Source of the DNA: Planctomycetota bacterium
GTDB taxonomy: Bacteria > Planctomycetota > UBA1135 > UBA2386
NCBI GenBank assembly: GCA_046290465.1
Contig: JBKAGP010000001.1
Coordinates: 6,464,001-6,528,000, forward strand
Length of the DNA: 64,000 nucleotides
Direction of reading: 5' to 3'
Shown in pieces: positions 1-64,000 of this stretch. The notes beneath the pieces were generated by a model. It saw nothing but the letters and a program-made list of their open reading frames with translations. It made no database searches and was not told the DNA's origin. The translations under genes and the position numbers were made by a program. Position 1 is the stretch's first letter, and each line of letters opens with the position of its first letter.

Positions 1-763
1 GTTCCTTGGCGAAGCCGGCGATGCCGGCGCCGCGCTCTTGCAGCAGCAGCAGGCCCTCGGCGGCGGCCAGGCGCACGCCGTCGTCGCCGTGCTCGAGGCC
101 GCCGATCAGGCGCGCCAGCGCGCCGGGGCACGGCGCGCGACCGAGCATGCGCCAGGTGTCGCGCCAGACCGCGCGGCCGGCGGCCTCGCGCTCGGTCGCC
201 AGGTCCTGCAGCATCGTCGACAGCTCGGCGCTGGCGTGGCTCTCGGCGCCGAACGCGCGCTGCAGCGGCATGTCGACGAACGCGAACTTCAGCAGCAGGC
301 GGTTGCCGGTGTCGGCGTCGACGACGCCCGCCGCGATCGCGCGGGCGAGCACGTTCTGGTCGCACATCGCGGCCTCGAGGTGCAGCACCACGTTGGTGCG
401 CAGCACCTCGACGAGCAGGCGTGAGGTCGCCTCGCCGAGCGGCAGGAAGCTCAGGCTGCGCAGCAGCATCGCGCGTTCTTCGATGTCGCCGTGCGCGAAC
501 ACGTCGACCAGTTCTTCGCCGGTGGCCTCGATCGAGGCGCACAGGAACGCCGCCACCAGATCGCAGGTGCGGAACGCGTCGAGGTCGACCACGACGTCGC
601 CGAACTCGCGGCGGCCGCCGCCGACCGGATCCTTGCCGAAGCGGCGCGGCAGGCCCGGAAACACGACGGGCAAACGACTTCGGTCGTCGCGCAGCTCGGC
701 GACGACGGCCTCGGCCAGGTCGGCCGTGGGGCCGAGGAGATGGCGCAGTTCGGACGTGGACAT
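1..763 (-). CDS. EboA-like domain protein with C-terminal HEAT-like repeat (partial, runs off window start)
   Basis: Hand translation from ATG 763 (not in the ORF track) gives MSTSELRHLL...GDIEERAMLLRSLSFLP...VLRTNVV...LLLKFAFVDMPL...LSTMLQDLATEREAAGRAVW...LEHGDDGVRLAAAEGL. The RTN, LKxxF and ERxAAGR motifs match EboA as I recall it. Confidence 0.7.
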   Translation of the reverse strand, partial: MSTSELRHLLGPTADLAEAVVAELRDDRSRLPVVFPGLPRRFGKDPVGGGRREFGDVVVDLDAFRTCDLVAAFLCASIEATGEELVDVFAHGDIEERAMLLRSLSFLPLGEATSRLLVEVLRTNVVLHLEAAMCDQNVLARAIAAGVVDADTGNRLLLKFAFVDMPLQRAFGAESHASAELSTMLQDLATEREAAGRAVWRDTWRMLGRAPCPGALARLIGGLEHGDDGVRLAAAEGLLLLQERGAGIAGFAKE

Positions 764-841
764 GCGGGGGAACACCATAGCGGCTGGCGTCGGCGCCGTC
801 ATCTGCGGTGGGGGAAGACCCCCTGCTGAGGGTAAGTCCCG

Positions 842-870
842 TCAAGCGAGGGGGCGCAGGCCTCCGATAT
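842..870 (+). promoter_or_regulatory. Candidate sigma28-like promoter (TCAAG-N17-CCGATAT)
   Basis: TCAAG 842-846 and CCGATAT 864-870, ending 7 nt before ATG 878. Similar motifs at 13401 and 33081. Confidence 0.4.
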
Positions 871-877
871 TGCCAGC

Positions 878-1369
878 ATGGCTGACCCTGCAGCGAGAGA
901 CGAGAGCCCCGCCCCGAATGGCTGCGAACCCGGACGTAGCCGCGTGCTGCTGGTCGAGGACGACGATCTCGACGTGATCGCGTTCCACCGGGTGATGGCG
1001 TCGCTCGGGCTCGACATCGAACTGCAGCGGGCCCGCAACGCCATCGAGGCGTTCGAGATGCTGCGCCTGCAGCTCGAGGAGGGCCGCTCGGAGAGCATGC
1101 TGATCGTGCTCGACCTCAACATGCCGAGCATGAACGGCATCGAGTTCCTGGCGCAGCTGCGCGCCGACCCGGCGCTGCGCAGCTCGGTGGTGTTCGCGTT
1201 CACGACCTCGGACTCGCCGGACGACATGCGCCGCTGCTTCGAGCACAACGTCGCCGCGTACCTGACCAAGGAGGTCGACGAGGACTCGACCCGCAAGCTG
1301 GCCGAGCTGATCGAGGTCTACCTCCGCACCGTCCGCATGCCCCGCATCGAAGCGGTGCCCGCGTCCTGA
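878..1369 (+). CDS. Single-domain response regulator (Rcp1-like receiver)
   Basis: VLLVEDDDLD, LIVLDLNMP (phospho-Asp), FTTS, AYLTK; no output domain. Confidence 0.92.
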   Translation: MADPAARDESPAPNGCEPGRSRVLLVEDDDLDVIAFHRVMASLGLDIELQRARNAIEAFEMLRLQLEEGRSESMLIVLDLNMPSMNGIEFLAQLRADPALRSSVVFAFTTSDSPDDMRRCFEHNVAAYLTKEVDEDSTRKLAELIEVYLRTVRMPRIEAVPAS

Positions 1370-2643
1370 TGGTCGACCCGACGCGGCGCGACCTGCTGCG
1401 CGGCGGTGTCGCCGCGCTCGCGGCCACCGCGGCGGCCAAGGCCGGCCCGCGCGGTCCGTTCCTGGTGGTGCCGCGCCGTCGCCGCCTGCGCGTGCTCGGC
1501 ACGCACGTGACGCTGCGCGAGGAGATCCGCCGCAAGGCCGAACAGGACCTCGGCATCGACATCGAGTTCCACCCCGGCGGCGACGCCCAGATCCTGCAGC
1601 GCGCGTCGACGCGGCCGCACAGCTTCGACGTGTTCGAGCAGTGGTCCAACACGATCCGCGTGCTGTGGCACGCCGAGGCGATCCAGGGCCTCGACGTCGC
1701 GCGCATCGAGGCGTGGGACGAGGTCAGCGACCTGACCAAGGTCGGCAGGATCCAGGCCGGCGCCCGCATCGGTCGCGGCGACGCGCCGCACAAGCTGCTG
1801 CACGTGCAGCCCGACGGATCGCTCGGCACCGCGGCCAGCGACCGCGTCAGCTTCCTGCCCTACGTGCACAACGTCGACTCGTTCGGCTACAACGCCGAGC
1901 ACGTCGACGAGGGCGAGCCGTACCGCACCGAGAGCTGGGGCTGGCTGCTCGACGAACGCAACCACGGTCGGGTGGCGCTTGCCAACGAGCCGACCATCGG
2001 CCTGTTCGACGCGGCGCTGGCGGTCGAGGCGCGCGGGCTGATGAAGTTCGGCGACCTCGGCGCGATGACCCGCGACGAGGTCGACCGGCTGTTCGACATC
2101 CTGGTCGAGAAGAAGCGCCAGGGCCACTTCTACGGCGTCTGGCGTTCGGTGCCGCAGTCGGTGCAGCTGATGCGGGACCACCGCGTCGTGATCGAGAGCA
2201 TGTTCTCGCCGGCGGTCGCCGAGCTGCGCGCCGGCGGCACGCCGGTGCACTACGCCGCGCCGCGCGAGGGCTACCGGGCGTGGCACGGCGTCATGTGCCT
2301 GTCGTCGCAGGTCTCCGAGGAGGCCCGGGACGCCGCCTACGAGTTCATGAACTGGTGGCTGAGCGGCTGGGCCGGCGCCTGCATCGCGCGGCAGGGCTAC
2401 TACATCTCGGTGCCCGACCGCGCCCGCGCGTTCCTGTCGCCGGCGGAGTGGAGCTACTGGTACGAGGGCCTGCCGGCGCAGCAGGACCTGCCCGGACCCG
2501 ACGGCCGCACGGTCGCGCGCCGCGGCGAGCGTCGCCGCGGCGGCAGCTACCAGGAGCGCTTCTCCAACATCGCCGTCTGGAACACGGTGATGGACACCTA
2601 CGAGCACAGCATGCTGCGCTGGAGCGAGTTCCTGAGCGCCTAG
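1369..2643 (+). CDS. Tat-exported extracellular solute-binding protein (PotD/PotF-like fold)
   Basis: N-terminal TRRDLLRGG Tat motif; NVDSFGYN, ESWGWLLD, PREGYRAW, AYEFMNWWL. Start overlaps the RR stop codon. Confidence 0.8.
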   Translation: MVDPTRRDLLRGGVAALAATAAAKAGPRGPFLVVPRRRRLRVLGTHVTLREEIRRKAEQDLGIDIEFHPGGDAQILQRASTRPHSFDVFEQWSNTIRVLWHAEAIQGLDVARIEAWDEVSDLTKVGRIQAGARIGRGDAPHKLLHVQPDGSLGTAASDRVSFLPYVHNVDSFGYNAEHVDEGEPYRTESWGWLLDERNHGRVALANEPTIGLFDAALAVEARGLMKFGDLGAMTRDEVDRLFDILVEKKRQGHFYGVWRSVPQSVQLMRDHRVVIESMFSPAVAELRAGGTPVHYAAPREGYRAWHGVMCLSSQVSEEARDAAYEFMNWWLSGWAGACIARQGYYISVPDRARAFLSPAEWSYWYEGLPAQQDLPGPDGRTVARRGERRRGGSYQERFSNIAVWNTVMDTYEHSMLRWSEFLSA

Positions 2644-2659
2644 GCCGGGCGATCCGACC

Positions 2660-4501
2660 ATGAAGCTGACGTCGAAGATCCGCGTGGGATTCCTGGTGGT
2701 GCTCGGCCTGCACATCGCGGTCGCCGCGATGGCGCACGTCGGCCAGGAGCGCGCGCAGCGGGACCTGTCGCGGGTGGAGGACGGCAACCGCCTGACGCGC
2801 AGCATGCTCGAGGTCGACCGCCTCGTCGGGGTGCTGCGCGGTGCCGTGCAGGGCTATACGTTCTCGGGCAACCAAGGCCTCGCCGTGCGCGGCGAACGGA
2901 CCTACGAAGAGCTGGTGCACCGCCTCGAGGAGGTCGAGCGCATGCTGTCCGAGGAGCGGGCCGCCGAGGTCGCCGCCATGGCCGCGTCGCTGGCGAGCTA
3001 TGCCGCGAACTTCCGCGCCGCAGTCGAGGACCGCACCCGACGCGAGCAGTTGGTGCAGGAGGACCTGCCGGCGCTGGCCCGCCGCTCCGACGGCCTGCAG
3101 GCCGACCTGCAGGCGCAGCTGCGCGCCGAGGCCGGCGGCGACGATCCGGCCGGACGCAGCCGCGCGCTGCGCGAGGCCGCGCGGCTGCTACTGGTCGCGC
3201 AGAACGGGGCACACCAGTACCTGGTGCAGCTCGACAGCGAGGCGATGCGCCGCGCCAACGCGGCGATCGCGTCCCTGCGCGATCAGCTCCGCGCCTACCC
3301 GGACCTGCTGCTCGCGTTCGATCCGGTCGCCTCCGAGTACGAACGCGTGCTGCTCGGCCTGGTGCAGTCGACGCGCGGCTACCTGCACCTGGTGCACGTC
3401 GTGATGGCCGCCGAGGCCGTCGAGTTCCTGCGCGCGTCGGCCGAGCTGCGCGAGGCCGCCAAGCAGCGCGTCGAGCTGCTGCAGGCCGGCATCCGCCGCC
3501 AGCAGGAGGACTACCGGATGTGGAGCAACGTCGTCTCGGTCGTCACGATCGTGCTGGGTCTGCTCGCCGGGGCCGTGCTCGGCCGGCTGGTGGTGGGGCC
3601 GCTGCAGGCGATCACGGCGACGCTGCGGCGGCTGCGCCGCGGCGAGCCGGCCGAGATCCCGGGCCTCGACCGCAGGGACGAGATCGGCGACATGGCCAGC
3701 GCGGCGCAGCAGCTCAGGGAGCGCAGCGCCGAGGCCGAGCGCCTGACCCGCGAACAGGAGCGCATGATCGAGGACCTCGAGCGCAGCAACCGCGACCTCG
3801 ACGACTTCACCCGCATCGCTTCGCACGACCTGAAGGCGCCGCTGCGCGCGATCGCGACGATCGCACGCTGGATCGAGGAGGACTGTGGCGAGCAGCTGCC
3901 GGAGCTCGCGCGCGGCCACCTGGAGCGGCTCAACCAGCGGGTGGTGCGCACAAGCCGGCTGCTCAGCGACCTCAAGTCCTACTCCAAGCTGACCCGCGGC
4001 GACGAGGCTCACGAGCGCGTCGACGTCTGCGAACTGCTGCGCGACCTGTCGCGCATGTCCGGCGAGGTGGCGTTCCCGTGTGAGCTGCGCGCGCCCGACC
4101 AGGTGATGATCACGACCGTGCCGGTGGCGTTGACGCAGGTGGTCGGCAACCTGCTGGCGAACTCGGTGCGCCACCACGACCGGCCCGAGGGCAACGTCGT
4201 GCTCGAGGTCGTGCAAGAACCCGGTGCGGTGACGATCACGGTCACCGACGACGGTCCCGGCATCCCGCCCGAGCACCACGAGCGCGTGTTCGCGCCGTTC
4301 CAGACGCTGCACCCGCGCGAGGACCAGGAGAACAGCGGCCTCGGCCTGGCGATCGTGCGCAGCCTGGTCGACCGGAACGGCGGCGAGCTGTCGCTCGAGT
4401 CACCGGTGCAGAACGGCCGCGGCGCCCGCTTCGTGGTGCGCTGGCCGGACGCCGCGGCGTCGGCCCCGGCCCCGGCCGAGCCGGTCTGTGTCGCGACGTA
4501 A
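2660..4501 (+). CDS. Membrane sensor histidine kinase (2 TM, periplasmic helical domain, HAMP, HisKA, HATPase)
   Basis: RRDEIGDMA (HAMP), IASHDLKAPLRAI (H box), NLLANSVRH, DDGPGI, GLGLAIV. Confidence 0.95.
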   Translation: MKLTSKIRVGFLVVLGLHIAVAAMAHVGQERAQRDLSRVEDGNRLTRSMLEVDRLVGVLRGAVQGYTFSGNQGLAVRGERTYEELVHRLEEVERMLSEERAAEVAAMAASLASYAANFRAAVEDRTRREQLVQEDLPALARRSDGLQADLQAQLRAEAGGDDPAGRSRALREAARLLLVAQNGAHQYLVQLDSEAMRRANAAIASLRDQLRAYPDLLLAFDPVASEYERVLLGLVQSTRGYLHLVHVVMAAEAVEFLRASAELREAAKQRVELLQAGIRRQQEDYRMWSNVVSVVTIVLGLLAGAVLGRLVVGPLQAITATLRRLRRGEPAEIPGLDRRDEIGDMASAAQQLRERSAEAERLTREQERMIEDLERSNRDLDDFTRIASHDLKAPLRAIATIARWIEEDCGEQLPELARGHLERLNQRVVRTSRLLSDLKSYSKLTRGDEAHERVDVCELLRDLSRMSGEVAFPCELRAPDQVMITTVPVALTQVVGNLLANSVRHHDRPEGNVVLEVVQEPGAVTITVTDDGPGIPPEHHERVFAPFQTLHPREDQENSGLGLAIVRSLVDRNGGELSLESPVQNGRGARFVVRWPDAAASAPAPAEPVCVAT

Positions 4502-4554
4502 TTGCGCGGGATCCTGACGCGACTTGGCCGGCGTCGTTGGCTAGGGTGCTGGCG

Positions 4555-5676
4555 ATGGATTTCCCCGCCTGGGACCCGGTCCTGTTCGACATCCCGTACC
4601 TGCCGATCGCGATCCGCTGGTACGGCCTGATGTACGTGGTCGGCTTCCTGTGCGCGCAGTGGATCTTCGTGCGGCTGGCCCGGCGCGGCTTCTTCCCGGT
4701 GCCGCCCGAGAGCGCGCCGGACCTGATCTTCTACTGCGTGTTCGGCGTCATGCTCGGCGGCCGCACCGGCTATGCGCTGTTCTACGACCAGTCGCTGCTC
4801 AATCCGCTGGAGTTCCTGCAGGTGTGGAAGGGCGGGCTGGCGTTCCACGGCGGTCTCGCCGGCGTCTGCGTGGCGATCTGGCTGTTCTGCCGGCGCCACG
4901 GGATCGGCTGGGCGCGCGTCGCCGACGCCACCGCGCTGGGCGTCTGCCCGGGCATCTTCGCGGTGCGCTTCGCGAACTTCATCAACGGCGAGCTGTACGG
5001 GCGCAAGACCGAGCCGGACACCTGGGGCGCGATGCAGTTCCCGACCGATCCGGCGGCGTTGCGCGAGATGGGGCTGTCGGCGCCGGGGCTGACGATGCGC
5101 GACCGCGAGCTCGGCATCCAGGTCGCCTACGGCAAGCTCGACTTCGCCGACGTCGAGGCGGACCTCAGCAAGGTCGACGAGCTCGGCCGGCCGATCGACT
5201 GGAGCCGGATCGAGCCGAGGCTCGACTGGGAGGCCGTGCGCGATCGCATGGGGCCCGACGGCCTCGAGCACGTGGTGCCGTTCCGGCATCCGTCGCAGCT
5301 CTACGAGGGCATCTGCGAGGGCCTGCTGGTCGGCATCGCGCTGTGGATCCTCTACTCGCTGACGCGCAGCCGGCCGCTGCGCACCGGCCGCTACGCCGCG
5401 GTGTTCCTGCTCGGGTATGCGGTCGCGCGGTTCTGCCTCGAGTACGTGCGCAAGCCGGACGAGCAATTCTACGAAGGGGCCAACGACGGCACCGTGCTGT
5501 TCGGCATGACGATGGGGCAGACGCTGACGCTGGGCATGGTGATCGGGGCGCTGCTGATCCTGTGCTGGCCGCGCAAGCCGGAGGCCCCGTCGGGCCAGCA
5601 GGCTGGCGGTGGCCCGGATGGTGGCCCGGATGGTGGATCTGGGGGCGGCGACCCGCCCGCGGCAGCGAACGGCTAG
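4555..5676 (+). CDS. lgt: Prolipoprotein diacylglyceryl transferase
   Basis: IRWYGLMY, GGRTGYALFY, WKGGLAFHGG, RFANFINGELYG, RHPSQLYE; roughly 70-aa insertion before RHPSQLYE. Confidence 0.96.
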   Translation: MDFPAWDPVLFDIPYLPIAIRWYGLMYVVGFLCAQWIFVRLARRGFFPVPPESAPDLIFYCVFGVMLGGRTGYALFYDQSLLNPLEFLQVWKGGLAFHGGLAGVCVAIWLFCRRHGIGWARVADATALGVCPGIFAVRFANFINGELYGRKTEPDTWGAMQFPTDPAALREMGLSAPGLTMRDRELGIQVAYGKLDFADVEADLSKVDELGRPIDWSRIEPRLDWEAVRDRMGPDGLEHVVPFRHPSQLYEGICEGLLVGIALWILYSLTRSRPLRTGRYAAVFLLGYAVARFCLEYVRKPDEQFYEGANDGTVLFGMTMGQTLTLGMVIGALLILCWPRKPEAPSGQQAGGGPDGGPDGGSGGGDPPAAANG

Positions 5677-5782
5677 GGCGGCGGCGCCAATCGCAGCCCG
5701 GACTCTGGTTGCGGCCCCGGTCCGCGGGAATAATGGTGTTCGCTTCGGCGTCCCTGCCGGGCCGTCGAGGCATCCCAACCCT

Positions 5783-8677
5783 ATGTTGCGTAACCGTCTG
5801 CTGCTCCTTCTCGCGCTGTTGCTGCCGGCCGTGGCCTGCGACAACGTCGGCCGCGCCTTCGACCGCAACGTCGATCCCAACACGCCGGGCAACGAGACCG
5901 GCGAGTCGGAGATCCAGGTGGTCCCGGTCGGCGGCGACGCCCGCGACGGCCGGCCGCAGGTCCGCGAGGTCTACCCGCAGGGGTCGGGCTGGCCGACCAC
6001 GGTGCCGATCGTGGTCGAGTTCAGCGAGAGCATCAACGAGGCCTCGGTGCTGCCGACCTCGGCCAACGGCATCGACGGCCGCATCGGCGTGCGCGTGCAG
6101 GGCTCCACGCAGCTGCTGCCGGCGCAGTACGACTTCCTCGCCAACGGCAAACTGCTGATCATCCGGCCGCTCAACGGGCTGTCCAACGAGGGCCTGCCGA
6201 TCTACGAGATCGTGCTGTTCCCCGATGCGCGCGACGTCGACGGGGTGCGCTTCCAGGTCACCGGCGGTGAGACCGTGCTCGGCGACTTCCAGGTCAACCA
6301 GGGCGAGTCGATCGACGACGGCGCGATCGTCGCGGTGTTCCCGCGCGACAACTTCGGCGACCACCCGCGCGAGAACGACTTCTTCGTGATCTTCGACAAG
6401 CCGGCCAACGCCAGCACGCTCGACGCCGCCAACCTGTTCCTGCAGCCCGAGGGCGGCACGCCGATCACCACCGAGATCCGCACGCCGCTGGCGACGATCG
6501 GCGTCAACGACCCGCGCGTGGTGCAGATCGAGCCGAGCGCGACGCTGATGGCGTCGCAGCGCTACGAGTTCACCGTCACCGAGAACATCACGTTCGGCCA
6601 GACCGGCAACCTCGACTTCAACGGCCGCACGCCGTTCAGCGAGTTCGACACGGTGGCGCCGGCGCGGCCGACGCTGGTCGAGCTCGATTCGCCGCAGGCG
6701 GGCTTCCCCAACAAGATCAACGCCACCAACGTCGCGACCGTGCAGATCGCGGTGACGCCGCCGGCCGACGCGCTGCCGGGCGACACGGTGATCGCGCGCA
6801 TCTACGGCGGCGACGCCGAGACCACGCCGACGTTCGACGAGGCGTTCGTCGAACGCACCGGCACGGTCGTCACCGCGGGCACGCCGGTCGTGATCGACTT
6901 CTCCGGCACGCTCGGCACGGCCGCGTCGCCGCGGCTCGACGGCGGCGAGGTGACGTTCGCGGCGCAGCTGCAGCGCGGCAGCGAACGGTCGGGCTTCGCG
7001 CACAACGACGCCAACGCCGATCCGGAGTTCGACGTCACGCCGCCGACGCTGGTCTCGGCCGGTCCGCCCGGCACCGGCAACGACATCTACACCGACGGTG
7101 AGTGGCTGGCCTACTACGGCGTCGCCAGCGAAGAGCTGGCCGCCGCGACCATCGACGACGGCGTCAGCCCGACCGCCAACATCTTCGGCTCGAGTGCCGG
7201 CGGCCGCTTCCTGATGCTGCCGCTGCCGCTCGGTCGCCTGACCGCCAACCGCACCTACACGCTGACGCTGACCGACGCGTCGGGCAACACCAACGCGACC
7301 ACGTTCAGCGGCCAGGTCGTGCAGCAGGGCGTGCTGACCGGCGGTCTCGCCGGCACGCTGACGGTGGAGGTGTTCGACCACACGACGCTGCAGCCGGTGG
7401 CCGGCGCGACCGTGCTGGTCGACCCGGCGACGCCGGCGGTGCCCGCCACCGGCCAGCTGCTCGGCACCACCGACCAGGCCGGCACCGCGACGTTCACGAC
7501 CGGGCTGTCGTCGCACACGATCACGGTGATCCGGCCGGGCTACGACCTGATCACGATCGTCGACACGCAGGCGGCGAACGTCAGCCTGCCGCTGACGCCG
7601 ACCGCCGAGCCGACCGCGTCCTTGACCGGCAACCTGGCGTTCGAGCAGGCCGCCGGCCTGACGGCGATCGTCGGCAGCACCGCGGTCGCCGACCGCGATC
7701 CGATGGGCGTGCGCACGACCAATGCCTCGCCGACGGCGATCCCGGCGACGCCGATCACGCCGAACCGCGCGCAGATCCTGACCGCGTTCGGCGGCGGCTT
7801 CGAGCCGACCGCGACGCCGACCTACACGATCAGCGGCTGCCAGGTCTGTGGCGCGACCTTGACCGATCCGACCGCGCCGCCGGCGCCGGCCGAGGCCGGT
7901 GAGTCGTCGATCGCCAACTTCGTGCTGATCCCGGTGCCGCCGGTGGTCAGCCCCAACCCGCCGACCGACCCGACGCTGCTCGGGCCGCACATGGAGGACT
8001 TCGGTCTGGCCGCGGGCCTCGACACGTCCAACCTGGTCGGCGGCCTGCCGCGCGCGCGCACGACGATGTCGCTGCAGGGCTTCGTCGGCCAAGCGCTGAG
8101 CGGGGTCGGCGTGGTGACGCTGAACGCCGGCACCGTCTACGACGTCGACGCCAACTACTCGCTGCCGATCATCACCGGCCTGGCCGGCTACTCGCCGGTG
8201 TCGTGGCTGGTCAGCGAGGCCGAGGACACCAGCGGCAACGTCGCGCGCACCCGCGTGCTGCTCAACCCGGCGACCCAGACGATCATCACCGGCACCGGCC
8301 CGATCCCGATCCCGACGGTCACCGCCGGCACCTTCAGCAACCCGCCGGCGGTGACGTTCGTGGACGTCGTCGATGCGTCGACGGTGCTGACCGGCATCGG
8401 CTGCACCGACCTGACGATCACCGATCCGAACGGCCGCCGCTGGACCGTGCTGGTGACCGACCGCGACGACACCACCGGCACCAACGTCGTGCAGCTGCCC
8501 GACGTCGCCGCCTCGCCGAACGCGGGCCTCGCCGTCGGCGCGTGGTCGACCGTCGCCGAGTCGCGCGTGTTCGTGTCGATCACCGGCTCGACGACCGACG
8601 ACCTGGTGCTGACCGAACGGTTCCGCCAGGAGGTCAACTACTCGCGCTCGGCGGCGGCGACGCTGACCGTCAACTGA
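5783..8677 (+). CDS. Large Thr/Pro-rich lipoprotein with Ig-like and carboxypeptidase-regulatory-like beta domains
   Basis: Signal peptide MLRNRLLLLLALLLPAVA-C (lipobox-like); IVVEFSESIN (Big_5-like); PVAGATVLV...GTTDQAGTATF. Confidence 0.7.
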   Translation: MLRNRLLLLLALLLPAVACDNVGRAFDRNVDPNTPGNETGESEIQVVPVGGDARDGRPQVREVYPQGSGWPTTVPIVVEFSESINEASVLPTSANGIDGRIGVRVQGSTQLLPAQYDFLANGKLLIIRPLNGLSNEGLPIYEIVLFPDARDVDGVRFQVTGGETVLGDFQVNQGESIDDGAIVAVFPRDNFGDHPRENDFFVIFDKPANASTLDAANLFLQPEGGTPITTEIRTPLATIGVNDPRVVQIEPSATLMASQRYEFTVTENITFGQTGNLDFNGRTPFSEFDTVAPARPTLVELDSPQAGFPNKINATNVATVQIAVTPPADALPGDTVIARIYGGDAETTPTFDEAFVERTGTVVTAGTPVVIDFSGTLGTAASPRLDGGEVTFAAQLQRGSERSGFAHNDANADPEFDVTPPTLVSAGPPGTGNDIYTDGEWLAYYGVASEELAAATIDDGVSPTANIFGSSAGGRFLMLPLPLGRLTANRTYTLTLTDASGNTNATTFSGQVVQQGVLTGGLAGTLTVEVFDHTTLQPVAGATVLVDPATPAVPATGQLLGTTDQAGTATFTTGLSSHTITVIRPGYDLITIVDTQAANVSLPLTPTAEPTASLTGNLAFEQAAGLTAIVGSTAVADRDPMGVRTTNASPTAIPATPITPNRAQILTAFGGGFEPTATPTYTISGCQVCGATLTDPTAPPAPAEAGESSIANFVLIPVPPVVSPNPPTDPTLLGPHMEDFGLAAGLDTSNLVGGLPRARTTMSLQGFVGQALSGVGVVTLNAGTVYDVDANYSLPIITGLAGYSPVSWLVSEAEDTSGNVARTRVLLNPATQTIITGTGPIPIPTVTAGTFSNPPAVTFVDVVDASTVLTGIGCTDLTITDPNGRRWTVLVTDRDDTTGTNVVQLPDVAASPNAGLAVGAWSTVAESRVFVSITGSTTDDLVLTERFRQEVNYSRSAAATLTVN

Positions 8678-8681
8678 GTCC

Positions 8682-9326
8682 GTGATCGGCGTCGCGCTGC
8701 TGTCGGGCGGGCTCGATTCGGGCGTCGCCTCGGCCTGCTTCGCCGAACGGCCCGGTCACGAACTGCGCGCCGCGCTGTTCTGCGACTACGGCCAGCGCGC
8801 CGCCGCGCCGGAGCTGCGCGCCGCGAGAGGCCTGGCCGAACGGCTCGGCACGGTGCTGCATCACTACCAGCTGCCGTGGCTGCGCGATCTGGCGCAGCGC
8901 TCGGGGACCGCGTTGCTCGCCGGCAACGACGCGCCGCCGGCGGCGACCGCCACCGCACCCGGCGACGACGCCTCGGCGCGCGCGGTCTGGGTGCCGGCAC
9001 GCAACGCGGTGTTCGTGAGCATCGCCGCTGCGCTCGCCGAGACCGTCGGTGCCGATTGCGTGATCGCCGGCTTCAACCGCGAGGAGGCCGCGACGTTCCC
9101 CGACAACTCGCGCGCGTTCGTCGACGCGGCCACCGCCTTCCTGCAGCTCGGCACGCGCGACGGCCTGCACGTGCAGAGCCCGACGATCGACTGGGACAAG
9201 CCGCGCATCGTCGCCGAGGCGCAGCGACTCGGCTTCGGCGCCGACGACTTCTGGTCGTGCTACCACGGCGGTGCCGCGCCCTGCGGGCGATGCGAGTCGT
9301 GCGTTCGCAGCCGGTTCTCGCGATGA
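8682..9326 (+). CDS. queC: 7-cyano-7-deazaguanine synthase
   Basis: LSGGLDS PP-loop, DYGQR, WVPARNAVF, FPDNS, WSCY...PCGRCESC zinc motif. Confidence 0.93.
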   Translation: MIGVALLSGGLDSGVASACFAERPGHELRAALFCDYGQRAAAPELRAARGLAERLGTVLHHYQLPWLRDLAQRSGTALLAGNDAPPAATATAPGDDASARAVWVPARNAVFVSIAAALAETVGADCVIAGFNREEAATFPDNSRAFVDAATAFLQLGTRDGLHVQSPTIDWDKPRIVAEAQRLGFGADDFWSCYHGGAAPCGRCESCVRSRFSR

Positions 9327-9336
9327 TCGCGTCGGC

Positions 9337-10146
9337 ATGCAACGACCCGGCATCTTCGGCATCGTCAACGTCACCCGCGATTCGTTCAGCGACGGCGGCC
9401 GCTACCTGACCGCCGAGATGGCGTGCGCGCAGGCCGAACGGCTGCGCCTCGCCGGCGCCGACGTGCTCGACCTCGGCGCCGAGTCGACCCACCCCGACTC
9501 CGAGGAGGTCGCTGCCGACGAGGAGATCCGGCGGCTCGAGCCGGTGGTGGGGGCGCTGGTCGAGCAGGGGGCGACGGTGTCGATCGATACGACCAAGGCC
9601 GAGGTGATGCGCGCGATGCTCGGCCTCGGCGCGACCTGGCTCAACGACGTCAACGGCTTCCGCGACGAGGCGGCGATGCAGGTGGCGGCCGACGCCGCCG
9701 CGCAGGTTCGGTTCGTCGTGATGTTCTCGCGGGCCCAGGGCCCGCGCGCCGACCGCAGCTCGCAGGGCGCCGACGGCCTGCTCGACGAGCTGCGCGCGTT
9801 CTTCGACGAGCGCCGCGCGGCGTTCGGCAAGCTGGGCATCGCGCCCGAACGGCTCGTGTTCGACCCGGGCATGGGTTTCTTTCTCGGCCGCGATGCCCTA
9901 CCGAGCCTGACCGTGTTGAAGCACCTGCCCGAACTGACGCACAGCCACGGCCCGCTGCTGGTCAGCGTGTCGCGCAAGTCGTTCCTCGGCGAGGTCACCG
10001 ACAGCCCGGTCACCCAGCGCGGCCCGGCGACGCTGTCGGCCGAGCTGTGGGCGGCGCGGCACGGGGCGGCCTACGTGCGCACCCACGACGTCAAGGCGCT
10101 GCACGACGCCTGCAAGATCGAAATGGTCATCGATGGCACGCCGTAG
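9337..10146 (+). CDS. folP: Dihydropteroate synthase, Sul-like sequence type
   Basis: GIVNVTRDSFSDGG, DLGAESTHP, SIDT, LNDV, DPGMGFFLG, VSRKSF, RTHDV. Confidence 0.95.
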   Translation: MQRPGIFGIVNVTRDSFSDGGRYLTAEMACAQAERLRLAGADVLDLGAESTHPDSEEVAADEEIRRLEPVVGALVEQGATVSIDTTKAEVMRAMLGLGATWLNDVNGFRDEAAMQVAADAAAQVRFVVMFSRAQGPRADRSSQGADGLLDELRAFFDERRAAFGKLGIAPERLVFDPGMGFFLGRDALPSLTVLKHLPELTHSHGPLLVSVSRKSFLGEVTDSPVTQRGPATLSAELWAARHGAAYVRTHDVKALHDACKIEMVIDGTP

Positions 10147-10188
10147 CCGGCCCCTTGGACACCTTCTGTCCACCGAGCCCGATCCGAC

Positions 10189-10947
10189 ATGATTCCCCTC
10201 CGCGACAGCATCCCCGCCAGCCGCACTCCGATCGTGCGCAACGTGTTGATCGGCATCTGCGCCGCGGCGTTCCTGCTGCAGCTGACGGTGGGGCGGGAGA
10301 TGACGTTTGCGCTCGGCATGATCCCCGAACGGCTGCTCGACGGCGACCCCGACGGCGGCCTGACCACGTCGGGACGGCCGTTCGGCATCGCCGGTCCGGT
10401 CTACGTCGATCCGGCCTGGGTGCCGGACTGGCTGACGCTGCTGACCTGCACGTTCCTGCACGGCGGCTGGCTGCACTTCCTCGGCAACATGCTGTTCCTG
10501 TGGATCTTCGGCGACAACGTCGAGGACCGCTTCGGACGGGTGCCGTTTGCGCTGTTCTACCTCGGCTGCGGCGTCGCCGCGTCGGTCGCGCACCTGCTGG
10601 CATCGCCCGGATCCCCGATCCCGACCATCGGCGCTTCGGGCGCGATCGCCGGCGTGATGGGGGCCTACATGTTCCTCTATCCCAAGGCGAAGGTGCTGAC
10701 GCTGGTGCCGCTGGGCTTCCTGCTGGTCGACTTCGTGCTGCCGGCGCCGCTGTTCCTCGGCTACTGGTTCGTGCTGCAGCTGGTGCAGGGAACGGTCGAC
10801 TCGAGCGTCGGCGGGGGCGTCGCCTGGTGGGCGCACATCGGCGGCTTCGTGGTCGGCGCGGCGGTCGCCGGTGGGCTGAAATGGTCCACGCGTCTGCGGC
10901 CCGCACCGCAGTCGATCGTGCTGACCGGCCGACGTCGCCGGCGGTGA
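10189..10947 (+). CDS. Rhomboid family intramembrane serine protease
   Basis: FLHGGWLHFLGNMLFLWIFGDNVED, GASGAIAG (catalytic Ser), AHIGGF (catalytic His). Confidence 0.95.
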   Translation: MIPLRDSIPASRTPIVRNVLIGICAAAFLLQLTVGREMTFALGMIPERLLDGDPDGGLTTSGRPFGIAGPVYVDPAWVPDWLTLLTCTFLHGGWLHFLGNMLFLWIFGDNVEDRFGRVPFALFYLGCGVAASVAHLLASPGSPIPTIGASGAIAGVMGAYMFLYPKAKVLTLVPLGFLLVDFVLPAPLFLGYWFVLQLVQGTVDSSVGGGVAWWAHIGGFVVGAAVAGGLKWSTRLRPAPQSIVLTGRRRRR

Positions 10948-11001
10948 CGGAAAAAGCGTGAACCGATCGGGGAAAGCGGTTCGTTGGCGGCCGAACCGAT
11001 C

Positions 11002-13293
11002 ATGCAGCTCTCCCGATCCCTCGGCGCCGTCGCGCGCTACGCGACCCCGTTCGCGACGCTCTCCCCGCTCCTGTTGGCCCAGGTCCCGTCGACTCCGGTT
11101 GCGAGCAACCAGAACCCGACGACCCAGACGCCGACCAGTCAGAACCCGACCAACCAGACCCCGACCGGTCAGAACCCGACCGGTCCGACCCCGACCGGGC
11201 CGACCGCGACCGGGCCGACCGCCGTCCGTGCGCGCCCCGACTCGACGCAGGGTCCTGGCCGCCGCGTGTTCGTCACTGCGTCCCGGACCACGCGCGATCC
11301 GTTCGAGACGCCGCGCGCGGTCGACGTGGTCGACCTCGAGGACCTGCAGCGCAACCAGTTCCGCTCGGTCCCGCAGGCGCTGCGCAACCTGCCCAGCACG
11401 TTCATCCAGGAGACCTCGCCCGGCCAGGGCTCGCCGTACATCCGCGGCTTCACCGCCTACAACAACCTGATGCTGATCGACGGCATCCGGCTGAACAACT
11501 CGACGTTCCGCTCGGGGCCCAACCAGTACTGGGCGACCATCGATCCGATGTCGCTGTCGCGCATCGAGGTGGTGCGCGGCCCGGCCTCGACGCTGTGGGG
11601 CAGCGACGCCGTCGGCGGCACCGTGCAGGTGTTCACCAAGAGCCCGTCGCGCTACGGCACCGAGGGCGTGCGCTACGGCGGCGAGGTCTACGGCCGCTAC
11701 GCGACGGCCGAGGACTCGGTCGCGGCGCGCGGCGAGATCCACGTCGGCTTCACGCGCGAGGACGGCCTGCGCTCCGGCATCCTGATCGGCGGCAGCGCGC
11801 GGTCGCTCGGCGAGATCGAGGGCGGCAGCGCCACCGGTCGCCAGCCCAACACCGACCACGAGGAGAACGGCTTCGACCTCAAGTTCGAACACTGGCTCGA
11901 CCGGGACACCAAGCTGGTGTTCCTGCACCAGGAGTTCTCGCAGGACAACGTGCCGCGTACGCACTCGACCAACCAGGGCGTCTCGTGGCGCGGCGCGACG
12001 CCGGGCAGCGACCAGCGACGCGACAACGACCAGAACCGCCGCCTGAGCTACGTTCAGCTGCACAAGGACGGCATGGAAGGCGGCATGGAGTCGATGAAGC
12101 TGTCGCTGTCGTGGCAGACCCAGCAGTGGGTCGAGGACCGCCTGCGCAGCAACGGCACGTCGTCGACGTTCGACTCGTTCACGGTCGGCACGCTCGGCTT
12201 CTTCGCGCAGTTCGAGTCGGCCAGCCCGTTCGGCCACCTGACCTACGGCGTCGACTACTACCGCGACAACGTCAACAGCTCGCGCCGCCGCGACACCTAC
12301 CGCACCGGCGACGAGATCCAGGGCAAGGTCGGCAACGACGCCAGCTACGACCTGCTCGGCGTGTTCCTGCAGGATGTGCTGCCCCTCACCGACGACGTGC
12401 GCATCGAGGCGGGCGTGCGCTACACCTACGCCGCGGTCGACGCCGACAGCGTGCGCGACCCGTCGACCAATGGCCGCATCGGGGTCAGCAACGACTGGGA
12501 CGAGTTCACCGCCAACATCCGCGGCCTCGTCAACCTGACCGACGAGGTCAACCTGTACGCCGGCGCCAGCCAGGGCTTCCGCGCGCCGTCGCTGACCGAT
12601 CTGACCAGCTTCGACGTCGCGCGCAGCGGCGAGCAGGAGATCCCGGTCACCGACCTCGACGAAGAGCGCTTCGTCGGCTACGAGGTCGGCGCCAAGGTCC
12701 GCACCAGCCGCTTCTCGGCGCAGGCTGCGTGGTTCTACACCGACATCCAGGACCAGATCCTGCGCTTCCCGACCGGCACGACCAACCTGGCGGGCGACCC
12801 GATCGTCACCAAGGGCAACGTCGGCGACGGCTACATCCAGGGCGCCGAACTCAGCTACGCGGTCGAGGTCGTCGAGCGCACCGAGCTGTTCGGCTCGCAC
12901 AGCTACCAGTACGGGCGGATCTCGAACTTCCAGGACCCGAGCAGCCCGAACGTGATCAGCAACGACTACCCGACGCGCCTGATGCCGCTGCAGAACGTGA
13001 TCGGCGTGCGCTGGGAGAACGCCGAGGGCACGTTCCACGCCGCGACCACGGTGGTGCGGGCCGAAGACGCCGACAAGCTGTCGTTCCGCGACCAGGGCGA
13101 CACCCAGCGGATCCCGCCGGGCGGCACGCCGAGCTACACGATCTGGAACGCCAGCTGTGGCTGGCAGATGACCGAGCAGGCGAGCCTCGAGTGCGCCATC
13201 GAGAACATCACCAACGTCGACTACCGCGTGCACGGCTCGGGCAGCAACAGCCTGGGCACGAACTTCGTGTTCGGCATGCGCGTGACGTTCTGA
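11002..13293 (+). CDS. TonB-dependent outer-membrane receptor
   Basis: VFVTASR TonB-box-like; plug PYIRGF...LMLIDGIRLN; RIEVVRGPASTLWGSDAVGGTV; GFRAPSL; ENITNVDY; C-terminal Phe. Confidence 0.95.
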   Translation: MQLSRSLGAVARYATPFATLSPLLLAQVPSTPVASNQNPTTQTPTSQNPTNQTPTGQNPTGPTPTGPTATGPTAVRARPDSTQGPGRRVFVTASRTTRDPFETPRAVDVVDLEDLQRNQFRSVPQALRNLPSTFIQETSPGQGSPYIRGFTAYNNLMLIDGIRLNNSTFRSGPNQYWATIDPMSLSRIEVVRGPASTLWGSDAVGGTVQVFTKSPSRYGTEGVRYGGEVYGRYATAEDSVAARGEIHVGFTREDGLRSGILIGGSARSLGEIEGGSATGRQPNTDHEENGFDLKFEHWLDRDTKLVFLHQEFSQDNVPRTHSTNQGVSWRGATPGSDQRRDNDQNRRLSYVQLHKDGMEGGMESMKLSLSWQTQQWVEDRLRSNGTSSTFDSFTVGTLGFFAQFESASPFGHLTYGVDYYRDNVNSSRRRDTYRTGDEIQGKVGNDASYDLLGVFLQDVLPLTDDVRIEAGVRYTYAAVDADSVRDPSTNGRIGVSNDWDEFTANIRGLVNLTDEVNLYAGASQGFRAPSLTDLTSFDVARSGEQEIPVTDLDEERFVGYEVGAKVRTSRFSAQAAWFYTDIQDQILRFPTGTTNLAGDPIVTKGNVGDGYIQGAELSYAVEVVERTELFGSHSYQYGRISNFQDPSSPNVISNDYPTRLMPLQNVIGVRWENAEGTFHAATTVVRAEDADKLSFRDQGDTQRIPPGGTPSYTIWNASCGWQMTEQASLECAIENITNVDYRVHGSGSNSLGTNFVFGMRVTF
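11110..11222 (+). repeat. Degenerate 15-nt in-frame repeats encoding a QNPTT/QTPTS/PTG linker
   Basis: cagaacccgacgacc, cagacgccgaccagt, cagaacccgaccaac and similar units between the signal peptide and the TonB box. Confidence 0.75.
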
Positions 13294-13400
13294 GTGCGAT
13301 TCCGGGCCGCTGGCCCGCGGATTTCCGGCAGGCGCCCCGCCAGGTTGGCACGTCCGACCGGCGGGTCTCGAAATGGGGCACCCTGGGAGCCGTCGCGTTC

Positions 13401-13428
13401 TCAAGTTCGTCCTACGGGTTCCCGATGA
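13401..13428 (+). promoter_or_regulatory. Candidate sigma28-like promoter (TCAAG-N16-CCGATGA) of the actin operon
   Basis: TCAAG 13401-13405 and CCGAT 13422-13426, upstream of ATG 13471. Confidence 0.3.
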
Positions 13429-13470
13429 GAGGCCCGTCGCACACCGCAACCCGGTGCCGGCACGAGGCCA

Positions 13471-14280
13471 ATGGAATCCGTCAACGAGATCAAGGAAGCG
13501 CTGTCGGCGCGTTCGCGCACCGCGACCCTCGACGAGCTCAAGAGCGAGGGGCGCAAGCGCGTTCGCCTGATCCGCGCCGAGCACGTCGCGCAGATGATCA
13601 GCGAGGCGGTGCATGCGGCGATCGAGCACTCGGGCCTGCTCGGCCAGGACGAGGTCGACTTGCTCATCGAGAAGAGCCGGACCGAGTTCAAGTCGATCCT
13701 GCGCGAGCGCGAGCAGGAGCTGCAGACGGCGCGTGAGAACGAGGAGCAGCTCGAGGCCAAGGAACACGAGCTGACCGAGCTGAAGTCGCGCTTCAGCGAG
13801 CTGACCCGTTCGCTCGCTTCGACCCGCGCCGAGCTCGAGCAGACCAGGAACGAACTCGAGGTCGCACGCGACCTGCCGGCGCCGGCTGCGCCCGAGGCGG
13901 CGGCGCAACCTGCACCGGCGGCGATGTCGCCCGACATGATGATGTCGATGATGCAGGAGCTGGCCAACCTCAAGGCCAGCATGGCGCATCAGCAGCAGCC
14001 GCAGGGCGCACAGCAGGAGCAGGCCGCGTCGCCGGACTTCTCGGCCGCGCTCGACAAGCTGGCCGGAACGCTCAACGACCGACTCGACAGCTTCGGCAAG
14101 AAGATGGGCATCAGCTCCGCCGTCGGCGGCGATGGCCCGGTCGACTTCGGCGCGATGTTCAAGGACGACGACGACAACAAGCTCGAGTCGAACATGGAGA
14201 ACATTCAGGTGAAGCAGAAGGCCGCCGGGGGGATCGCGGCCAACCTCGCGAAGCTGAAGAAACTGAAGGGCGGCGGCTGA
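13471..14280 (+). CDS. Coiled-coil protein with basic amphipathic C-terminal helix; putative partner of the downstream actin-like protein
   Basis: E/K/L-rich heptad region (about aa 65-132), Ala/Pro linkers, C-terminus GGIAANLAKLKKLKGGG; 56 nt from the next gene on the same strand. Confidence 0.8.
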   Translation: MESVNEIKEALSARSRTATLDELKSEGRKRVRLIRAEHVAQMISEAVHAAIEHSGLLGQDEVDLLIEKSRTEFKSILREREQELQTARENEEQLEAKEHELTELKSRFSELTRSLASTRAELEQTRNELEVARDLPAPAAPEAAAQPAPAAMSPDMMMSMMQELANLKASMAHQQQPQGAQQEQAASPDFSAALDKLAGTLNDRLDSFGKKMGISSAVGGDGPVDFGAMFKDDDDNKLESNMENIQVKQKAAGGIAANLAKLKKLKGGG

Positions 14281-14336
14281 TCGCAGAGTCGCCGACGCGG
14301 ACACACAACCAACCGGGAAGAGAAGGCGGAAGAGCT

Positions 14337-15380
14337 ATGACTGAACAAGACGACATTGATCCGAACATCGATCAGGGCACCGAGACCGCGGTCGGCCTCG
14401 GCAAGGGCCTGGACGTGGGCACCGCGAACCTGGCGGCGGCCGTGCAGAACGACGAAGGCGGCATCACCGTCAACGTCGAGCGCAACGCGTTCCTGGACAT
14501 CCCGAGCGACGTTTACAGCAAGAACATGCTGACGAAGCTCAAGGTCCCGTACGTCGTGCACAACGGCAAGCTGGTCGTGATCGGCGAGGCGGCGTTCGAG
14601 CTGGCCAACGTCTTCGGCCGCGAGACCCGCCGCCCGATGGCGGACGGCCTGGTCAGCCCGAACGAGCAGGACGCGCTGCCGATGATGAAGATGATCATCC
14701 AGAAGATCCTGGGCGAGCCCCAGGAGCCGGGTGAGAACTGCTACTTCTGCGTGCCGGCCGAGTCGCTGGACGTCGACAACAACGTCGTCTACCACCAGGG
14801 CCTGTTCGAGAGCATGATCAGCAAGCTCGGCTACAAGGCCCACGCGATCAACGAAGCCCACGCGGTGATCTTCTCGGAACTGGCCGAGAACGACTTCACC
14901 GGCATCGGCCTCTCGTTCGGCGGCGGCATGGCCAACGCCTGCATCGCCTACAAGTCGATCCCGTGCCTGTCGTTCTCGGTGGCGCGCGGCGGCGACTGGA
15001 TCGACAAGAACGTGTCGAGCGTGCTGGGCGTCCCGCGCAGCAAGGCGACGGCGATCAAGGAGCGCGGCATCGACATCCGCGATCCCAAGAGCCGCGAGGA
15101 GGAGGCGGTCGCGATCTACTACCGCAGCCTGATCAACTACGTGCTCGAGAACATCAAGTCGCGCTTCGAGTCGGGCCAGAACATGCCCAGCTTCAACGAG
15201 CCGATCGACATCGCCTGCGCTGGCGGCACGTCGATGGTCGGCGGCTTCATCGAGGTCTTCCGCGAGGAGTTCGCGAAGATCGACTTCCCGATCCCGGTCG
15301 GTCGCATCTTCCGCAGCGAAGAGGCCCTGACGGCGGTGGCGAAGGGCTGCCTGGTCGCCGCGGCGATCGGCGAAGAGTAG
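14337..15380 (+). CDS. Actin-like ATPase, volactin-like family
   Basis: Phosphate-1 GLDVGTAN; ETRRPMADG; INEAHAVIFSELAENDFTGIGLSFGGGMANAC (connect-1 and phosphate-2); FSVARGGDWID; adenosine AGGTSMVGGF; AVAKGCL. Confidence 0.88.
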   Translation: MTEQDDIDPNIDQGTETAVGLGKGLDVGTANLAAAVQNDEGGITVNVERNAFLDIPSDVYSKNMLTKLKVPYVVHNGKLVVIGEAAFELANVFGRETRRPMADGLVSPNEQDALPMMKMIIQKILGEPQEPGENCYFCVPAESLDVDNNVVYHQGLFESMISKLGYKAHAINEAHAVIFSELAENDFTGIGLSFGGGMANACIAYKSIPCLSFSVARGGDWIDKNVSSVLGVPRSKATAIKERGIDIRDPKSREEEAVAIYYRSLINYVLENIKSRFESGQNMPSFNEPIDIACAGGTSMVGGFIEVFREEFAKIDFPIPVGRIFRSEEALTAVAKGCLVAAAIGEE

Positions 15381-15438
15381 CGTCGAAGAGCGGGTCGGCC
15401 GGGCAGCCCGCCACCGGGCGGGCGCAGCGGGCCGACGA

Positions 15439-15470
15439 AGCCGGCGGACGGAGCAGCCGGCGGACGGAGC
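15439..15470 (+). repeat. 16-bp direct repeat, 2 copies (AGCCGGCGGACGGAGC)
   Basis: Exact copies at 15439-15454 and 15455-15470. Confidence 0.85.
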
Positions 15471-15472
15471 AG

Positions 15473-15511
15473 AAGGGCGCGACGGGGCCGGGCGGTCCCG
15501 GTCGCGCCCTT
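15473..15511. terminator. Hairpin between convergent genes, probable terminator
   Basis: AAGGGCGCGAC (15473-15483) pairs with GTCGCGCCCTT (15501-15511); no clear U tract. Confidence 0.55.
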
Positions 15512-15531
15512 GCTGCATCGAGGCGTGAGGC

Positions 15532-18504
15532 TCAGAGCTTCAGCCGCACCCGCAGCCAGCTGCTGATCTCGCGCTCCTCGGGCAGCACCGGGTCGAACGA
15601 GAACGCGGCGACGTACAGGTCGAGCCCGGCGAGGAACGGGATCGGCGGCACGAAGAGCTTGGGGGCGGCGCTGGCTGCGCCGTCCAGCGTGCCGCCGAAG
15701 TCCTGGAACACCGGACTCGGGATCAGGCTCGCCTGCAGGATGCCGCCGTCGCGCAGCGGCAGCACGCCGCCGAGCGGCAGCGTGATCGGCGGGTCGATCG
15801 CTTCGCTCAGCGCACAGACGAACGGCATGCCGGCCTCGCCCGGCAGCCGCAGGTCGAACGTCGCCTGCTGGCCCATGGTCACGTCGGTCGCGCCGCCGAG
15901 CCGCTGGCCGTCGAGCAGGAACGCCATCGTCTGCTGCAGCAGCTGCGCGCGCACGTCGTCGTCGAGCAGCGTCTCGAGCGGCACGCCGAGCACGCAGATG
16001 CGCGCACCGGAGCCCGGCTGCACCGTTTGCACACCGGCGCCCAGTCCGTTGCCGTAGCGCAGGCAGGTCGCGCCGTTGGCGGTGGTCGGCACCAGTACGT
16101 CCGGGAAGTCGACGTCGTAGGTCGGGCCGCTGCCGTCGTCGAACGCGGTCGCCGCGACGCCTTCGCTGACGGTGCCGGGGACGCCTGCCTGCAGCGTGTA
16201 GGTGCCGGCGTCGTCGGCGACGTAGGTCGCGCCGAGCGTGTTGCGGAAGAAGGTGCGGTCGCCGGCCGAGCCGAGCCAGTCGAGGTCCCAGCCGACCTCG
16301 GCACCGGTCACCAGCAGCGCGCCGCCGCCGTTGAGGTAGAGCGTCAGCGCGAACTGCTCGACGGTGTCGAGCGTCTCGTCGTCGGTGCTCTCCTCGCCGA
16401 GGCTCCAGACCACCGCGTCGTAGTCGTTGAGCGCGACCCTTCCGAGCTTGACGGCCTCGTTGCTGGCGGCGTCGAAGCCGAGCGAGAAGCGGGCGTCGCG
16501 GCGCAGCGCGGAGCCGAAGCGCGCCAGGTAGTCGCGCGTGTTCTCCGGGCCCTTGACGGTGCGGCCGAGGCGGTCGAAGCCCTGCACCAGCAGCGCCTGC
16601 GCGGTCGCCAGGTGGTCGGTGCCGGCGGTCAGCACCTCGGTCGGGAACGACCGGCCGGTCTGGTTCCACGCCCGCACCCGGAACGAACGGCTGCTGTGGT
16701 GCGGCAGCGGGCCGGTCGACCACGACAGCGTCGTGACGTTGGCGACCTCGACGAAGCCCTTGCCGTCGAGCGACTGCTCGACCGTGTAGAAGGTCGCGCC
16801 GGGGGCGGTGTCCCACGCGACCTGCAGGCCGCGGTTGCCGTCCTGGGTGACGCGCAGCGCCGTCGGCGGCTCGGGCGGGAACGGCGCCAGCGGCGCGAAG
16901 TAGCGCAGCACGCCGCGGGCGTAGGCGCGCGCCGCCAGGTAGCGGAACTCCGGCTCGTGCAGCGAGTCGTGGTCCAGGGAGCCGGGCGTGTCGTGGAACG
17001 CCATCTCGACCAGGATCCCGGGCATGCTGCTCAGCAGCCGCAGTTCGCCGAAGTTGGCCTGCTGCTGGCCGCGGTCGACCCAGCTCGGGTTCCACTCGTT
17101 GCGCAGGTCGTTGATGATCTGCGTGTGCACGGCGTTGCTCAGCGCCGCGGAACCGGCGGTCGCGCCGCCCGAGTAGGTGAACGTGTCGGTGCCGCTGCCA
17201 CCGCCGGCGTTGGTGTGCAGCGACACGAACGCGTCGGCGGTGCGCCACTCGGCGAACCGCGGCCGCGCGGTGACGTCGTCGCTGTTGTCCTGGCCGCCGG
17301 CGACCGAGTTGTAGACCGACGCCGGCGCGCCGGCGAACTGCGCCCAGTAGCGCGCGCACTCGCGCCAGCGTTCCTGCAGCGACGTCGTGCCGCCGCGCAC
17401 GATCGAACCTAGGCCGCCGCCGAGCCGCACCGCGTCGGCGATCACGACGCCCGGGCTCGGCGAGCGGTCGCTGAGCGTGACCGTCGCGCCCTGCTGCGCG
17501 GTGAACCAGTAGTTGCCGAGGTGGGCCCAGGTCAGGTTGTCGACGGTCTGGTCGACCGTGACCTCGTCGACGCCGCCGCTGTGCTGCACCCGGTAGATGG
17601 CCTCCGGGGTGCGGTTGCCGCTGGCGCGGAACCACGCGAACACCGGGTAGAGGCCGTCCTCGGCGACCGGGATCTGCCAGGTCGCCGTGGCGGTCTCGAC
17701 GGTGGGGTTGCTGCTGGCGAAGCGGTAGGTCGAGTTCTGGTAGCCCGACGACGCCGACGTGCTCCAGCCGCCGGTCTCGGTGTAGGCCGGCGCGCCCTGG
17801 TCGTTGTCGGCCAGCCCGTCGACCGCGCGTTCGCCGGGTTCGCGGCAGAACACGACGTCGGCGCCCATGTTCTGCAAGAACGGGATCAGGTAGCGGTTGG
17901 CGATCTGGGCGGTGTGGATGTCCTCGATCAGGCCGCCGATGTTGCCGCGCTGGGTGGTCCAGCCGAGCGACGAGTGCCAGTAGTAGCCGTGGCCGGGCGA
18001 CACCGCGATGCGCTTGCCGGCGAGCGAGCCGAACGAGGCGACCAGTGACGCACCCGGCTGCGCCTGGCCCTGGCCCGGCTGCGGCAGCGGCGGTCGGCCG
18101 AGCGCCTCGCCGAGTTCGACGACCGAGCCGTCGTCGCGCTGCACGTGGATCTCGCAGCGGGACACGCCGGCGGCGGCGAGCACGGTCTTGTCGATCTGTT
18201 CGACCGCGTGCTCGCGCTCACAGCCGGGGGCCGCGCGCAACAGGTCGCTGCTGAACGTGACGCGCACGGTCGCGCCGGTGTGGCGGCAGGCGACCAGCCG
18301 GGTGCCGCGCGGCAGGTGGCTGCGCAGGCCCTGGGCCGCCTGGGCCGCGTCGGGACCGGCGCACAGCTGCCGCATCGCGGCTGCGACATCGGTGTGCAGC
18401 GGCGGCACGGCGCAGAGGTTGCGGTCGCGGAAGAACAGCACGTTCTGGGCGGTCAGGCACGTCGACGTGGCGAGCGTCGCGGCGAGCAGCGGAAGGAGGT
18501 GCAT
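15532..18504 (-). CDS. Secreted multidomain N-acetylmuramoyl-L-alanine amidase (Amidase_3) with GerMN-like, golvesin/Xly-like and FN3 domains
   Basis: Signal peptide; RIAVSPGHG, IEDIHT, FVSLHTNA, LVEMAFHD; inserted ATATW...GLYPVFAW...WAHLGNYWF...VIADAVR domain; FN3 PPTALRV...FRVRAWN. Confidence 0.85.
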   Translation of the reverse strand: MHLLPLLAATLATSTCLTAQNVLFFRDRNLCAVPPLHTDVAAAMRQLCAGPDAAQAAQGLRSHLPRGTRLVACRHTGATVRVTFSSDLLRAAPGCEREHAVEQIDKTVLAAAGVSRCEIHVQRDDGSVVELGEALGRPPLPQPGQGQAQPGASLVASFGSLAGKRIAVSPGHGYYWHSSLGWTTQRGNIGGLIEDIHTAQIANRYLIPFLQNMGADVVFCREPGERAVDGLADNDQGAPAYTETGGWSTSASSGYQNSTYRFASSNPTVETATATWQIPVAEDGLYPVFAWFRASGNRTPEAIYRVQHSGGVDEVTVDQTVDNLTWAHLGNYWFTAQQGATVTLSDRSPSPGVVIADAVRLGGGLGSIVRGGTTSLQERWRECARYWAQFAGAPASVYNSVAGGQDNSDDVTARPRFAEWRTADAFVSLHTNAGGGSGTDTFTYSGGATAGSAALSNAVHTQIINDLRNEWNPSWVDRGQQQANFGELRLLSSMPGILVEMAFHDTPGSLDHDSLHEPEFRYLAARAYARGVLRYFAPLAPFPPEPPTALRVTQDGNRGLQVAWDTAPGATFYTVEQSLDGKGFVEVANVTTLSWSTGPLPHHSSRSFRVRAWNQTGRSFPTEVLTAGTDHLATAQALLVQGFDRLGRTVKGPENTRDYLARFGSALRRDARFSLGFDAASNEAVKLGRVALNDYDAVVWSLGEESTDDETLDTVEQFALTLYLNGGGALLVTGAEVGWDLDWLGSAGDRTFFRNTLGATYVADDAGTYTLQAGVPGTVSEGVAATAFDDGSGPTYDVDFPDVLVPTTANGATCLRYGNGLGAGVQTVQPGSGARICVLGVPLETLLDDDVRAQLLQQTMAFLLDGQRLGGATDVTMGQQATFDLRLPGEAGMPFVCALSEAIDPPITLPLGGVLPLRDGGILQASLIPSPVFQDFGGTLDGAASAAPKLFVPPIPFLAGLDLYVAAFSFDPVLPEEREISSWLRVRLKL

Positions 18505-18536
18505 GGTGGCCGACGATACCGCGATAGACTGTTCGC

Positions 18537-19310
18537 GTGACGTGCGAAGCGTTCGAACGCGACGGCTTCGTCGGCCCGCTCGCGATGCTGTCGGCCGCAG
18601 AGCTCGACCGGGTGCGGTGCGCAGTCGCCGACGTCATCGCCGATCTGGACACGCACCGGCAGCGGCTCTACGAGGTCGAGCAGGCGTTCACCGAGCGCCC
18701 GGACGAGGTCGTCTGCCACTTCCTCGGCGGCTTCCGCGTGCACCCGGTGCTGCGCGAGCTGATCTTCCACCAGGGCATCACGTCGACGTGCGCCGCGCTG
18801 CTCGGCGTCGATCGGCTGCGGTTCTGGCACGACCAGGTGTTCGCCAAGCCGCCGCGGCATCCCGGGGTGGTGCCGTGGCACCAGGACTATTCATACTGGC
18901 GCCGGACCGCGCCGGCGCGCCACATCACCTGCAACCTGCTGCTCGACGACAGCGACGAGGCCAGCGGCTGCCTGCAGTTCGTACCGGGCAGCCACCGCTG
19001 GCCGCTGCTGCCGAGCCTGCCGTTCGACAGCGAACTCGAGGCGGTCCGCGCGCAGCTGCCGGCGGGAGCGTCGTTCGCCCCGCGGGCGGTGCCGGTGCCT
19101 GCCGGCAGTGCGACGTTCCACCACAGCCACACCCTGCACGGCAGCGACGCCAACCGCAGCGAGCGCTGGCGCCGCGCCGTCGTGCTCAACTACATGGCCG
19201 CCGACACGCGCGTCGCCGACGGTTCGCGGCCGCTGCTCGACGGGGTCCCGCTGCTGCCCGAGGGGGCGCTGGTCGAGGGCGACGACTTCCCGATCGTGTT
19301 CGAGCGCTGA
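18537..19310 (+). CDS. Phytanoyl-CoA dioxygenase (PhyH) family Fe(II)/2-oxoglutarate oxygenase
   Basis: FERDGF, PWHQDYSYW (HxD), GCLQFVPGSH, FHHSHTLHGSDANRS. Confidence 0.92.
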   Translation: MTCEAFERDGFVGPLAMLSAAELDRVRCAVADVIADLDTHRQRLYEVEQAFTERPDEVVCHFLGGFRVHPVLRELIFHQGITSTCAALLGVDRLRFWHDQVFAKPPRHPGVVPWHQDYSYWRRTAPARHITCNLLLDDSDEASGCLQFVPGSHRWPLLPSLPFDSELEAVRAQLPAGASFAPRAVPVPAGSATFHHSHTLHGSDANRSERWRRAVVLNYMAADTRVADGSRPLLDGVPLLPEGALVEGDDFPIVFER

Positions 19311-19325
19311 GCGGCCAGGCGCGCG

Positions 19326-19607
19326 TCACCGATCCGGCGATTCGACCAGGGCGCGCGACGCGGCCAGCACCTCGTCGAGGATGCGGGTCAGCTGTTCGGG
19401 CGAGAAGCCGTCGCCGGGAGCGGCGCGCAGCGCGGCGTGCAGCATCGCGCGTTCGCGCTCCGGGTCCTGCGTGGCCAGGCCGTGGTCGCGCTTGCAGCGG
19501 CCGATCTCGCGGGCCAGCGCGGCGCGCTCGTGCAGCACCGCCAGCAGCCGCTCGTGCAGTTCGTCCATGCGCGCGCGCAGGTCGTGCAGGTGGTCGGGGC
19601 TGCCCAT
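19326..19607 (-). CDS. Chorismate mutase (AroQ type)
   Basis: LRARMDELH...LHERAALAREIGRCK...QDPERERAML. Confidence 0.88.
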   Translation of the reverse strand: MGSPDHLHDLRARMDELHERLLAVLHERAALAREIGRCKRDHGLATQDPERERAMLHAALRAAPGDGFSPEQLTRILDEVLAASRALVESPDR

Positions 19608-19684
19608 CGTCGCCGCATGCTAGCAGCCGGCGTCTTGCCTGCACACGCCGCTGCGGCGGGGCCGTGGTCGGCTAGAATGGCGCG

Positions 19685-21223
19685 ATGCCTCGCCTCGCTG
19701 CCCGCCGGCTTCTTGCGGTGTCATTGCCTTCGGTGTCATTGCCTTCGGTGCCATTGCCTGCGGTGCCGTTCGCAGCGGTACCGTTCGCCGCGGCGCTGGT
19801 CGTCGGTCCGCTCACGGGCCAGCTGCCGCAATTCGTGCTCGATACCCCGCCGGCGATCCTGGCGCAGCAGTTCGACAACGTCAGCTGCGTCGACGTCGAC
19901 GGCGATGCGGACCTGGACCTGTTCGCCTACAGCAGCTTCGGCCTCGGCGGTGGCAGCATCCGGCTGCTGCGCAACGACGGCGGCAACGTCTTCACCGACG
20001 TCTCCGCGTCGCTGCCGATGCTCGGCAACGGCGCCACCGGCGTCAGCTGGTTCGACGCCGACGGCGACGGCGACCTCGACGCGTTCCTGACCGTCGTCTC
20101 CGCGCCGAGCATCGTGTTGCGCAACGTCGGCGGCGGGGCGTTCGTGATCGGCGCGCAGCTCGCCGGGGCGAGCGGCCAGACCGGCAGCGCCGTCGCCGAC
20201 TTCGACGGCGACGGCGACCTGGACGTCGCGGTGTCGGGCTCGGCGCTGATCAGTTCGCGCGACCGCGTGCTGCTCAACGACGGCACCGGGCAGTTCCCGA
20301 CCGAGGTGTTCCTCGGCGTGCCGCTCAGCAGCACGGTCGTCGCCGGCGACCTCGACCTCGACGGCGACGCCGACCTGGTCTACATCGACGCCGGCGCGGG
20401 GCTGCGCGTGCTGCGCAACGACGGCGCCAACGTGTTCACCGACGTCAGCGCGACCCAGGCGGTGATGCTGCCGGGCTCGGTGCCGTCGACCGGTGTCGGG
20501 CTCGACCTCGAGGGCGACGGCGACCTCGACCTGGTGCTGCGCGGTGGCTACCAGGGCAGCGACACTTTCGTGCGCAACGTCGGCGGCGTGCTGACCGAGA
20601 TCGGGCCGCTGCCCGGGCCGAGCAACAGCAGCTACCTCGCGGTCGGCGATGTCGACGGCGACGGCGCTCCGGACGTCGTGCGCGCGCTGCTGCCGTCCGG
20701 GATCGCGCTGTCGCGCAACGACGGCGTCGGCGGCTTCGTCGACGGCGCGGCGCGCATGCCGCCGCAGGTGATCTACTCGTGGGCGGTCGCGCTCGGCGAC
20801 CTCGACGGCGACGGCGACGAGGACCTCGTCAGCTGCCTGAGTGGCGCGGCGACCCTGGTGCTGCGCAACCGGGACGTCGACCTGCAGGTCGACGCCGCGG
20901 CGATCGGCCAGCCGTGGACGTGCCGGCTGCGATCGCGCCCGGGCTACGCGACCGGCGCCCAGCCGATGCGGCTGGCGGTCTCCCTGGCGCGGCTGCCGCA
21001 GGCCGTGACGCTGCCGGCCATCGGCCAGCTCTGGCTCGACCTGACCGCACCGCACGCGCTGTTCGACCAGGTCGCGCCGCCGGTCGACGGCACCGCGGTG
21101 TTCTCGCTGTCGATCCCGAACGATCCGGCGCTGGTCGGGGTGACCCTGCACGTGCAGGGACTGGTCGCGCGCGCGCCGGGACCGCCGCGGCTGACCGCGT
21201 GGCTCCCGGTGACGATCCAGTAG
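19685..21223 (+). CDS. Secreted FG-GAP/VCBS repeat protein with C-terminal beta domain
   Basis: Seven DxDGDGDxD...LRNxGxG repeats; hydrophobic N-terminus. Confidence 0.9.
   Translation: MPRLAARRLLAVSLPSVSLPSVPLPAVPFAAVPFAAALVVGPLTGQLPQFVLDTPPAILAQQFDNVSCVDVDGDADLDLFAYSSFGLGGGSIRLLRNDGGNVFTDVSASLPMLGNGATGVSWFDADGDGDLDAFLTVVSAPSIVLRNVGGGAFVIGAQLAGASGQTGSAVADFDGDGDLDVAVSGSALISSRDRVLLNDGTGQFPTEVFLGVPLSSTVVAGDLDLDGDADLVYIDAGAGLRVLRNDGANVFTDVSATQAVMLPGSVPSTGVGLDLEGDGDLDLVLRGGYQGSDTFVRNVGGVLTEIGPLPGPSNSSYLAVGDVDGDGAPDVVRALLPSGIALSRNDGVGGFVDGAARMPPQVIYSWAVALGDLDGDGDEDLVSCLSGAATLVLRNRDVDLQVDAAAIGQPWTCRLRSRPGYATGAQPMRLAVSLARLPQAVTLPAIGQLWLDLTAPHALFDQVAPPVDGTAVFSLSIPNDPALVGVTLHVQGLVARAPGPPRLTAWLPVTIQ
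19716..19790 (+). repeat. 15-nt tandem repeat, 5 diverging copies, inside the signal region
   Basis: cggtgtcattgcctt x2, cggtgccattgcctg, cggtgccgttcgcag, cggtaccgttcgccg (VSLPS/VPLPA/VPFAA). Confidence 0.85.
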
Positions 21224-21298
21224 CGACGGCTCGCCGGCGCGCGTGGTCGCCAGCCGTGGTTGCCTGCCGCGGCTGCCGCTGGTACGACCGTCCGCCAG

Positions 21299-23911
21299 AT
21301 GGCCGCCCGCCCCGTGCAACCAGAAGTCCTCGCGCCCGCAGGTTCGATCGAGTCGCTGCGGGCGGCGCTGTGGAACGGCGCCGACTCGGTCTACTTCGGC
21401 CTGCAGGACGGCTTCAACGCGCGGGCCCGCGCCGCCAACTTCGCGATCCGCACGCTGCCGGAGACCGTCGCGCGCATCCATCGCGCCGGCGCGCGCGCCT
21501 ACGTCACGCTCAACACGTTGGTCTTCGAGCCGGAGCTCGAGGCGCTCGAACGGGTGGTGCGCGCGATCGCGCGGTCGGGCGTCGACGCGCTGATCGTGCA
21601 GGACCCGGCGGTGTGCCTGCTGGCGCGCGCGATCTGCCCCGAGCTCGAGCTGCACGCCAGCACCCAGATGACGATCGCCGAGCCGGCGGCGGCGCCGTTC
21701 GCGACCGGGCTCGGCGTCAGCCGCATCGTCGTGCCGCGCGAGCTGTCGGTGTCGGAGATCCGGAGCTTCGCGGCCGGTACCGACGCCGAACTCGAGGTGT
21801 TCATCCACGGCGCGTTGTGCGTCTCGTGGAGCGGCCAGTGCCTGACCAGCGAGGCTTGGGGCGGCCGTTCGGCCAACCGCGGCCAGTGCGCGCAGTCGTG
21901 CCGGATGCCGTACGAGCTGGTCGTCGACGGCGAGCTGCGACCGCTCGGCGACGTGCAGTATCTGCTGAGTCCCAAGGACCTGTCCGGGGCGCGCGCCGTG
22001 CCCGAACTGCTCGACATCGGCGTGCACGGCCTCAAGATCGAGGGCCGCCAGAAGGGGCCGCAGTACGTCGCGACGGCGACCGGCGGCTACCGGCGCTGGG
22101 TCGACGGGTTGCTCGGGGGCGAGGACCGGCACGCGGTTGAACGCCGGCTCGCCGACGACCTGCTGCAGATGTCGCTCAGCTACACGCGCGGCTTCTCGGA
22201 CGGCTTCCTCGGCGGCAGCGACCACCAGACGCTGGTCGAGGGACGCTTCCCCAAGCACCGTGGGGTGTTCGTCGGTCGCGTCACGCGGCTCGACGCCGAG
22301 CACGTCGTGGTGCGCACCGACGATCCGGACGGCAGGCCGTGGACCGGGGCGCTGGCGCTCGGTCGACGGCCCGACGCACCGGTCGGCGAACGCAGCGATG
22401 CGCTGCCCGCTGCCGGCGACGCCGCGCCGCTGCAGCTACGCGCCGGCATGGGGGTCGTGTTCGACCAGGGCGATCCGGAGGACCGGCACGAGCCGGGCGG
22501 GCCGCTGTTCTCGGTCGAACGGCGCGGCGACGAGCTGCTGCTCGGCTTCGGCAAGCCGGGGCCGGACCTGTCGCGCGTCAAGGTCGGCGATCGCGTGTTC
22601 GCCAACAGCGATCCGTCGCTCGGCAGCGTGGCCGGCCGGACGAGCCGCGACGACGCGCCGGAGCCCGAGGGCCGCAACCCGGTCGACCTGTCGGTGTCGG
22701 GGGCGCTCGGCGAGCCGCTGCGGGTCGTCGCGCGCTGCGGGCCGCACCAGGTCGAGCGGGCCTCGGCGTCGCCGCTGCAGCAGGCCCGCGGCGGCGGCCT
22801 CGACGACGCGATCCTGCGCGACAAGCTCGGCGCGTTCGGCGGCACGCCGTTCGCGCTGTCCGGCCTCGACGTCGCCGGGCTCGCCGCCGGCCTGCACGTG
22901 CCGGCCAGCGAACTGAAGGAGCTGCGCCGCCAGCTGGTCCAGGAGCTGTTGCCGCGCATCGAGCGCGGCCCGGTGCGCACCGTCGACGCGTCGCCGGCGA
23001 ACCCGCGGGTCGCCGACGGCTTCGCCCCGGTCGAACCGCGCCCGGGCGCGCCGACCGTGGTGCCGCTGGTGCGCAGCGACGAGCAGCTCGAGGCGGCGAT
23101 CGCCGCCGGGGTGGCCGAGGTCGAGCTCGACTGGATGGAGTTCGTCGGGCTCGGCAAGGCGTATGAGCGGGCACGCGCGGCGGGCCTGACGGTCACGGTG
23201 GCGAGCACGCGCATCGGCAAGCCCGGCGAGGACGCGCTGGTGCAGCGCATCCTCAAGCTGGAGCCGGACGGCGTGCTGGTGCGGCACTTCGGCGCAATGA
23301 TGCGCTGCCTGCGACACCGCGACGAGCACGGCGCGTCGTTCGCTCTGCACGGCGACTTCTCACTCAACGCGACCAACTCGCTGACCGCGCGGCACCTGCT
23401 GCTGCAGGGCCTCGAGACGATCACCGCGTCGTTCGACCTCGACGAGACCCAGCTGTTCGCGATGCTCGAGCACGTCGAGCCGAGCCGCATCGCGATCGTC
23501 GCGCACCATCGCATCCCGACGTTCCACACCGAGCACTGCGTCTACTCGCACCTGCTCAGCAACGGCCGCGACTACCGCTCGTGTGGCCGGCCGTGCGAGC
23601 AGCATCGCGTCGCGCTGCGCGACCACACCGGTCGCGAGCATCCGGTGATCGTCGACGTCGGCTGCCGCAACACGGTGTTCCACCACGCACCACAGCAGAG
23701 CGCTGAGTGGACCGCGGGGCTGCGCGAGCTGGGCGTGCGGCGGTTCCGGGTCGAGTTCGTGCGCGAGACGGCCGACGAGGTCGCGGCCGTGCTGGCGGCG
23801 TGGCGCGAGCACCTCGGCGGTCGCATCGACGCCGACGAACTGGCGCGGCGCACCGGCGCCTCGGGCCAGATCGGCGTCGCGCAGGGCGGCATGAAGCTGC
23901 TCGCCGAGTAG
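21299..23911 (+). CDS. U32 family protein (RlhA/YdcP-like Fe-S hydroxylase architecture)
   Basis: LAPAGS, GADSVYFG, HASTQM, HGALCVSWSGQC...SANRGQCAQSCR, LSPKDL, LKIEGR; second degenerate U32 domain with HTEHC...CGRPC...GCRN. Confidence 0.88.
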   Translation: MAARPVQPEVLAPAGSIESLRAALWNGADSVYFGLQDGFNARARAANFAIRTLPETVARIHRAGARAYVTLNTLVFEPELEALERVVRAIARSGVDALIVQDPAVCLLARAICPELELHASTQMTIAEPAAAPFATGLGVSRIVVPRELSVSEIRSFAAGTDAELEVFIHGALCVSWSGQCLTSEAWGGRSANRGQCAQSCRMPYELVVDGELRPLGDVQYLLSPKDLSGARAVPELLDIGVHGLKIEGRQKGPQYVATATGGYRRWVDGLLGGEDRHAVERRLADDLLQMSLSYTRGFSDGFLGGSDHQTLVEGRFPKHRGVFVGRVTRLDAEHVVVRTDDPDGRPWTGALALGRRPDAPVGERSDALPAAGDAAPLQLRAGMGVVFDQGDPEDRHEPGGPLFSVERRGDELLLGFGKPGPDLSRVKVGDRVFANSDPSLGSVAGRTSRDDAPEPEGRNPVDLSVSGALGEPLRVVARCGPHQVERASASPLQQARGGGLDDAILRDKLGAFGGTPFALSGLDVAGLAAGLHVPASELKELRRQLVQELLPRIERGPVRTVDASPANPRVADGFAPVEPRPGAPTVVPLVRSDEQLEAAIAAGVAEVELDWMEFVGLGKAYERARAAGLTVTVASTRIGKPGEDALVQRILKLEPDGVLVRHFGAMMRCLRHRDEHGASFALHGDFSLNATNSLTARHLLLQGLETITASFDLDETQLFAMLEHVEPSRIAIVAHHRIPTFHTEHCVYSHLLSNGRDYRSCGRPCEQHRVALRDHTGREHPVIVDVGCRNTVFHHAPQQSAEWTAGLRELGVRRFRVEFVRETADEVAAVLAAWREHLGGRIDADELARRTGASGQIGVAQGGMKLLAE

Positions 23912-23914
23912 CGC

Positions 23915-24364
23915 TCAGGCCGGCAGCACCCGCAGCAGCCGCTGCAGGAACAGGCAGTAGCTGGCGCCGAACGCACACGCGACGTGCCACAGCGTGCGCA
24001 GACCCCACGACACTTCGGTCGGGAAGTAGCGGGTCGCGAACCACTCGAGCAGGCCGCCGGCGACGGCGGCGGCGATCGCGATGATGGTCGCGACCAGCGC
24101 CGCCAGCGGGATCGCGCGCGCGCCCTCGGGCATCGGCGGCAGCGGCCGGCGCTGCCAGATGCGCTTGCCGAGCACCTGCATCGCGAACGCGAACGCGACC
24201 AGAAGCAGCCAGTGCAGCGGCTGCAGTTCGTAGTTGCGGAACTGCGCGACACCGGCGACCCAGATGATCGCGATGCCCATCGGGATCAGGCCGAGGATGC
24301 GGTCGAGCGGCCGCGGCCGTCCTGGCGGCTGCTGCGGGCGCGGAGCTTCCGGGGCGTCACTCAC
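23915..24364 (-). CDS. Hypothetical membrane protein (about 4 TM)
   Basis: Four hydrophobic stretches; 4 nt from the upstream DsrE-like gene. Confidence 0.7.
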   Translation of the reverse strand: MSDAPEAPRPQQPPGRPRPLDRILGLIPMGIAIIWVAGVAQFRNYELQPLHWLLLVAFAFAMQVLGKRIWQRRPLPPMPEGARAIPLAALVATIIAIAAAVAGGLLEWFATRYFPTEVSWGLRTLWHVACAFGASYCLFLQRLLRVLPA

Positions 24365-24368
24365 GTCG

Positions 24369-24695
24369 CTAGATCGTGATCACCTTGGCGGCGCGGTTGA
24401 GCTCCTGCACGATCGAGTCCATGTCGGAGACCGCGCCGACCCGTGGTTCGACTTCGTAGTGGGCCAGGCAGGTGCCGCACGGCACGATGTCGACGCCGCG
24501 CTCCTCGAGCAGCTGCAGCTCGGCGAGCACCGGCGAGTCGGCGGCCACCAGCTTGACGCCGCTGTTGAAGAACACGATCGCGGTGAAGTCGGTCAGCGCG
24601 ATCGACTTCTTCAGGAACGTGCCGAGCACCTTCTGGCCGAGGTCGCGGTCCCCGTGGCCCATCTGGTCCTTGTTCAAGACGACGATCGTGTCCAT
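24369..24695 (-). CDS. DsrE/YedF-C-terminal-like sulfur/selenium relay protein
   Basis: MGHGDRDLGQKVL, FFNSGVKL, CGTCL, VSDMDSI. Confidence 0.85.
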   Translation of the reverse strand: MDTIVVLNKDQMGHGDRDLGQKVLGTFLKKSIALTDFTAIVFFNSGVKLVAADSPVLAELQLLEERGVDIVPCGTCLAHYEVEPRVGAVSDMDSIVQELNRAAKVITI

Positions 24696-24772
24696 GCCCC
24701 TGATCGTGCCGGCGCGGCCGGCCGGTGAAAGCCTTTTATGGCAGTCGGCCGTGCCGTAGTTTGCGCGGCTCG

Positions 24773-26047
24773 ATGAAAGTCCTCGTAGTCGGTTCTGGCG
24801 GCCGGGAGCACGCGCTCGCCTGGAAGATCCAGCAGTCTCCGCTCGTCGACCGCGTCTACGTGGCGCCGGGCAACCCGGGCACCGAGCAGATCGGCGAGAA
24901 CGTGCAGATCTCCTCCGACGACCTCGAGGGCCTGGTCCGGTTCGCCGTCGACGAGTCGATCGACCTGACCGTCGTCGGGCCGGAGGCGCCGCTGTGCGCC
25001 GGCATCGTCGACCTGTTCCGCAAACGCGGCAAGCTGTGCTTCGGCCCGGACAAGGCCGCCGCCGAACTCGAGGGCAGCAAGGCGTTCGCCCGCAAGATCT
25101 GCACCGACCACCGGATCCCGGGGCCGCAGTGGTGGGCCTACGAGAACCTGGCGATGGCGCGCGCGTTCCTCGAGTCGCGCCCGGACGGTCCGATCGTCGT
25201 CAAGGCGTCGGGGCTGGCCGCCGGCAAGGGCGTCGCCGTCTGCAAGAACAACGAGCAGGCTCGCGTCGCGGTCTCCGAGTGCTTCGACGGCCGCTTCGGC
25301 GACGCCGGCAGCGTGGTGCTGTTCGAGGAATGCCTCGAGGGCCCGGAGGTGTCGCTGATCACGCTGACCGACGGCGAGACGATCGTGCCGCTCGAGCCGG
25401 CGCGCGACCACAAGCCGGTCGGCGAGGGCGACACCGGGCCCAACACCGGCGGCATGGGGGTGATCACGCCGGTGCCGCTGATGCCGCGCATGGCGACGCA
25501 GATCGAGTCGCAGATCGTGTTCCCGACGGTGCACGCGATGAACCGCGAAAAGCGCCGCTACCGCGGCTTCCTCTACGCCGGCCTGATGCTGACCACGAAC
25601 GGCCCGCGCGTGCTCGAATACAACTGCCGCATGGGCGACCCTGAGACGCAGCCGCTGCTGATGCGCCTGAAGAGCGACCTGGTGCCGCTGCTGCTGGCGA
25701 CCGCCGAGGGCAGGCTCGAGACCGTCGACGCGCCGGTCTGGGACCAGCGCGTCGCGGTCTGCGTGGTCGCGTGCAGCGGCGGCTACCCCGGCGACTACAA
25801 GAAGGGCGTGCCGATCTTCGGCCTCGACAAGATCGAGACCGGCGACGACCTGCAGGTCTTCCACGCCGGCACGCGGCGCTCGATCCACGGCGATCTGCAG
25901 ACAGCCGGCGGCCGGGTGCTGGCGGTCACCGCGCTCGGGGACGACGCCGAGCAGGCGCGCGAACGGGCCTACCAGGCCATCGCCAAGGTCGAGTTCGACG
26001 GCGTGCACTACCGCAAGGACATCGGCGCGCCGAAGCCGAAGGTCTGA
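24773..26047 (+). CDS. purD: Phosphoribosylamine--glycine ligase
   Basis: MKVLVVGSGGREHAL, APGNPG, VVGPEAPL, LEGSKAFA, KASGLAAGKGV, GDTGPNTGGMG, EYNCRMGDPE. Confidence 0.98.
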   Translation: MKVLVVGSGGREHALAWKIQQSPLVDRVYVAPGNPGTEQIGENVQISSDDLEGLVRFAVDESIDLTVVGPEAPLCAGIVDLFRKRGKLCFGPDKAAAELEGSKAFARKICTDHRIPGPQWWAYENLAMARAFLESRPDGPIVVKASGLAAGKGVAVCKNNEQARVAVSECFDGRFGDAGSVVLFEECLEGPEVSLITLTDGETIVPLEPARDHKPVGEGDTGPNTGGMGVITPVPLMPRMATQIESQIVFPTVHAMNREKRRYRGFLYAGLMLTTNGPRVLEYNCRMGDPETQPLLMRLKSDLVPLLLATAEGRLETVDAPVWDQRVAVCVVACSGGYPGDYKKGVPIFGLDKIETGDDLQVFHAGTRRSIHGDLQTAGGRVLAVTALGDDAEQARERAYQAIAKVEFDGVHYRKDIGAPKPKV

Positions 26048-26102
26048 AGGCCCGGCCCTCGGGCGTGAGTCCGCGGTGCCCAGCCGCTATCGTGACCGCG
26101 GC

Positions 26103-26552
26103 GTGAAGCACGAACAGGAACAGAGCATCGTCGAGGAGCACCTGCGCAAGAGCGGGTTCCGCTGGACGAACCAGCGCGCGTTGATCGTGCGGGAAGCCCT
26201 CGAGACGCACGACCACTTCACCGCCGAAGAACTGCTCGACCTCTGCCGCAAGAAGGACCCGAAGGTCTCGCGCGCGACCGTCTACCGGACGCTGTCGGTG
26301 CTCGAGGATGCGGGCTTCGTCGAGGGGCTCGAGACCGGCGACGGCGGCCGCCGCTTCGAGCACGTGCTCGGCCACGAGCACCACGACCACATGGTCTGCC
26401 TCGAGTGCGAGAAGATCATCGAGTTCCGCGACGACGAGCTCGAGCGGCGCCAGGAACTGGCCGCCAGGCGGGTCGGGTTCAAGATCCAGCGCCACAGCCT
26501 GCGCCTCTACGGCCTGTGCAAGGACTGCCAGCGGGGGAAGCGCAAGAAGTGA
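26103..26552 (+). CDS. Fur family metal-dependent transcriptional regulator
   Basis: HFTAEEL, SRATVYRTL, HHDHMVCLEC, YGLCKDC. Confidence 0.95.
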   Translation: MKHEQEQSIVEEHLRKSGFRWTNQRALIVREALETHDHFTAEELLDLCRKKDPKVSRATVYRTLSVLEDAGFVEGLETGDGGRRFEHVLGHEHHDHMVCLECEKIIEFRDDELERRQELAARRVGFKIQRHSLRLYGLCKDCQRGKRKK

Positions 26553-27949
26553 GCGAGGCGACCGAACGGGTGCTGGTCGTCGACGACGAAACCGACCTCG
26601 CCGAGTCGTGCGCCTACTTCCTCGAGCGCGCCGGCTACCAGGCGCGCTGCGCCGCGTCGGCACCGGAGGCGCTGGAGTTGCTGCAGCGGGAGCCGTTCGG
26701 CGTGGTGGTCAGCGACGTGCGCATGCCGCGCATGAACGGCATGGAGCTGCTGGCGGCGATCCGCGAGCGCGACCCGGACATCGAGGTGCTGCTGATCACC
26801 GGCTACCCCGACCTGCAGATGGCGGTGTCGGCGATCAAGCAGGGGGCGTTCGACTACCTGGCCAAGCCGTACGCCGAGCAGGACCTGATCGAACGGGTCG
26901 GCAAGGCGGCGGCGCGGCGGCGCGTCAAGGAGAGCAACGAGGGCTTCCGCGAGCGCATGCGGTCGGGGGTCTCCGGTCGGCGGCTGATCCACACGTCGAC
27001 GTCGTTCGGCGATGCGATCCAGATGCTCGAGCGCGCCGCGCGCACCGACGCGTCGGTGCTGGTGATCGGCGAGAGCGGCACCGGCAAGGAACTGCTCGCG
27101 CACCACCTGCACGACACCAGCGGGCGCGCCGACAAGCCGTTCGTGCCGGTCGACTGCACGTCGATCCCGGCGGAGCTGTTCGAGAGCGAGCTGTTCGGCC
27201 ACAAGAAGGGGGCGTTCACCGGGGCCGCTTCGGACAAGCTGGGCCTGTTCCAGGTCGCCGACGGCGGCACGCTGTTTCTGGACGAACTCGGCGAACTGCC
27301 GCTCGAGTTCCAGTCGAAGCTGCTGCGCGCGATCCAGGAGCGCAGCGTGCGCCCGGTCGGCAGCAGCGAACAGAAGGACGTCGACGTGCGCATCGTCGCC
27401 GCGACCAACCGCGACCTGCAGAAGGAGGTCGAGCAGGGCCGGTTCCGCTCGGACCTGTTCTACCGGCTCGACGTCGTGCGCATCGCGGTGCCGCCGCTGC
27501 GCGACCGACAGGGGGACGTCGACGTGCTGGTCGCGCACTTCCTCGAGCGGTTCGGCAAGAAGGTCGGCATCACGCGGGTGCAGCCTACGGCCGCCGAACG
27601 GCTGCGCGCCTACCACTGGCCGGGCAACGTGCGCCAGCTGCGCAACGCGATCGAGCGCGCCTGCGCGCTCGGCCAGGGCCCGGAACTGCGCCTCGAGGAC
27701 CTGCCGCCGGAGCTGCGCGAGGACGCGCCGGTGACGCCGCGCGCCGACGCGATCGAGGCCGAGGGCGGCACGTTCCAGGAGATGAAGGCGCGCCGCATCG
27801 CGGCGATGGAGCGCACCTACGTCGAGGAGCTGCTGACGCGGCACAAGGGCAACGTCACGCACTGCAGCGAGGAGGCCGGCATGGCCCGCAGCGCGTTCCA
27901 GAAGCTGATGCAGAAGTACGGCATCCGCTCGGCGGATTATCGTTCCTGA
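26549..27949 (+). CDS. Sigma54-dependent response regulator (NtrC/AtoC family)
   Basis: Receiver VLVVDDE/SDVRMP, GESGTGKE, ESELFGHKKGAFTGA, LFLDELGE, WPGNVRQL, Fis-type HTH; GTG overlaps the fur stop. Confidence 0.96.
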   Translation: MSEATERVLVVDDETDLAESCAYFLERAGYQARCAASAPEALELLQREPFGVVVSDVRMPRMNGMELLAAIRERDPDIEVLLITGYPDLQMAVSAIKQGAFDYLAKPYAEQDLIERVGKAAARRRVKESNEGFRERMRSGVSGRRLIHTSTSFGDAIQMLERAARTDASVLVIGESGTGKELLAHHLHDTSGRADKPFVPVDCTSIPAELFESELFGHKKGAFTGAASDKLGLFQVADGGTLFLDELGELPLEFQSKLLRAIQERSVRPVGSSEQKDVDVRIVAATNRDLQKEVEQGRFRSDLFYRLDVVRIAVPPLRDRQGDVDVLVAHFLERFGKKVGITRVQPTAAERLRAYHWPGNVRQLRNAIERACALGQGPELRLEDLPPELREDAPVTPRADAIEAEGGTFQEMKARRIAAMERTYVEELLTRHKGNVTHCSEEAGMARSAFQKLMQKYGIRSADYRS

Positions 27950-27999
27950 GCTGGCGATCCTGAGCTGGCTATCCTGAGCTGGCGATCCTGAGCTGGCGG
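27944..27999 (+). repeat. 14-bp tandem repeat, 4 copies (TCCTGAGCTGGCGA)
   Basis: Units at 27944, 27958, 27972 and 27986; the first contains the regulator's TGA stop. Confidence 0.92.
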
Positions 28000-28012
28000 A
28001 CCGGGCTGCGGC

Positions 28013-28507
28013 TCAGCCGAGCTGGTGGGCGGGTTGGAACGGCGGGTAGCTGAGCGTGTAGATACCCAGGTAGTGGCCCTCCGGGTTGACGGCGACGAAG
28101 GTGCCGTCGATGGCCTGGGTGTGCTGCACCGACAGGTCGATCATGCCGGTGGTCGACGCGAGCGCCACGTCGACGTCGTGGTCGACGCTGCCGCCCGGCG
28201 CGACCGCGTTGAAAACGGCGATCAGCATCGCCATCGCCTCGGCGTCCGCGGAGCCGCCGAACATCACCCCGTTGACGTCGGTCACCACCGCGGTCAACGA
28301 GCTCCCCGGCAGCGCGAACTGCTGGCCCGCGGGGCCCTTCCTGCCCTTCAGCGTGATGCGGATGCTGCCGGGGATCACGGTCTTGATCTTGGTGATCTCC
28401 ACCGACGGCGGCGGCACCGCGAGGGTGTAAGAGCCGCCGGGCAGGTCGACGATCGGGCTCGGCGTCTGCTGGCGGGTGTGGGACGGGTCCTGACGAGTTT
28501 CTTCCAT
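28013..28507 (-). CDS. Hypothetical protein
   Basis: 164-aa ORF with a strong SD (AAGGAGG) upstream; divergent from the ECF gene; no family recognised. Confidence 0.7.
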   Translation of the reverse strand: MEETRQDPSHTRQQTPSPIVDLPGGSYTLAVPPPSVEITKIKTVIPGSIRITLKGRKGPAGQQFALPGSSLTAVVTDVNGVMFGGSADAEAMAMLIAVFNAVAPGGSVDHDVDVALASTTGMIDLSVQHTQAIDGTFVAVNPEGHYLGIYTLSYPPFQPAHQLG

Positions 28508-28602
28508 GCGTCCTCCTTCCTGGTATCGGGATAGGTATTAGGATCGGAGCGATCGCCGCCTTGGCTTGCAAGGCCGTCACGTTGGATCGCTGTGGACCCG
28601 GC

Positions 28603-29277
28603 ATGCCAATACCCGAGTACGACCCGACCAGCTGGCAGCTGATCCTCGATGCCGGGGGACGCTGTGCCGACCGGCGATCCGAGTTCGCCAACCGCTACGG
28701 CGCGGTGGTGCGTGCCTACCTCGAGGCGCGCTGGGGCGGTCGCGGGCGCCGCGGTGCCATCGACGATGCGCTGCAGAACGTGTTCGTCGAGTGCTTCCGG
28801 CGCGGCGGCGTGCTGGAGCGGGTCCGTGCCGATCGTCCCGACAGCTTCCGTGCGTTCCTGCTCGGCGTGACCCGCAACGTCGCGCTGCGCACCGAGCAGC
28901 GCGACGGCGGCCGCGGCGAGCAGCGGCTGGACACGGAGGTGATGCGGGGCGAGGCCGGTCCGGGCGCGCTCGAGCCCGAGCAGGCGTTCGAGCGTCGCTG
29001 GGCGCGCGCGATGATCGCCGAGGCGCTGCAGGCCACCGTCGCGCGGCACCCCGAGGATCGCACCGCCGAGTTGTTCGAACTGCGCTTCGAGCAGGGGCTG
29101 CCGATCCGCGAGATCGCCGGCCGCTGGGGCTGCGAGGCCGAAGAGCTGCACCGCCTGTACGCGCGGGCCCGGCGACGCTTCGGCGTCTGCCTGCGGCAGG
29201 TGGTGGCGCAGCACGAGGCGTGTTCGGAGCAGCAACTCGACGGCGAGTGTGCGCGGTTGCTCGCGTTGCTGCAGTAG
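28603..29277 (+). CDS. ECF sigma factor of the kinase-associated type
   Basis: TSWQLI, RYGAVVRAY, DDALQNVF, SFRAFLLGVTRN, EQAFERRWA, sigma4 QGLPIREIA...LHRLYARARRRF. Confidence 0.87.
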   Translation: MPIPEYDPTSWQLILDAGGRCADRRSEFANRYGAVVRAYLEARWGGRGRRGAIDDALQNVFVECFRRGGVLERVRADRPDSFRAFLLGVTRNVALRTEQRDGGRGEQRLDTEVMRGEAGPGALEPEQAFERRWARAMIAEALQATVARHPEDRTAELFELRFEQGLPIREIAGRWGCEAEELHRLYARARRRFGVCLRQVVAQHEACSEQQLDGECARLLALLQ

Positions 29278-29286
29278 GAGCAGCAA

Positions 29287-31875
29287 ATGGACTCGGAACT
29301 GCTCGCGTTCTTCGGGGAAGGGGAGGACTCGCAGCACAACGCGTCGCTGCGGTTCCTGCAGCGGCACCCGTCGTTGCTGCGCGACCTGGACCAGGTCCGC
29401 GGCAAGCTCCGTGGGGTCGGAGATCCGGACGGTGACGGCGTCGGGCCGGGGCTGCCGAAGCAGGTCGCAGACCACGAGGTGCTGGAGGTGCTCGGGGCAG
29501 GCGGCATGGGGGTGGTCGTGCGGGCCCGGCCGACCGGCGGCTCGCAGGGCGGCGATGACCTCGCGCTGAAGCTGGCCGATCGCGGCGACCCGGTCGCCTG
29601 CGAGGCGCTCGAGCGCGAGGCCGAGGTGCTGCTGCGGCTGCGGCACGACCACGTCGTGCGCGCGCTCGCGACCGGGCAGACCGACACGCATCGCTGGTTG
29701 GCGATGGAACTGGTGTCGGGCACGGTGCTGTCGCGACGCCTCGACGTGCGACCTTCGGTCGACGAGGCGATGCGGTGGTTCGCGGAGCTGGCCGACGGGG
29801 TGGCGGCGCTGCACCGGCACGGCCTCGTGCACCGCGACATCAAGCCGGGCAACGTGATGGTCCGCAGCGACGGCTCGGCCTGCCTGATCGACCTCGGCCT
29901 GGTCGAGGCCGAGGGCGGCTGCGAGATCGGCTTCGAACAGCGCATGCTCGCCGGAACGGTGCCGTACATGAGCCCGGAGCAGACCCTGTCGGGCCTGCTC
30001 GCGCTCGACGGCACCAGCGACGTCTACAGCCTCGCGGCGACCATCTACGAGGCGTTGACCGGGCATCGCACCGTGCACGGTGCCACCCGCGGCGAACTGC
30101 TCGAACAGGTGGCGTTCGTCGCGGTGCCGCCGCCGTCGCGCTACCGACCGGAGCTCGGCGAGGCCGTCGACGCGATCTTCGCCAAGGCGCTGCACAAGCA
30201 GCGGCCCGGTCGCTACGCGTCGGCCGATGAGCTGCTCGAGGACCTCGCGCGGTGGCGGCAGGGGCGCGCGCTGGTGCACGCGAAGCTGCCCTTGGGGCAG
30301 CGCGCCTGGCGTCGGCTGCGTCGCCACCGTCGGGCGCTGGTGCTGGCCGCGGTTCTGGCCATGGTGCTCACGGCGGTCTGGTGGTGGCAGCGGGCGGAGC
30401 ACGACGGACGGCGCGCTGCGTGGTCGCATGCCCTCGCGGCGGAGCTCGAAGGCCGCGATCCGCAGCAGGTCCGGCAGCGGCTCGAGCAGGGCCTGCGGGA
30501 GTTCGGCGACGACGACGCGTTCGTGGCCACCCTGCAGCGGTGCGCCGCCGACGTGGCCGACGTGCTGGTGCACGCGACGATCGCGGAGCTCGGCTTCGTC
30601 GTCGACGGCGCCACCTCGCTCGCGTCGTTCGCTGCGCGGGCGGCGCTGTCGGTGCGGCTCGCGCGGCATGCGGAGCGCGACGGGTTCGCGTTCGTGCGGC
30701 TCGTGCACCTCTGGCTGCAGCAGGGCCCCGACGCAGCCTTGCGGCAGCTGCCGGTCGGCGATGCGGCGGCGAGCGCCCTGCTCGGCGAACTGCGCGCGGT
30801 GCTGCTGTTGGAGGCCGAGGACCTCGACGGCTACCGGCGGCAGGTCGAACGGCTCGACGCCGTGACCACGGCCGACCTGCGGGTCGCGTGGTTGCCGTTG
30901 CGCGCCTACCGCAACGTTCGCGGGGCGTCGCTGGCACGCACGCTCGGTCGGCCCGCAGAGCGCGAGGCAGCGCTCGAGAACGCCCGCGGGGTGGTCGCGG
31001 TCGCGCGTTCGATGGGGGTGCCAGGGCGCTTGCTGCTGGTCTGCGAGGTGCTGCTCGATCTCGAGTTCGGCGCGTTCGCGCGGGCCGCGCGGGCGCTCGA
31101 GGCTGCCGAGGCCCCGTCCGCCAACACGGTGCCGTCCGCCAACACGGTGCTGTCCAACACGGTGCTTTCCGGCACGGTGCTGTACCGCGTGCTGGCACGC
31201 GCCCTCGCCAATGGCGTCGACGAGGGGGCGATCCGGGAACTGCGCGAACTCGCGGCCGGGTCGGCCGATCGGGAGGCGTCGCTGCGCGGCTGGATGGCGC
31301 GCAGCAGCCATGCCTACGGCCACCTTCCGGTCGCGTGTGCGTTCGTGCTCGGCTGGCCCGAGCAGGCCGCCGTCGACGCCGAAGCCGTGCGGCTGACCTA
31401 CGCGCTGGCCGGGGCCGCGTTCGTCGCCGAGCGGTGGACGACGTGCCTTTCACTGTGCGAGCAGCTGGTCGGCTGGGCGCCGCAGGTGCCGGCGGCCGCG
31501 GCGCGGCGACGCGACGCCGAGGCGCTCGCGGTCTGGTCGGCGCTGCACGTGCTGCGCGCCGCCGTCGACGCGAAGGTGTCCGGCACGGTGGCGATGGCGG
31601 CGTTGGCGCGGCGCACCGTGGCGCGGCTGGCGGCTGACGACGCGCCGGATCCGAGCGTCGAGACGCAGGTCGCGGCGGCGCTGGCGCGGCTCTACGAGGC
31701 GCGGTTCCGCAGCGTGCCGGATCGCGCGGCGGCGCTGCAGCGAGCCCGCGACGAGGCCGGACGAACGTCGGCGCGCCTCGCGCAGGTCGTCGCCGAGCGC
31801 GAGGTCCCCGGAGCGCAGCCAGGCGCGAGGGCGGCGCTGGAGCTGCTCGACGAGGCGCTGCGGACCGTTCGCTAG
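29287..31875 (+). CDS. Membrane-anchored Hanks-type Ser/Thr kinase with helical C-terminal region
   Basis: LGAGGMGVV, ALK, HRDIKPGN, DLG, GTVPYMSPEQ, DVYSL; TM ALVLAAVLAMVLTAVWWW. Confidence 0.93.
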   Translation: MDSELLAFFGEGEDSQHNASLRFLQRHPSLLRDLDQVRGKLRGVGDPDGDGVGPGLPKQVADHEVLEVLGAGGMGVVVRARPTGGSQGGDDLALKLADRGDPVACEALEREAEVLLRLRHDHVVRALATGQTDTHRWLAMELVSGTVLSRRLDVRPSVDEAMRWFAELADGVAALHRHGLVHRDIKPGNVMVRSDGSACLIDLGLVEAEGGCEIGFEQRMLAGTVPYMSPEQTLSGLLALDGTSDVYSLAATIYEALTGHRTVHGATRGELLEQVAFVAVPPPSRYRPELGEAVDAIFAKALHKQRPGRYASADELLEDLARWRQGRALVHAKLPLGQRAWRRLRRHRRALVLAAVLAMVLTAVWWWQRAEHDGRRAAWSHALAAELEGRDPQQVRQRLEQGLREFGDDDAFVATLQRCAADVADVLVHATIAELGFVVDGATSLASFAARAALSVRLARHAERDGFAFVRLVHLWLQQGPDAALRQLPVGDAAASALLGELRAVLLLEAEDLDGYRRQVERLDAVTTADLRVAWLPLRAYRNVRGASLARTLGRPAEREAALENARGVVAVARSMGVPGRLLLVCEVLLDLEFGAFARAARALEAAEAPSANTVPSANTVLSNTVLSGTVLYRVLARALANGVDEGAIRELRELAAGSADREASLRGWMARSSHAYGHLPVACAFVLGWPEQAAVDAEAVRLTYALAGAAFVAERWTTCLSLCEQLVGWAPQVPAAAARRRDAEALAVWSALHVLRAAVDAKVSGTVAMAALARRTVARLAADDAPDPSVETQVAAALARLYEARFRSVPDRAAALQRARDEAGRTSARLAQVVAEREVPGAQPGARAALELLDEALRTVR

Positions 31876-32042
31876 CGGGCAAAGCCCCATCCGCACGCGT
31901 ACCCGCCGCTTCCGCGATCACGGTTGGCAGCGCGTCCACTACATGGACGCGCTCCTAGCGGGCAAAGCCCCGTCCGCACGCGTACCCGCCGCTTCCGCGA
32001 TCACGGTTGGCAGCGCGTCCACTACATGGACGCGCTCCTAGC
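31872..32042 (+). repeat. 83-bp tandem duplication, CTAG-bounded, with an internal hairpin
   Basis: Units start at CTAG 31872 and 31955, third CTAG at 32038; one mismatch; each unit has AGCGCGTCCA-ctaca-TGGACGCGCT. Confidence 0.93.
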
Positions 32043-32212
32043 CGCGTTCCGGGGAGATCGTCCCGCCGGCCGCGCCGGAAAAATCGCAGGCCGCCGTGCG
32101 TGAAAACGGCAGCTCCCGGGACTCCCTCGTGCGCCGGGCGATCGCTGCCCGGTGCCGTTCGCGGCGCTCGTCGCGGGCGCCCTGATTCCCAATCAAAGAA
32201 CGAGGAACTCCC

Positions 32213-32974
32213 ATGGCTGGAGGATTCATCACGGTCCGCAACGGCGGAGGCTACGTCGCGAAGTTCAAGGTCCGCTACACGCTCGCGGGCAAGAAGGTCA
32301 CCAAGGAGACCAACAACTTCACGCTCGGCAAGAACAAGACGCTGCCGATCCCGGACGGCGCGAGCAACATCTTCCTCGAGGTCGAGGAGTATGTGTTCTT
32401 CGGCTCGACGTCGACGATCTTCACCGAGCAGTTCGACGAGCCGCCGCAGAACTACTACAAGATCTGGGGCACGACGCTGAGCCCGGCGTGGTGCCAGACG
32501 GACAGCCACTTCGACTGCTTGAAGACCTGCCCGGCGGCGCTCGAGAACCAGCACGGCCCGGCGGCGATGGCGGTCGCGATGGTGCCCGATCGCGACGAGC
32601 ACGCGCACGCCGAGGCCGCACCGGCCGGGCCCGAGGGGGCGGAGCTGACGGTGCTCGGTGCCTCTGACTTCGCCGCTGCGGGCGGCCACGGCCTCAACGG
32701 CTGCATCGGCCTGTTCGCCGGCCTGTCGCTCTGCTACGACGTGTCGATCGCGCCGCCGAGCGCGCACGTCTGCCTCGAGTTCGCCGGCATCGAGCTGGCC
32801 TGCCTGGACCTGTCGGCCGCCAAGCCCTGCGCGACGCTGAAGGGCGACTACAAGCTGGTCAGCTGGGACCTCGAGCTGTGCCTGGACCTGACGGGCAAGA
32901 AGATCACGCTGAAGGGCAAGGTCTGCACCCTCGGGATGTGCAAGAAGTTCGACCTGACCGTGCTGAGCTGGTAG
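32213..32974 (+). CDS. Cholesterol-dependent cytolysin D4-like domain fused to a Cys-rich beta domain
   Basis: GFITVRNGGGYVAKFKVRY, IPDGASNIFLEVEE and KIWGTTLSP resemble perfringolysin D4 (HSGAYVAQF, NARNIRIKARE, IWGTTLYP); SD GAGGA upstream. Confidence 0.8.
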   Translation: MAGGFITVRNGGGYVAKFKVRYTLAGKKVTKETNNFTLGKNKTLPIPDGASNIFLEVEEYVFFGSTSTIFTEQFDEPPQNYYKIWGTTLSPAWCQTDSHFDCLKTCPAALENQHGPAAMAVAMVPDRDEHAHAEAAPAGPEGAELTVLGASDFAAAGGHGLNGCIGLFAGLSLCYDVSIAPPSAHVCLEFAGIELACLDLSAAKPCATLKGDYKLVSWDLELCLDLTGKKITLKGKVCTLGMCKKFDLTVLSW

Positions 32975-33080
32975 CGCGACCCCTGGCCCGATGCGGGGAC
33001 GTTCCCTAGGGGAATGCGAACCCGCGTCGGCGCCACACGCCCCTTGGGAGCCGATTCGCGTGACGTGGCTAGGGAAAGCG

Positions 33081-33109
33081 TGAAGCCCCGGCGGCGATCG
33101 CGCCGATAT
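33081..33109 (+). promoter_or_regulatory. Candidate sigma28-like promoter (TGAAG-N16-GCCGATAT)
   Basis: GCCGATAT 33102-33109 ends 8 nt before ATG 33118 of a chemoreceptor gene. Confidence 0.5.
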
Positions 33110-33117
33110 CCCGCGTC

Positions 33118-34410
33118 ATGTTGGGGAGGTGGAGGGGGCTGTGGCGGCGCCGCCGCAGAGGTGGCGCCGCGTCGGGGGAGCAGGTGTTCGAGGCGATCGG
33201 TCGCCAGCATGCGATGGTCCGGTTCACGCCTGAGGGCGACGTGCTGGATGCGAACGAACGGTTCCTGCAGGTGATGGGCTACGCCCTCGACCGGGTCGTC
33301 GGCAACCACCATCGCATGTTCTGCGATCCGCGCTTCGTCGCGAGCGCCGCCTACCGGCAACTGTGGTCCGGCCTGGCCCGTGGCGAGGGCTGCAGCGGCG
33401 TCTACCGGCGGCTCGGTGCGGGCGGCCGCGAGGTCTTCCTGCAGTCGAGCTATGCGCCGGTGCTCGATGCCCGCGGGCGCGTCGTCGAGGTCGTCAAGGT
33501 CGCGACCGACGTCACGTTGCGCAAGCAGCGCGAGGCCGAACTGGTCGACTGCTCGACGGCCGCGATCGAGTTCGAGCCGGACGGCACCATCCTGACCGCC
33601 AACCAGAAGTTCCTCGACGCGGTCGGCTATGCGCTCGCCGAGGTGGAGGGACGGCACCACCGCATGTTCGTGGCGCCCGCCGAGGCGGGCGGCGCGGCCT
33701 ATGCTGGATTCTGGGAGCAACTCGGTCGCGGGATCCTGCAGCAGGGCGAGTTCCTGCGTGTGCAAAACGGCGGCGACGAACTGTGGCTGCGCGCGTCGTA
33801 CATGCCGGTGCTCGACGATGGCGGCCGGGTCGTGCGCGTGGTCAAGCACGCGATGGACATCACCGCCGAGGTGCGCACCCGCGAGCAGTGTGCCCGGGCC
33901 AGCCGGACGCTCGGCAACGGCATGCGCGAACTCGATGCCGCCGCCACCGCGATCGCGGACCGCACCAGCGGCAACGCCGAGATCGCGGCGACCACGCGGC
34001 AACGATCGGAGCAGGCTGCGAGCCTGCTCTCGCAGCTCGGCGAACGCTACGCCAGCATCGGCGAGATCACCGAGTCGATCGGCGTCATCGCGCGGCGCAC
34101 CAACCTGCTGGCCATCAACGCAGCGGTCGAGGCGGCGCGCGCCGGGGAATCCGGCAGCGGCTTCGCGGTGGTAGCCAACGAGGTCAAGGCACTCGCCGAC
34201 CAGAGCCGCGAGGCGACCCAGGAGATCACCTCGGTGCTGCGCGAACTGCGCGAGTACGTCACCGACTCGGTCGGGGCGGTGGGCTCGATCCGCGACGACG
34301 TCGAGGCGCTGTCGTTGAACGCGGCCGAGGTCGCCGCTTCGGTCGAGGAGCAGAGCGGCGTCATCCGCGAACTCAGCGCGACGGCCGGCGAGCTGGCTGC
34401 GCGCAGCTAG
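33118..34410 (+). CDS. Soluble two-PAS methyl-accepting chemotaxis protein (BdlA-like)
   Basis: Two PAS repeats (ANERFL...HHRMF); [33 protein letters not shown]; no TM. Confidence 0.93.
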
Positions 34411-34455
34411 GCTCGCACGTCCGGTGGACGGGGCACGGCTGCCGCGCGCACGACA

Positions 34456-35691
34456 CTAGGCGTCGCCCAGCGCCAGCCGCGGTGGCCGTTCGGCCTCTTC
34501 GCCGGCCGCGAACAGCGGCTTCGGCGCCATCTTCGCCAGCAACGCGACCAGGTTCGACGGCACCTGCTGCACGCGGTCGTTCCACTCGGTGACCGTGTCG
34601 TTGTAGAGGCCGCGGGCGTGCGCGACCTTCTCCTCGATCGTCCACAGGCGGTCGTGCAGGTCGCGGTACATCGCGTCGGACTTCAGCTCCGGATACTGCT
34701 CGTGCAGCACCAGCACCGCGTTGGCGGTGGTCCGCGCGTGTTCCTCGTCGCGCACCTGCTGGTCGAGGCTGCCGCCACCGCGCAGCGCCGCGAGGTGCTG
34801 CAGGAGGTCCTGTTCGTGCTGGCTCGCGGCCTTGACGACCGCGACCAGGTTGGGCACCAGGTCGGTGCGCTGGGCGAGTTCGATCGAGATCTGCCGCTCG
34901 GCGACGTGCACCTGCTGGCGCAGCCGCACCAGCCGGTTGTAGGTCAGCAGCGCCCACACCGGGACCATCGCGGCGAGGCCGACGCCGACGGCCACCAGCC
35001 ACTCGTGCCAGGGCCGCGCCTCGAGCAGCAACGCGGTGCCGCCGAAGCCACCGGCGAACATCCAGAACAGCGCGAAGAAGAACTTCCAGCCCTCGGCCGA
35101 CGCCGATTGGCGCACCGCCTGGTTCCTGGTCTCGAACGTCACCAGCAGCGGCACGTTGCGCAGCGGCCCGAAACTGCCGTCGTCGCGCTTGACGCCGAAC
35201 GCGCTGACCGGCGTGTCGAGCGGCACGATCCACGCCGAGTGGCGGCGGTCGCTGTGCTCGTAGTCGGTGCGCAGGCGCCGCTGTGCCTCGATCTCGCCCT
35301 CGGGCAGCGCGACCTCGATGCGGTCGCCGTCGTCGAGTTCGAACGCGCGCACGCCGTTGTCGCGGTGCACGGTACTCCAGGTGGTGCGCGACTGCCGGTT
35401 GCCCTCGCTGTCGGTGTAGTACTCGGTCTGCTCCTCCTCGATCGAGTAGCCGAACGCGACGCACGGCACGTCGAACCACGGGCAGCGCAGCGGCGCGTCG
35501 CAGCGCACCTCGCCGCGCAGCCAGGCGTCGTCGTGCGCACTCAGCGTGCGCACCGGCAGCAGCGGCGCGCGCGCGAACAGGAACGTCTTCAGGTCCTGCT
35601 TGCGCAGGCCCCACGCGTACAGCCAGCTGAGCAGCGGGCCCAGCACCAGCGCGCCAATGCCGATCGGAAAGGTCGGGATGGCGGCGAGCAT
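34456..35691 (-). CDS. LemA family protein with an N-terminal membrane-anchored GIDE-like domain
   Basis: C-terminal YNRLVRLRQ...QRTDLVPNLV...EQYPELKSD...EEKVAHARGLYN...VPSNLVA; N-terminal LRGEV...PLRCPWFDVPCVAF...FELDDG. Confidence 0.85.
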   Translation of the reverse strand: MLAAIPTFPIGIGALVLGPLLSWLYAWGLRKQDLKTFLFARAPLLPVRTLSAHDDAWLRGEVRCDAPLRCPWFDVPCVAFGYSIEEEQTEYYTDSEGNRQSRTTWSTVHRDNGVRAFELDDGDRIEVALPEGEIEAQRRLRTDYEHSDRRHSAWIVPLDTPVSAFGVKRDDGSFGPLRNVPLLVTFETRNQAVRQSASAEGWKFFFALFWMFAGGFGGTALLLEARPWHEWLVAVGVGLAAMVPVWALLTYNRLVRLRQQVHVAERQISIELAQRTDLVPNLVAVVKAASQHEQDLLQHLAALRGGGSLDQQVRDEEHARTTANAVLVLHEQYPELKSDAMYRDLHDRLWTIEEKVAHARGLYNDTVTEWNDRVQQVPSNLVALLAKMAPKPLFAAGEEAERPPRLALGDA

Positions 35692-35699
35692 GTGCGCGG

Positions 35700-36500
35700 C
35701 TAGCCCTCGGCCCTGGCGGCCCGCACCATCTCGCGGAACACGACCATGCCGTCGCCGTCCTCGGGCAGCGCGCCGTGTTCGAGCTGGGTGCGGCGCCAGT
35801 TCGGCATGTGGGTCGGCAGGTAGCTGCGGTCGGGGTGCGGCATCACGCCGAGCACGCGGCCGTTGTGGTTGGTCAGTCCGGCGATCCCGAGGGGGGCGCC
35901 GTTGGGGTTCTGCGGGTACTGCTCGGTCGGCTGGCCCGCATCGTCGACGTACTGCACGGCGGCGAAGCCCTCGTCGAGCAGCGTCTGCAGCGCTCTCGTG
36001 TCCTTGGCCATCAGGCGGCCTTCGCCGTGCGCGGCCGGCCAGCGTAGCGTCAGGCCCTCGGGCAAGAACACGCAGCGCGACTTGCGCGTCTGGAGCGTGA
36101 CCCAGCGGCACTCGTAGTGGTTGCTGAGGTTGTGCGTCAGCGTGACCTCCTCCTCGAGGCGGTCGTTGCCGCACGGCAGCAGGCCGAGGCGCACCAGCAC
36201 CTGGAAGCCGTTGCAGATGCCGAACGCGGTGCCGCCGCGGTCGATCCAGTTCAGCATGCGCTCGCCGAGCCGCGCCTTCATCTCCTGCGCGAGCACGCGG
36301 CCGGAGCTGATGTCGTCGCCGTAGCTGAAGCCACCGGGCACCGACAGGATCTGGAAGCGATCGAGCAGCTCGGGCTTCTCGAGCAGCTTCTTGATGTGCA
36401 CGTACTCGCTGCTGGCGCCGGCGCGTTCGAAGGCGTGGTGGGTCTCGCGCTCGCAGTTGATGCCAGGGGCGCGCAGGATCAGGGCCTTGGGGGTGCTCAT
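35700..36500 (-). CDS. purQ: FGAM synthase glutaminase subunit
   Basis: APGINCERE, PGGFSYGD, GICNGFQVL, AHGEG, NPNG, MPHPDR; start overlaps the purL stop. Confidence 0.96.
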   Translation of the reverse strand: MSTPKALILRAPGINCERETHHAFERAGASSEYVHIKKLLEKPELLDRFQILSVPGGFSYGDDISSGRVLAQEMKARLGERMLNWIDRGGTAFGICNGFQVLVRLGLLPCGNDRLEEEVTLTHNLSNHYECRWVTLQTRKSRCVFLPEGLTLRWPAAHGEGRLMAKDTRALQTLLDEGFAAVQYVDDAGQPTEQYPQNPNGAPLGIAGLTNHNGRVLGVMPHPDRSYLPTHMPNWRRTQLEHGALPEDGDGMVVFREMVRAARAEG

Positions 36501-39406
36501 CGGGTCGCCTCCGCGGTCAGCGTGCCGTCGAGATCGAGCGGGCGCTTCCAGGCCTGCTCGGCGTCGGCCACCGTCAGGTTGGCCAGCTCGCTGTCGCCGT
36601 CGCGGTAGCGCAGCGTCGCTCTGGCGGTGACCTCGCCGACGACGGCGAACGGCACGCCGTGCAGGTTGGCCTCGAGGTCCTGCAGCCGATCGGGTGGGAC
36701 CTCGAGCAGCAGGCGGCTCTGCGACTCGCTGAACAGGCGGCGGGTCGCGTCGAGTCCGCCGTCGGTCTGCATCGCCGCGACGTCGACGTCGCAGCCGAGC
36801 TTGCCGCCGATCGCCATCTCGGCGGCGGCGGCCATCAAGCCGCCTTCGCTGAGGTCGTGCGCGGCCAGCACGCAGCCGGCCTGGATCGCGCGGTGCACGC
36901 CGTGCAGCACGTCGCGCGCGGCGTCCTTGTCGACGCGCGGCGCGTTCTTGCCGAGCTCGCCCTTGGTCTTGTAGTAGACGCTGCCGCCGAGTTCGTCCTT
37001 GGTGACGCCGACCAGCACCAGCTTGCTGCCGGCGCGCTTCAGGTCGCTGGTGATCGTGCGGCGCACGTCCGGGATCACCGACATTGCGGTGACCAGGATG
37101 CAGCCGGGGATGCGGATGGTCTTTTCGCCCCCGTCTGCGAGGGTCGCGCGGAACTCGTTGTGCAGCGAGTCCTTGCCGCTGACGAACGGCGTGCGGTAGT
37201 GGGTCGCGAGCTCGCACAGCGCCTCGGTCGCGCGCACCAGCTCGCCCAGGCACTGCGGGTCGCGCGTGTTGCCCCAGCAGTAGTTGTCGAGCACGACCGT
37301 GTAGTCGGGATCGCCGCCGGCGGCGACCGAGTTGCGCATCGCCTCGTCGAGCGCGCACTCCGACATCGAGGCCGGGTCGATCTTGCTGTAGCGCGGGTTG
37401 AGGCCGTTGGACAGCACCACGCCGCGCGACGAGTCGAGCTTGGGCGCGAGCACGGCGGCGTCGGCGGGGCCGTCCTCCTTGATGCCGCACAGCGGCTTGC
37501 CGGCGCTCGCCGCCTGCACCTCGTGGTCGTACTGGCGCACGATCCACTCCTTGCTGCAGACGCCGTAGTCGGACAGCACGTCGCGCAGCGCCTGCGCGTG
37601 GTCGGTCTCCGGCGGCAGCTCCGGTTCGTGCAGCTCGGGCGCCGCGTAGCTCGCCTCGAGCACGCGGTCCGGCAGGCCGTCGTGCAGGAAGCCGAGGTCC
37701 ATGTCGCAGTGCACCGCGTCGTCGTGCTTGACGACCAGGCGGTTGTCGGCGGTGAACTCGCCGAGCACGACCGCTTCGCAGCACTCGGCCTCGCAGACCG
37801 CCAGCAGGCGGTCGAGCTTCTCCGGTGGCACGGCGAGCACCATGCGCTCCTGCGCCTCGCTGATCCAGATCTCCCACGGCGCGAGGCCGGCGTACTTGAG
37901 CGGCGCGCGCTCGAGCTGCACGACGGCGCCGAGGCCTTCGGCCATCTCGCCGACCGCCGAGCTGAAGCCGCCGGCGCCGCAGTCGGTGATCGCCGAGAAC
38001 AGGTCCTCGTCGGCGCAGGCCATCACCGCGTCCATCGCCTTGCGCTCGGTGATCGGGTCGCCGATCTGCACCGCGCCGCCGCTGAGCGACTCGCTCTCGG
38101 TGTGCAGTTCGAGCGAGCTGAAGGTCGCGCCGTGGATGCCGTCGCGGCCGGTGCGGCCACCGAGCGCGACGATCTTGTCGCCGGGGTTGGCCTTCTTGTG
38201 GGCGCGCGCGGTCGGCAGGATGCCGATGTTGCCGACGTAGACGAGCGGGTTGCCGACGAAGTTGTCGTCGAAGTGCACGCTGCCGTTGACCGTCGGGATG
38301 CCCATCGGGTTGCCGTAGTCGCGCACGCCGGACACGACGCCCTGCAGGACCGTCAGCGGGTGCAGGCAGCCCTGCGGCAGGTCCTTTCGGTCGAGGTTCG
38401 GCGGCGCGAAGCAGAACACGTCGGTGTTGGCGATCGGGCGCGCGGCCAGGCCCGTACCGAGCACGTCGCGGATGACGCCGCCGACGCCGGTGCCGGCACC
38501 GCCGAACGGCTCGATCGCCGACGGACGGTTGTGGGTCTCGACCTTGATGCAGACCGAGTCCTCGTCGTCGAACTTGACGATGCCGGCGTTGTCGACGAAC
38601 ACCGACACGCAGAAGTCGCGGTCGAGCGTCGTGGTGACGTTGGCGATCGTCGACTTCAGCAGGTTGTCGATCGTGCGGCCCTCGAAGCGCACCGTGCCGG
38701 TCAGGGTCTTGTGCTTGCAGTGCTCGCTCCAGGTCTGCGCGAGCGTCTCGAGTTCGAGGCGCGTCGGCGCGCGTCCGAGGCCGTCGAAGTGCGCCTGGAT
38801 CGCCCGCATCTCGTGGCCGTCGAGCGCCAGGCCACCGTCCTTCGAGATCGCGACCAGCGCGGCTTCGTCGAGGCCCGCCAGCGGCACCTCGTGCACGGTC
38901 AGGTCGGGCGCCGGCGACTCGCCCGGCAGGCCGTCGGGCAGGCCGTCGACCAGGATCTGCTGCACGGTGTCGTTGGCCAGTCCCTTGCGCGCGATCGCGA
39001 GCAGCTGTTCGGTGGCGACGTCGCCGTGCACGTCGAAGGTCCGGTAGGTGCCGGCGGCGACCACCGGCAGCTGCATGTCGGCGAGCGCCTTCTGCACCGA
39101 GTGCGCGACCGGATCGGTGACGCCGGGCTTGGGCACGATCGTCAGCGTGTGCGCCGCGTCGGGCCGCGGGGCATCGGCGCCCGGCTCGTGCACGACGAAG
39201 TGCTCGATGACCGGATCGCACAGCACCGCCTTGGCGAACGCGTCGACCTGTTGGCGGGACAGTTCGGTCGCGAGCAGGTAGCCGCGCCGCGAACGAACGC
39301 GCGAGACGCCGGCGAGGCCGGCCGCGGTCAGGGTGCGCTGCGCCGCGTCACCGATGGGGTCCAATTGGTCCTTTCGGGCCAGAACATCGATTCGCCACGC
39401 CTGCAT
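36497..39406 (-). CDS. purL: FGAM synthase PurL with N-terminal PurS-like domains
   Basis: QTWSEHCKHK, KVETHNRPSAIEPFGGAGTG, TGRDGIHGA, DCGAGG, SEAQERM, SGKDSL, HDLSEGG. Confidence 0.97.
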   Translation of the reverse strand: MQAWRIDVLARKDQLDPIGDAAQRTLTAAGLAGVSRVRSRRGYLLATELSRQQVDAFAKAVLCDPVIEHFVVHEPGADAPRPDAAHTLTIVPKPGVTDPVAHSVQKALADMQLPVVAAGTYRTFDVHGDVATEQLLAIARKGLANDTVQQILVDGLPDGLPGESPAPDLTVHEVPLAGLDEAALVAISKDGGLALDGHEMRAIQAHFDGLGRAPTRLELETLAQTWSEHCKHKTLTGTVRFEGRTIDNLLKSTIANVTTTLDRDFCVSVFVDNAGIVKFDDEDSVCIKVETHNRPSAIEPFGGAGTGVGGVIRDVLGTGLAARPIANTDVFCFAPPNLDRKDLPQGCLHPLTVLQGVVSGVRDYGNPMGIPTVNGSVHFDDNFVGNPLVYVGNIGILPTARAHKKANPGDKIVALGGRTGRDGIHGATFSSLELHTESESLSGGAVQIGDPITERKAMDAVMACADEDLFSAITDCGAGGFSSAVGEMAEGLGAVVQLERAPLKYAGLAPWEIWISEAQERMVLAVPPEKLDRLLAVCEAECCEAVVLGEFTADNRLVVKHDDAVHCDMDLGFLHDGLPDRVLEASYAAPELHEPELPPETDHAQALRDVLSDYGVCSKEWIVRQYDHEVQAASAGKPLCGIKEDGPADAAVLAPKLDSSRGVVLSNGLNPRYSKIDPASMSECALDEAMRNSVAAGGDPDYTVVLDNYCWGNTRDPQCLGELVRATEALCELATHYRTPFVSGKDSLHNEFRATLADGGEKTIRIPGCILVTAMSVIPDVRRTITSDLKRAGSKLVLVGVTKDELGGSVYYKTKGELGKNAPRVDKDAARDVLHGVHRAIQAGCVLAAHDLSEGGLMAAAAEMAIGGKLGCDVDVAAMQTDGGLDATRRLFSESQSRLLLEVPPDRLQDLEANLHGVPFAVVGEVTARATLRYRDGDSELANLTVADAEQAWKRPLDLDGTLTAEATR

Positions 39407-39530
39407 CTGGCAGCCAACATGCAGGTCCGGTGGGGGCGGCGCAAGAGCGGGGGAACCGGGCGTTCCGGTTCCCGTTGGCGGCTGCCGCTACCATGACCAT
39501 CGTCCACATCTTTCCACAGGAGCCCGCCTG

Positions 39531-39728
39531 ATGCGCCTCGCCCCTGCCTTCGCCGTGCTTGCGTTCGTGAGCCTCGCCGCCACACAGCATCCCTGGTCTG
39601 CCGTCGCCGTCAGCACCCACGGCCAGGGCTGCCAGCTCGTCTTCCCCGACCACGGGCTCTGCTTGCCCACGTTCGGCCCCACCTGCGAGGGGGCCGCCAG
39701 CCGCGCCGCGAGGATCGACCTGCGATGA
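39531..39728 (+). CDS. Small putative secreted protein or gene remnant (65 aa)
   Basis: SD AGGAG upstream; signal-like MRLAPAFAVLAFVSLAA; stop overlaps the next start (ATGA). Confidence 0.4.
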   Translation: MRLAPAFAVLAFVSLAATQHPWSAVAVSTHGQGCQLVFPDHGLCLPTFGPTCEGAASRAARIDLR

Positions 39729-41140
39729 GCCACCACCTGCCATGGGCGCGATGCGCCGTCCCGGTCCTGCTGGCCGCCGTCTGCTGCGGTGCGGTGGCGA
39801 CCTCCTCCGGCCCGCCCGACAGCTGGGGGCCGTTCCGCAACAAGCGCATCGTGACCCCTTCCGGCAAGCGCTACGTGGTCGTTCGCAAGAAGGGGCTCGG
39901 CATCACGTTCGAGCTGTGCGCGCGACGCGCGGGCCAGCCGCCGCTCGAGTCCGTCGCGGACAGCGGCTATCCGGGTCTGTGGAACCTCGGCGGCAAGGAC
40001 AAGGACGTCTCGCGCGACCCGAAGGACCGGCTGCTGGCCAAGGGCACCTACAAGCAGATGCCGATGCAGGTGCAGATCACCGACGGACTCGACGGCTTCC
40101 TGCTGTTCGACAAGTACGGCAACCTCGGCTACGGCGAGGTGGTCACGTGGATCGACGGGCGCGGCAAGGTCGTGTTCGAGCACTCGCTCGAGGACCTGTT
40201 CGGTGGCTCGCCGAAGGGCACCACGGCGACGGTCAGCTCGCTGTGGTGGAGCCGCGCCATCTGGCTCGACGCGCGCGCGCAGAGCATCATCGTGGTGACC
40301 TCTCTCGGCGAACTGCGCGAGGTCAAGGTCGCCGACGGCGCGATCTCGGAGCCGTCGGCCGAGCGCCTGATCGGCTGGGCGATGCACGGCGACGTCGGCG
40401 GCCGCGCCACCGCGCTCGAGGTGATCGCCGAGGGCGACGTGGCGCGCTGCGAGAAGGCGCTGCCGCTGGTTTCGGGCACGTTCCTCGACCGCTCGGAGCC
40501 GCTGTCGTTGCGGCTGCGCGCCGGCTGGATCCTGGCGCGCGTCGGCAACGAGCCCGGCGTCGAACGGCTCTACCTCGAGACCGTGCGCGGCGGCGACGAG
40601 GTCGCCGACGCCGACATGAGGTTCGCCGTGCGCCACCTCGGCGACGTGATGGGGGACCGGGCGCTCGCCGTGCTGCGCGACCTGATGCGCGGCAAGGCCA
40701 GCAAGGTCTGGGGCGATGCCTACCAGGCGTTCGCGGCGATCGGCGAGTCGGCCGTGCCGACGCTGCTCGAGATGGTCGAGGAGCAGGACCAGAGCGCCGA
40801 CTACCGGGGCGGCGCGGTGCACGCGCTGGCCGAGATCGGCAGCGCGGCGGCGGTGCCGACGCTGCGTCGGGCGACGCGCTGCGGCAACAACTACGTCGAA
40901 GGAGCCGCCCGCGTCGCGCTGAAGCGCACCTTCTGGAAGGTCGTCGACCGCGCCTGGGCCCGGATCCCGAAGGACCTGGCCCGTGAGCACATCGACCTGC
41001 AGACCGGCGCGCCGCTGGTCGAGCAGCTCGGCGCGTTCGACAAGGAGTGGGCGCTGAAGCTGCTCAACGACCGCATCGACAAGACCGACCTGCGGTTTGG
41101 CCGCTACCTCGAGCGCGTGCGCGACGGGGTCGACTCGTAG
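39725..41140 (+). CDS. Secreted protein with C-terminal HEAT/PBS-lyase-like repeats
   Basis: Signal peptide; AFAAIGESAVPTLLE, AVHALAEIGSAAAVPTL. Confidence 0.75.
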   Translation: MSHHLPWARCAVPVLLAAVCCGAVATSSGPPDSWGPFRNKRIVTPSGKRYVVVRKKGLGITFELCARRAGQPPLESVADSGYPGLWNLGGKDKDVSRDPKDRLLAKGTYKQMPMQVQITDGLDGFLLFDKYGNLGYGEVVTWIDGRGKVVFEHSLEDLFGGSPKGTTATVSSLWWSRAIWLDARAQSIIVVTSLGELREVKVADGAISEPSAERLIGWAMHGDVGGRATALEVIAEGDVARCEKALPLVSGTFLDRSEPLSLRLRAGWILARVGNEPGVERLYLETVRGGDEVADADMRFAVRHLGDVMGDRALAVLRDLMRGKASKVWGDAYQAFAAIGESAVPTLLEMVEEQDQSADYRGGAVHALAEIGSAAAVPTLRRATRCGNNYVEGAARVALKRTFWKVVDRAWARIPKDLAREHIDLQTGAPLVEQLGAFDKEWALKLLNDRIDKTDLRFGRYLERVRDGVDS

Positions 41141-41168
41141 CGTCGCGATCCGGCGATCGGGCGAGCGC

Positions 41169-41975
41169 TCAGTAGCTCTCGTCGTCGCTGGGGAACGAGC
41201 CCTTGCGGACGTCGGCGCAGAAGCCGCCGATGGCCTCGCCGATCTCGGTGGCCAGCTCGCGGTAGCGGCGCACGAAGCGCGGCTGGAAGCGCGTGAACAT
41301 GCCGAGCATGTCGTGCGTGACCAGGATCTGGCCGTCGGTGTGCGGACCGGCACCGATGCCGATGATCGGCACCGTGGTCGCCTCGGCCATGCGCTTGCCG
41401 AGCGCCGCCGGGACCTTCTCGAGCACGATCGCGAACGCGCCGGCCTGCTCGAGCGCGACCGCGTCGTCGACCAGCCGCTCCTGTTCGTCCTGTTCGGTGC
41501 CGCGCGTCTTGTAGGTGCCGAACTGGTTGATGCTCTGCGGCGTCAGGCCGACGTGGCCCATCACCGGGATGCCGGCGGAGACCAGCTTCTCGACGGTCGG
41601 CGCGAAGGCGCGGCCGCCCTCGAGCTTGACCGCTTCGACGTGGCCTTCCTTGAGCAGGCGGCCGGCGTTGCGCAGCGCGTCGCTGATCGACACCTGGTAG
41701 CTGAGGAACGGCAGGTCGCCGACCACCAGCGCGCGCGCGCAGCCGCGGCTGACCAGTTCGCAGTGGTAGACCATCTGGTCCATCGTCACCGGCACGGTCG
41801 TGTCGCGGCCCTGCATGACGGTGGCGACCGAGTCGCCGACCAGGATCACGTCGACGCCGGCTTCGTCGAGCAGCGTCGCGAACAGGTGGTCGTAGGCGGT
41901 CAGGCAGGCGATGCGCTCGCCGGCCTGCTTGCGCTCCTTGAGCGTGGCCGTGGTGACCTTGCCCTTGGTGGCCAC
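41169..41975 (-). CDS. panB: 3-methyl-2-oxobutanoate hydroxymethyltransferase
   Basis: LTAYD, ILVGDS, DLPFLSY, AVKLEGG, GHVGLTPQS, IGIGAG, DGQILV. Confidence 0.98.
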   Translation of the reverse strand: MATKGKVTTATLKERKQAGERIACLTAYDHLFATLLDEAGVDVILVGDSVATVMQGRDTTVPVTMDQMVYHCELVSRGCARALVVGDLPFLSYQVSISDALRNAGRLLKEGHVEAVKLEGGRAFAPTVEKLVSAGIPVMGHVGLTPQSINQFGTYKTRGTEQDEQERLVDDAVALEQAGAFAIVLEKVPAALGKRMAEATTVPIIGIGAGPHTDGQILVTHDMLGMFTRFQPRFVRRYRELATEIGEAIGGFCADVRKGSFPSDDESY

Positions 41976-41976
41976 G

Positions 41977-44481
41977 CTACCAGTCTCCGAAGGTGTCGTC
42001 GTCGGCCGGCGGCGGGGGCGGCGGCGCGCTCGGGCTGCCGTCGCTGCCCGGCGGCGGCGGCGGCCGGTAGTCGTCGCCCTTGTCGTTGACGCGCGGGCCT
42101 CGGCGCTTGGGCCGGCCCTTGCCCTCGACGATGCTGCCGAAGGTCGGCACGCGCTTGGGATCGAGTTCGACGTCGAATGCCGACAGGTCCTGCGCGATCG
42201 GTTCGATCACTTCGACCTTGCCGCGGCGATCGCGGTAGCGCGGCACGACGCCGACGTCGCTGCGCACGCCGCCACGCGACTTCTTGCCGCGCTTGTTGCG
42301 GTCGCCCTTGCGGCCGTCCTTGCGTCCGTCGCCCTTGCGCCCGTCACCCCTGCGCCCATCGCCCTTGCGACCGTCGCGGCCCTGGCCATCTCGCTTCTTG
42401 TCGTCGCCCTTGCGGTCGTCGCGGCGCGAGCCGGCCTTCTGGTCGGCCTTCTTGGCCTTGACCTTGGAGCGACGGCGCTTGGGGCCGTGCTCGTCTGTCT
42501 CGTCGGCCTCGGCCCCGTCGGCCCCGTCGGCACCGTCGGCACCGTCGGTCGATCGGGCTTCGGCGGCGTCGCCGTCCTCGTGCTCGTCCTTGCTCCGGCC
42601 ACGACCGCGACCACGGCGGCCGCGGCGGCGCCGACGCTTGCGCGGCTCGCCGTCCTCGTCCTCGTCGTCATCCTTCTCGTCGTCGTCGAACGTGACGTCC
42701 TCCATCGTGACGTCAATGAAGGTGACCTCTTCGGAGGCTTCGTGTTCGTCCTCTTCGTCGGCGCGCTCGTCGCGCGGGAACGTCTCGTCGTCGCTGTCGT
42801 CGCTGTCGTCGTCGTCGCGGCCGCTGCGGGCGACCATCGGGTCGCCGTGCGGCGCCGGTTCGTCGCTGGCCGGGAACGTGACGTCACTGAGGTCCTCGTC
42901 CGTCGCCGCAGCAACCTTCTTGCTGCTGCGCTTGCGGCGGCGCGGCTTCTTCTTCTCTGCGACCTCGGCCTCGCCGGTAGCCGCTTCGGCGTCGTCGCGC
43001 TCGGCCGGTTCGGACTCGGCGCGGTCGTTCACGGCCGAATCGCCCGCGGCGGAATCTTCCTCGGCGGAATCGTCCTCGGCGGTGGCAGCTTCCTCGCGCT
43101 CGCCGTCGTTCCGTTCGCTGTCGTCGCGCTCGTCCTCGTCGGCCCTGCGGCGGCGGCGCCGGCGGCGACGCTTCTTGCGCGGCGCGTCGTCGTCCTCGTC
43201 GGCCGAACGTGCGCTGCCGGACAGCCGGCTCGCGCCCCGGTCCGTGCCGGCCAGCTCGTGCCACTGCTCGACCACGGCCAGGTCGACGTCGCCGTCCTGC
43301 GCGCGGGTGCGCAGTTCGAACAGCAGCAGGGCCTCCTCGAAGTAGGGGCTGCGCACGAACGCGTCGATGCGGAAGCGACGCTTGTTCTCGGCCTGTTCGA
43401 AGCGGTGCTGCACGCCGCAGATCCGCTTCAGGCAGCCGCTGTCGCGGCGCGGCAGGCGCAGGTCGACGGCGAGCGAACCGAGCAGGTCCTCGGCGACCGA
43501 CGACGCGCTGCGGGTCGGCTGGTTCTGGCGTTCGGCGGCGACCGCGTGGTACATCAGCACCGCGAGCAGCACGCCGTTGGGCGGCGGCTCGGCGCCGTTG
43601 GGCTGCGCCTGCACGAACTGGTCGAGCGCCTCGAGCAGCGCCCAGAACGACGCGCGATGCTCGTCGTCGGCGTTCTCGAGGAAGCGGCCGACGACCGGCA
43701 CGAGGTACTGGATCGCGTCGACGTCGCGCAGCAGCTGAAAACTGTCGAGCGCGTGGCCGCTGCGCAGCAGGCGCAGGATCTCCTCGAGCACCCGCGGCGG
43801 TGCGGCGCGCACGAGGTCCTCGGAGGTCTCGGCCATCGCGGCGAGCGTCTGCTCCTCGACCTCGAAGCCGAGGCGGCCCGCGAACTTCGCCGCGCGCAGG
43901 ATGCGCACCGGGTCCTCGCGGAAGCGCACGACCGGATCGCCGATCGTGCGGATCACGCGGGCCTCGATGTCGGCGAGGCCGTTGACGTGGTCGACGATCT
44001 TGTCCTCGGTGGGATCGAGGAACAGTGCGTTGATCGTGAAGTCGCGCCGCAGCGCGTCCTCCTCGGCGGTGCCGAACTCGTTGTCGCGCGTGATCAGCAG
44101 GTCGTCGCCGTCACTACTGTTGGCCTCGCCTTCCTGCGGGTTGCGACGGAACGTCGAGCACTCGAGGATCTTGGTGTTGCCGTGGAAGTGCAGGTGGGCC
44201 AGCTTGAAGCGGCGGCCGATGATGCGGCAGTTGCGGGGGAACGTTCGCTTGACCTGCGGCGGGCGTGCCTCGGTCGCGATGTCGTAGTCCTTCGGCGCGC
44301 GGTCCAGCAAAAGGTCGCGCACGCAACCGCCGACGAGATATGCCTCGTACCCCTTGTCGATGAGGCGCGTCACCGCGCGGACGGCGTCGACGTCCAGAAC
44401 GGACAGGTCGTGGCCGGTAGGGGATAGGATCGTGGGTTCGATCTTCGTCAGTCCTGGTTGGATAACCGTTATGGAAGACAA
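41977..44481 (-). CDS. pcnB: Poly(A) polymerase I with long disordered C-terminal tail (start codon uncertain)
   Basis: LVGGCVRDLL, KDYDIAT, PAP-type IIGRRFKLAHL signature, RRDFTINAL, REDPVRILRA. Confidence 0.9.
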   Translation of the reverse strand: MSSITVIQPGLTKIEPTILSPTGHDLSVLDVDAVRAVTRLIDKGYEAYLVGGCVRDLLLDRAPKDYDIATEARPPQVKRTFPRNCRIIGRRFKLAHLHFHGNTKILECSTFRRNPQEGEANSSDGDDLLITRDNEFGTAEEDALRRDFTINALFLDPTEDKIVDHVNGLADIEARVIRTIGDPVVRFREDPVRILRAAKFAGRLGFEVEEQTLAAMAETSEDLVRAAPPRVLEEILRLLRSGHALDSFQLLRDVDAIQYLVPVVGRFLENADDEHRASFWALLEALDQFVQAQPNGAEPPPNGVLLAVLMYHAVAAERQNQPTRSASSVAEDLLGSLAVDLRLPRRDSGCLKRICGVQHRFEQAENKRRFRIDAFVRSPYFEEALLLFELRTRAQDGDVDLAVVEQWHELAGTDRGASRLSGSARSADEDDDAPRKKRRRRRRRRRADEDERDDSERNDGEREEAATAEDDSAEEDSAAGDSAVNDRAESEPAERDDAEAATGEAEVAEKKKPRRRKRSSKKVAAATDEDLSDVTFPASDEPAPHGDPMVARSGRDDDDSDDSDDETFPRDERADEEDEHEASEEVTFIDVTMEDVTFDDDEKDDDEDEDGEPRKRRRRRGRRGRGRGRSKDEHEDGDAAEARSTDGADGADGADGAEADETDEHGPKRRRSKVKAKKADQKAGSRRDDRKGDDKKRDGQGRDGRKGDGRRGDGRKGDGRKDGRKGDRNKRGKKSRGGVRSDVGVVPRYRDRRGKVEVIEPIAQDLSAFDVELDPKRVPTFGSIVEGKGRPKRRGPRVNDKGDDYRPPPPPGSDGSPSAPPPPPPADDDTFGDW

Positions 44482-44556
44482 TGGTTTACCAACGCCCCGC
44501 GGGCCCGGGCAAGGCGTTTCTGCGCGCCGTCTCGCGGCGGCGGCCGCTGCCGTGGC

Positions 44557-45237
44557 TCAGGCCTGCAGGCCGCCGTCGACCGTCAGCACCTGGCCGGTGA
44601 CGTAGCTGGCTTCTGCCGAAAGGAGATAGCGCACCATCGCGGTGACGTCGTCGGGGTGGCCGACGCGGCCGGCCGGGACCCGCGGCAGCATGCGCGCCTG
44701 CGACTCGCGGTGGCTGTGGTCGTGGTCGATCAGGCCCGGGGAGATCACGTTTACGGTGACGCCGGATGCCGCGACCTCGAGGGCGAGCGAACGGGCCAGC
44801 TGGATCACGGCGGCCTTGGCGGCGAAGTAGACCGGTGCGCGCAGCATCGCCTTCTGCCGGTCGGCGCCGGCTGCGGCGAACAGGATCACCCGGCCGCGCT
44901 TCGCCTCGACCATCGCCGGCACGACGGTCTGGATGGTCTGGAAGACCGTGTCGACGTTGCTCTGGAACAGGTAGCGGTAGCTGTGCTCGCTGGTCTCGAG
45001 CAGCGGCTGTTCGCTGAAGTCGCCGATCGTGTGCACCAGCGCGTACGGCGCGCCATGCTCGAGGCGGAACCGTTCGAACGCGTCGCGCACCGACGCCTCG
45101 TCGGACGCGTCGACGCCGCTCTTGCGGGTCCAGATGGTGCAGCGGTCGGCGAACTCGGCGGCGACGGCGCGGCCGATGCCCTGGCCGCCGCCGACGACCA
45201 GGACGCGGCCGTCGGGGATGGTGGGGGCGTCGCTCAC
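44557..45237 (-). CDS. Short-chain dehydrogenase/reductase
   Basis: VGGGQGIG, YFAAK, VNVISPG, YVTGQVLTVDGG. Confidence 0.92.
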   Translation of the reverse strand: MSDAPTIPDGRVLVVGGGQGIGRAVAAEFADRCTIWTRKSGVDASDEASVRDAFERFRLEHGAPYALVHTIGDFSEQPLLETSEHSYRYLFQSNVDTVFQTIQTVVPAMVEAKRGRVILFAAAGADRQKAMLRAPVYFAAKAAVIQLARSLALEVAASGVTVNVISPGLIDHDHSHRESQARMLPRVPAGRVGHPDDVTAMVRYLLSAEASYVTGQVLTVDGGLQA

Positions 45238-46718
45238 GACTTCCACAGCCAGCCGACGATCTCCTTGAGCTTCGGCGGGTTGCCGGTCATCAGCACGCCC
45301 ACGCGGAAGACCTTGCCGGCGGCTTTGAACGTCAGCCAGATCGTCACGACCAGCAGCACCGACGTCACGATGTACTCCCACGTCTCCGGCGGACCGGCGG
45401 CGCGGTTCATCATCGTGAACGGTGTGTAGATCGGGATGAAGCTGAGCACCCTGGCGACGGTGCCGTTGGGCTCCTGCGTGATGAACACCATCGCGATCAG
45501 CGGCACCATCAGCAGCATGATCACCGGCTGCTGCAGGTTCTGCGCTTCCTTCAGCGTATTGCAGACCGAGCCGATCGCGACCAGCACGGCCGCGTAGAGC
45601 AGGTAGCCGCCCAGAAAGTAGAGCACGAACGAAGTCAGGTAGCCGGTGTTGCTGATCGCTGCGATGAGGAAGCTCAGCGAGCCGCCGCCTTCCCCGAGTA
45701 CCTGCGGCGCGATCCACGATGCCAGCAGCGCGAACATCACCCACGTGCCGATGATCGTCATGCCAGTGAAGGCGATGCCGTAGATCTTGCCGTGCATCAG
45801 CTGCGCCGGGCTGACCGACGACAGCAGCACCTCGATGATGCGGTTGCTCTTCTCTTCGACGGTGTTGGTCAGCAGCAGGTTGGCGATCGAGAAGATCGCG
45901 ATCCAGAGGCCGTAGACGAAGCCGATCGGCGCCCACTGGTTGGCGGTGTCCTCGTCCTCGACGTCCTTGGATTCGCCGGTCTCGTCGACCTTCTCCTTCT
46001 CGAACTCGACCTGCTCCTGGATGCGCTTGGCGGTCGCCGCGTCGATGTTGGCGTCCTTGATACGGTCCTTCTGGATCAGCGTGGTCAGCGTGCTCTCGTA
46101 GCTGGAGCGCAGCTTGCTGTCGGTCAGGTTGTTGGAGACGTAGCGGAAGCCGTCGAGGCTCTTCAGCGGGTCTGGGCCGAGCACGAAGTAGGCGAACAGC
46201 TTGCCGTCGGCGACCATCTTGCCGAGCGCCTTGCGCTGCTCTTGCTGGCTCTTGTCCTCGAGGTCGAGGTCGTCGAGCGAGACGTATTTGTATCTGGCGC
46301 TGCGGCCAATGCCTTCGTAGCGCGCCAGCTTCTCGGGCGGCTGCGACTGCATCCATTCGTACATGGCGTACATCTGCTCGCCGGTCGGCGGCTTGTCCGG
46401 CTCCATGTCTGAGAGCAGCTTGCGAAGCTCGGGGTCGGTGTCCTCCGAGTTGGCCGCAGCCATCAGGTCCATGCTCAGCGCGAACATGGCCTGCACGTCC
46501 CCGTTGCGGAACGCACGTTCGGCGCGCTTGCCGAGGTCCTGGTCGCCCAGGTCGACAACAGCGTACTGCTGCACCTCCTTGAACTTCTGCAGGAGGATGC
46601 CGATGCCCATCGACGCGGCGATCAGGACCGGCACGATGAAGATGCCGATCCAGAACGTCTTGGTGCGGATGTTCTCGACGTATTCGCGCTTGGCGACGAG
46701 CAGGGTCTTGTTGGCCAT
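45234..46718 (-). CDS. ABC-2 type exporter permease (NatB-like)
   Basis: KREYVENIRTKTF, EEKSNRIIEVLLSS, GKIYG, six TM segments. Confidence 0.92.
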   Translation of the reverse strand: MANKTLLVAKREYVENIRTKTFWIGIFIVPVLIAASMGIGILLQKFKEVQQYAVVDLGDQDLGKRAERAFRNGDVQAMFALSMDLMAAANSEDTDPELRKLLSDMEPDKPPTGEQMYAMYEWMQSQPPEKLARYEGIGRSARYKYVSLDDLDLEDKSQQEQRKALGKMVADGKLFAYFVLGPDPLKSLDGFRYVSNNLTDSKLRSSYESTLTTLIQKDRIKDANIDAATAKRIQEQVEFEKEKVDETGESKDVEDEDTANQWAPIGFVYGLWIAIFSIANLLLTNTVEEKSNRIIEVLLSSVSPAQLMHGKIYGIAFTGMTIIGTWVMFALLASWIAPQVLGEGGGSLSFLIAAISNTGYLTSFVLYFLGGYLLYAAVLVAIGSVCNTLKEAQNLQQPVIMLLMVPLIAMVFITQEPNGTVARVLSFIPIYTPFTMMNRAAGPPETWEYIVTSVLLVVTIWLTFKAAGKVFRVGVLMTGNPPKLKEIVGWLWKS

Positions 46719-47650
46719 CAGTTCGCCTCCCCGGCTGCGGCTGCGAGCGCGGCGTCGCGCTCCTCGACGGTGCGCACAAACACCTCGTGCAGCGACGGTT
46801 CGCGGATGTCGAAGCTGCGGATCGTCAGGTGCTCGACCAGCCAGCGCAGCGCCTCCTGCGGATCCTGGCCCTCCTGGAGGTAGAGCTCGGCCGCCTTGTT
46901 GTCGTCGTTGACGCGGTCGAGCCCGGGCAGTTGCTTCAGCACCGAGCCGTCACCGTCGTACTCGATCCGGATGCCCTGGTCGCGGCCCTCCTTGATCTGT
47001 GCGACTGTGCCCTCGAACGCGAGCTGGCCCTTGTGGATCATCATCATCTCGTCGCAGAGCTTCTCGGCCTGCTCCATGACGTGCGTCGAGAAGATGACCG
47101 TGCGGCCGTCGCGCTTCATGTCGAGGATCGTGTCCCGCATCACGTCCCGGTTGACCGGGTCCAACCCACTGAACGGCTCGTCGAGGATCACCAGGTCCGG
47201 GTCGTGGATGATGGTGCCGAGGATCTGGACCTTCTGGCCCATGCCCTTGGACATCGCCTCGCACTTTTTGTCGAGCCAGTCGCCGAGCCCGTATTGCGTC
47301 AGCAGCTCCTTGGCCTTGAGGTTGGCCGTGGAGGGGTCCATGCCCTTGAGCTTGCCGAAGTAGGCGACGATCTCCGCCGTCTTCATCTTCTTGTAGAGGC
47401 CCTTCTCCTCCGGCAGGTAGCCGAGGCGGTCCTTCACTTCGGCGGCGTCGGAATGGCCGAGCACCCGGATGGTGCCCTGGTCCTGGTGGAAGATGCTCAT
47501 CACCATGCGGATGGTGGTCGTCTTGCCGGCGCCGTTCTGCCCGAGGAACCCGTAGATGCAGCCCTTGGGAACCGTGAGGGACAGGTTGTCGACAGCCGTG
47601 AATTGACCGAACCGCTTGGTGACGCCTTCGAGTTTGAGCGCGTGATCCAT
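46718..47650 (-). CDS. ABC exporter ATP-binding protein
   Basis: GQNGAGKTT, MSKGM, ILDEPFSGLD, STH. Confidence 0.96.
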   Translation of the reverse strand: MDHALKLEGVTKRFGQFTAVDNLSLTVPKGCIYGFLGQNGAGKTTTIRMVMSIFHQDQGTIRVLGHSDAAEVKDRLGYLPEEKGLYKKMKTAEIVAYFGKLKGMDPSTANLKAKELLTQYGLGDWLDKKCEAMSKGMGQKVQILGTIIHDPDLVILDEPFSGLDPVNRDVMRDTILDMKRDGRTVIFSTHVMEQAEKLCDEMMMIHKGQLAFEGTVAQIKEGRDQGIRIEYDGDGSVLKQLPGLDRVNDDNKAAELYLQEGQDPQEALRWLVEHLTIRSFDIREPSLHEVFVRTVEERDAALAAAAGEAN

Positions 47651-47733
47651 GTGGCGAGGCGGCAGGTGGCCGCAGGGCGCAGAAGATTGTCACCGTGCCC
47701 TCGTCAGGGCAAGCCCGGCCACCGGACGAACGC

Positions 47734-48216
47734 CTACTCGCCGTCGTCGCCGAGGAACGCGCCGTTGGTGAACACGAAGTCGTCCTCCTCGACGCGGTCG
47801 TGGCACTTCGAGCAGAACCGGTCCGGTCCGGCGCCACCGGTGCCGACCGCCCAGTGCCAGGTGTCGGCGCCGGTGCCTTCCTGCACCTTGATCATCACCG
47901 TCAGTTCGGGGGCCTGGTCCCGCCGCCAGTCGCGTTCGTCGGCGAACTGCTCCTTCACGACGACCGTGCCGACCGGGTAGGCATACGGGCCGTCCGACAG
48001 CAGCATCTGCTTGCCGACGTCGTTGACCCAGACGTTGCGGTAGCCGTCGGCGGCCTCGTGCACGCCGTCGAGGTCGCCGTTCGGGTCGCCGTGCAGGCCC
48101 TTCACGACCGAGGTCCACGAGCGGTAGTCCTGCCAGCGTGGGTCGGGCTGGCCCTGGAACAGGGTGCAGGAAGTGACGGCGGCGGCGAGAAGGACGGCGA
48201 GGGAGGACGTGCGCAT
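47734..48216 (-). CDS. Cytochrome P460 family lipoprotein
   Basis: Lipobox-like VTSC; DYRSW, YPVGTVVVKE, VMIK, WHW, CSKCH near the C-terminus, DFVF. Confidence 0.85.
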   Translation of the reverse strand: MRTSSLAVLLAAAVTSCTLFQGQPDPRWQDYRSWTSVVKGLHGDPNGDLDGVHEAADGYRNVWVNDVGKQMLLSDGPYAYPVGTVVVKEQFADERDWRRDQAPELTVMIKVQEGTGADTWHWAVGTGGAGPDRFCSKCHDRVEEDDFVFTNGAFLGDDGE

Positions 48217-48351
48217 GGGATGGCTCGGCGCCGTTCTACGCGCCGGCCGGGTCAGGTTCCCGCGGACGAACTTGTCGGGCGGCCGGCCGGTCTTTCGTTG
48301 ATGTGGTCGCGTTCGTCTGCAACCCTCGACGATCGGAGACAGGAGCATCGG

Positions 48352-48843
48352 ATGAGACAGACTGCGTTGGCCTTGGCGTTGTTCGTGTTGGCGGCCTGTG
48401 GCGCGAAGCCGCCGCACCAGTTGCCGACGATGAAGCAGGCGTGTGCGTTCCCCGGCACCGAGGCCGGGCTGCGCGCGTTCATGCGGCAGTTCGTGACGGT
48501 GCCCGATCGCGGTGGCCTGACCAACGGCATGCGCGCCGTCGCCGCGGACTATGACGCGGTGTTCGAGCCGGCGGCCGCGGCCCGGCTCGAGACCGCGCTC
48601 GAGCAGCGTTGGCACGATGGGCTCGCGTTCGCGCCGGACATCCCGGAGGAGCGCGCCGTGATCACCATCGAGAAGCTCGCGCGCGACGATGCCCGCCTGG
48701 TGGGGGTGGTCCGCGACGGTGTCGATCTCTACTGCGTGACGTTCGAGGACCGCGGTTCGCCGTCCGAGGCGATGAAGCTGCAGGTGGTCGCACGGGTCGG
48801 CTCGTGCTGGCGCCTGTTCCTCAACCCGTGGGATCACTTGTAG
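48352..48843 (+). CDS. Hypothetical lipoprotein
   Basis: SD AGGAG; MRQTALALALFVLAA-C lipobox. Confidence 0.75.
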   Translation: MRQTALALALFVLAACGAKPPHQLPTMKQACAFPGTEAGLRAFMRQFVTVPDRGGLTNGMRAVAADYDAVFEPAAAARLETALEQRWHDGLAFAPDIPEERAVITIEKLARDDARLVGVVRDGVDLYCVTFEDRGSPSEAMKLQVVARVGSCWRLFLNPWDHL

Positions 48844-48963
48844 TCCCTGCGTCCCAGTCCACCGGTCCTCGTGCACGGGTCTTGGTGCACTGGTCCGGGC
48901 GCGGCATTCCTGGTGCGGCCGTAGCCGTCCCCGACCGTCCCTCGTTCCAACTGGAGGCCCTGC

Positions 48964-49593
48964 ATGCCACCGTCAACCATCGTCTCTCCCGCCTACGACC
49001 GCGTCCGCAGCAAGCTGGACACCGGCGACATCGTGCTGTTCCAGGGCCGCGGCTTCGTCAGCCACATGATCCGGCTGGGCACCAGCAGCCGCTGGTCGCA
49101 CGTCGGCATGGTCGTCAAGCAGGACGAGTGGGGCACGCTGATGTTGTGGGAGTCGCAGGGCATCCAGAACCTGACCGACGTGCTGACCGGCACCGCGCGC
49201 AACGGCGTCAAGCTGGTGGTGCTGAGCGATCGCGTCAAGACGTTCGACGGCGAGGTGTCGGTGCGGCGGCTGACCGGCTTCGAGCGCGACGCGGCGATGA
49301 AGCGCAAGCTGCGCGCGTTCCGCAACGAGGTGCGCGGCCGCCCGTTCGAGAAGAGCGTGCTGACGCAGATCAAGGCGGCGCTCGACGACGGCATCGGCCT
49401 CGGTCACAACGAGGAGGACCTGTCGAGCCTGTTCTGCAGCGAACTGATCGCCGAGACCTACCAGCGGCTCGGCCTGCTCGGCGACGAGCTGCCGTCGGCC
49501 GAGTACGTGCCGGCCGACTTCTCGAGCGAGCGCGAGGCGCGGCTGCACCTGCTGGGGAACGCCAGGCTGGGCAAGGAGCAGAAGCTGAAGTGA
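48964..49593 (+). CDS. Permuted papain-like NlpC/P60 enzyme (YiiX/YebB-like)
   Basis: GDIVLF, SRWSHVGM (His precedes Cys), LFCSELIA. Confidence 0.88.
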   Translation: MPPSTIVSPAYDRVRSKLDTGDIVLFQGRGFVSHMIRLGTSSRWSHVGMVVKQDEWGTLMLWESQGIQNLTDVLTGTARNGVKLVVLSDRVKTFDGEVSVRRLTGFERDAAMKRKLRAFRNEVRGRPFEKSVLTQIKAALDDGIGLGHNEEDLSSLFCSELIAETYQRLGLLGDELPSAEYVPADFSSEREARLHLLGNARLGKEQKLK

Positions 49594-49621
49594 CGGCGGC
49601 CTGACGTCAACGCGCAAACGC

Positions 49622-49699
49622 GCAACCACCGCATACGGAACCGGGTCATCCTGCGCCGCGAAGCGGCGCAGGATGAACCCGGTTCGGTGCGGTGGTTGC
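49622..49699. repeat. 78-nt imperfect palindrome between convergent genes (terminator or MITE-like)
   Basis: GCAACCACCGCAT..GAACCGGG-TCATCCTGCGCCGC-gaa-GCGGCGCAGGATGA-a-CCCGGTTC..GTGCGGTGGTTGC. Confidence 0.8.
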
Positions 49700-49732
49700 C
49701 GGGCGGGTGGTGCCCGGCGTGGTCTCGGGGGC

Positions 49733-51010
49733 CTAGTTCCAGGTGACGCGGCGCAGGTTGGTGCGGCCCAGATAGCTGAGGTCGTTGCCGAACGCGACGC
49801 CGACGATGTCCCAGGTCTGGCCGAAGAAGGTGGCCATGCCGAGCGCCGGGATCGCCAGCGGCTGCGGATCGGCGCTGCCCGACCACGCCAGCGGGTTGCC
49901 CGGCGTCGGCGTCAGGTTGAACAGCACGAACGTCAGCGCGTCCGGCTGCAGACCGAAGAACGGGCCGGTGTCGACCGGCAGCTGCGTCGAGGCGCTCATC
50001 AGCAGGAAGCCGAAGCCGGTCCCGTTCGGCGTGTTGTCGACCTCGAAGTAGGCGCCGAGCGGAGCGACCGCCTCGGCCCGCAGGCGGAACGGCTCGGTGG
50101 TTCCGCCGACCACCGCGCAGCCGCGCGAGTAGCCGTTGCCGTTGGGGTAGGTGATCGAGCCGTTGGCCGTCGCGGCGATGCCGCCGGGCGGGATGGTCGC
50201 GACGTTCGGCAGCACGTGGGTCGCGTAGTACTCACTGAGCAGGATGTCGCCGTTGTGGTCGAAGGCGGCGCTGCGGATCGTGCCCGGGCTCGATGGCGTG
50301 CCGAGCGTGCCGTAGTAGTACTGCGGCGCCGACGAGAACTGCAGGTCGACGCGGCCGGCGCTGCCGCCGGTCACGAACACCAGCTGCTGGCTCGGGCCGT
50401 CGACCAGCAGCTCGACCAGCGAGCCGAGCCCGCTCTGCACCAGCTGCGCGTTGCCGTTGCCGGACGCGAGCCGGAACACCCGGCCGTCGTTGGTGCCGAC
50501 GTAGAGGTCGCCGGTGGTCGGCGAGACCGCGAGGCACGTCGACTTGTTGCTCCACGGCTGCGTGCCGGTGGTGATCGCCGTGGCGATGCCGGTGTCGACG
50601 TCGACGCGGTGCAGCTGGTAGTAGCTGCTGAGCAGCACGATCTCCGAGCCGGAGGCGTCCCAGGTCATCGCGACCGGCGACGCGAACTGGCCGGCCGGCG
50701 CGACGACCGACGACACCGTGCTGGTCGCGGAGGTGAACTCGATGCGGATCAGCTGGCCGTTGGTGGCGCCGCCGACCGTCGAGCTGCAGACGAACGAATC
50801 GGGCTCGCTCGGATCCCAGAGGATGTTCGCGATCCCGATCGGCGCGGCGAACGACGTCGACGACGCGCCGCTGGCGCTCAGCACGCCGACGTAGCTGTTG
50901 CCGGCCGTGACGACCTGGCCGGCCTGGAAGAACTGCGGAGTCTGCGCGTCGGCGATCGACGACAGGGTGAGGGTTGCCAGCAGTGGCAGGACGAGTTGGT
51001 TGGTGTTCAT
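49733..51010 (-). CDS. Secreted beta-propeller-like protein with C-terminal beta domain
   Basis: Signal peptide ending ADA-Q; repeated blades (ILWDP, MTWDASG, LAVSPTTGDLYVG, LLVDGP, AFDHNGDILL). Confidence 0.75.
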   Translation of the reverse strand: MNTNQLVLPLLATLTLSSIADAQTPQFFQAGQVVTAGNSYVGVLSASGASSTSFAAPIGIANILWDPSEPDSFVCSSTVGGATNGQLIRIEFTSATSTVSSVVAPAGQFASPVAMTWDASGSEIVLLSSYYQLHRVDVDTGIATAITTGTQPWSNKSTCLAVSPTTGDLYVGTNDGRVFRLASGNGNAQLVQSGLGSLVELLVDGPSQQLVFVTGGSAGRVDLQFSSAPQYYYGTLGTPSSPGTIRSAAFDHNGDILLSEYYATHVLPNVATIPPGGIAATANGSITYPNGNGYSRGCAVVGGTTEPFRLRAEAVAPLGAYFEVDNTPNGTGFGFLLMSASTQLPVDTGPFFGLQPDALTFVLFNLTPTPGNPLAWSGSADPQPLAIPALGMATFFGQTWDIVGVAFGNDLSYLGRTNLRRVTWN

Positions 51011-51059
51011 GCTCTCTTTCGTGGTGGTGCGACCGGCGACGTGCCGGCGCTGCCGCGGA

Positions 51060-51086
51060 GAGCGGGACCCGCTGCGGATCGGTTAC
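51060..51086 (-). promoter_or_regulatory. Putative ECF promoter GTAACCG-N14-CCGCTC (copy 1)
   Basis: On the + strand GAGCGG 51060-51065 and CGGTTAC 51080-51086; about 50 nt upstream of the start at 51010. Confidence 0.7.
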
Positions 51087-51140
51087 GAGCTGGGCGAAAA
51101 CGTCGGCGATCGAACCGGCGCACCCGGGCAGGTGCCGCGA

Positions 51141-52520
51141 TCAGCGTCGCTCGGCCGCGACCAGCTCGAACCAGGCGGCCGCCAGCGCGGCGTCGGCGCG
51201 CGCCGACTCGCCCGCGTCGTGCGCGTGGATCGCCGTGCGCAGCGCGGTGAGCAGCGGGGCCCATGCGCCTGGCGCGGCGCCGCTGGCCGACGAAGCGGCG
51301 GCGAGGCCGCGGCGCAGGCGATCGCGGTCGGGCGCGCGACCGTCGGCCGGGGGCGGTGCCAGCAGCGACAGGTGCAGCGGCAGCCGTTCGTGCTGGCCGA
51401 ACTCGTCCAGCACCGCGGCGATCCGGTGCGGCGCGAACGACGCGTCGGGCCCGTCGGCGGCGTCGTCGGTCCAGACCGTGCGGCAGGCGCGGATCCAGAA
51501 CCAGTAGGCGCGGGCGCGGTCGCGTTCCGCCGAGCCGGCGTCGGCGGCGGCGATGCGGGTGTCGATCCGCTGCAGTTCGTCCTGGAACGTGCGCGCGTCG
51601 CGCACCGGTGGGGGATACGGGCAGCGATCCGGCCAGCCGGCCGTCGACCCCGGCCAACGCCAGAGCACCGCGATGGCGGCGGTGGCCAGCAGCAGCGCGA
51701 GCGCCAGCAGCCAGCGGCCGCGTCGGTTGGTTGCGGCGGTTGCCGGGCCGGCAGCCGATCCCGGCGGCCGATCGTTCGCCGTTGGGGCCGCCGCCGCCGC
51801 CGCGACGCCGCGGTCGCGCAGCCGGCTGCGGTCGTCGTCGGCCGTCGGGGCCGCCCCGCGGTGGCCGAGCAGGTGCAGGAGCTGCTGCAGGCCGAGATCG
51901 ACCAGCGTCAGGCGCCGGCCGGCATCGCGGCCGCTGACCACCAGGTGTTCGTCGTCGATGGCGCCGTGCGCGAGGCCGAGCTGGTGGGCCCGCGCGATCG
52001 CGTCGGCCAGCTTCCCGAGGTCGCTGCGCAGCCGCGGCGGCGCCGCGCCCAGGTCGTCTTCCGCAGCCAGTGGGCGGCCCGGCACCCAGTCGCGCGCGAA
52101 CCAGTGCTGGCCCGCATCGTCGCGGCCGATCGCGCGGAAGCGCGCCACGCCGCGCGCGTCGATCCGTTCGAGCGTCGCGACCAGGTCCCCGAGCCGCCGT
52201 ACAAGCTCCGGATCGGCGCTCGGGGCCGATTCGATCACGTGCAGGGCGACCGGGCAGCCGTCGCGTTCGTCGTCGGCCAGCAGGGTGCGCCCCCAGGCTC
52301 GTCGCTGCACCGTCGTGCGGGCGCGGAACGGGCCGAACACGTGGCCCGACGGCGGTGGCTCTCGGTCGCCGACGTCGACGTCGGCGCAGATCTCGAGGAT
52401 CCCGTGTCGGTGGTCCGGATGTCGGCGCAGCAGCTCCTGCAGCCGAACGGCCTGCTCGCCGGCGTCCTCGAGGTCGAGGATCTCGAGGGCGGCCTCTTCG
52501 ATGGGGTCGGGAAGGGTCAC
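51141..52520 (-). CDS. Membrane-anchored Ser/Thr pseudokinase
   Basis: Kinase scaffold with degenerate motifs: FGPFRA, VALHVI (no Lys), DWVPGRPL, AHGAIDDEHL (no HRD), LVDLG; TM WLLALALLLATAAIAVLW. GTG start inferred. Confidence 0.75.
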   Translation of the reverse strand: MTLPDPIEEAALEILDLEDAGEQAVRLQELLRRHPDHRHGILEICADVDVGDREPPPSGHVFGPFRARTTVQRRAWGRTLLADDERDGCPVALHVIESAPSADPELVRRLGDLVATLERIDARGVARFRAIGRDDAGQHWFARDWVPGRPLAAEDDLGAAPPRLRSDLGKLADAIARAHQLGLAHGAIDDEHLVVSGRDAGRRLTLVDLGLQQLLHLLGHRGAAPTADDDRSRLRDRGVAAAAAAPTANDRPPGSAAGPATAATNRRGRWLLALALLLATAAIAVLWRWPGSTAGWPDRCPYPPPVRDARTFQDELQRIDTRIAAADAGSAERDRARAYWFWIRACRTVWTDDAADGPDASFAPHRIAAVLDEFGQHERLPLHLSLLAPPPADGRAPDRDRLRRGLAAASSASGAAPGAWAPLLTALRTAIHAHDAGESARADAALAAAWFELVAAERR

Positions 52521-52639
52521 GTCCAGGAACGAACTTGCAGCCGTGCACGGGCAGCGCGGGCCGCCATCCTCCGCCGCCGCGACTTGGATGTCACGTGCGG
52601 TTCGGCTAACACCCTGGCTGCAGGATCTGCGAGGATCCT

Positions 52640-52666
52640 GTAACCGCGCGCGGGGAGAGTCCGCTC
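52640..52666 (+). promoter_or_regulatory. Putative ECF promoter GTAACCG-N14-CCGCTC (copy 2)
   Basis: GTAACCG 52640-52646 and CCGCTC 52661-52666; 9 nt before ATG 52676. Confidence 0.7.
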
Positions 52667-52675
52667 CTGCTGCTG

Positions 52676-55492
52676 ATGGGAACCACCATGCCAGAATTGC
52701 ACCGTCTATCGTTGGCCGCAGCCGCCCCGGTGGCGCTCGCGGCGTTCCTGCTGCCGGCTTCGGCCGGTTGCCAGCAAGAGGCGCCGGACCAGGTCCGGGC
52801 GGCCCTGGTCGAGGCCTGCCAGGGCCGGAGCACCGCGGCGAACGTCGTGGTGTTCCCGATCCAGTTGATGGAGACCGACGGTCCCTATCTGCGCTTCGGC
52901 CGCGCCGGCGACAAGGTCGCGGACTGGGTCGCCAAGGGCCTGCGCTCGGCCAAGGTCGACGGTGGCGCGCCACGGGTGATGGTCGGTGGCCGGCTCGCGG
53001 CGTCGCTGCGCAAGGCCAACCGTCCGCCGGAGGCCTACGACCCCGAGTTCGCGCTCGACCACGCGGCGCTGGTCGGCGCCACCCACGCGGTGGTCGGCGA
53101 ACTGTACTGGGAGTCGCGGCGGCTGCGCCTGGAGCTGCGCCTGTTCGACGTGGTCGACGGTGAAGGCGTCGAGATCGGCCAGTACGACCAGGACCTCGGC
53201 GGCCCTGCGGCCTGGCCCGGCCGCTTCGGCGGCAAGCTGGTCACGGCGATGGAGTCGGGCTCGCGCACGCCGTGGGCTGCCGGCGGGGTCGATCCCGATC
53301 CCGACGTCGAACTGCAGGCGATCGGCGAGGCGGTCGGGGCACGGATCCGCGACGCGGCCGGTGCTGCCTGGAGCCGGGGCCGGGTCGTGCTGGTCGCGGC
53401 GGACCAGCAGGGCCAGACGTCGCAACTGACCGGCGACGTGCTCACGGCGGTGCGGGCGGTGCTGGCCGACGCGGGCGTCGAGACCGTCGCGTCGGACGGC
53501 CTGGCGCGTTCGCTGCAGGCCGACCGTAACCGCTCCCTGTGGCACTGGGGCTCGGCGATGTTGTCCGGCGACCGGCAGGCGGTCGCGGCCGGCCTCGGCG
53601 AGGCCGGCTTGCAGCACGCGCTGTGGCTGCAGGTGCGCGACCGCGGCAACGGCACGTTCTCGCTGTCGGCGACGCGGGTCGATGCCGACGGCCGCACCAG
53701 TACGATCCCTTGCGGGACGTTCGGCCGGGTGCCGGCGCTCGGCGCGTTGATGGCGCGGCGCCATGCCGCGCAGCGCGCGCCGCTCAGCACCTTCGAGGCC
53801 GACCCGCGTTCGGAGCTGTTCCTGGCGGTCGATCAGGCCGCCCGCAAGCTGGCCGACGCCAACCGGTCGCGCCTGCAGCCCGGTGACGCGCTCGGGCTCG
53901 GGGGTCTGCGGCTCGGCTCGCAGCGCAAGTTCGACGACCTGCTCGACAGCTTCCGCGAACAGGTCGATCGCTGGCGTGCGGACCTCGAGCGCGAACACGC
54001 GTCGGCCGAGCCGGTCGAACGGCGCCGGCTGGTGCTCGACTCGGAGGCCAAGCTGCAGTTCGGCGACCGGCTCTACCGTTCGTTGCGCCAGGCCGAGGGT
54101 GCGCTGGCGCAGATGGAGCACGCGCGGCTGGCGATCACGGCGTCGACCAGCGATCTCGAGGACCTGCGTTCGCGGCTGCGGGATTCGCTGGCGGCGGCCG
54201 GGCTGCCGTTCGCCGGCGGCGACGAGGAGATCGAGAAGGTGCTGGCGCAGCACCGCGCGATGCAGGACGTCGCGATGCTGCTGCGCGAGCCGATGCCGCT
54301 GCCGTCGGTCAGCGGGCCGCGCTTCATGATCGACGCGCGGGTCCGCGACGAGGGCAAGGGCCGCGGTGTGGTGGTGACGGCGTGCCTGCTCGACATGCAC
54401 ACCGGCCGGCCGACGCCGCCGGTCGAGGTGGCGACGCTGCCGGCGTGCCGTGACGGCATCCTGAAGATCGTTGGCGACATCGCGGCGAGCCAGCTGGCCG
54501 TCGAGGTGCCGAAGCCGGATCCGCGGCTGCTGGTCGACGTCGAGGAGGCCAAGGTCGCACCCGAGCCGGTGCTCGCCAGCGGCGAGCAGACCGAGACCGA
54601 GGCCGAGACCGAGCAGCCCGCGTCGGACGAGACCGAGCAAGCACCGCCAAAGCCTCGACCGGTGCGCAACCTCGAGCGCTTCCTCGAGGCGCGCGTCGGC
54701 AACGTCGTGATGCAGTTCCAGCGCGGCGAGCGGGACTTCGTGCACCACCGGGCCGGCACCTGCTTCGCGATCCGTCTGCCCGACGGACGCGGCGTGCTGG
54801 TCACCAACCGCCACGTGGTGACCGGTCGCGACGAGAAGACCGGCAAGATCGTGCTCGCGACCGAGACCCAGACGTTCGGCTTCCCCAAGTCGATCTGGGT
54901 GCACTTCCCGACCGCCGACGGCGGCACCGAGAACTTCGAGGCCAGGGTGCTCGGCTGGTCGCCGCGCTGTGACCTGGCGGTGCTCGAGGACCGGCGGCGC
55001 GATCCGGTGTTTTTCGAGATGGCGCCGGCCGACTCGGTGCAGCTCGGGGATCCGCTGCTGGTCGCCGGCTACCCGGGCAAGTCGCACGAAGCGCGCGGTC
55101 TGCAGGACGTCGTGGTCGTGCGCGACGACAACGGCACGCCGCGGATCGGAGCCGACGGCCGGGCCGTCACCAAGGCCTCGGACCTGATCTTCAGCGGCGG
55201 CGCCGGCGACGTCAAAGGGCTGGTCGACATCTTCGTGACCCGCGGCGCGTTCAACTCGTTCGGCCGTCCCAAGCGCGGCGAGTTCCTCGGCCGCAGCGCC
55301 GCGTTCGACGCCAGCGCGTTCCACGGCAACAGCGGCGGTCCGGTGATGACCCGCGACCTCAAGGTGTTCGTGGTGCTGAACAGCGGGCGGTTCACGGCCG
55401 AGGTCGGCGAGAGCAACCCGCTCAACCTCGGCCTGGTGCTCGAGGACCACCTCGAGGAGCTCGTGCGCCTGGCCGGCCAGGAGGGCAAGTGA
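52676..55492 (+). CDS. Exported (likely lipoprotein) trypsin-like serine protease with repeated N-terminal alpha/beta domains
   Basis: Signal ending ASAG-C; triad VTNRHVV, CDLAVL, HGNSGGPV; about three TolB-N/CsgG-like units before an acidic linker. Confidence 0.85.
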   Translation: MGTTMPELHRLSLAAAAPVALAAFLLPASAGCQQEAPDQVRAALVEACQGRSTAANVVVFPIQLMETDGPYLRFGRAGDKVADWVAKGLRSAKVDGGAPRVMVGGRLAASLRKANRPPEAYDPEFALDHAALVGATHAVVGELYWESRRLRLELRLFDVVDGEGVEIGQYDQDLGGPAAWPGRFGGKLVTAMESGSRTPWAAGGVDPDPDVELQAIGEAVGARIRDAAGAAWSRGRVVLVAADQQGQTSQLTGDVLTAVRAVLADAGVETVASDGLARSLQADRNRSLWHWGSAMLSGDRQAVAAGLGEAGLQHALWLQVRDRGNGTFSLSATRVDADGRTSTIPCGTFGRVPALGALMARRHAAQRAPLSTFEADPRSELFLAVDQAARKLADANRSRLQPGDALGLGGLRLGSQRKFDDLLDSFREQVDRWRADLEREHASAEPVERRRLVLDSEAKLQFGDRLYRSLRQAEGALAQMEHARLAITASTSDLEDLRSRLRDSLAAAGLPFAGGDEEIEKVLAQHRAMQDVAMLLREPMPLPSVSGPRFMIDARVRDEGKGRGVVVTACLLDMHTGRPTPPVEVATLPACRDGILKIVGDIAASQLAVEVPKPDPRLLVDVEEAKVAPEPVLASGEQTETEAETEQPASDETEQAPPKPRPVRNLERFLEARVGNVVMQFQRGERDFVHHRAGTCFAIRLPDGRGVLVTNRHVVTGRDEKTGKIVLATETQTFGFPKSIWVHFPTADGGTENFEARVLGWSPRCDLAVLEDRRRDPVFFEMAPADSVQLGDPLLVAGYPGKSHEARGLQDVVVVRDDNGTPRIGADGRAVTKASDLIFSGGAGDVKGLVDIFVTRGAFNSFGRPKRGEFLGRSAAFDASAFHGNSGGPVMTRDLKVFVVLNSGRFTAEVGESNPLNLGLVLEDHLEELVRLAGQEGK

Positions 55493-57417
55493 GCGACTTC
55501 CGCAGCGACCTGCCGCGGCAGATCGGCCGCTACCTGATCGACGAACGGATCGGCACCGGCGGCATGTCGGTCGTCTACAAGGCGCGCGATCCCAAGCTCG
55601 ACAAGAAGGTCGCGCTGAAGCAGCTGCTGCCGGAGTTCGCCAACGACCCCGACAAGCTGCGGCGGTTCATCGATGAGGTGCGCCGGATCGCCCGCCTCGA
55701 CGACCACGAGTCGATCCTGAAGGTGTTCGATTACGGCGAGGCCGAGGGCGGCCCGTACATCACGATGCAGCTGCTGGTCGGGGGCGACCTCGCGACGCAG
55801 CTCGACGAGGGCGCACCGCTGTCGTCCGAACGGGTGCGCAGCATCGTCGCGGCGATCGGCGGCGCGCTCGAGTACGCGCACCGGCACGGCGTCGTGCACT
55901 GCGACGTCAAGCCGAGCAACATCCTGATCGACCGGCTCGGCAAGCCGTTCCTGGCCGACTTCGGCATCTCGCGGGTGATCAACGACCTGCTCGCCGGCGA
56001 CGAACAGATGCCGAGCATCTACACGCCCAAGTACGCGAGCCCCGAGCAGGTCCGCGGCCTGCAGCCCGACGAGCGCAGCGACATCTACTCGCTGGCGGTG
56101 GTCGTCTACGAGATGTGCGCCGGGGTGTCGCCGTACGGCGACCGGCCGAGCCTCAGCGCGCTGTGCGACGCGATCGTCGGCGAGCCGCCCGCGCCGCCCA
56201 GCCGGCACAACCCGTCGGTTCCGGCCGCGCTCGACGCCGCGCTGCTGGCGGCGCTGGCCAAGGATCCGGAGGGGCGGCCGCAGGACGTCGGCGCGTTCGT
56301 GCGCAGCGTGATGGCGGCGCTCGACGCGGCGCCGACTCCGGCGAGCGAGCGCACCACCCAGGTCAGTCCGGGGCCGTTGCCGCAGCAGCCGGCGGCGCCG
56401 CGCGGCGGCGGCGGCGGGCTGCTCGTCGCCGTGCTGCTGCTGGCGATGGTCGGTGGTGGGGTCTGGTGGTTCTGGCCGCCGCTGGACGACGGCGACGGGC
56501 AGCAAAGCGCCGAGTCCGACTGGACGCAGGGTGAGCCAACCGAGGACGACGCGAACGCCAGCGATGGCACCAGCCGCAGGGACGGCGTGCCGGCCGACGC
56601 CAGCGTGCAGCTGCGCGTGCCGCCGGTGCCGCCCGGCGAGCAGCGGCTGGCGCGCATCCTGCTCGACACGACCGGCAGCCAGCCCGAGGTCGCCGCCGAG
56701 GCGCTGCGGCAGGTGCGGCAGATGGCCGCCGAACTGTCCGCGCTGCCGCGCTACGGCGTGGTCTCGGTGGCGGTGGCGCCACAGGCAGTCGGCGACGACG
56801 ACCTGTCGCGCCACGTCGCGCTCGCGGGCGCCGACGCGATGCTGCTGGTGCGGCTCAACGGCCGCGCCGACCCGAAGGTGCTGCCCGGCGTGACCCGCTA
56901 CCGGCTCGAGCTGTCGGCCTGCGAACTGCTCGTCGCCGGACTCGATCCGCGCGCGGCGCCGGCGCGCACGGCACCGGTCGCGGCGGGCCCGCCGGCGGCG
57001 CTGTTGGCCAACTCGGCCGCGGCGGCGGCGCAGGTCGGCCTCCAGGCGGTGCTGCCGAAGGCGACGACGTTCGCCCGCGAGTTGCTGCAGCAACTCGCCG
57101 ACGCCAAGGACCGCCCGTACCTGGTCACGTTCGACGCGGACGGGGCGCAGGCCCAGCGCCTCGAAGCGCTGTGCGAGCGCCTGCGGCGGGGCGAGGCCAC
57201 CGAGGTCGAACTGCTGGCGACCGCTCCCGACTGGCGCGTGCTGGTCCGGTCCGAGCAGGCTCCGGCGGCGTTCGTCGCCTCGTTGGTCGACGCGGTCGCC
57301 GCCGAGTTTCCGGCGCTGCGCGACCGGGTCCCGGCGGCCGGCTCCGACGAGTCCGGCAGCTACGTGGTCGCCTTCGAGAACCACTCGCGCAACCTGACGG
57401 TGCGCCTGGTGCCGTGA
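55489..57417 (+). CDS. Membrane-anchored Ser/Thr kinase (HCD, non-RD)
   Basis: IGTGGMSVVY, VALK, HCDVKPSN, DFG, TPKYASPE, DIYSL; TM; start overlaps the protease stop. Confidence 0.94.
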   Translation: MSDFRSDLPRQIGRYLIDERIGTGGMSVVYKARDPKLDKKVALKQLLPEFANDPDKLRRFIDEVRRIARLDDHESILKVFDYGEAEGGPYITMQLLVGGDLATQLDEGAPLSSERVRSIVAAIGGALEYAHRHGVVHCDVKPSNILIDRLGKPFLADFGISRVINDLLAGDEQMPSIYTPKYASPEQVRGLQPDERSDIYSLAVVVYEMCAGVSPYGDRPSLSALCDAIVGEPPAPPSRHNPSVPAALDAALLAALAKDPEGRPQDVGAFVRSVMAALDAAPTPASERTTQVSPGPLPQQPAAPRGGGGGLLVAVLLLAMVGGGVWWFWPPLDDGDGQQSAESDWTQGEPTEDDANASDGTSRRDGVPADASVQLRVPPVPPGEQRLARILLDTTGSQPEVAAEALRQVRQMAAELSALPRYGVVSVAVAPQAVGDDDLSRHVALAGADAMLLVRLNGRADPKVLPGVTRYRLELSACELLVAGLDPRAAPARTAPVAAGPPAALLANSAAAAAQVGLQAVLPKATTFARELLQQLADAKDRPYLVTFDADGAQAQRLEALCERLRRGEATEVELLATAPDWRVLVRSEQAPAAFVASLVDAVAAEFPALRDRVPAAGSDESGSYVVAFENHSRNLTVRLVP

Positions 57418-57451
57418 AGGTGTCGGCCGCCGTGCCCGTTCTTCCGTTCTT

Positions 57452-57478
57452 GTAACCGTCTGCCCGCGCCCTCCGCTC
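57452..57478 (+). promoter_or_regulatory. Putative ECF promoter GTAACCG-N14-CCGCTC (copy 3)
   Basis: GTAACCG 57452-57458 and CCGCTC 57473-57478; upstream of ATG 57525. Confidence 0.7.
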
Positions 57479-57524
57479 TCCCGGGCGCGAACCGCATTCC
57501 TACCACCACACGTTCGATCCGATC

Positions 57525-58118
57525 ATGAAGCACCCGATCCGTCTCGCTGTCCTGTTCCTCGCCGCTGGCCTCACGACGTCGTGCGCGTCGGCGCCGGTCC
57601 GTGACATCAACTACTACTGCACGGCCGAGGTGTTCGAAGGCCTGATGCAGGATGCTTGGGCGAAGTGGCGCACCAAGGGCGGTGTCGACAAGGCGCTCGC
57701 GAACAACGAGCTGGCCAACGAGAACCTGCGCGTCACGATGACCAACTGGGACAACCACGTCACCGGGCTCAACGTCGCCAGCCTCGACAGCGAACTGCGG
57801 GCCGCGGTGTCCCAGGAGGATCGCTGCCTCTACATCGACCGCGCCGCGATGCTGATCCTGTTGGAGCGCGCCAAGGCGGACGGTGCCCGCGTCGATCCGT
57901 CGCGCCCGGAGCAGATCTTCCTGCCGCAGGTGCGGGACATCTACCAGGCGGCGCTGCGCAAGCAGGGGCAGAACATCCACTTCGCGGCCCGCGGCACGCT
58001 GACCAAGCAGCGCGACGTGCTGATGTTCGAGATGTCGGTGCTCAACGTCGACACCGGCCTGACCCAGTCGGTGATCGCGCGGCAGACGATCCCGGACCTG
58101 CCGGACGAACTCTACTAG
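57525..58118 (+). CDS. Lipoprotein, possibly LpoB/CsgG-like alpha/beta fold
   Basis: Lipobox-like LTTS-C; YIDRAAM, ARGTL, FEMSVLNVDTG; paralog of the next gene. Confidence 0.7.
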   Translation: MKHPIRLAVLFLAAGLTTSCASAPVRDINYYCTAEVFEGLMQDAWAKWRTKGGVDKALANNELANENLRVTMTNWDNHVTGLNVASLDSELRAAVSQEDRCLYIDRAAMLILLERAKADGARVDPSRPEQIFLPQVRDIYQAALRKQGQNIHFAARGTLTKQRDVLMFEMSVLNVDTGLTQSVIARQTIPDLPDELY

Positions 58119-58157
58119 TCCCGTCCGGCGAAGCGACCCGTCGACCAGGGCTCCTCA

Positions 58158-58204
58158 CGACCCGATCCCCACCCGACCCGATCCCCACCCGACCCGATCC
58201 CCAC
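58158..58204 (+). repeat. 16-bp tandem repeat, about 3 copies (CGACCCGATCCCCACC)
   Basis: Units at 58158, 58174 and 58190, ending 9 nt before ATG 58214. Confidence 0.9.
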
Positions 58205-58213
58205 ACGACCGTC

Positions 58214-58768
58214 ATGATCCGTTCTTGCACCCTGCTGTTGTTCGCGCTGTGCATCGGCTTCGCCGGCTGCGCCTCGTCCCCGACCTACGACGGCCGTCCC
58301 GACAGCCTCGCCGAGGCGGGGGACCAGTTGATGCAGCAGGCGTGGGCGGCGTGGCGCACCAGCGGTGGCCTGCGCGAGGCGGTCGACGCGACCGAGCTGG
58401 ACCGGCAGGTCCGGATCGCGGTCGTCGACTGGCGCATCGACGGCGGTGCCGACCTGTCCCGCGACGAGCTGCAGCGGGAGCTGCGGCATCAGGTCGCGTC
58501 GACGCCGCGCTGTCGCTACGTCGCCCCCGAAGAGGTTCGCGCGCTGGTGCGCGAACTCGACCACGAGGCCGAGGCCGCGAGCGCGGCCGGCGCCCGCGCC
58601 TGGCAGCTGTTGTCGCAGCCGCCCGCGACGTCGCCGTCGACCCCGCGCATCGACATGGTGGCGCGCGCGACGATCCGGCGACGCGGCGAACGGCTCGTCG
58701 CCGACCTCGAGATCGTCGACGCGCGTTCGCGACGGCAGTTCTCGGTGCGCGGCGAAGTGCTCTACTAG
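58214..58768 (+). CDS. Lipoprotein, paralog of 57525-58118
   Basis: Lipobox FAG-C; LMQQAWAAWRTSGG versus LMQDAWAKWRTKGG; both genes end in LY-stop. Confidence 0.75.
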   Translation: MIRSCTLLLFALCIGFAGCASSPTYDGRPDSLAEAGDQLMQQAWAAWRTSGGLREAVDATELDRQVRIAVVDWRIDGGADLSRDELQRELRHQVASTPRCRYVAPEEVRALVRELDHEAEAASAAGARAWQLLSQPPATSPSTPRIDMVARATIRRRGERLVADLEIVDARSRRQFSVRGEVLY

Positions 58769-58814
58769 TCTCCCCTACATACGTTTCGACCTCCCCCCGA
58801 AGCAGGTGAACCTG

Positions 58815-60353
58815 ATGAAGACGTTGCATTCGATCCCCCTGGCGCTGCTGGCGCTGGCCGCGGCGTGCTCGGCCCCCGGCGCCGACGTGCGGCTGCAGAA
58901 CAGCTACCTCGTCGGCGACTTCGACGGCGCCGAGGCGGTGGTGCGCGACGCCGGTTACGGCGACAGCGCCGAGCTCGAGTCGAGCCACTTCCTCGACGCG
59001 ATGAACCGCGGCATGATCCGCCTCGCCGAAGCCGACGGTACCGCCGCGTGCGAGCAGATGAGCCACGGTCAGCTCTACCTGAAGTCGCTGCTGCTGACGC
59101 CCAGGGGCTTGGCGGGCACGGCCACCGAGGCGGGGATCTCGATGCTCGGCGACGACTATGCGCTCGAATACACCGTGCTGCCCTACGAGGTCACGATCGC
59201 CGAGTCGATGCTGGCCCTGGCTCATGTCGCGAGTTCGACGGCCGCGACGCGCAAGGAGCACTTCGACCAGGCGCGCAACTACTCGCGCGACGCGTCGAGC
59301 CGTTCGATCGCGGAGTGGTCGACGGCCTACTTCGGTGAGGAGACCGCCGGCACGCTCGGCGACGGCTTCCGCGTCGACCACACCCACACCGGGCTGGCGC
59401 ACTTCATCTACGCGAGCTGCCTCGAGCACGTCGACGGCGCCCAGGCCGCGAAGCTGTTCGAGGAGGCGGCCAAGATCGAGGACCTGCCCGGGATCCGGGC
59501 GCACGCCGAGAAGGGCGCGCCGGCACCCGGCACGCAGCCGGTCTGGGTCTACGTCGTCGATGGCCCGGGGGTGGTGCGCGTTCGCGAGGACCTGAAGGCC
59601 GGCCGCGACGTGCAGACGCTGGTGCGCTACTTCTACACCCTGCAGCGGCCAGGCCAGAACCCGATCGTCGACCTGGTGCCGACGATGACGTTCCCGGTGC
59701 CGGCGCTCGCCGAGATCGAGAATGGCGTGCAGCAGGTGATGGTCGCGGTCGACGGCGGCCAGCCGACCGCGGTGCCGCTGATCGCCGACATCGCGCGCAC
59801 GGCGCAGTCGACGTTCGACATCGATCGCGACGTGCGGATCGCCCGCCAGATCGTGCGCCGCATGATCCGCGAAGGCGGGCGGGCCGTGGTCAAGAACAAC
59901 GGCAACTCGTTCTGGGATTGGCTGGCGGGCCTGTTCAACCAGGGCGCGACGGCGCTCGAACGGGCCGACCTGCGCGCCTGGCAGACGATGCCGGCGGGCG
60001 TGCGCGCGGTCCGGCTCGACCTGCCGGCCGGCCGCCACCGCGTCGACCTGGACGTGCGCGGCTCCGCCGGTGCGATGAAGATCGCCAGCGCCTCGGTGCC
60101 GGTGAAGCTCGCCGACCGGCCAGCACCGTCCGGCACGTCGATCGACATCGAGGTGCCCGAGGGTGGGGTGCCGGCGTTCGTCGTCGCGGTGGTGCCGTCC
60201 GCCGCGTGCGTCGGCACGCCGTCGACCAACCACGCCGCGGCGGCCGTCGAGGCCGCACCTGTCGATCCGCAGGCCGACCCGCAGTCGAACCCCGAGGCCG
60301 CGCCGCAGCCGCAACCCCGATCCAGGCGAGCCGATGCCTCCCGTTCCCGGTGA
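58815..60353 (+). CDS. COG3014-like TPR-type lipoprotein
   Basis: Lipobox AAA-C; MNRGMI, MLGDDYALEYTVLPYE, ERADLRAWQTMPAGVRAVRLDLPAGRH. Confidence 0.75.
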   Translation: MKTLHSIPLALLALAAACSAPGADVRLQNSYLVGDFDGAEAVVRDAGYGDSAELESSHFLDAMNRGMIRLAEADGTAACEQMSHGQLYLKSLLLTPRGLAGTATEAGISMLGDDYALEYTVLPYEVTIAESMLALAHVASSTAATRKEHFDQARNYSRDASSRSIAEWSTAYFGEETAGTLGDGFRVDHTHTGLAHFIYASCLEHVDGAQAAKLFEEAAKIEDLPGIRAHAEKGAPAPGTQPVWVYVVDGPGVVRVREDLKAGRDVQTLVRYFYTLQRPGQNPIVDLVPTMTFPVPALAEIENGVQQVMVAVDGGQPTAVPLIADIARTAQSTFDIDRDVRIARQIVRRMIREGGRAVVKNNGNSFWDWLAGLFNQGATALERADLRAWQTMPAGVRAVRLDLPAGRHRVDLDVRGSAGAMKIASASVPVKLADRPAPSGTSIDIEVPEGGVPAFVVAVVPSAACVGTPSTNHAAAAVEAAPVDPQADPQSNPEAAPQPQPRSRRADASRSR

Positions 60354-60990
60354 TCCGGCGCCCGAGCGCGACGACGACAGCACGCTGTTCATCGCGCAGC
60401 GCGTGCAGGAGGGGCGGCAGCAGGCGTGGTCGCGGCTCGCGGCCAAGATCGACGAGTTCCTCGGGCGGACCCGCAACGTCCGCCAGCTGCCGTCCGCCTA
60501 CGAGCCCGACGACTACGTGCAGGAGGTGCTGCTGAAGTTGACCGTCGAGATCCCGCGCATGGAGCTGCGCTCCCGCAAGGAGTTCTGGGCGTTCGTCCGG
60601 CGCGTCGCCGACAACGTGCTGCGCGACCTGCAGCGGCTGGTGTTGGCCGACAAGCGCGGCGGCGGCCGCGAACGCCTGCTCGACACGGCCAATCCGCACG
60701 GCATGGACCTGCAGGATCCGGCCAGCTGGTCGGCGAGTGCGGAGTTCCGCGGCCGCGAGATCGAGCAGCTCGAGGAGGAGTGCGTCGGCGCGCTCGGCCG
60801 CGACGAGGCGCGGCAGGTCTACCTGCTGCGCCGCCGTCAGGGGCTCAGCTACGAGCAGATCGCCGAGAAGGTCGGACGCAACAAGCCCGGCACGGTCAAG
60901 GTCATCTACAAGCGGTCGCGCGACGTCGTGATCGCCCGCCTGCGCGACCGGCTCGACGGCTACGCGACCGGGCTGGCGAACCTCGACTGA
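60334..60990 (+). CDS. ECF sigma factor
   Basis: [59 protein letters not shown]; overlaps the upstream gene by 20 nt. Confidence 0.9.
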
Positions 60991-61001
60991 ACGCGTCGGG
61001 T

Positions 61002-62255
61002 TCAGTTCTCCAGCAGCCGCCGCGGCGCGAACATCGGCAGCGCCGGGTGCTCGCTGCTGCCGTCGACGATCATCTCGGCGAGGCTGCGACCGGCGAGGAA
61101 CGCGAACGACAGGCCGTAGCCGTTGAACGCCAGCAGCGCGAACTCGCCGGGCTGGCCCGGCAGCGCGCCGCACAGCGGCAGGCCGTCCGGCGAGCCGGCC
61201 ATGATGCCGGTCCACACGTGCGGGAACGGCACGTCGCGCAGCGCCGGGAAGTGCTCGTGCGCATACTGCAGCAGGTTGTCGGTGATCTGCCGGTTGTGGC
61301 CGGAGTCGTCGACCAGGTCGTGCTCTTCACCCGGGACCGACCAGCGCATGCCGCCGATCACGAAGCGGCCGCGGTGCATGCGGAAGTACTCGTAGCAGAA
61401 GTTGCTCGACATCGCGTAGTCGGGGAAGCGACCCGCGATCTCGTCGGGCAGCGCATCGGTCGCCAGGATCTGGCCGCGATACGCGAACACCGTGCGGGCC
61501 AGCAGCCCGGTGCGGTCGAGCTGGGGCGAAAGCGACGACGTGCAGTGCACGACGATCTGGCACGGCAGGCTGCGGCCGTCGTCGAGCTGCACGGTGAAGT
61601 CGCCGGCCTCGCCGTCGATCGCCCGCACCGCGCAACCCTCGGCGATCCGGGCGCCGGCGTCGCGGGCGCGCTGCGCCAGCCCGCGCACCATCGCCGCGGG
61701 CTGCACGATCGCTTCCTCGGCGAGGAACAGGCCGCCGTGGAAGCCGCGTGCCAGCGGCAGCCGTTCGGCGACCCGGTCGGCCGGGACCAGTTCGTGTTCG
61801 CGGCCCTCGTCGGCCAGCAGGCCCGCGGCCTGCTGCAGTTCGCGCCACTCGTGCGCCGTCTCGGCGAGCCGCAGCCCGCCCTGCTGACGCAGGTCGCAGG
61901 CGATGTCGGCGTCGCGCAGTTCCTGCAGCATCACGTCGTGGTTGCGCTGCAGGAAGTCCCACAGCAGCGGTGCGCGCTCGCCGCCGAACTGGCCGTGGAT
62001 GCGGTTGTAGTGCTCGCCGAGGCCGAGCAGCAGCTGGCCGTCGTTGCGGCCGGATGCGCGGCCGGCGACCTCGCCGGCCTCGAGCACGACGACGTCGATG
62101 CCGGCGCGGGCGAGGTGCAGCGCGGTCGAGACACCGGCGATGCCGCCGCCGATCACCGCGACGGTCGCGCGTTCGGGAACCGGTTCGCGAGGAAGGGCCG
62201 CTGCTTCGCGCAGCCAGGCACTCGTCGTTGCGGGTGGGTGGGCCACGGCGAACAT
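61002..62255 (-). CDS. FAD-dependent oxidoreductase (DAO/PuuB-like)
   Basis: [34 protein letters not shown]. Confidence 0.92.
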
Positions 62256-62462
62256 GGTGCGGGCGCGACGACGCCGTGCAAGCGATCCCCCCGCGGCGGC
62301 GACCGGGCGGTGCGAATCTACGCCACTCGGCGTAGGCGAGCGGCAGGGGGCGGCGGAGGGGGCGGCGGGCGGCGACCGCGCAGCGGGGCGGACGTCGTCG
62401 GGTGGCTCGCGGGGGCCGCGTTGGCGGCTACCGGGCCGGTCGCAACCGGAACGGGGCGCCGG

Positions 62463-62603
62463 TCAGCCCTTCATGATCGCCAGGAGGAACAGCATGCCGA
62501 TGCCCAGCAGGGTCAGGGCGACGGACGTGCGGTTCAGGCCGGCAGCGGAGGTGGTGGTGGTTCCTTCTCGCATTGGCTCGGGGTGGTGGGTGGTCGTCTC
62601 CAT
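62463..62603 (-). CDS. Small single-TM protein (46 aa)
   Basis: [10 protein letters not shown]...[20 protein letters not shown]; occupies an otherwise empty intergenic space. Confidence 0.5.
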
Positions 62604-62812
62604 CGCAGTCGTGCCGTTGGTGGTGGTGGGTGCGGGCTGGTCGGCCCTGGCATGACTCCGCGGAGACCGTGTCATCGTTTAGTCCGACACCGATCGGGGG
62701 TTGCAGGTGTCGGAGCGGGTCGGGCAGAAAAGTTCGGATGGGTGGTGGGGGCTACTACGGGGCAAGGACGAAAGCGCTCCGCGCGGCACGCGGACTTTGA
62801 AAGTGCTTTTCA

Positions 62813-62919
62813 CCAGGGCTCCGCTAGAGTGTTCGGCCAATTCTCCAACGACGAGGGCGGGCCACGACCGCCCGCGGGAGCGAACTTGCGCCCTCGCGTA
62901 ACGAGAACACTAGCCCTGG
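62813..62919 (+). promoter_or_regulatory. Structured leader upstream of metK
   Basis: Nested inverted repeats CCAGGGCT/AGCCCTGG, AGTGTTC/GAACACT, TTCTC/GAGAA, CGAGGGCG/CGCCCTCG. Confidence 0.45.
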
Positions 62920-62927
62920 ACCGTCAC

Positions 62928-64000
62928 ATGAGCAAGGAACTGCGTCTCTTCACCAGCGAATCCGTCTCCGAAGGCCACCCGGACAAGGTCTGCGACCAGA
63001 TCTCGGACGCCGTGCTGGACGCCATCCTCGCCCAGGACCCGAACGCCCGCGTTGCCTGCGAGACGATGGTCTCGCGCGGCTTCGCCGTGCTCGCCGGTGA
63101 GATCTCCACGACGGCCTACGTCGACTTCCAGGAGACCGCCCGCAACGTCATCAAGGAGATCGGCTACGACGATCCCGAAGTCGGCTTCGACTCCAACTCC
63201 TGCGCGGTGTTGACGTCGATCCAAGCGCAGTCGGCCGACATCGCGCTCGGCGTCGACGAGGCGACCTCGGCGAGCAAGGAGCAGGGCGCTGGCGACCAGG
63301 GCATGATGTTCGGCTACGCGTGCAACGAGACGGACGCGCTGATGCCGTTCCCGATCCACTACAGCCACCGGATCCTCGAAAAGCTCGCCGAGGTCCGCAA
63401 GAACGGCAAGTACGCGTTCCTGCGCCCGGACAGCAAGAGCCAGCTGACGGTCGAATACGACGCCGACGGCAAGCCCAAGCACGTCAACACGGTCGTCATC
63501 TCGCACCAGCACACTGCCGACGTGTCGACCGAAGAGCTCGCCGCGGCCCTCAAGCAGACCTGCCTCGAGGTGCTGCCGGCCGAGATGGTCAACGCCGACA
63601 CCCGCTGGTTCCTGAACCCGACCGGCCGCTTCGTCGAGGGCGGCCCGAAGGCGGACGCCGGCCTGACCGGTCGCAAGATCATCGTCGACACCTACGGCGG
63701 CATGGGCCGCCACGGCGGCGGCGCGTTCTCGGGCAAGGACCCGAGCAAGGTCGACCGTTCGGCTGCCTACGCCAGCCGCTGGGTCGCCAAGAACGTCGTC
63801 GCCGCTGGCTACGCCGACCGCTGCGAGGTCCAGGTGGCCTACGCGATCGGCATCGCCGAGCCGGTCAGCATCCGCTGCGATCTGTTCGGCACCGGCAAGG
63901 TCGACGAGGACAAGCTGACCGCGGCGATCCGCGAGGTCTTCGACCTGCGCCCGGCCGGCATCATCCGCGACCTGGAGCTGAAGCGTCCGTGCTTCCGCGC
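62928..64000 (+). CDS. metK: S-adenosylmethionine synthetase (partial, runs off window end)
   Basis: Hand translation: [70 protein letters not shown]. Confidence 0.98.

Follow-up and report, generated by a model that had tools for sequence, protein, structure and literature searches.

Volactin (VolA, HVO_2015) has been studied so far in one archaeon. In Haloferax it forms dynamic filaments whose tips attach to the membrane, and in the accessible part of the paper the authors call the factors behind tip attachment unknown (PMC10869688). One proteomics table in the available part of its supplement shows HVO_2015 and HVO_2016 changing together in three of five comparisons. HVO_2016 is a CdpA-like protein whose gene adjoins volactin, according to the portion of PMC12126565 that could be consulted, which also states that CdpA has no direct homolog in Bacteria. 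A bacterial point of comparison is saltatorellin, a MamK-like actin found in the Saltatorellus clade, which assembles into filaments when expressed in other hosts (available text of 10.1101/817700).

The window, which is the whole 64,000-nucleotide stretch of planctomycete DNA analysed, carries a pair of plus-strand genes separated by 56 nt. The first, at 13471..14280, encodes a soluble protein of 269 aa, called the adaptor here, and the second, at 14337..15380, encodes an actin ATPase of 347 aa. These are the two open reading frames described in the initial annotation, which had proposed a volactin-like actin with a coiled-coil partner and had seen no mreC/mreD or ftsZ beside them. The neighbours are indeed others: a TonB-dependent receptor gene on one side and a convergent amidase/golvesin gene on the other, with mreB far off. 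The convergent gene (window 15532-18504, minus strand) encodes golvesin and N-acetylmuramoyl-L-alanine amidase domains; it adjoins the pair at 39 of the 81 close loci and at none of the 43 distant ones. Beyond close kin, no third gene is conserved next to the pair. Between the actin gene and the amidase gene, a repeat scan picked up a 15-bp inverted repeat (15473..15511), possibly a terminator hairpin though lacking a T run, which a terminator scan did not call. No sigma-70 promoter was found at the locus. Shared strand and close spacing are the basis for suggesting that the two genes may be co-transcribed. Contigs from RNA libraries of related strains cover both genes in 4 of 4 runs, although level, strand and a shared transcript are not deducible from contigs, and two of them span the 56-nt gap, which is not proof of one transcript.

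The downstream protein matches the Pfam Volactin family (PF25216) at 278.7 bits against a cut-off of 35, over profile positions 3-321 of 321. Scores for other actin families fall below their cut-offs: 19.7 bits for MreB in Pfam (27) and 14.2 in TIGR00904 (366), 13.8 for the MamK-like model NF040964 (far below 400), and 22.9 for FtsA (31.8). PilM profile matches lie elsewhere in the genome and not on this gene, and the Mad28 model has no match to it among the NCBIfam matches listed. Five haloarchaeal plasmid records match the actin with 40-41% identity over 93-94% of its length, and its named homologs are from Planctomycetota. The actin-ATPase motifs read in the initial annotation, including the SFGGGM form of phosphate-2, are intact and were mapped on the protein: phosphate-1 DVGT at residue 26, ETRRPM at 96, the block INEAHAV..SFGGGM from 171 with the catalytic E173, FSVARGGDWID at 213, the adenosine motif AGGTS at 295 and connect-2 at 333. 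In a family-profile alignment, E173 corresponds to E143 of MamK and the SFGGGM stretch to DIGAGT of MamK, which is the closest solved sequence to the family profile (E 2e-11). The structure model has an actin fold (pLDDT 92) with its best matches in MreB and MamK at TM 0.55-0.73, and a search of a viral fold library returned only Hsp70-like proteins and distant actins.

Two quick trees place the protein in the same way. With 105 rows, a branch with SH-aLRT 98 sets the planctomycete, haloarchaeal and phage volactins to one side, and the split holds at SH-aLRT 96 with 48 rows, after long branches and near-copies had been removed. MamK-like and MreB rows fall apart from the volactins, and FtsA and PilM are long branches outside. 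The haloarchaeal rows are plasmid-borne homologs rather than HVO_2015 itself, and the trees were built without magnetosome MamK, Mad28, salactin, ParM and crenactin. The profile search, the identity to haloarchaeal volactins and the trees all bear out the volactin call of the initial annotation: the product of 14337-15380 is a volactin-family actin, and it nests in none of the MreB, MamK-like, FtsA and PilM groups.

The host genome is a single contig of 6.59 Mb, 94% complete. Its mreB lies in a cluster of its own, 1.1 Mb from the pair when counted over the contig end on the assumption of a circular contig, and a MamK-like actin is encoded at G000:C1:1706430-1707521 (415 bits to NF040964, over the cut-off of 400). 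Judged by sequence family, the host has three filament-type actins: volactin, MreB and a MamK-like one of saltatorellin type. The initial annotation had passed over the latter two, including the fact that the partner of the MamK-like actin has the N-terminal domain of the adaptor. Identity of the window's actin with saltatorellin was considered and rejected: the MamK-like gene fits the C-terminus implied by the published primer ends and the volactin does not, so the volactin is not the published actin. The gas-vesicle family PF00741 has no match in the host genome, but it matched none of the control genomes either, which leaves this result uninformative.

The adaptor consists of a so far undescribed N-terminal domain (N-domain, about residues 1-85, 13471..13725), a coiled-coil spacer (about residues 71-133, 13681..13869), a low-complexity linker and a conserved C-terminal tail (residues 238-266, 14182..14268) that is a predicted volactin-binding motif. 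In the heptad repeat of the spacer, 8 of 9 positions at one register are hydrophobic. No transmembrane helix was found (maximum 19-residue hydropathy 0.8), and no Pfam or NCBIfam family scores over its cut-off. The adaptor has 341 homologs. Conservation is highest at both ends, and the coiled coil and linker between them vary in length, with whole adaptors of 170-705 aa among the relatives.

Of 80 close loci, 79 have an adaptor homolog directly upstream of the actin, and the remaining one begins inside the actin gene. For a more distant set, 60 stretches were picked by hand from the PF25216 matches of the phylum, 43 of them in or near the host clade. N-domain and tail are both encoded upstream in 38 of these 43, and the tail is found by a tighter profile in 2 more; the remainder are 1 fusion and 2 loci without a partner alongside. 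The partner gene of the initial annotation is borne out as conserved. The other 17 stretches hold a second clade or divergent copies. Ten second-clade loci were looked at, and in 9 of them the gene before the actin carries a different N-domain and a tail that has diverged further (hhalign E 0.001, probability 18%). Family f54 encodes an N-domain and tail gene elsewhere in the genome, unlinked from a neighbourless actin, in 3 of 3 loci fetched. One 707-aa open reading frame (L180:5974-8094, minus strand) fuses N-domain and coiled coil to a volactin, and no tail was detected in it. The best explanation of the pairing, which is strict, is that the upstream protein is a dedicated adaptor of the volactin.

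The second planctomycete clade (L191, L193-L198, L200, L201), with its different partner N-domain and divergent tail, has volactins that carry an insertion next to the groove discussed below. The partner at a phage locus (L211) resembles the second-clade partner by eye.

The tail is made of an ESN motif, a short strand and an amphipathic basic helix; N241 is invariant, and E239 and L259 are nearly so. Of the 113 volactin-positive genomes 78 have it, compared with none of the 188 volactin-negative ones. Genomes with only the MamK-like actin lack it (0 of 49), and 37 of those 49 have the N-domain. Among the 35 volactin-positive genomes without the tail, 16 belong to one family with a divergent copy. 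These counts come from tail and N-domain profiles built from loci of the same genomes, in which kin are not independent, and no statistic is claimed for them.

Complex prediction put the adaptor tail on the actin with a score of 0.67 (runs of 0.67, 0.77 and 0.66), compared with 0.20 for the best of three controls. Of 157 solved complexes 116 reach the mark used for such scores, as do 2 of 215 mismatched pairs; this calibration is only roughly valid for custom alignments. The runs share at least 65% of their contacts, and the partner has a pLDDT of 58-60. I255, N258, L259 and L262 of the tail helix are modelled against F179, S180, A183, F187, S207 and K336-A343 of the actin, and the tail strand against actin residues 41-48. 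The helix F179-F187 that follows the catalytic Glu (14871..14897) would form one wall of the predicted groove, and the last helix, K336-I344 (15342..15368), the opposite wall. Interface residues are no more conserved than the actin as a whole (0.72 against 0.75; groove subset 0.80).

By motif mapping, the tail seems to sit in the barbed-end groove between subdomains IA and IIA, because the contacted residues come after the catalytic Glu and after the final Gly motif, where the groove of actin lies; the actin residue numbers used for this placement are ones that we take to line that groove. ParR binds ParM at the barbed-end groove. In actin, the WH2 groove lies between subdomains 1 and 3, as given in the accessible part of PMC13364712. 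The complex score is a confidence of the model, which may recall its helix-in-groove arrangement from solved WH2 or ParR complexes. With the modelled contacts and the co-occurrence together, the tail quite probably binds the volactin actin, and the chances are somewhat better than even that it does so at the filament end and tethers it.

Binding in the predicted groove could equally sequester monomers, and it is chiefly on monomers that WH2 motifs occupy this groove (available text of PMC13364712). The adaptor could accordingly be a monomer-binding regulator that sequesters, caps or nucleates without tethering anything, with an N-domain that only oligomerises. Its lack of a membrane helix would suit such a role, and so would the N-domain modelled alone, which gives open helices (pTM 0.47), as expected of an oligomerisation module. 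We nevertheless consider this unlikely: a look-alike tail sits on membrane proteins in haloarchaea and phages, the long coiled coil of variable length suits a spacer between two binding ends, and the fusion of N-domain to actin suits delivery of the actin to a place.

A profile of adaptor residues 1-85 finds just two proteins in the host genome, the adaptor itself and the gene upstream of the MamK-like actin (G000:C1:1707552-1708346; E 4e-4, then 3e-9 after one iteration). Among 30 other MamK-like loci, taken with 1.5-kb flanks, 13 likewise have the domain upstream of the actin gene. Counted by genome, it is present in 127 of 301, which are 127 of the 162 with either actin and 0 of the 139 with neither. 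It has 846 representatives at E<=0.001, and its alignment contains one stray row (L035). Pfam was run on 99 of 150 representatives and gave matches in 2. Fold searches returned no clear match for it (best Z 5.5 at rmsd 5.5, none at E<=0.001, Atlas feature scores <=0.78), a result from which neither novelty nor the absence of a known fold follows. The partners on the MamK side have another conserved tail at their C-terminus, with no relation to the volactin tail (hhalign E 0.15). Twenty N-domain genes located away from the listed actin matches were retrieved, and an actin is alongside in 0 of the 20; by profile, 7 have a volactin-type tail, 2 have a weak or clear tail of the MamK-partner type, and the rest have neither.

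Some N-domain genes have contexts of their own. In the host, the MamK-like actin follows a 264-aa partner with the common N-domain and its own conserved tail (G000:C1:1706430-1709117, L116), a ParA/MinD/CpsD-type P-loop gene lies upstream of that partner, and the partner goes unmentioned in the available text of 10.1101/817700. Extra N-domain and tail genes at L216-L218 are directly upstream of a gene with DUF4388 and TPR domains, not of an actin. At L232:4441-6387 (minus strand), the N-domain match is in an open reading frame that ends in a SpoIIE-type phosphatase domain.

Basic residues cluster around a conserved Gly in the N-domain, and an extended segment precedes a helix. This could suit a DNA-segregation system like ParM/ParR, in which an N-domain dimer would bind DNA and the tail would couple it to growing filament ends, and the two-gene layout and predicted end-binding C-terminal helix match the logic of ParR. 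Two tandem second volactins of one family have an N-terminal ParB-type HTH, over the cut-off at L160:5587-7500 (minus strand) and below it at L170:7065-8534 (plus strand), while the paralogs at L159, L161 and L179 have none; the related salactin affects DNA partitioning (PMC10746226, part of the text). The surroundings of the pair make a segregation role quite unlikely. As the initial annotation had noted, no centromere-like repeat array is beside the genes, and none was found in the three intergenic stretches scanned (13200-13500, 14250-14360 and 15370-15560). An origin-proximal location was considered and rejected, since the pair is about 2.3 Mb from dnaA, near which the genome has its parB. 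An adaptor that can be unlinked from its actin is not easily compatible with a cis-acting par cassette, and the archaeal and phage partners are membrane proteins.

The initial annotation had offered division as one possible role, and the host genome, 94% complete, yielded no match to tubulin/FtsZ. Volactin is single-copy and highly conserved in the host family, with a match in 50 of 51 genomes. In archaea the partner is paralogous to CdpA, a division anchor, and a CdpA pull-down contained volactin (log2FC 2.5, p 0.06; accessible part of PMC12126565). Yet in the same order family f2 has volactin in a single genome of 51 and family f3 in none of 29, and across the phylum 113 of the 301 genomes sampled pass the PF25216 cut-off. 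A core role in division is argued against because whole FtsZ-less families are without volactin. There is also no division or wall-synthesis gene among the conserved neighbours, given the amidase counts above, and Haloferax volactin does not overlap FtsZ, from which it is spatially separate (consulted part of the PMC10869688 supplement). That the pair belongs to an FtsZ-independent division machine of planctomycetes is very unlikely on these grounds. In family f2, 8 of 8 genomes encode the MamK-like actin, a pattern that agrees with the two-actin set reported for cultured Saltatorellus-clade strains, and f2 is presumably their family.

Other forms of the family were seen in the phylum. Family f7 has, in 16 of 16 genomes, very divergent volactin-like genes with no N-domain or tail (L082, L092, L203), located downstream of a single-pass membrane protein. 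Divergent volactin domains are fused to a type II/IV secretion (PilT-like) ATPase at L204:1200-4199, L206:4975-8448 and L207:4552-7092.

The gene upstream of haloarchaeal volactins encodes a DUF7139 (PF23600) membrane protein in 3 of 3 cases tested, and of the 62 haloarchaeal-type loci that extend far enough upstream, 57 have a CdpA-like protein next to volactin. A tail profile built from planctomycetes only ranks this neighbour first in 49 of the 57 loci (22 of 25 after thinning), in competition with a median of 93 six-frame open reading frames, most of which are not genes, which flatters the rank. The tail profile of the MamK partners, used as a control, ranks it first in 0 of 57. The planctomycete profile matches the CdpA-like protein at two C-terminal repeats. 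In profile-profile comparison the tails score 22.6, against 9.6 +/- 1.9 for column-shuffled profiles (0 of 100 as high) and 14.5 for the reversed profile; hhalign gives a probability of 30-41% on the whole C-region and 67% on a window chosen afterwards, and single-sequence E-values are 0.07 or worse.

Volactins are also carried by 569 of 600 candidate viral stretches. In one group of marine phages, the actin is accompanied in 41 of 45 loci with enough flank by a small single-pass membrane protein with a similar basic C-terminal helix (tail match E 0.004, probability 9%). Marine phage volactins are beside head and capsid-type genes, with the stop codon of the partner often overlapping the start of the actin (L242-L320, L213-L215), and roughly 3 kb separate a Halogeometricum plasmid volactin from sph (SMC-like) and rdfA, two shape genes (L210:6001-12963). 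It is likely, though not proven, that the tails of the planctomycete, haloarchaeal and phage partners share ancestry. Since the cross-domain and phage tail matches are weak, convergence of a basic amphipathic helix is possible.

Altogether, we are led to suspect that the upstream protein is a filament-end adaptor, with its tail on the barbed-end groove, its coiled coil as dimerisation element and spacer, and its N-domain as a dock, a reading to which we give a probability of about 60%. In such a system the tail would add a strand to subdomain IA and lay its helix in the IA/IIA groove, the adaptor would dimerise by its coiled coil and hold or nucleate filament ends, and the N-domain would dock on a cellular hub also used by the MamK-like actin system. 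Dynamic, tip-anchored filaments might then span the cytoplasm as in Haloferax and serve in shape remodelling or the positioning of internal structures. For the cellular job itself, shape or internal positioning is a tentative choice, a little short of even odds. The filament and adaptor system proposed in the initial annotation is thus strengthened by the complex model and the co-occurrence, and its division option is not supported as a core role.

Across lineages, the tail would be the conserved coupling piece and the anchor would be swapped: haloarchaea would use four membrane helices, marine phages a single one and planctomycetes a soluble domain. A wider and more speculative proposal, which we would not back at even odds, is that the tail is a portable volactin-binding motif of ancient origin, the prokaryotic answer to WH2, passed down together with the actin in bacteria, haloarchaea and phages and joined to different anchors, that it explains tip attachment in Haloferax through HVO_2016, and that one undescribed docking domain links the unrelated volactin and saltatorellin-type systems to a common hub. 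The locus offers a candidate motif of 30 residues together with a predicted binding site, and HVO_2016 becomes a candidate tether gene, testable in a genetically tractable organism. To the planctomycetes, in which shape change and FtsZ-less division are unexplained, a third actin system is added, and a common domain underlies the adaptors of two of their actins. If the proposal is true, FtsZ-less, deep-branching planctomycetes have a three-actin cytoskeleton with interchangeable adaptors.

A literature search by title and abstract, with subscription papers outside its reach, found no paper on a bacterial volactin, consistent with the initial annotation, which knew of no functional description in bacteria; the actin homologs in Table S4 of 10.1101/817700 may bear on priority. 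Nowhere in the literature searched is volactin linked to planctomycetes, and one review names both without linking them. The word "volactin" is absent from the main text of a 2026 preprint on predatory planctomycetes. For HVO_2016, CdpA-like proteins, DUF7139 and CdpA2, nothing relevant was found beyond the CdpA paper and its preprint.

Among known systems, the pair resembles ParM/ParR/parC as an actin with a small adaptor whose C-terminal helix is predicted on the barbed-end groove, but it is chromosomal and without parC-like repeats, the N-domain modelled as a monomer gave no clear ribbon-helix-helix match, and the actin is not of the ParM family. The tail is like WH2 (PMC13364712, accessible part) in joining a short amphipathic groove helix to an extended segment, and the archaeal partners have tandem copies; its order of strand then helix is the reverse of WH2, and the likeness is one of analogy. 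Saltatorellin is comparable too, along with BeeR and MamK: it is a second non-MreB actin in the same bacterial group, and its upstream partner has the common N-domain, but in the host it is a separate gene from the volactin, of a different clade and with a different partner tail. HVO_2016/DUF7139 (PF23600) is alike in adjoining volactin and in its layout of anchor, linker and weakly similar C-terminal motif. The haloarchaeal partner has four membrane helices and two tail repeats, while the planctomycete adaptor is soluble, with an unrelated N-domain, a single tail and neither DUF7139 domain nor membrane helix, and the likeness is not extended to CdpA proper (HVO_0739). Haloferax VolA (HVO_2015, PMC10869688) shares with the actin of the window its family, its motif set, an identity of about 40% across haloarchaeal members and a partner gene directly upstream, whereas the host here is a bacterium with MreB and peptidoglycan-type envelope genes.
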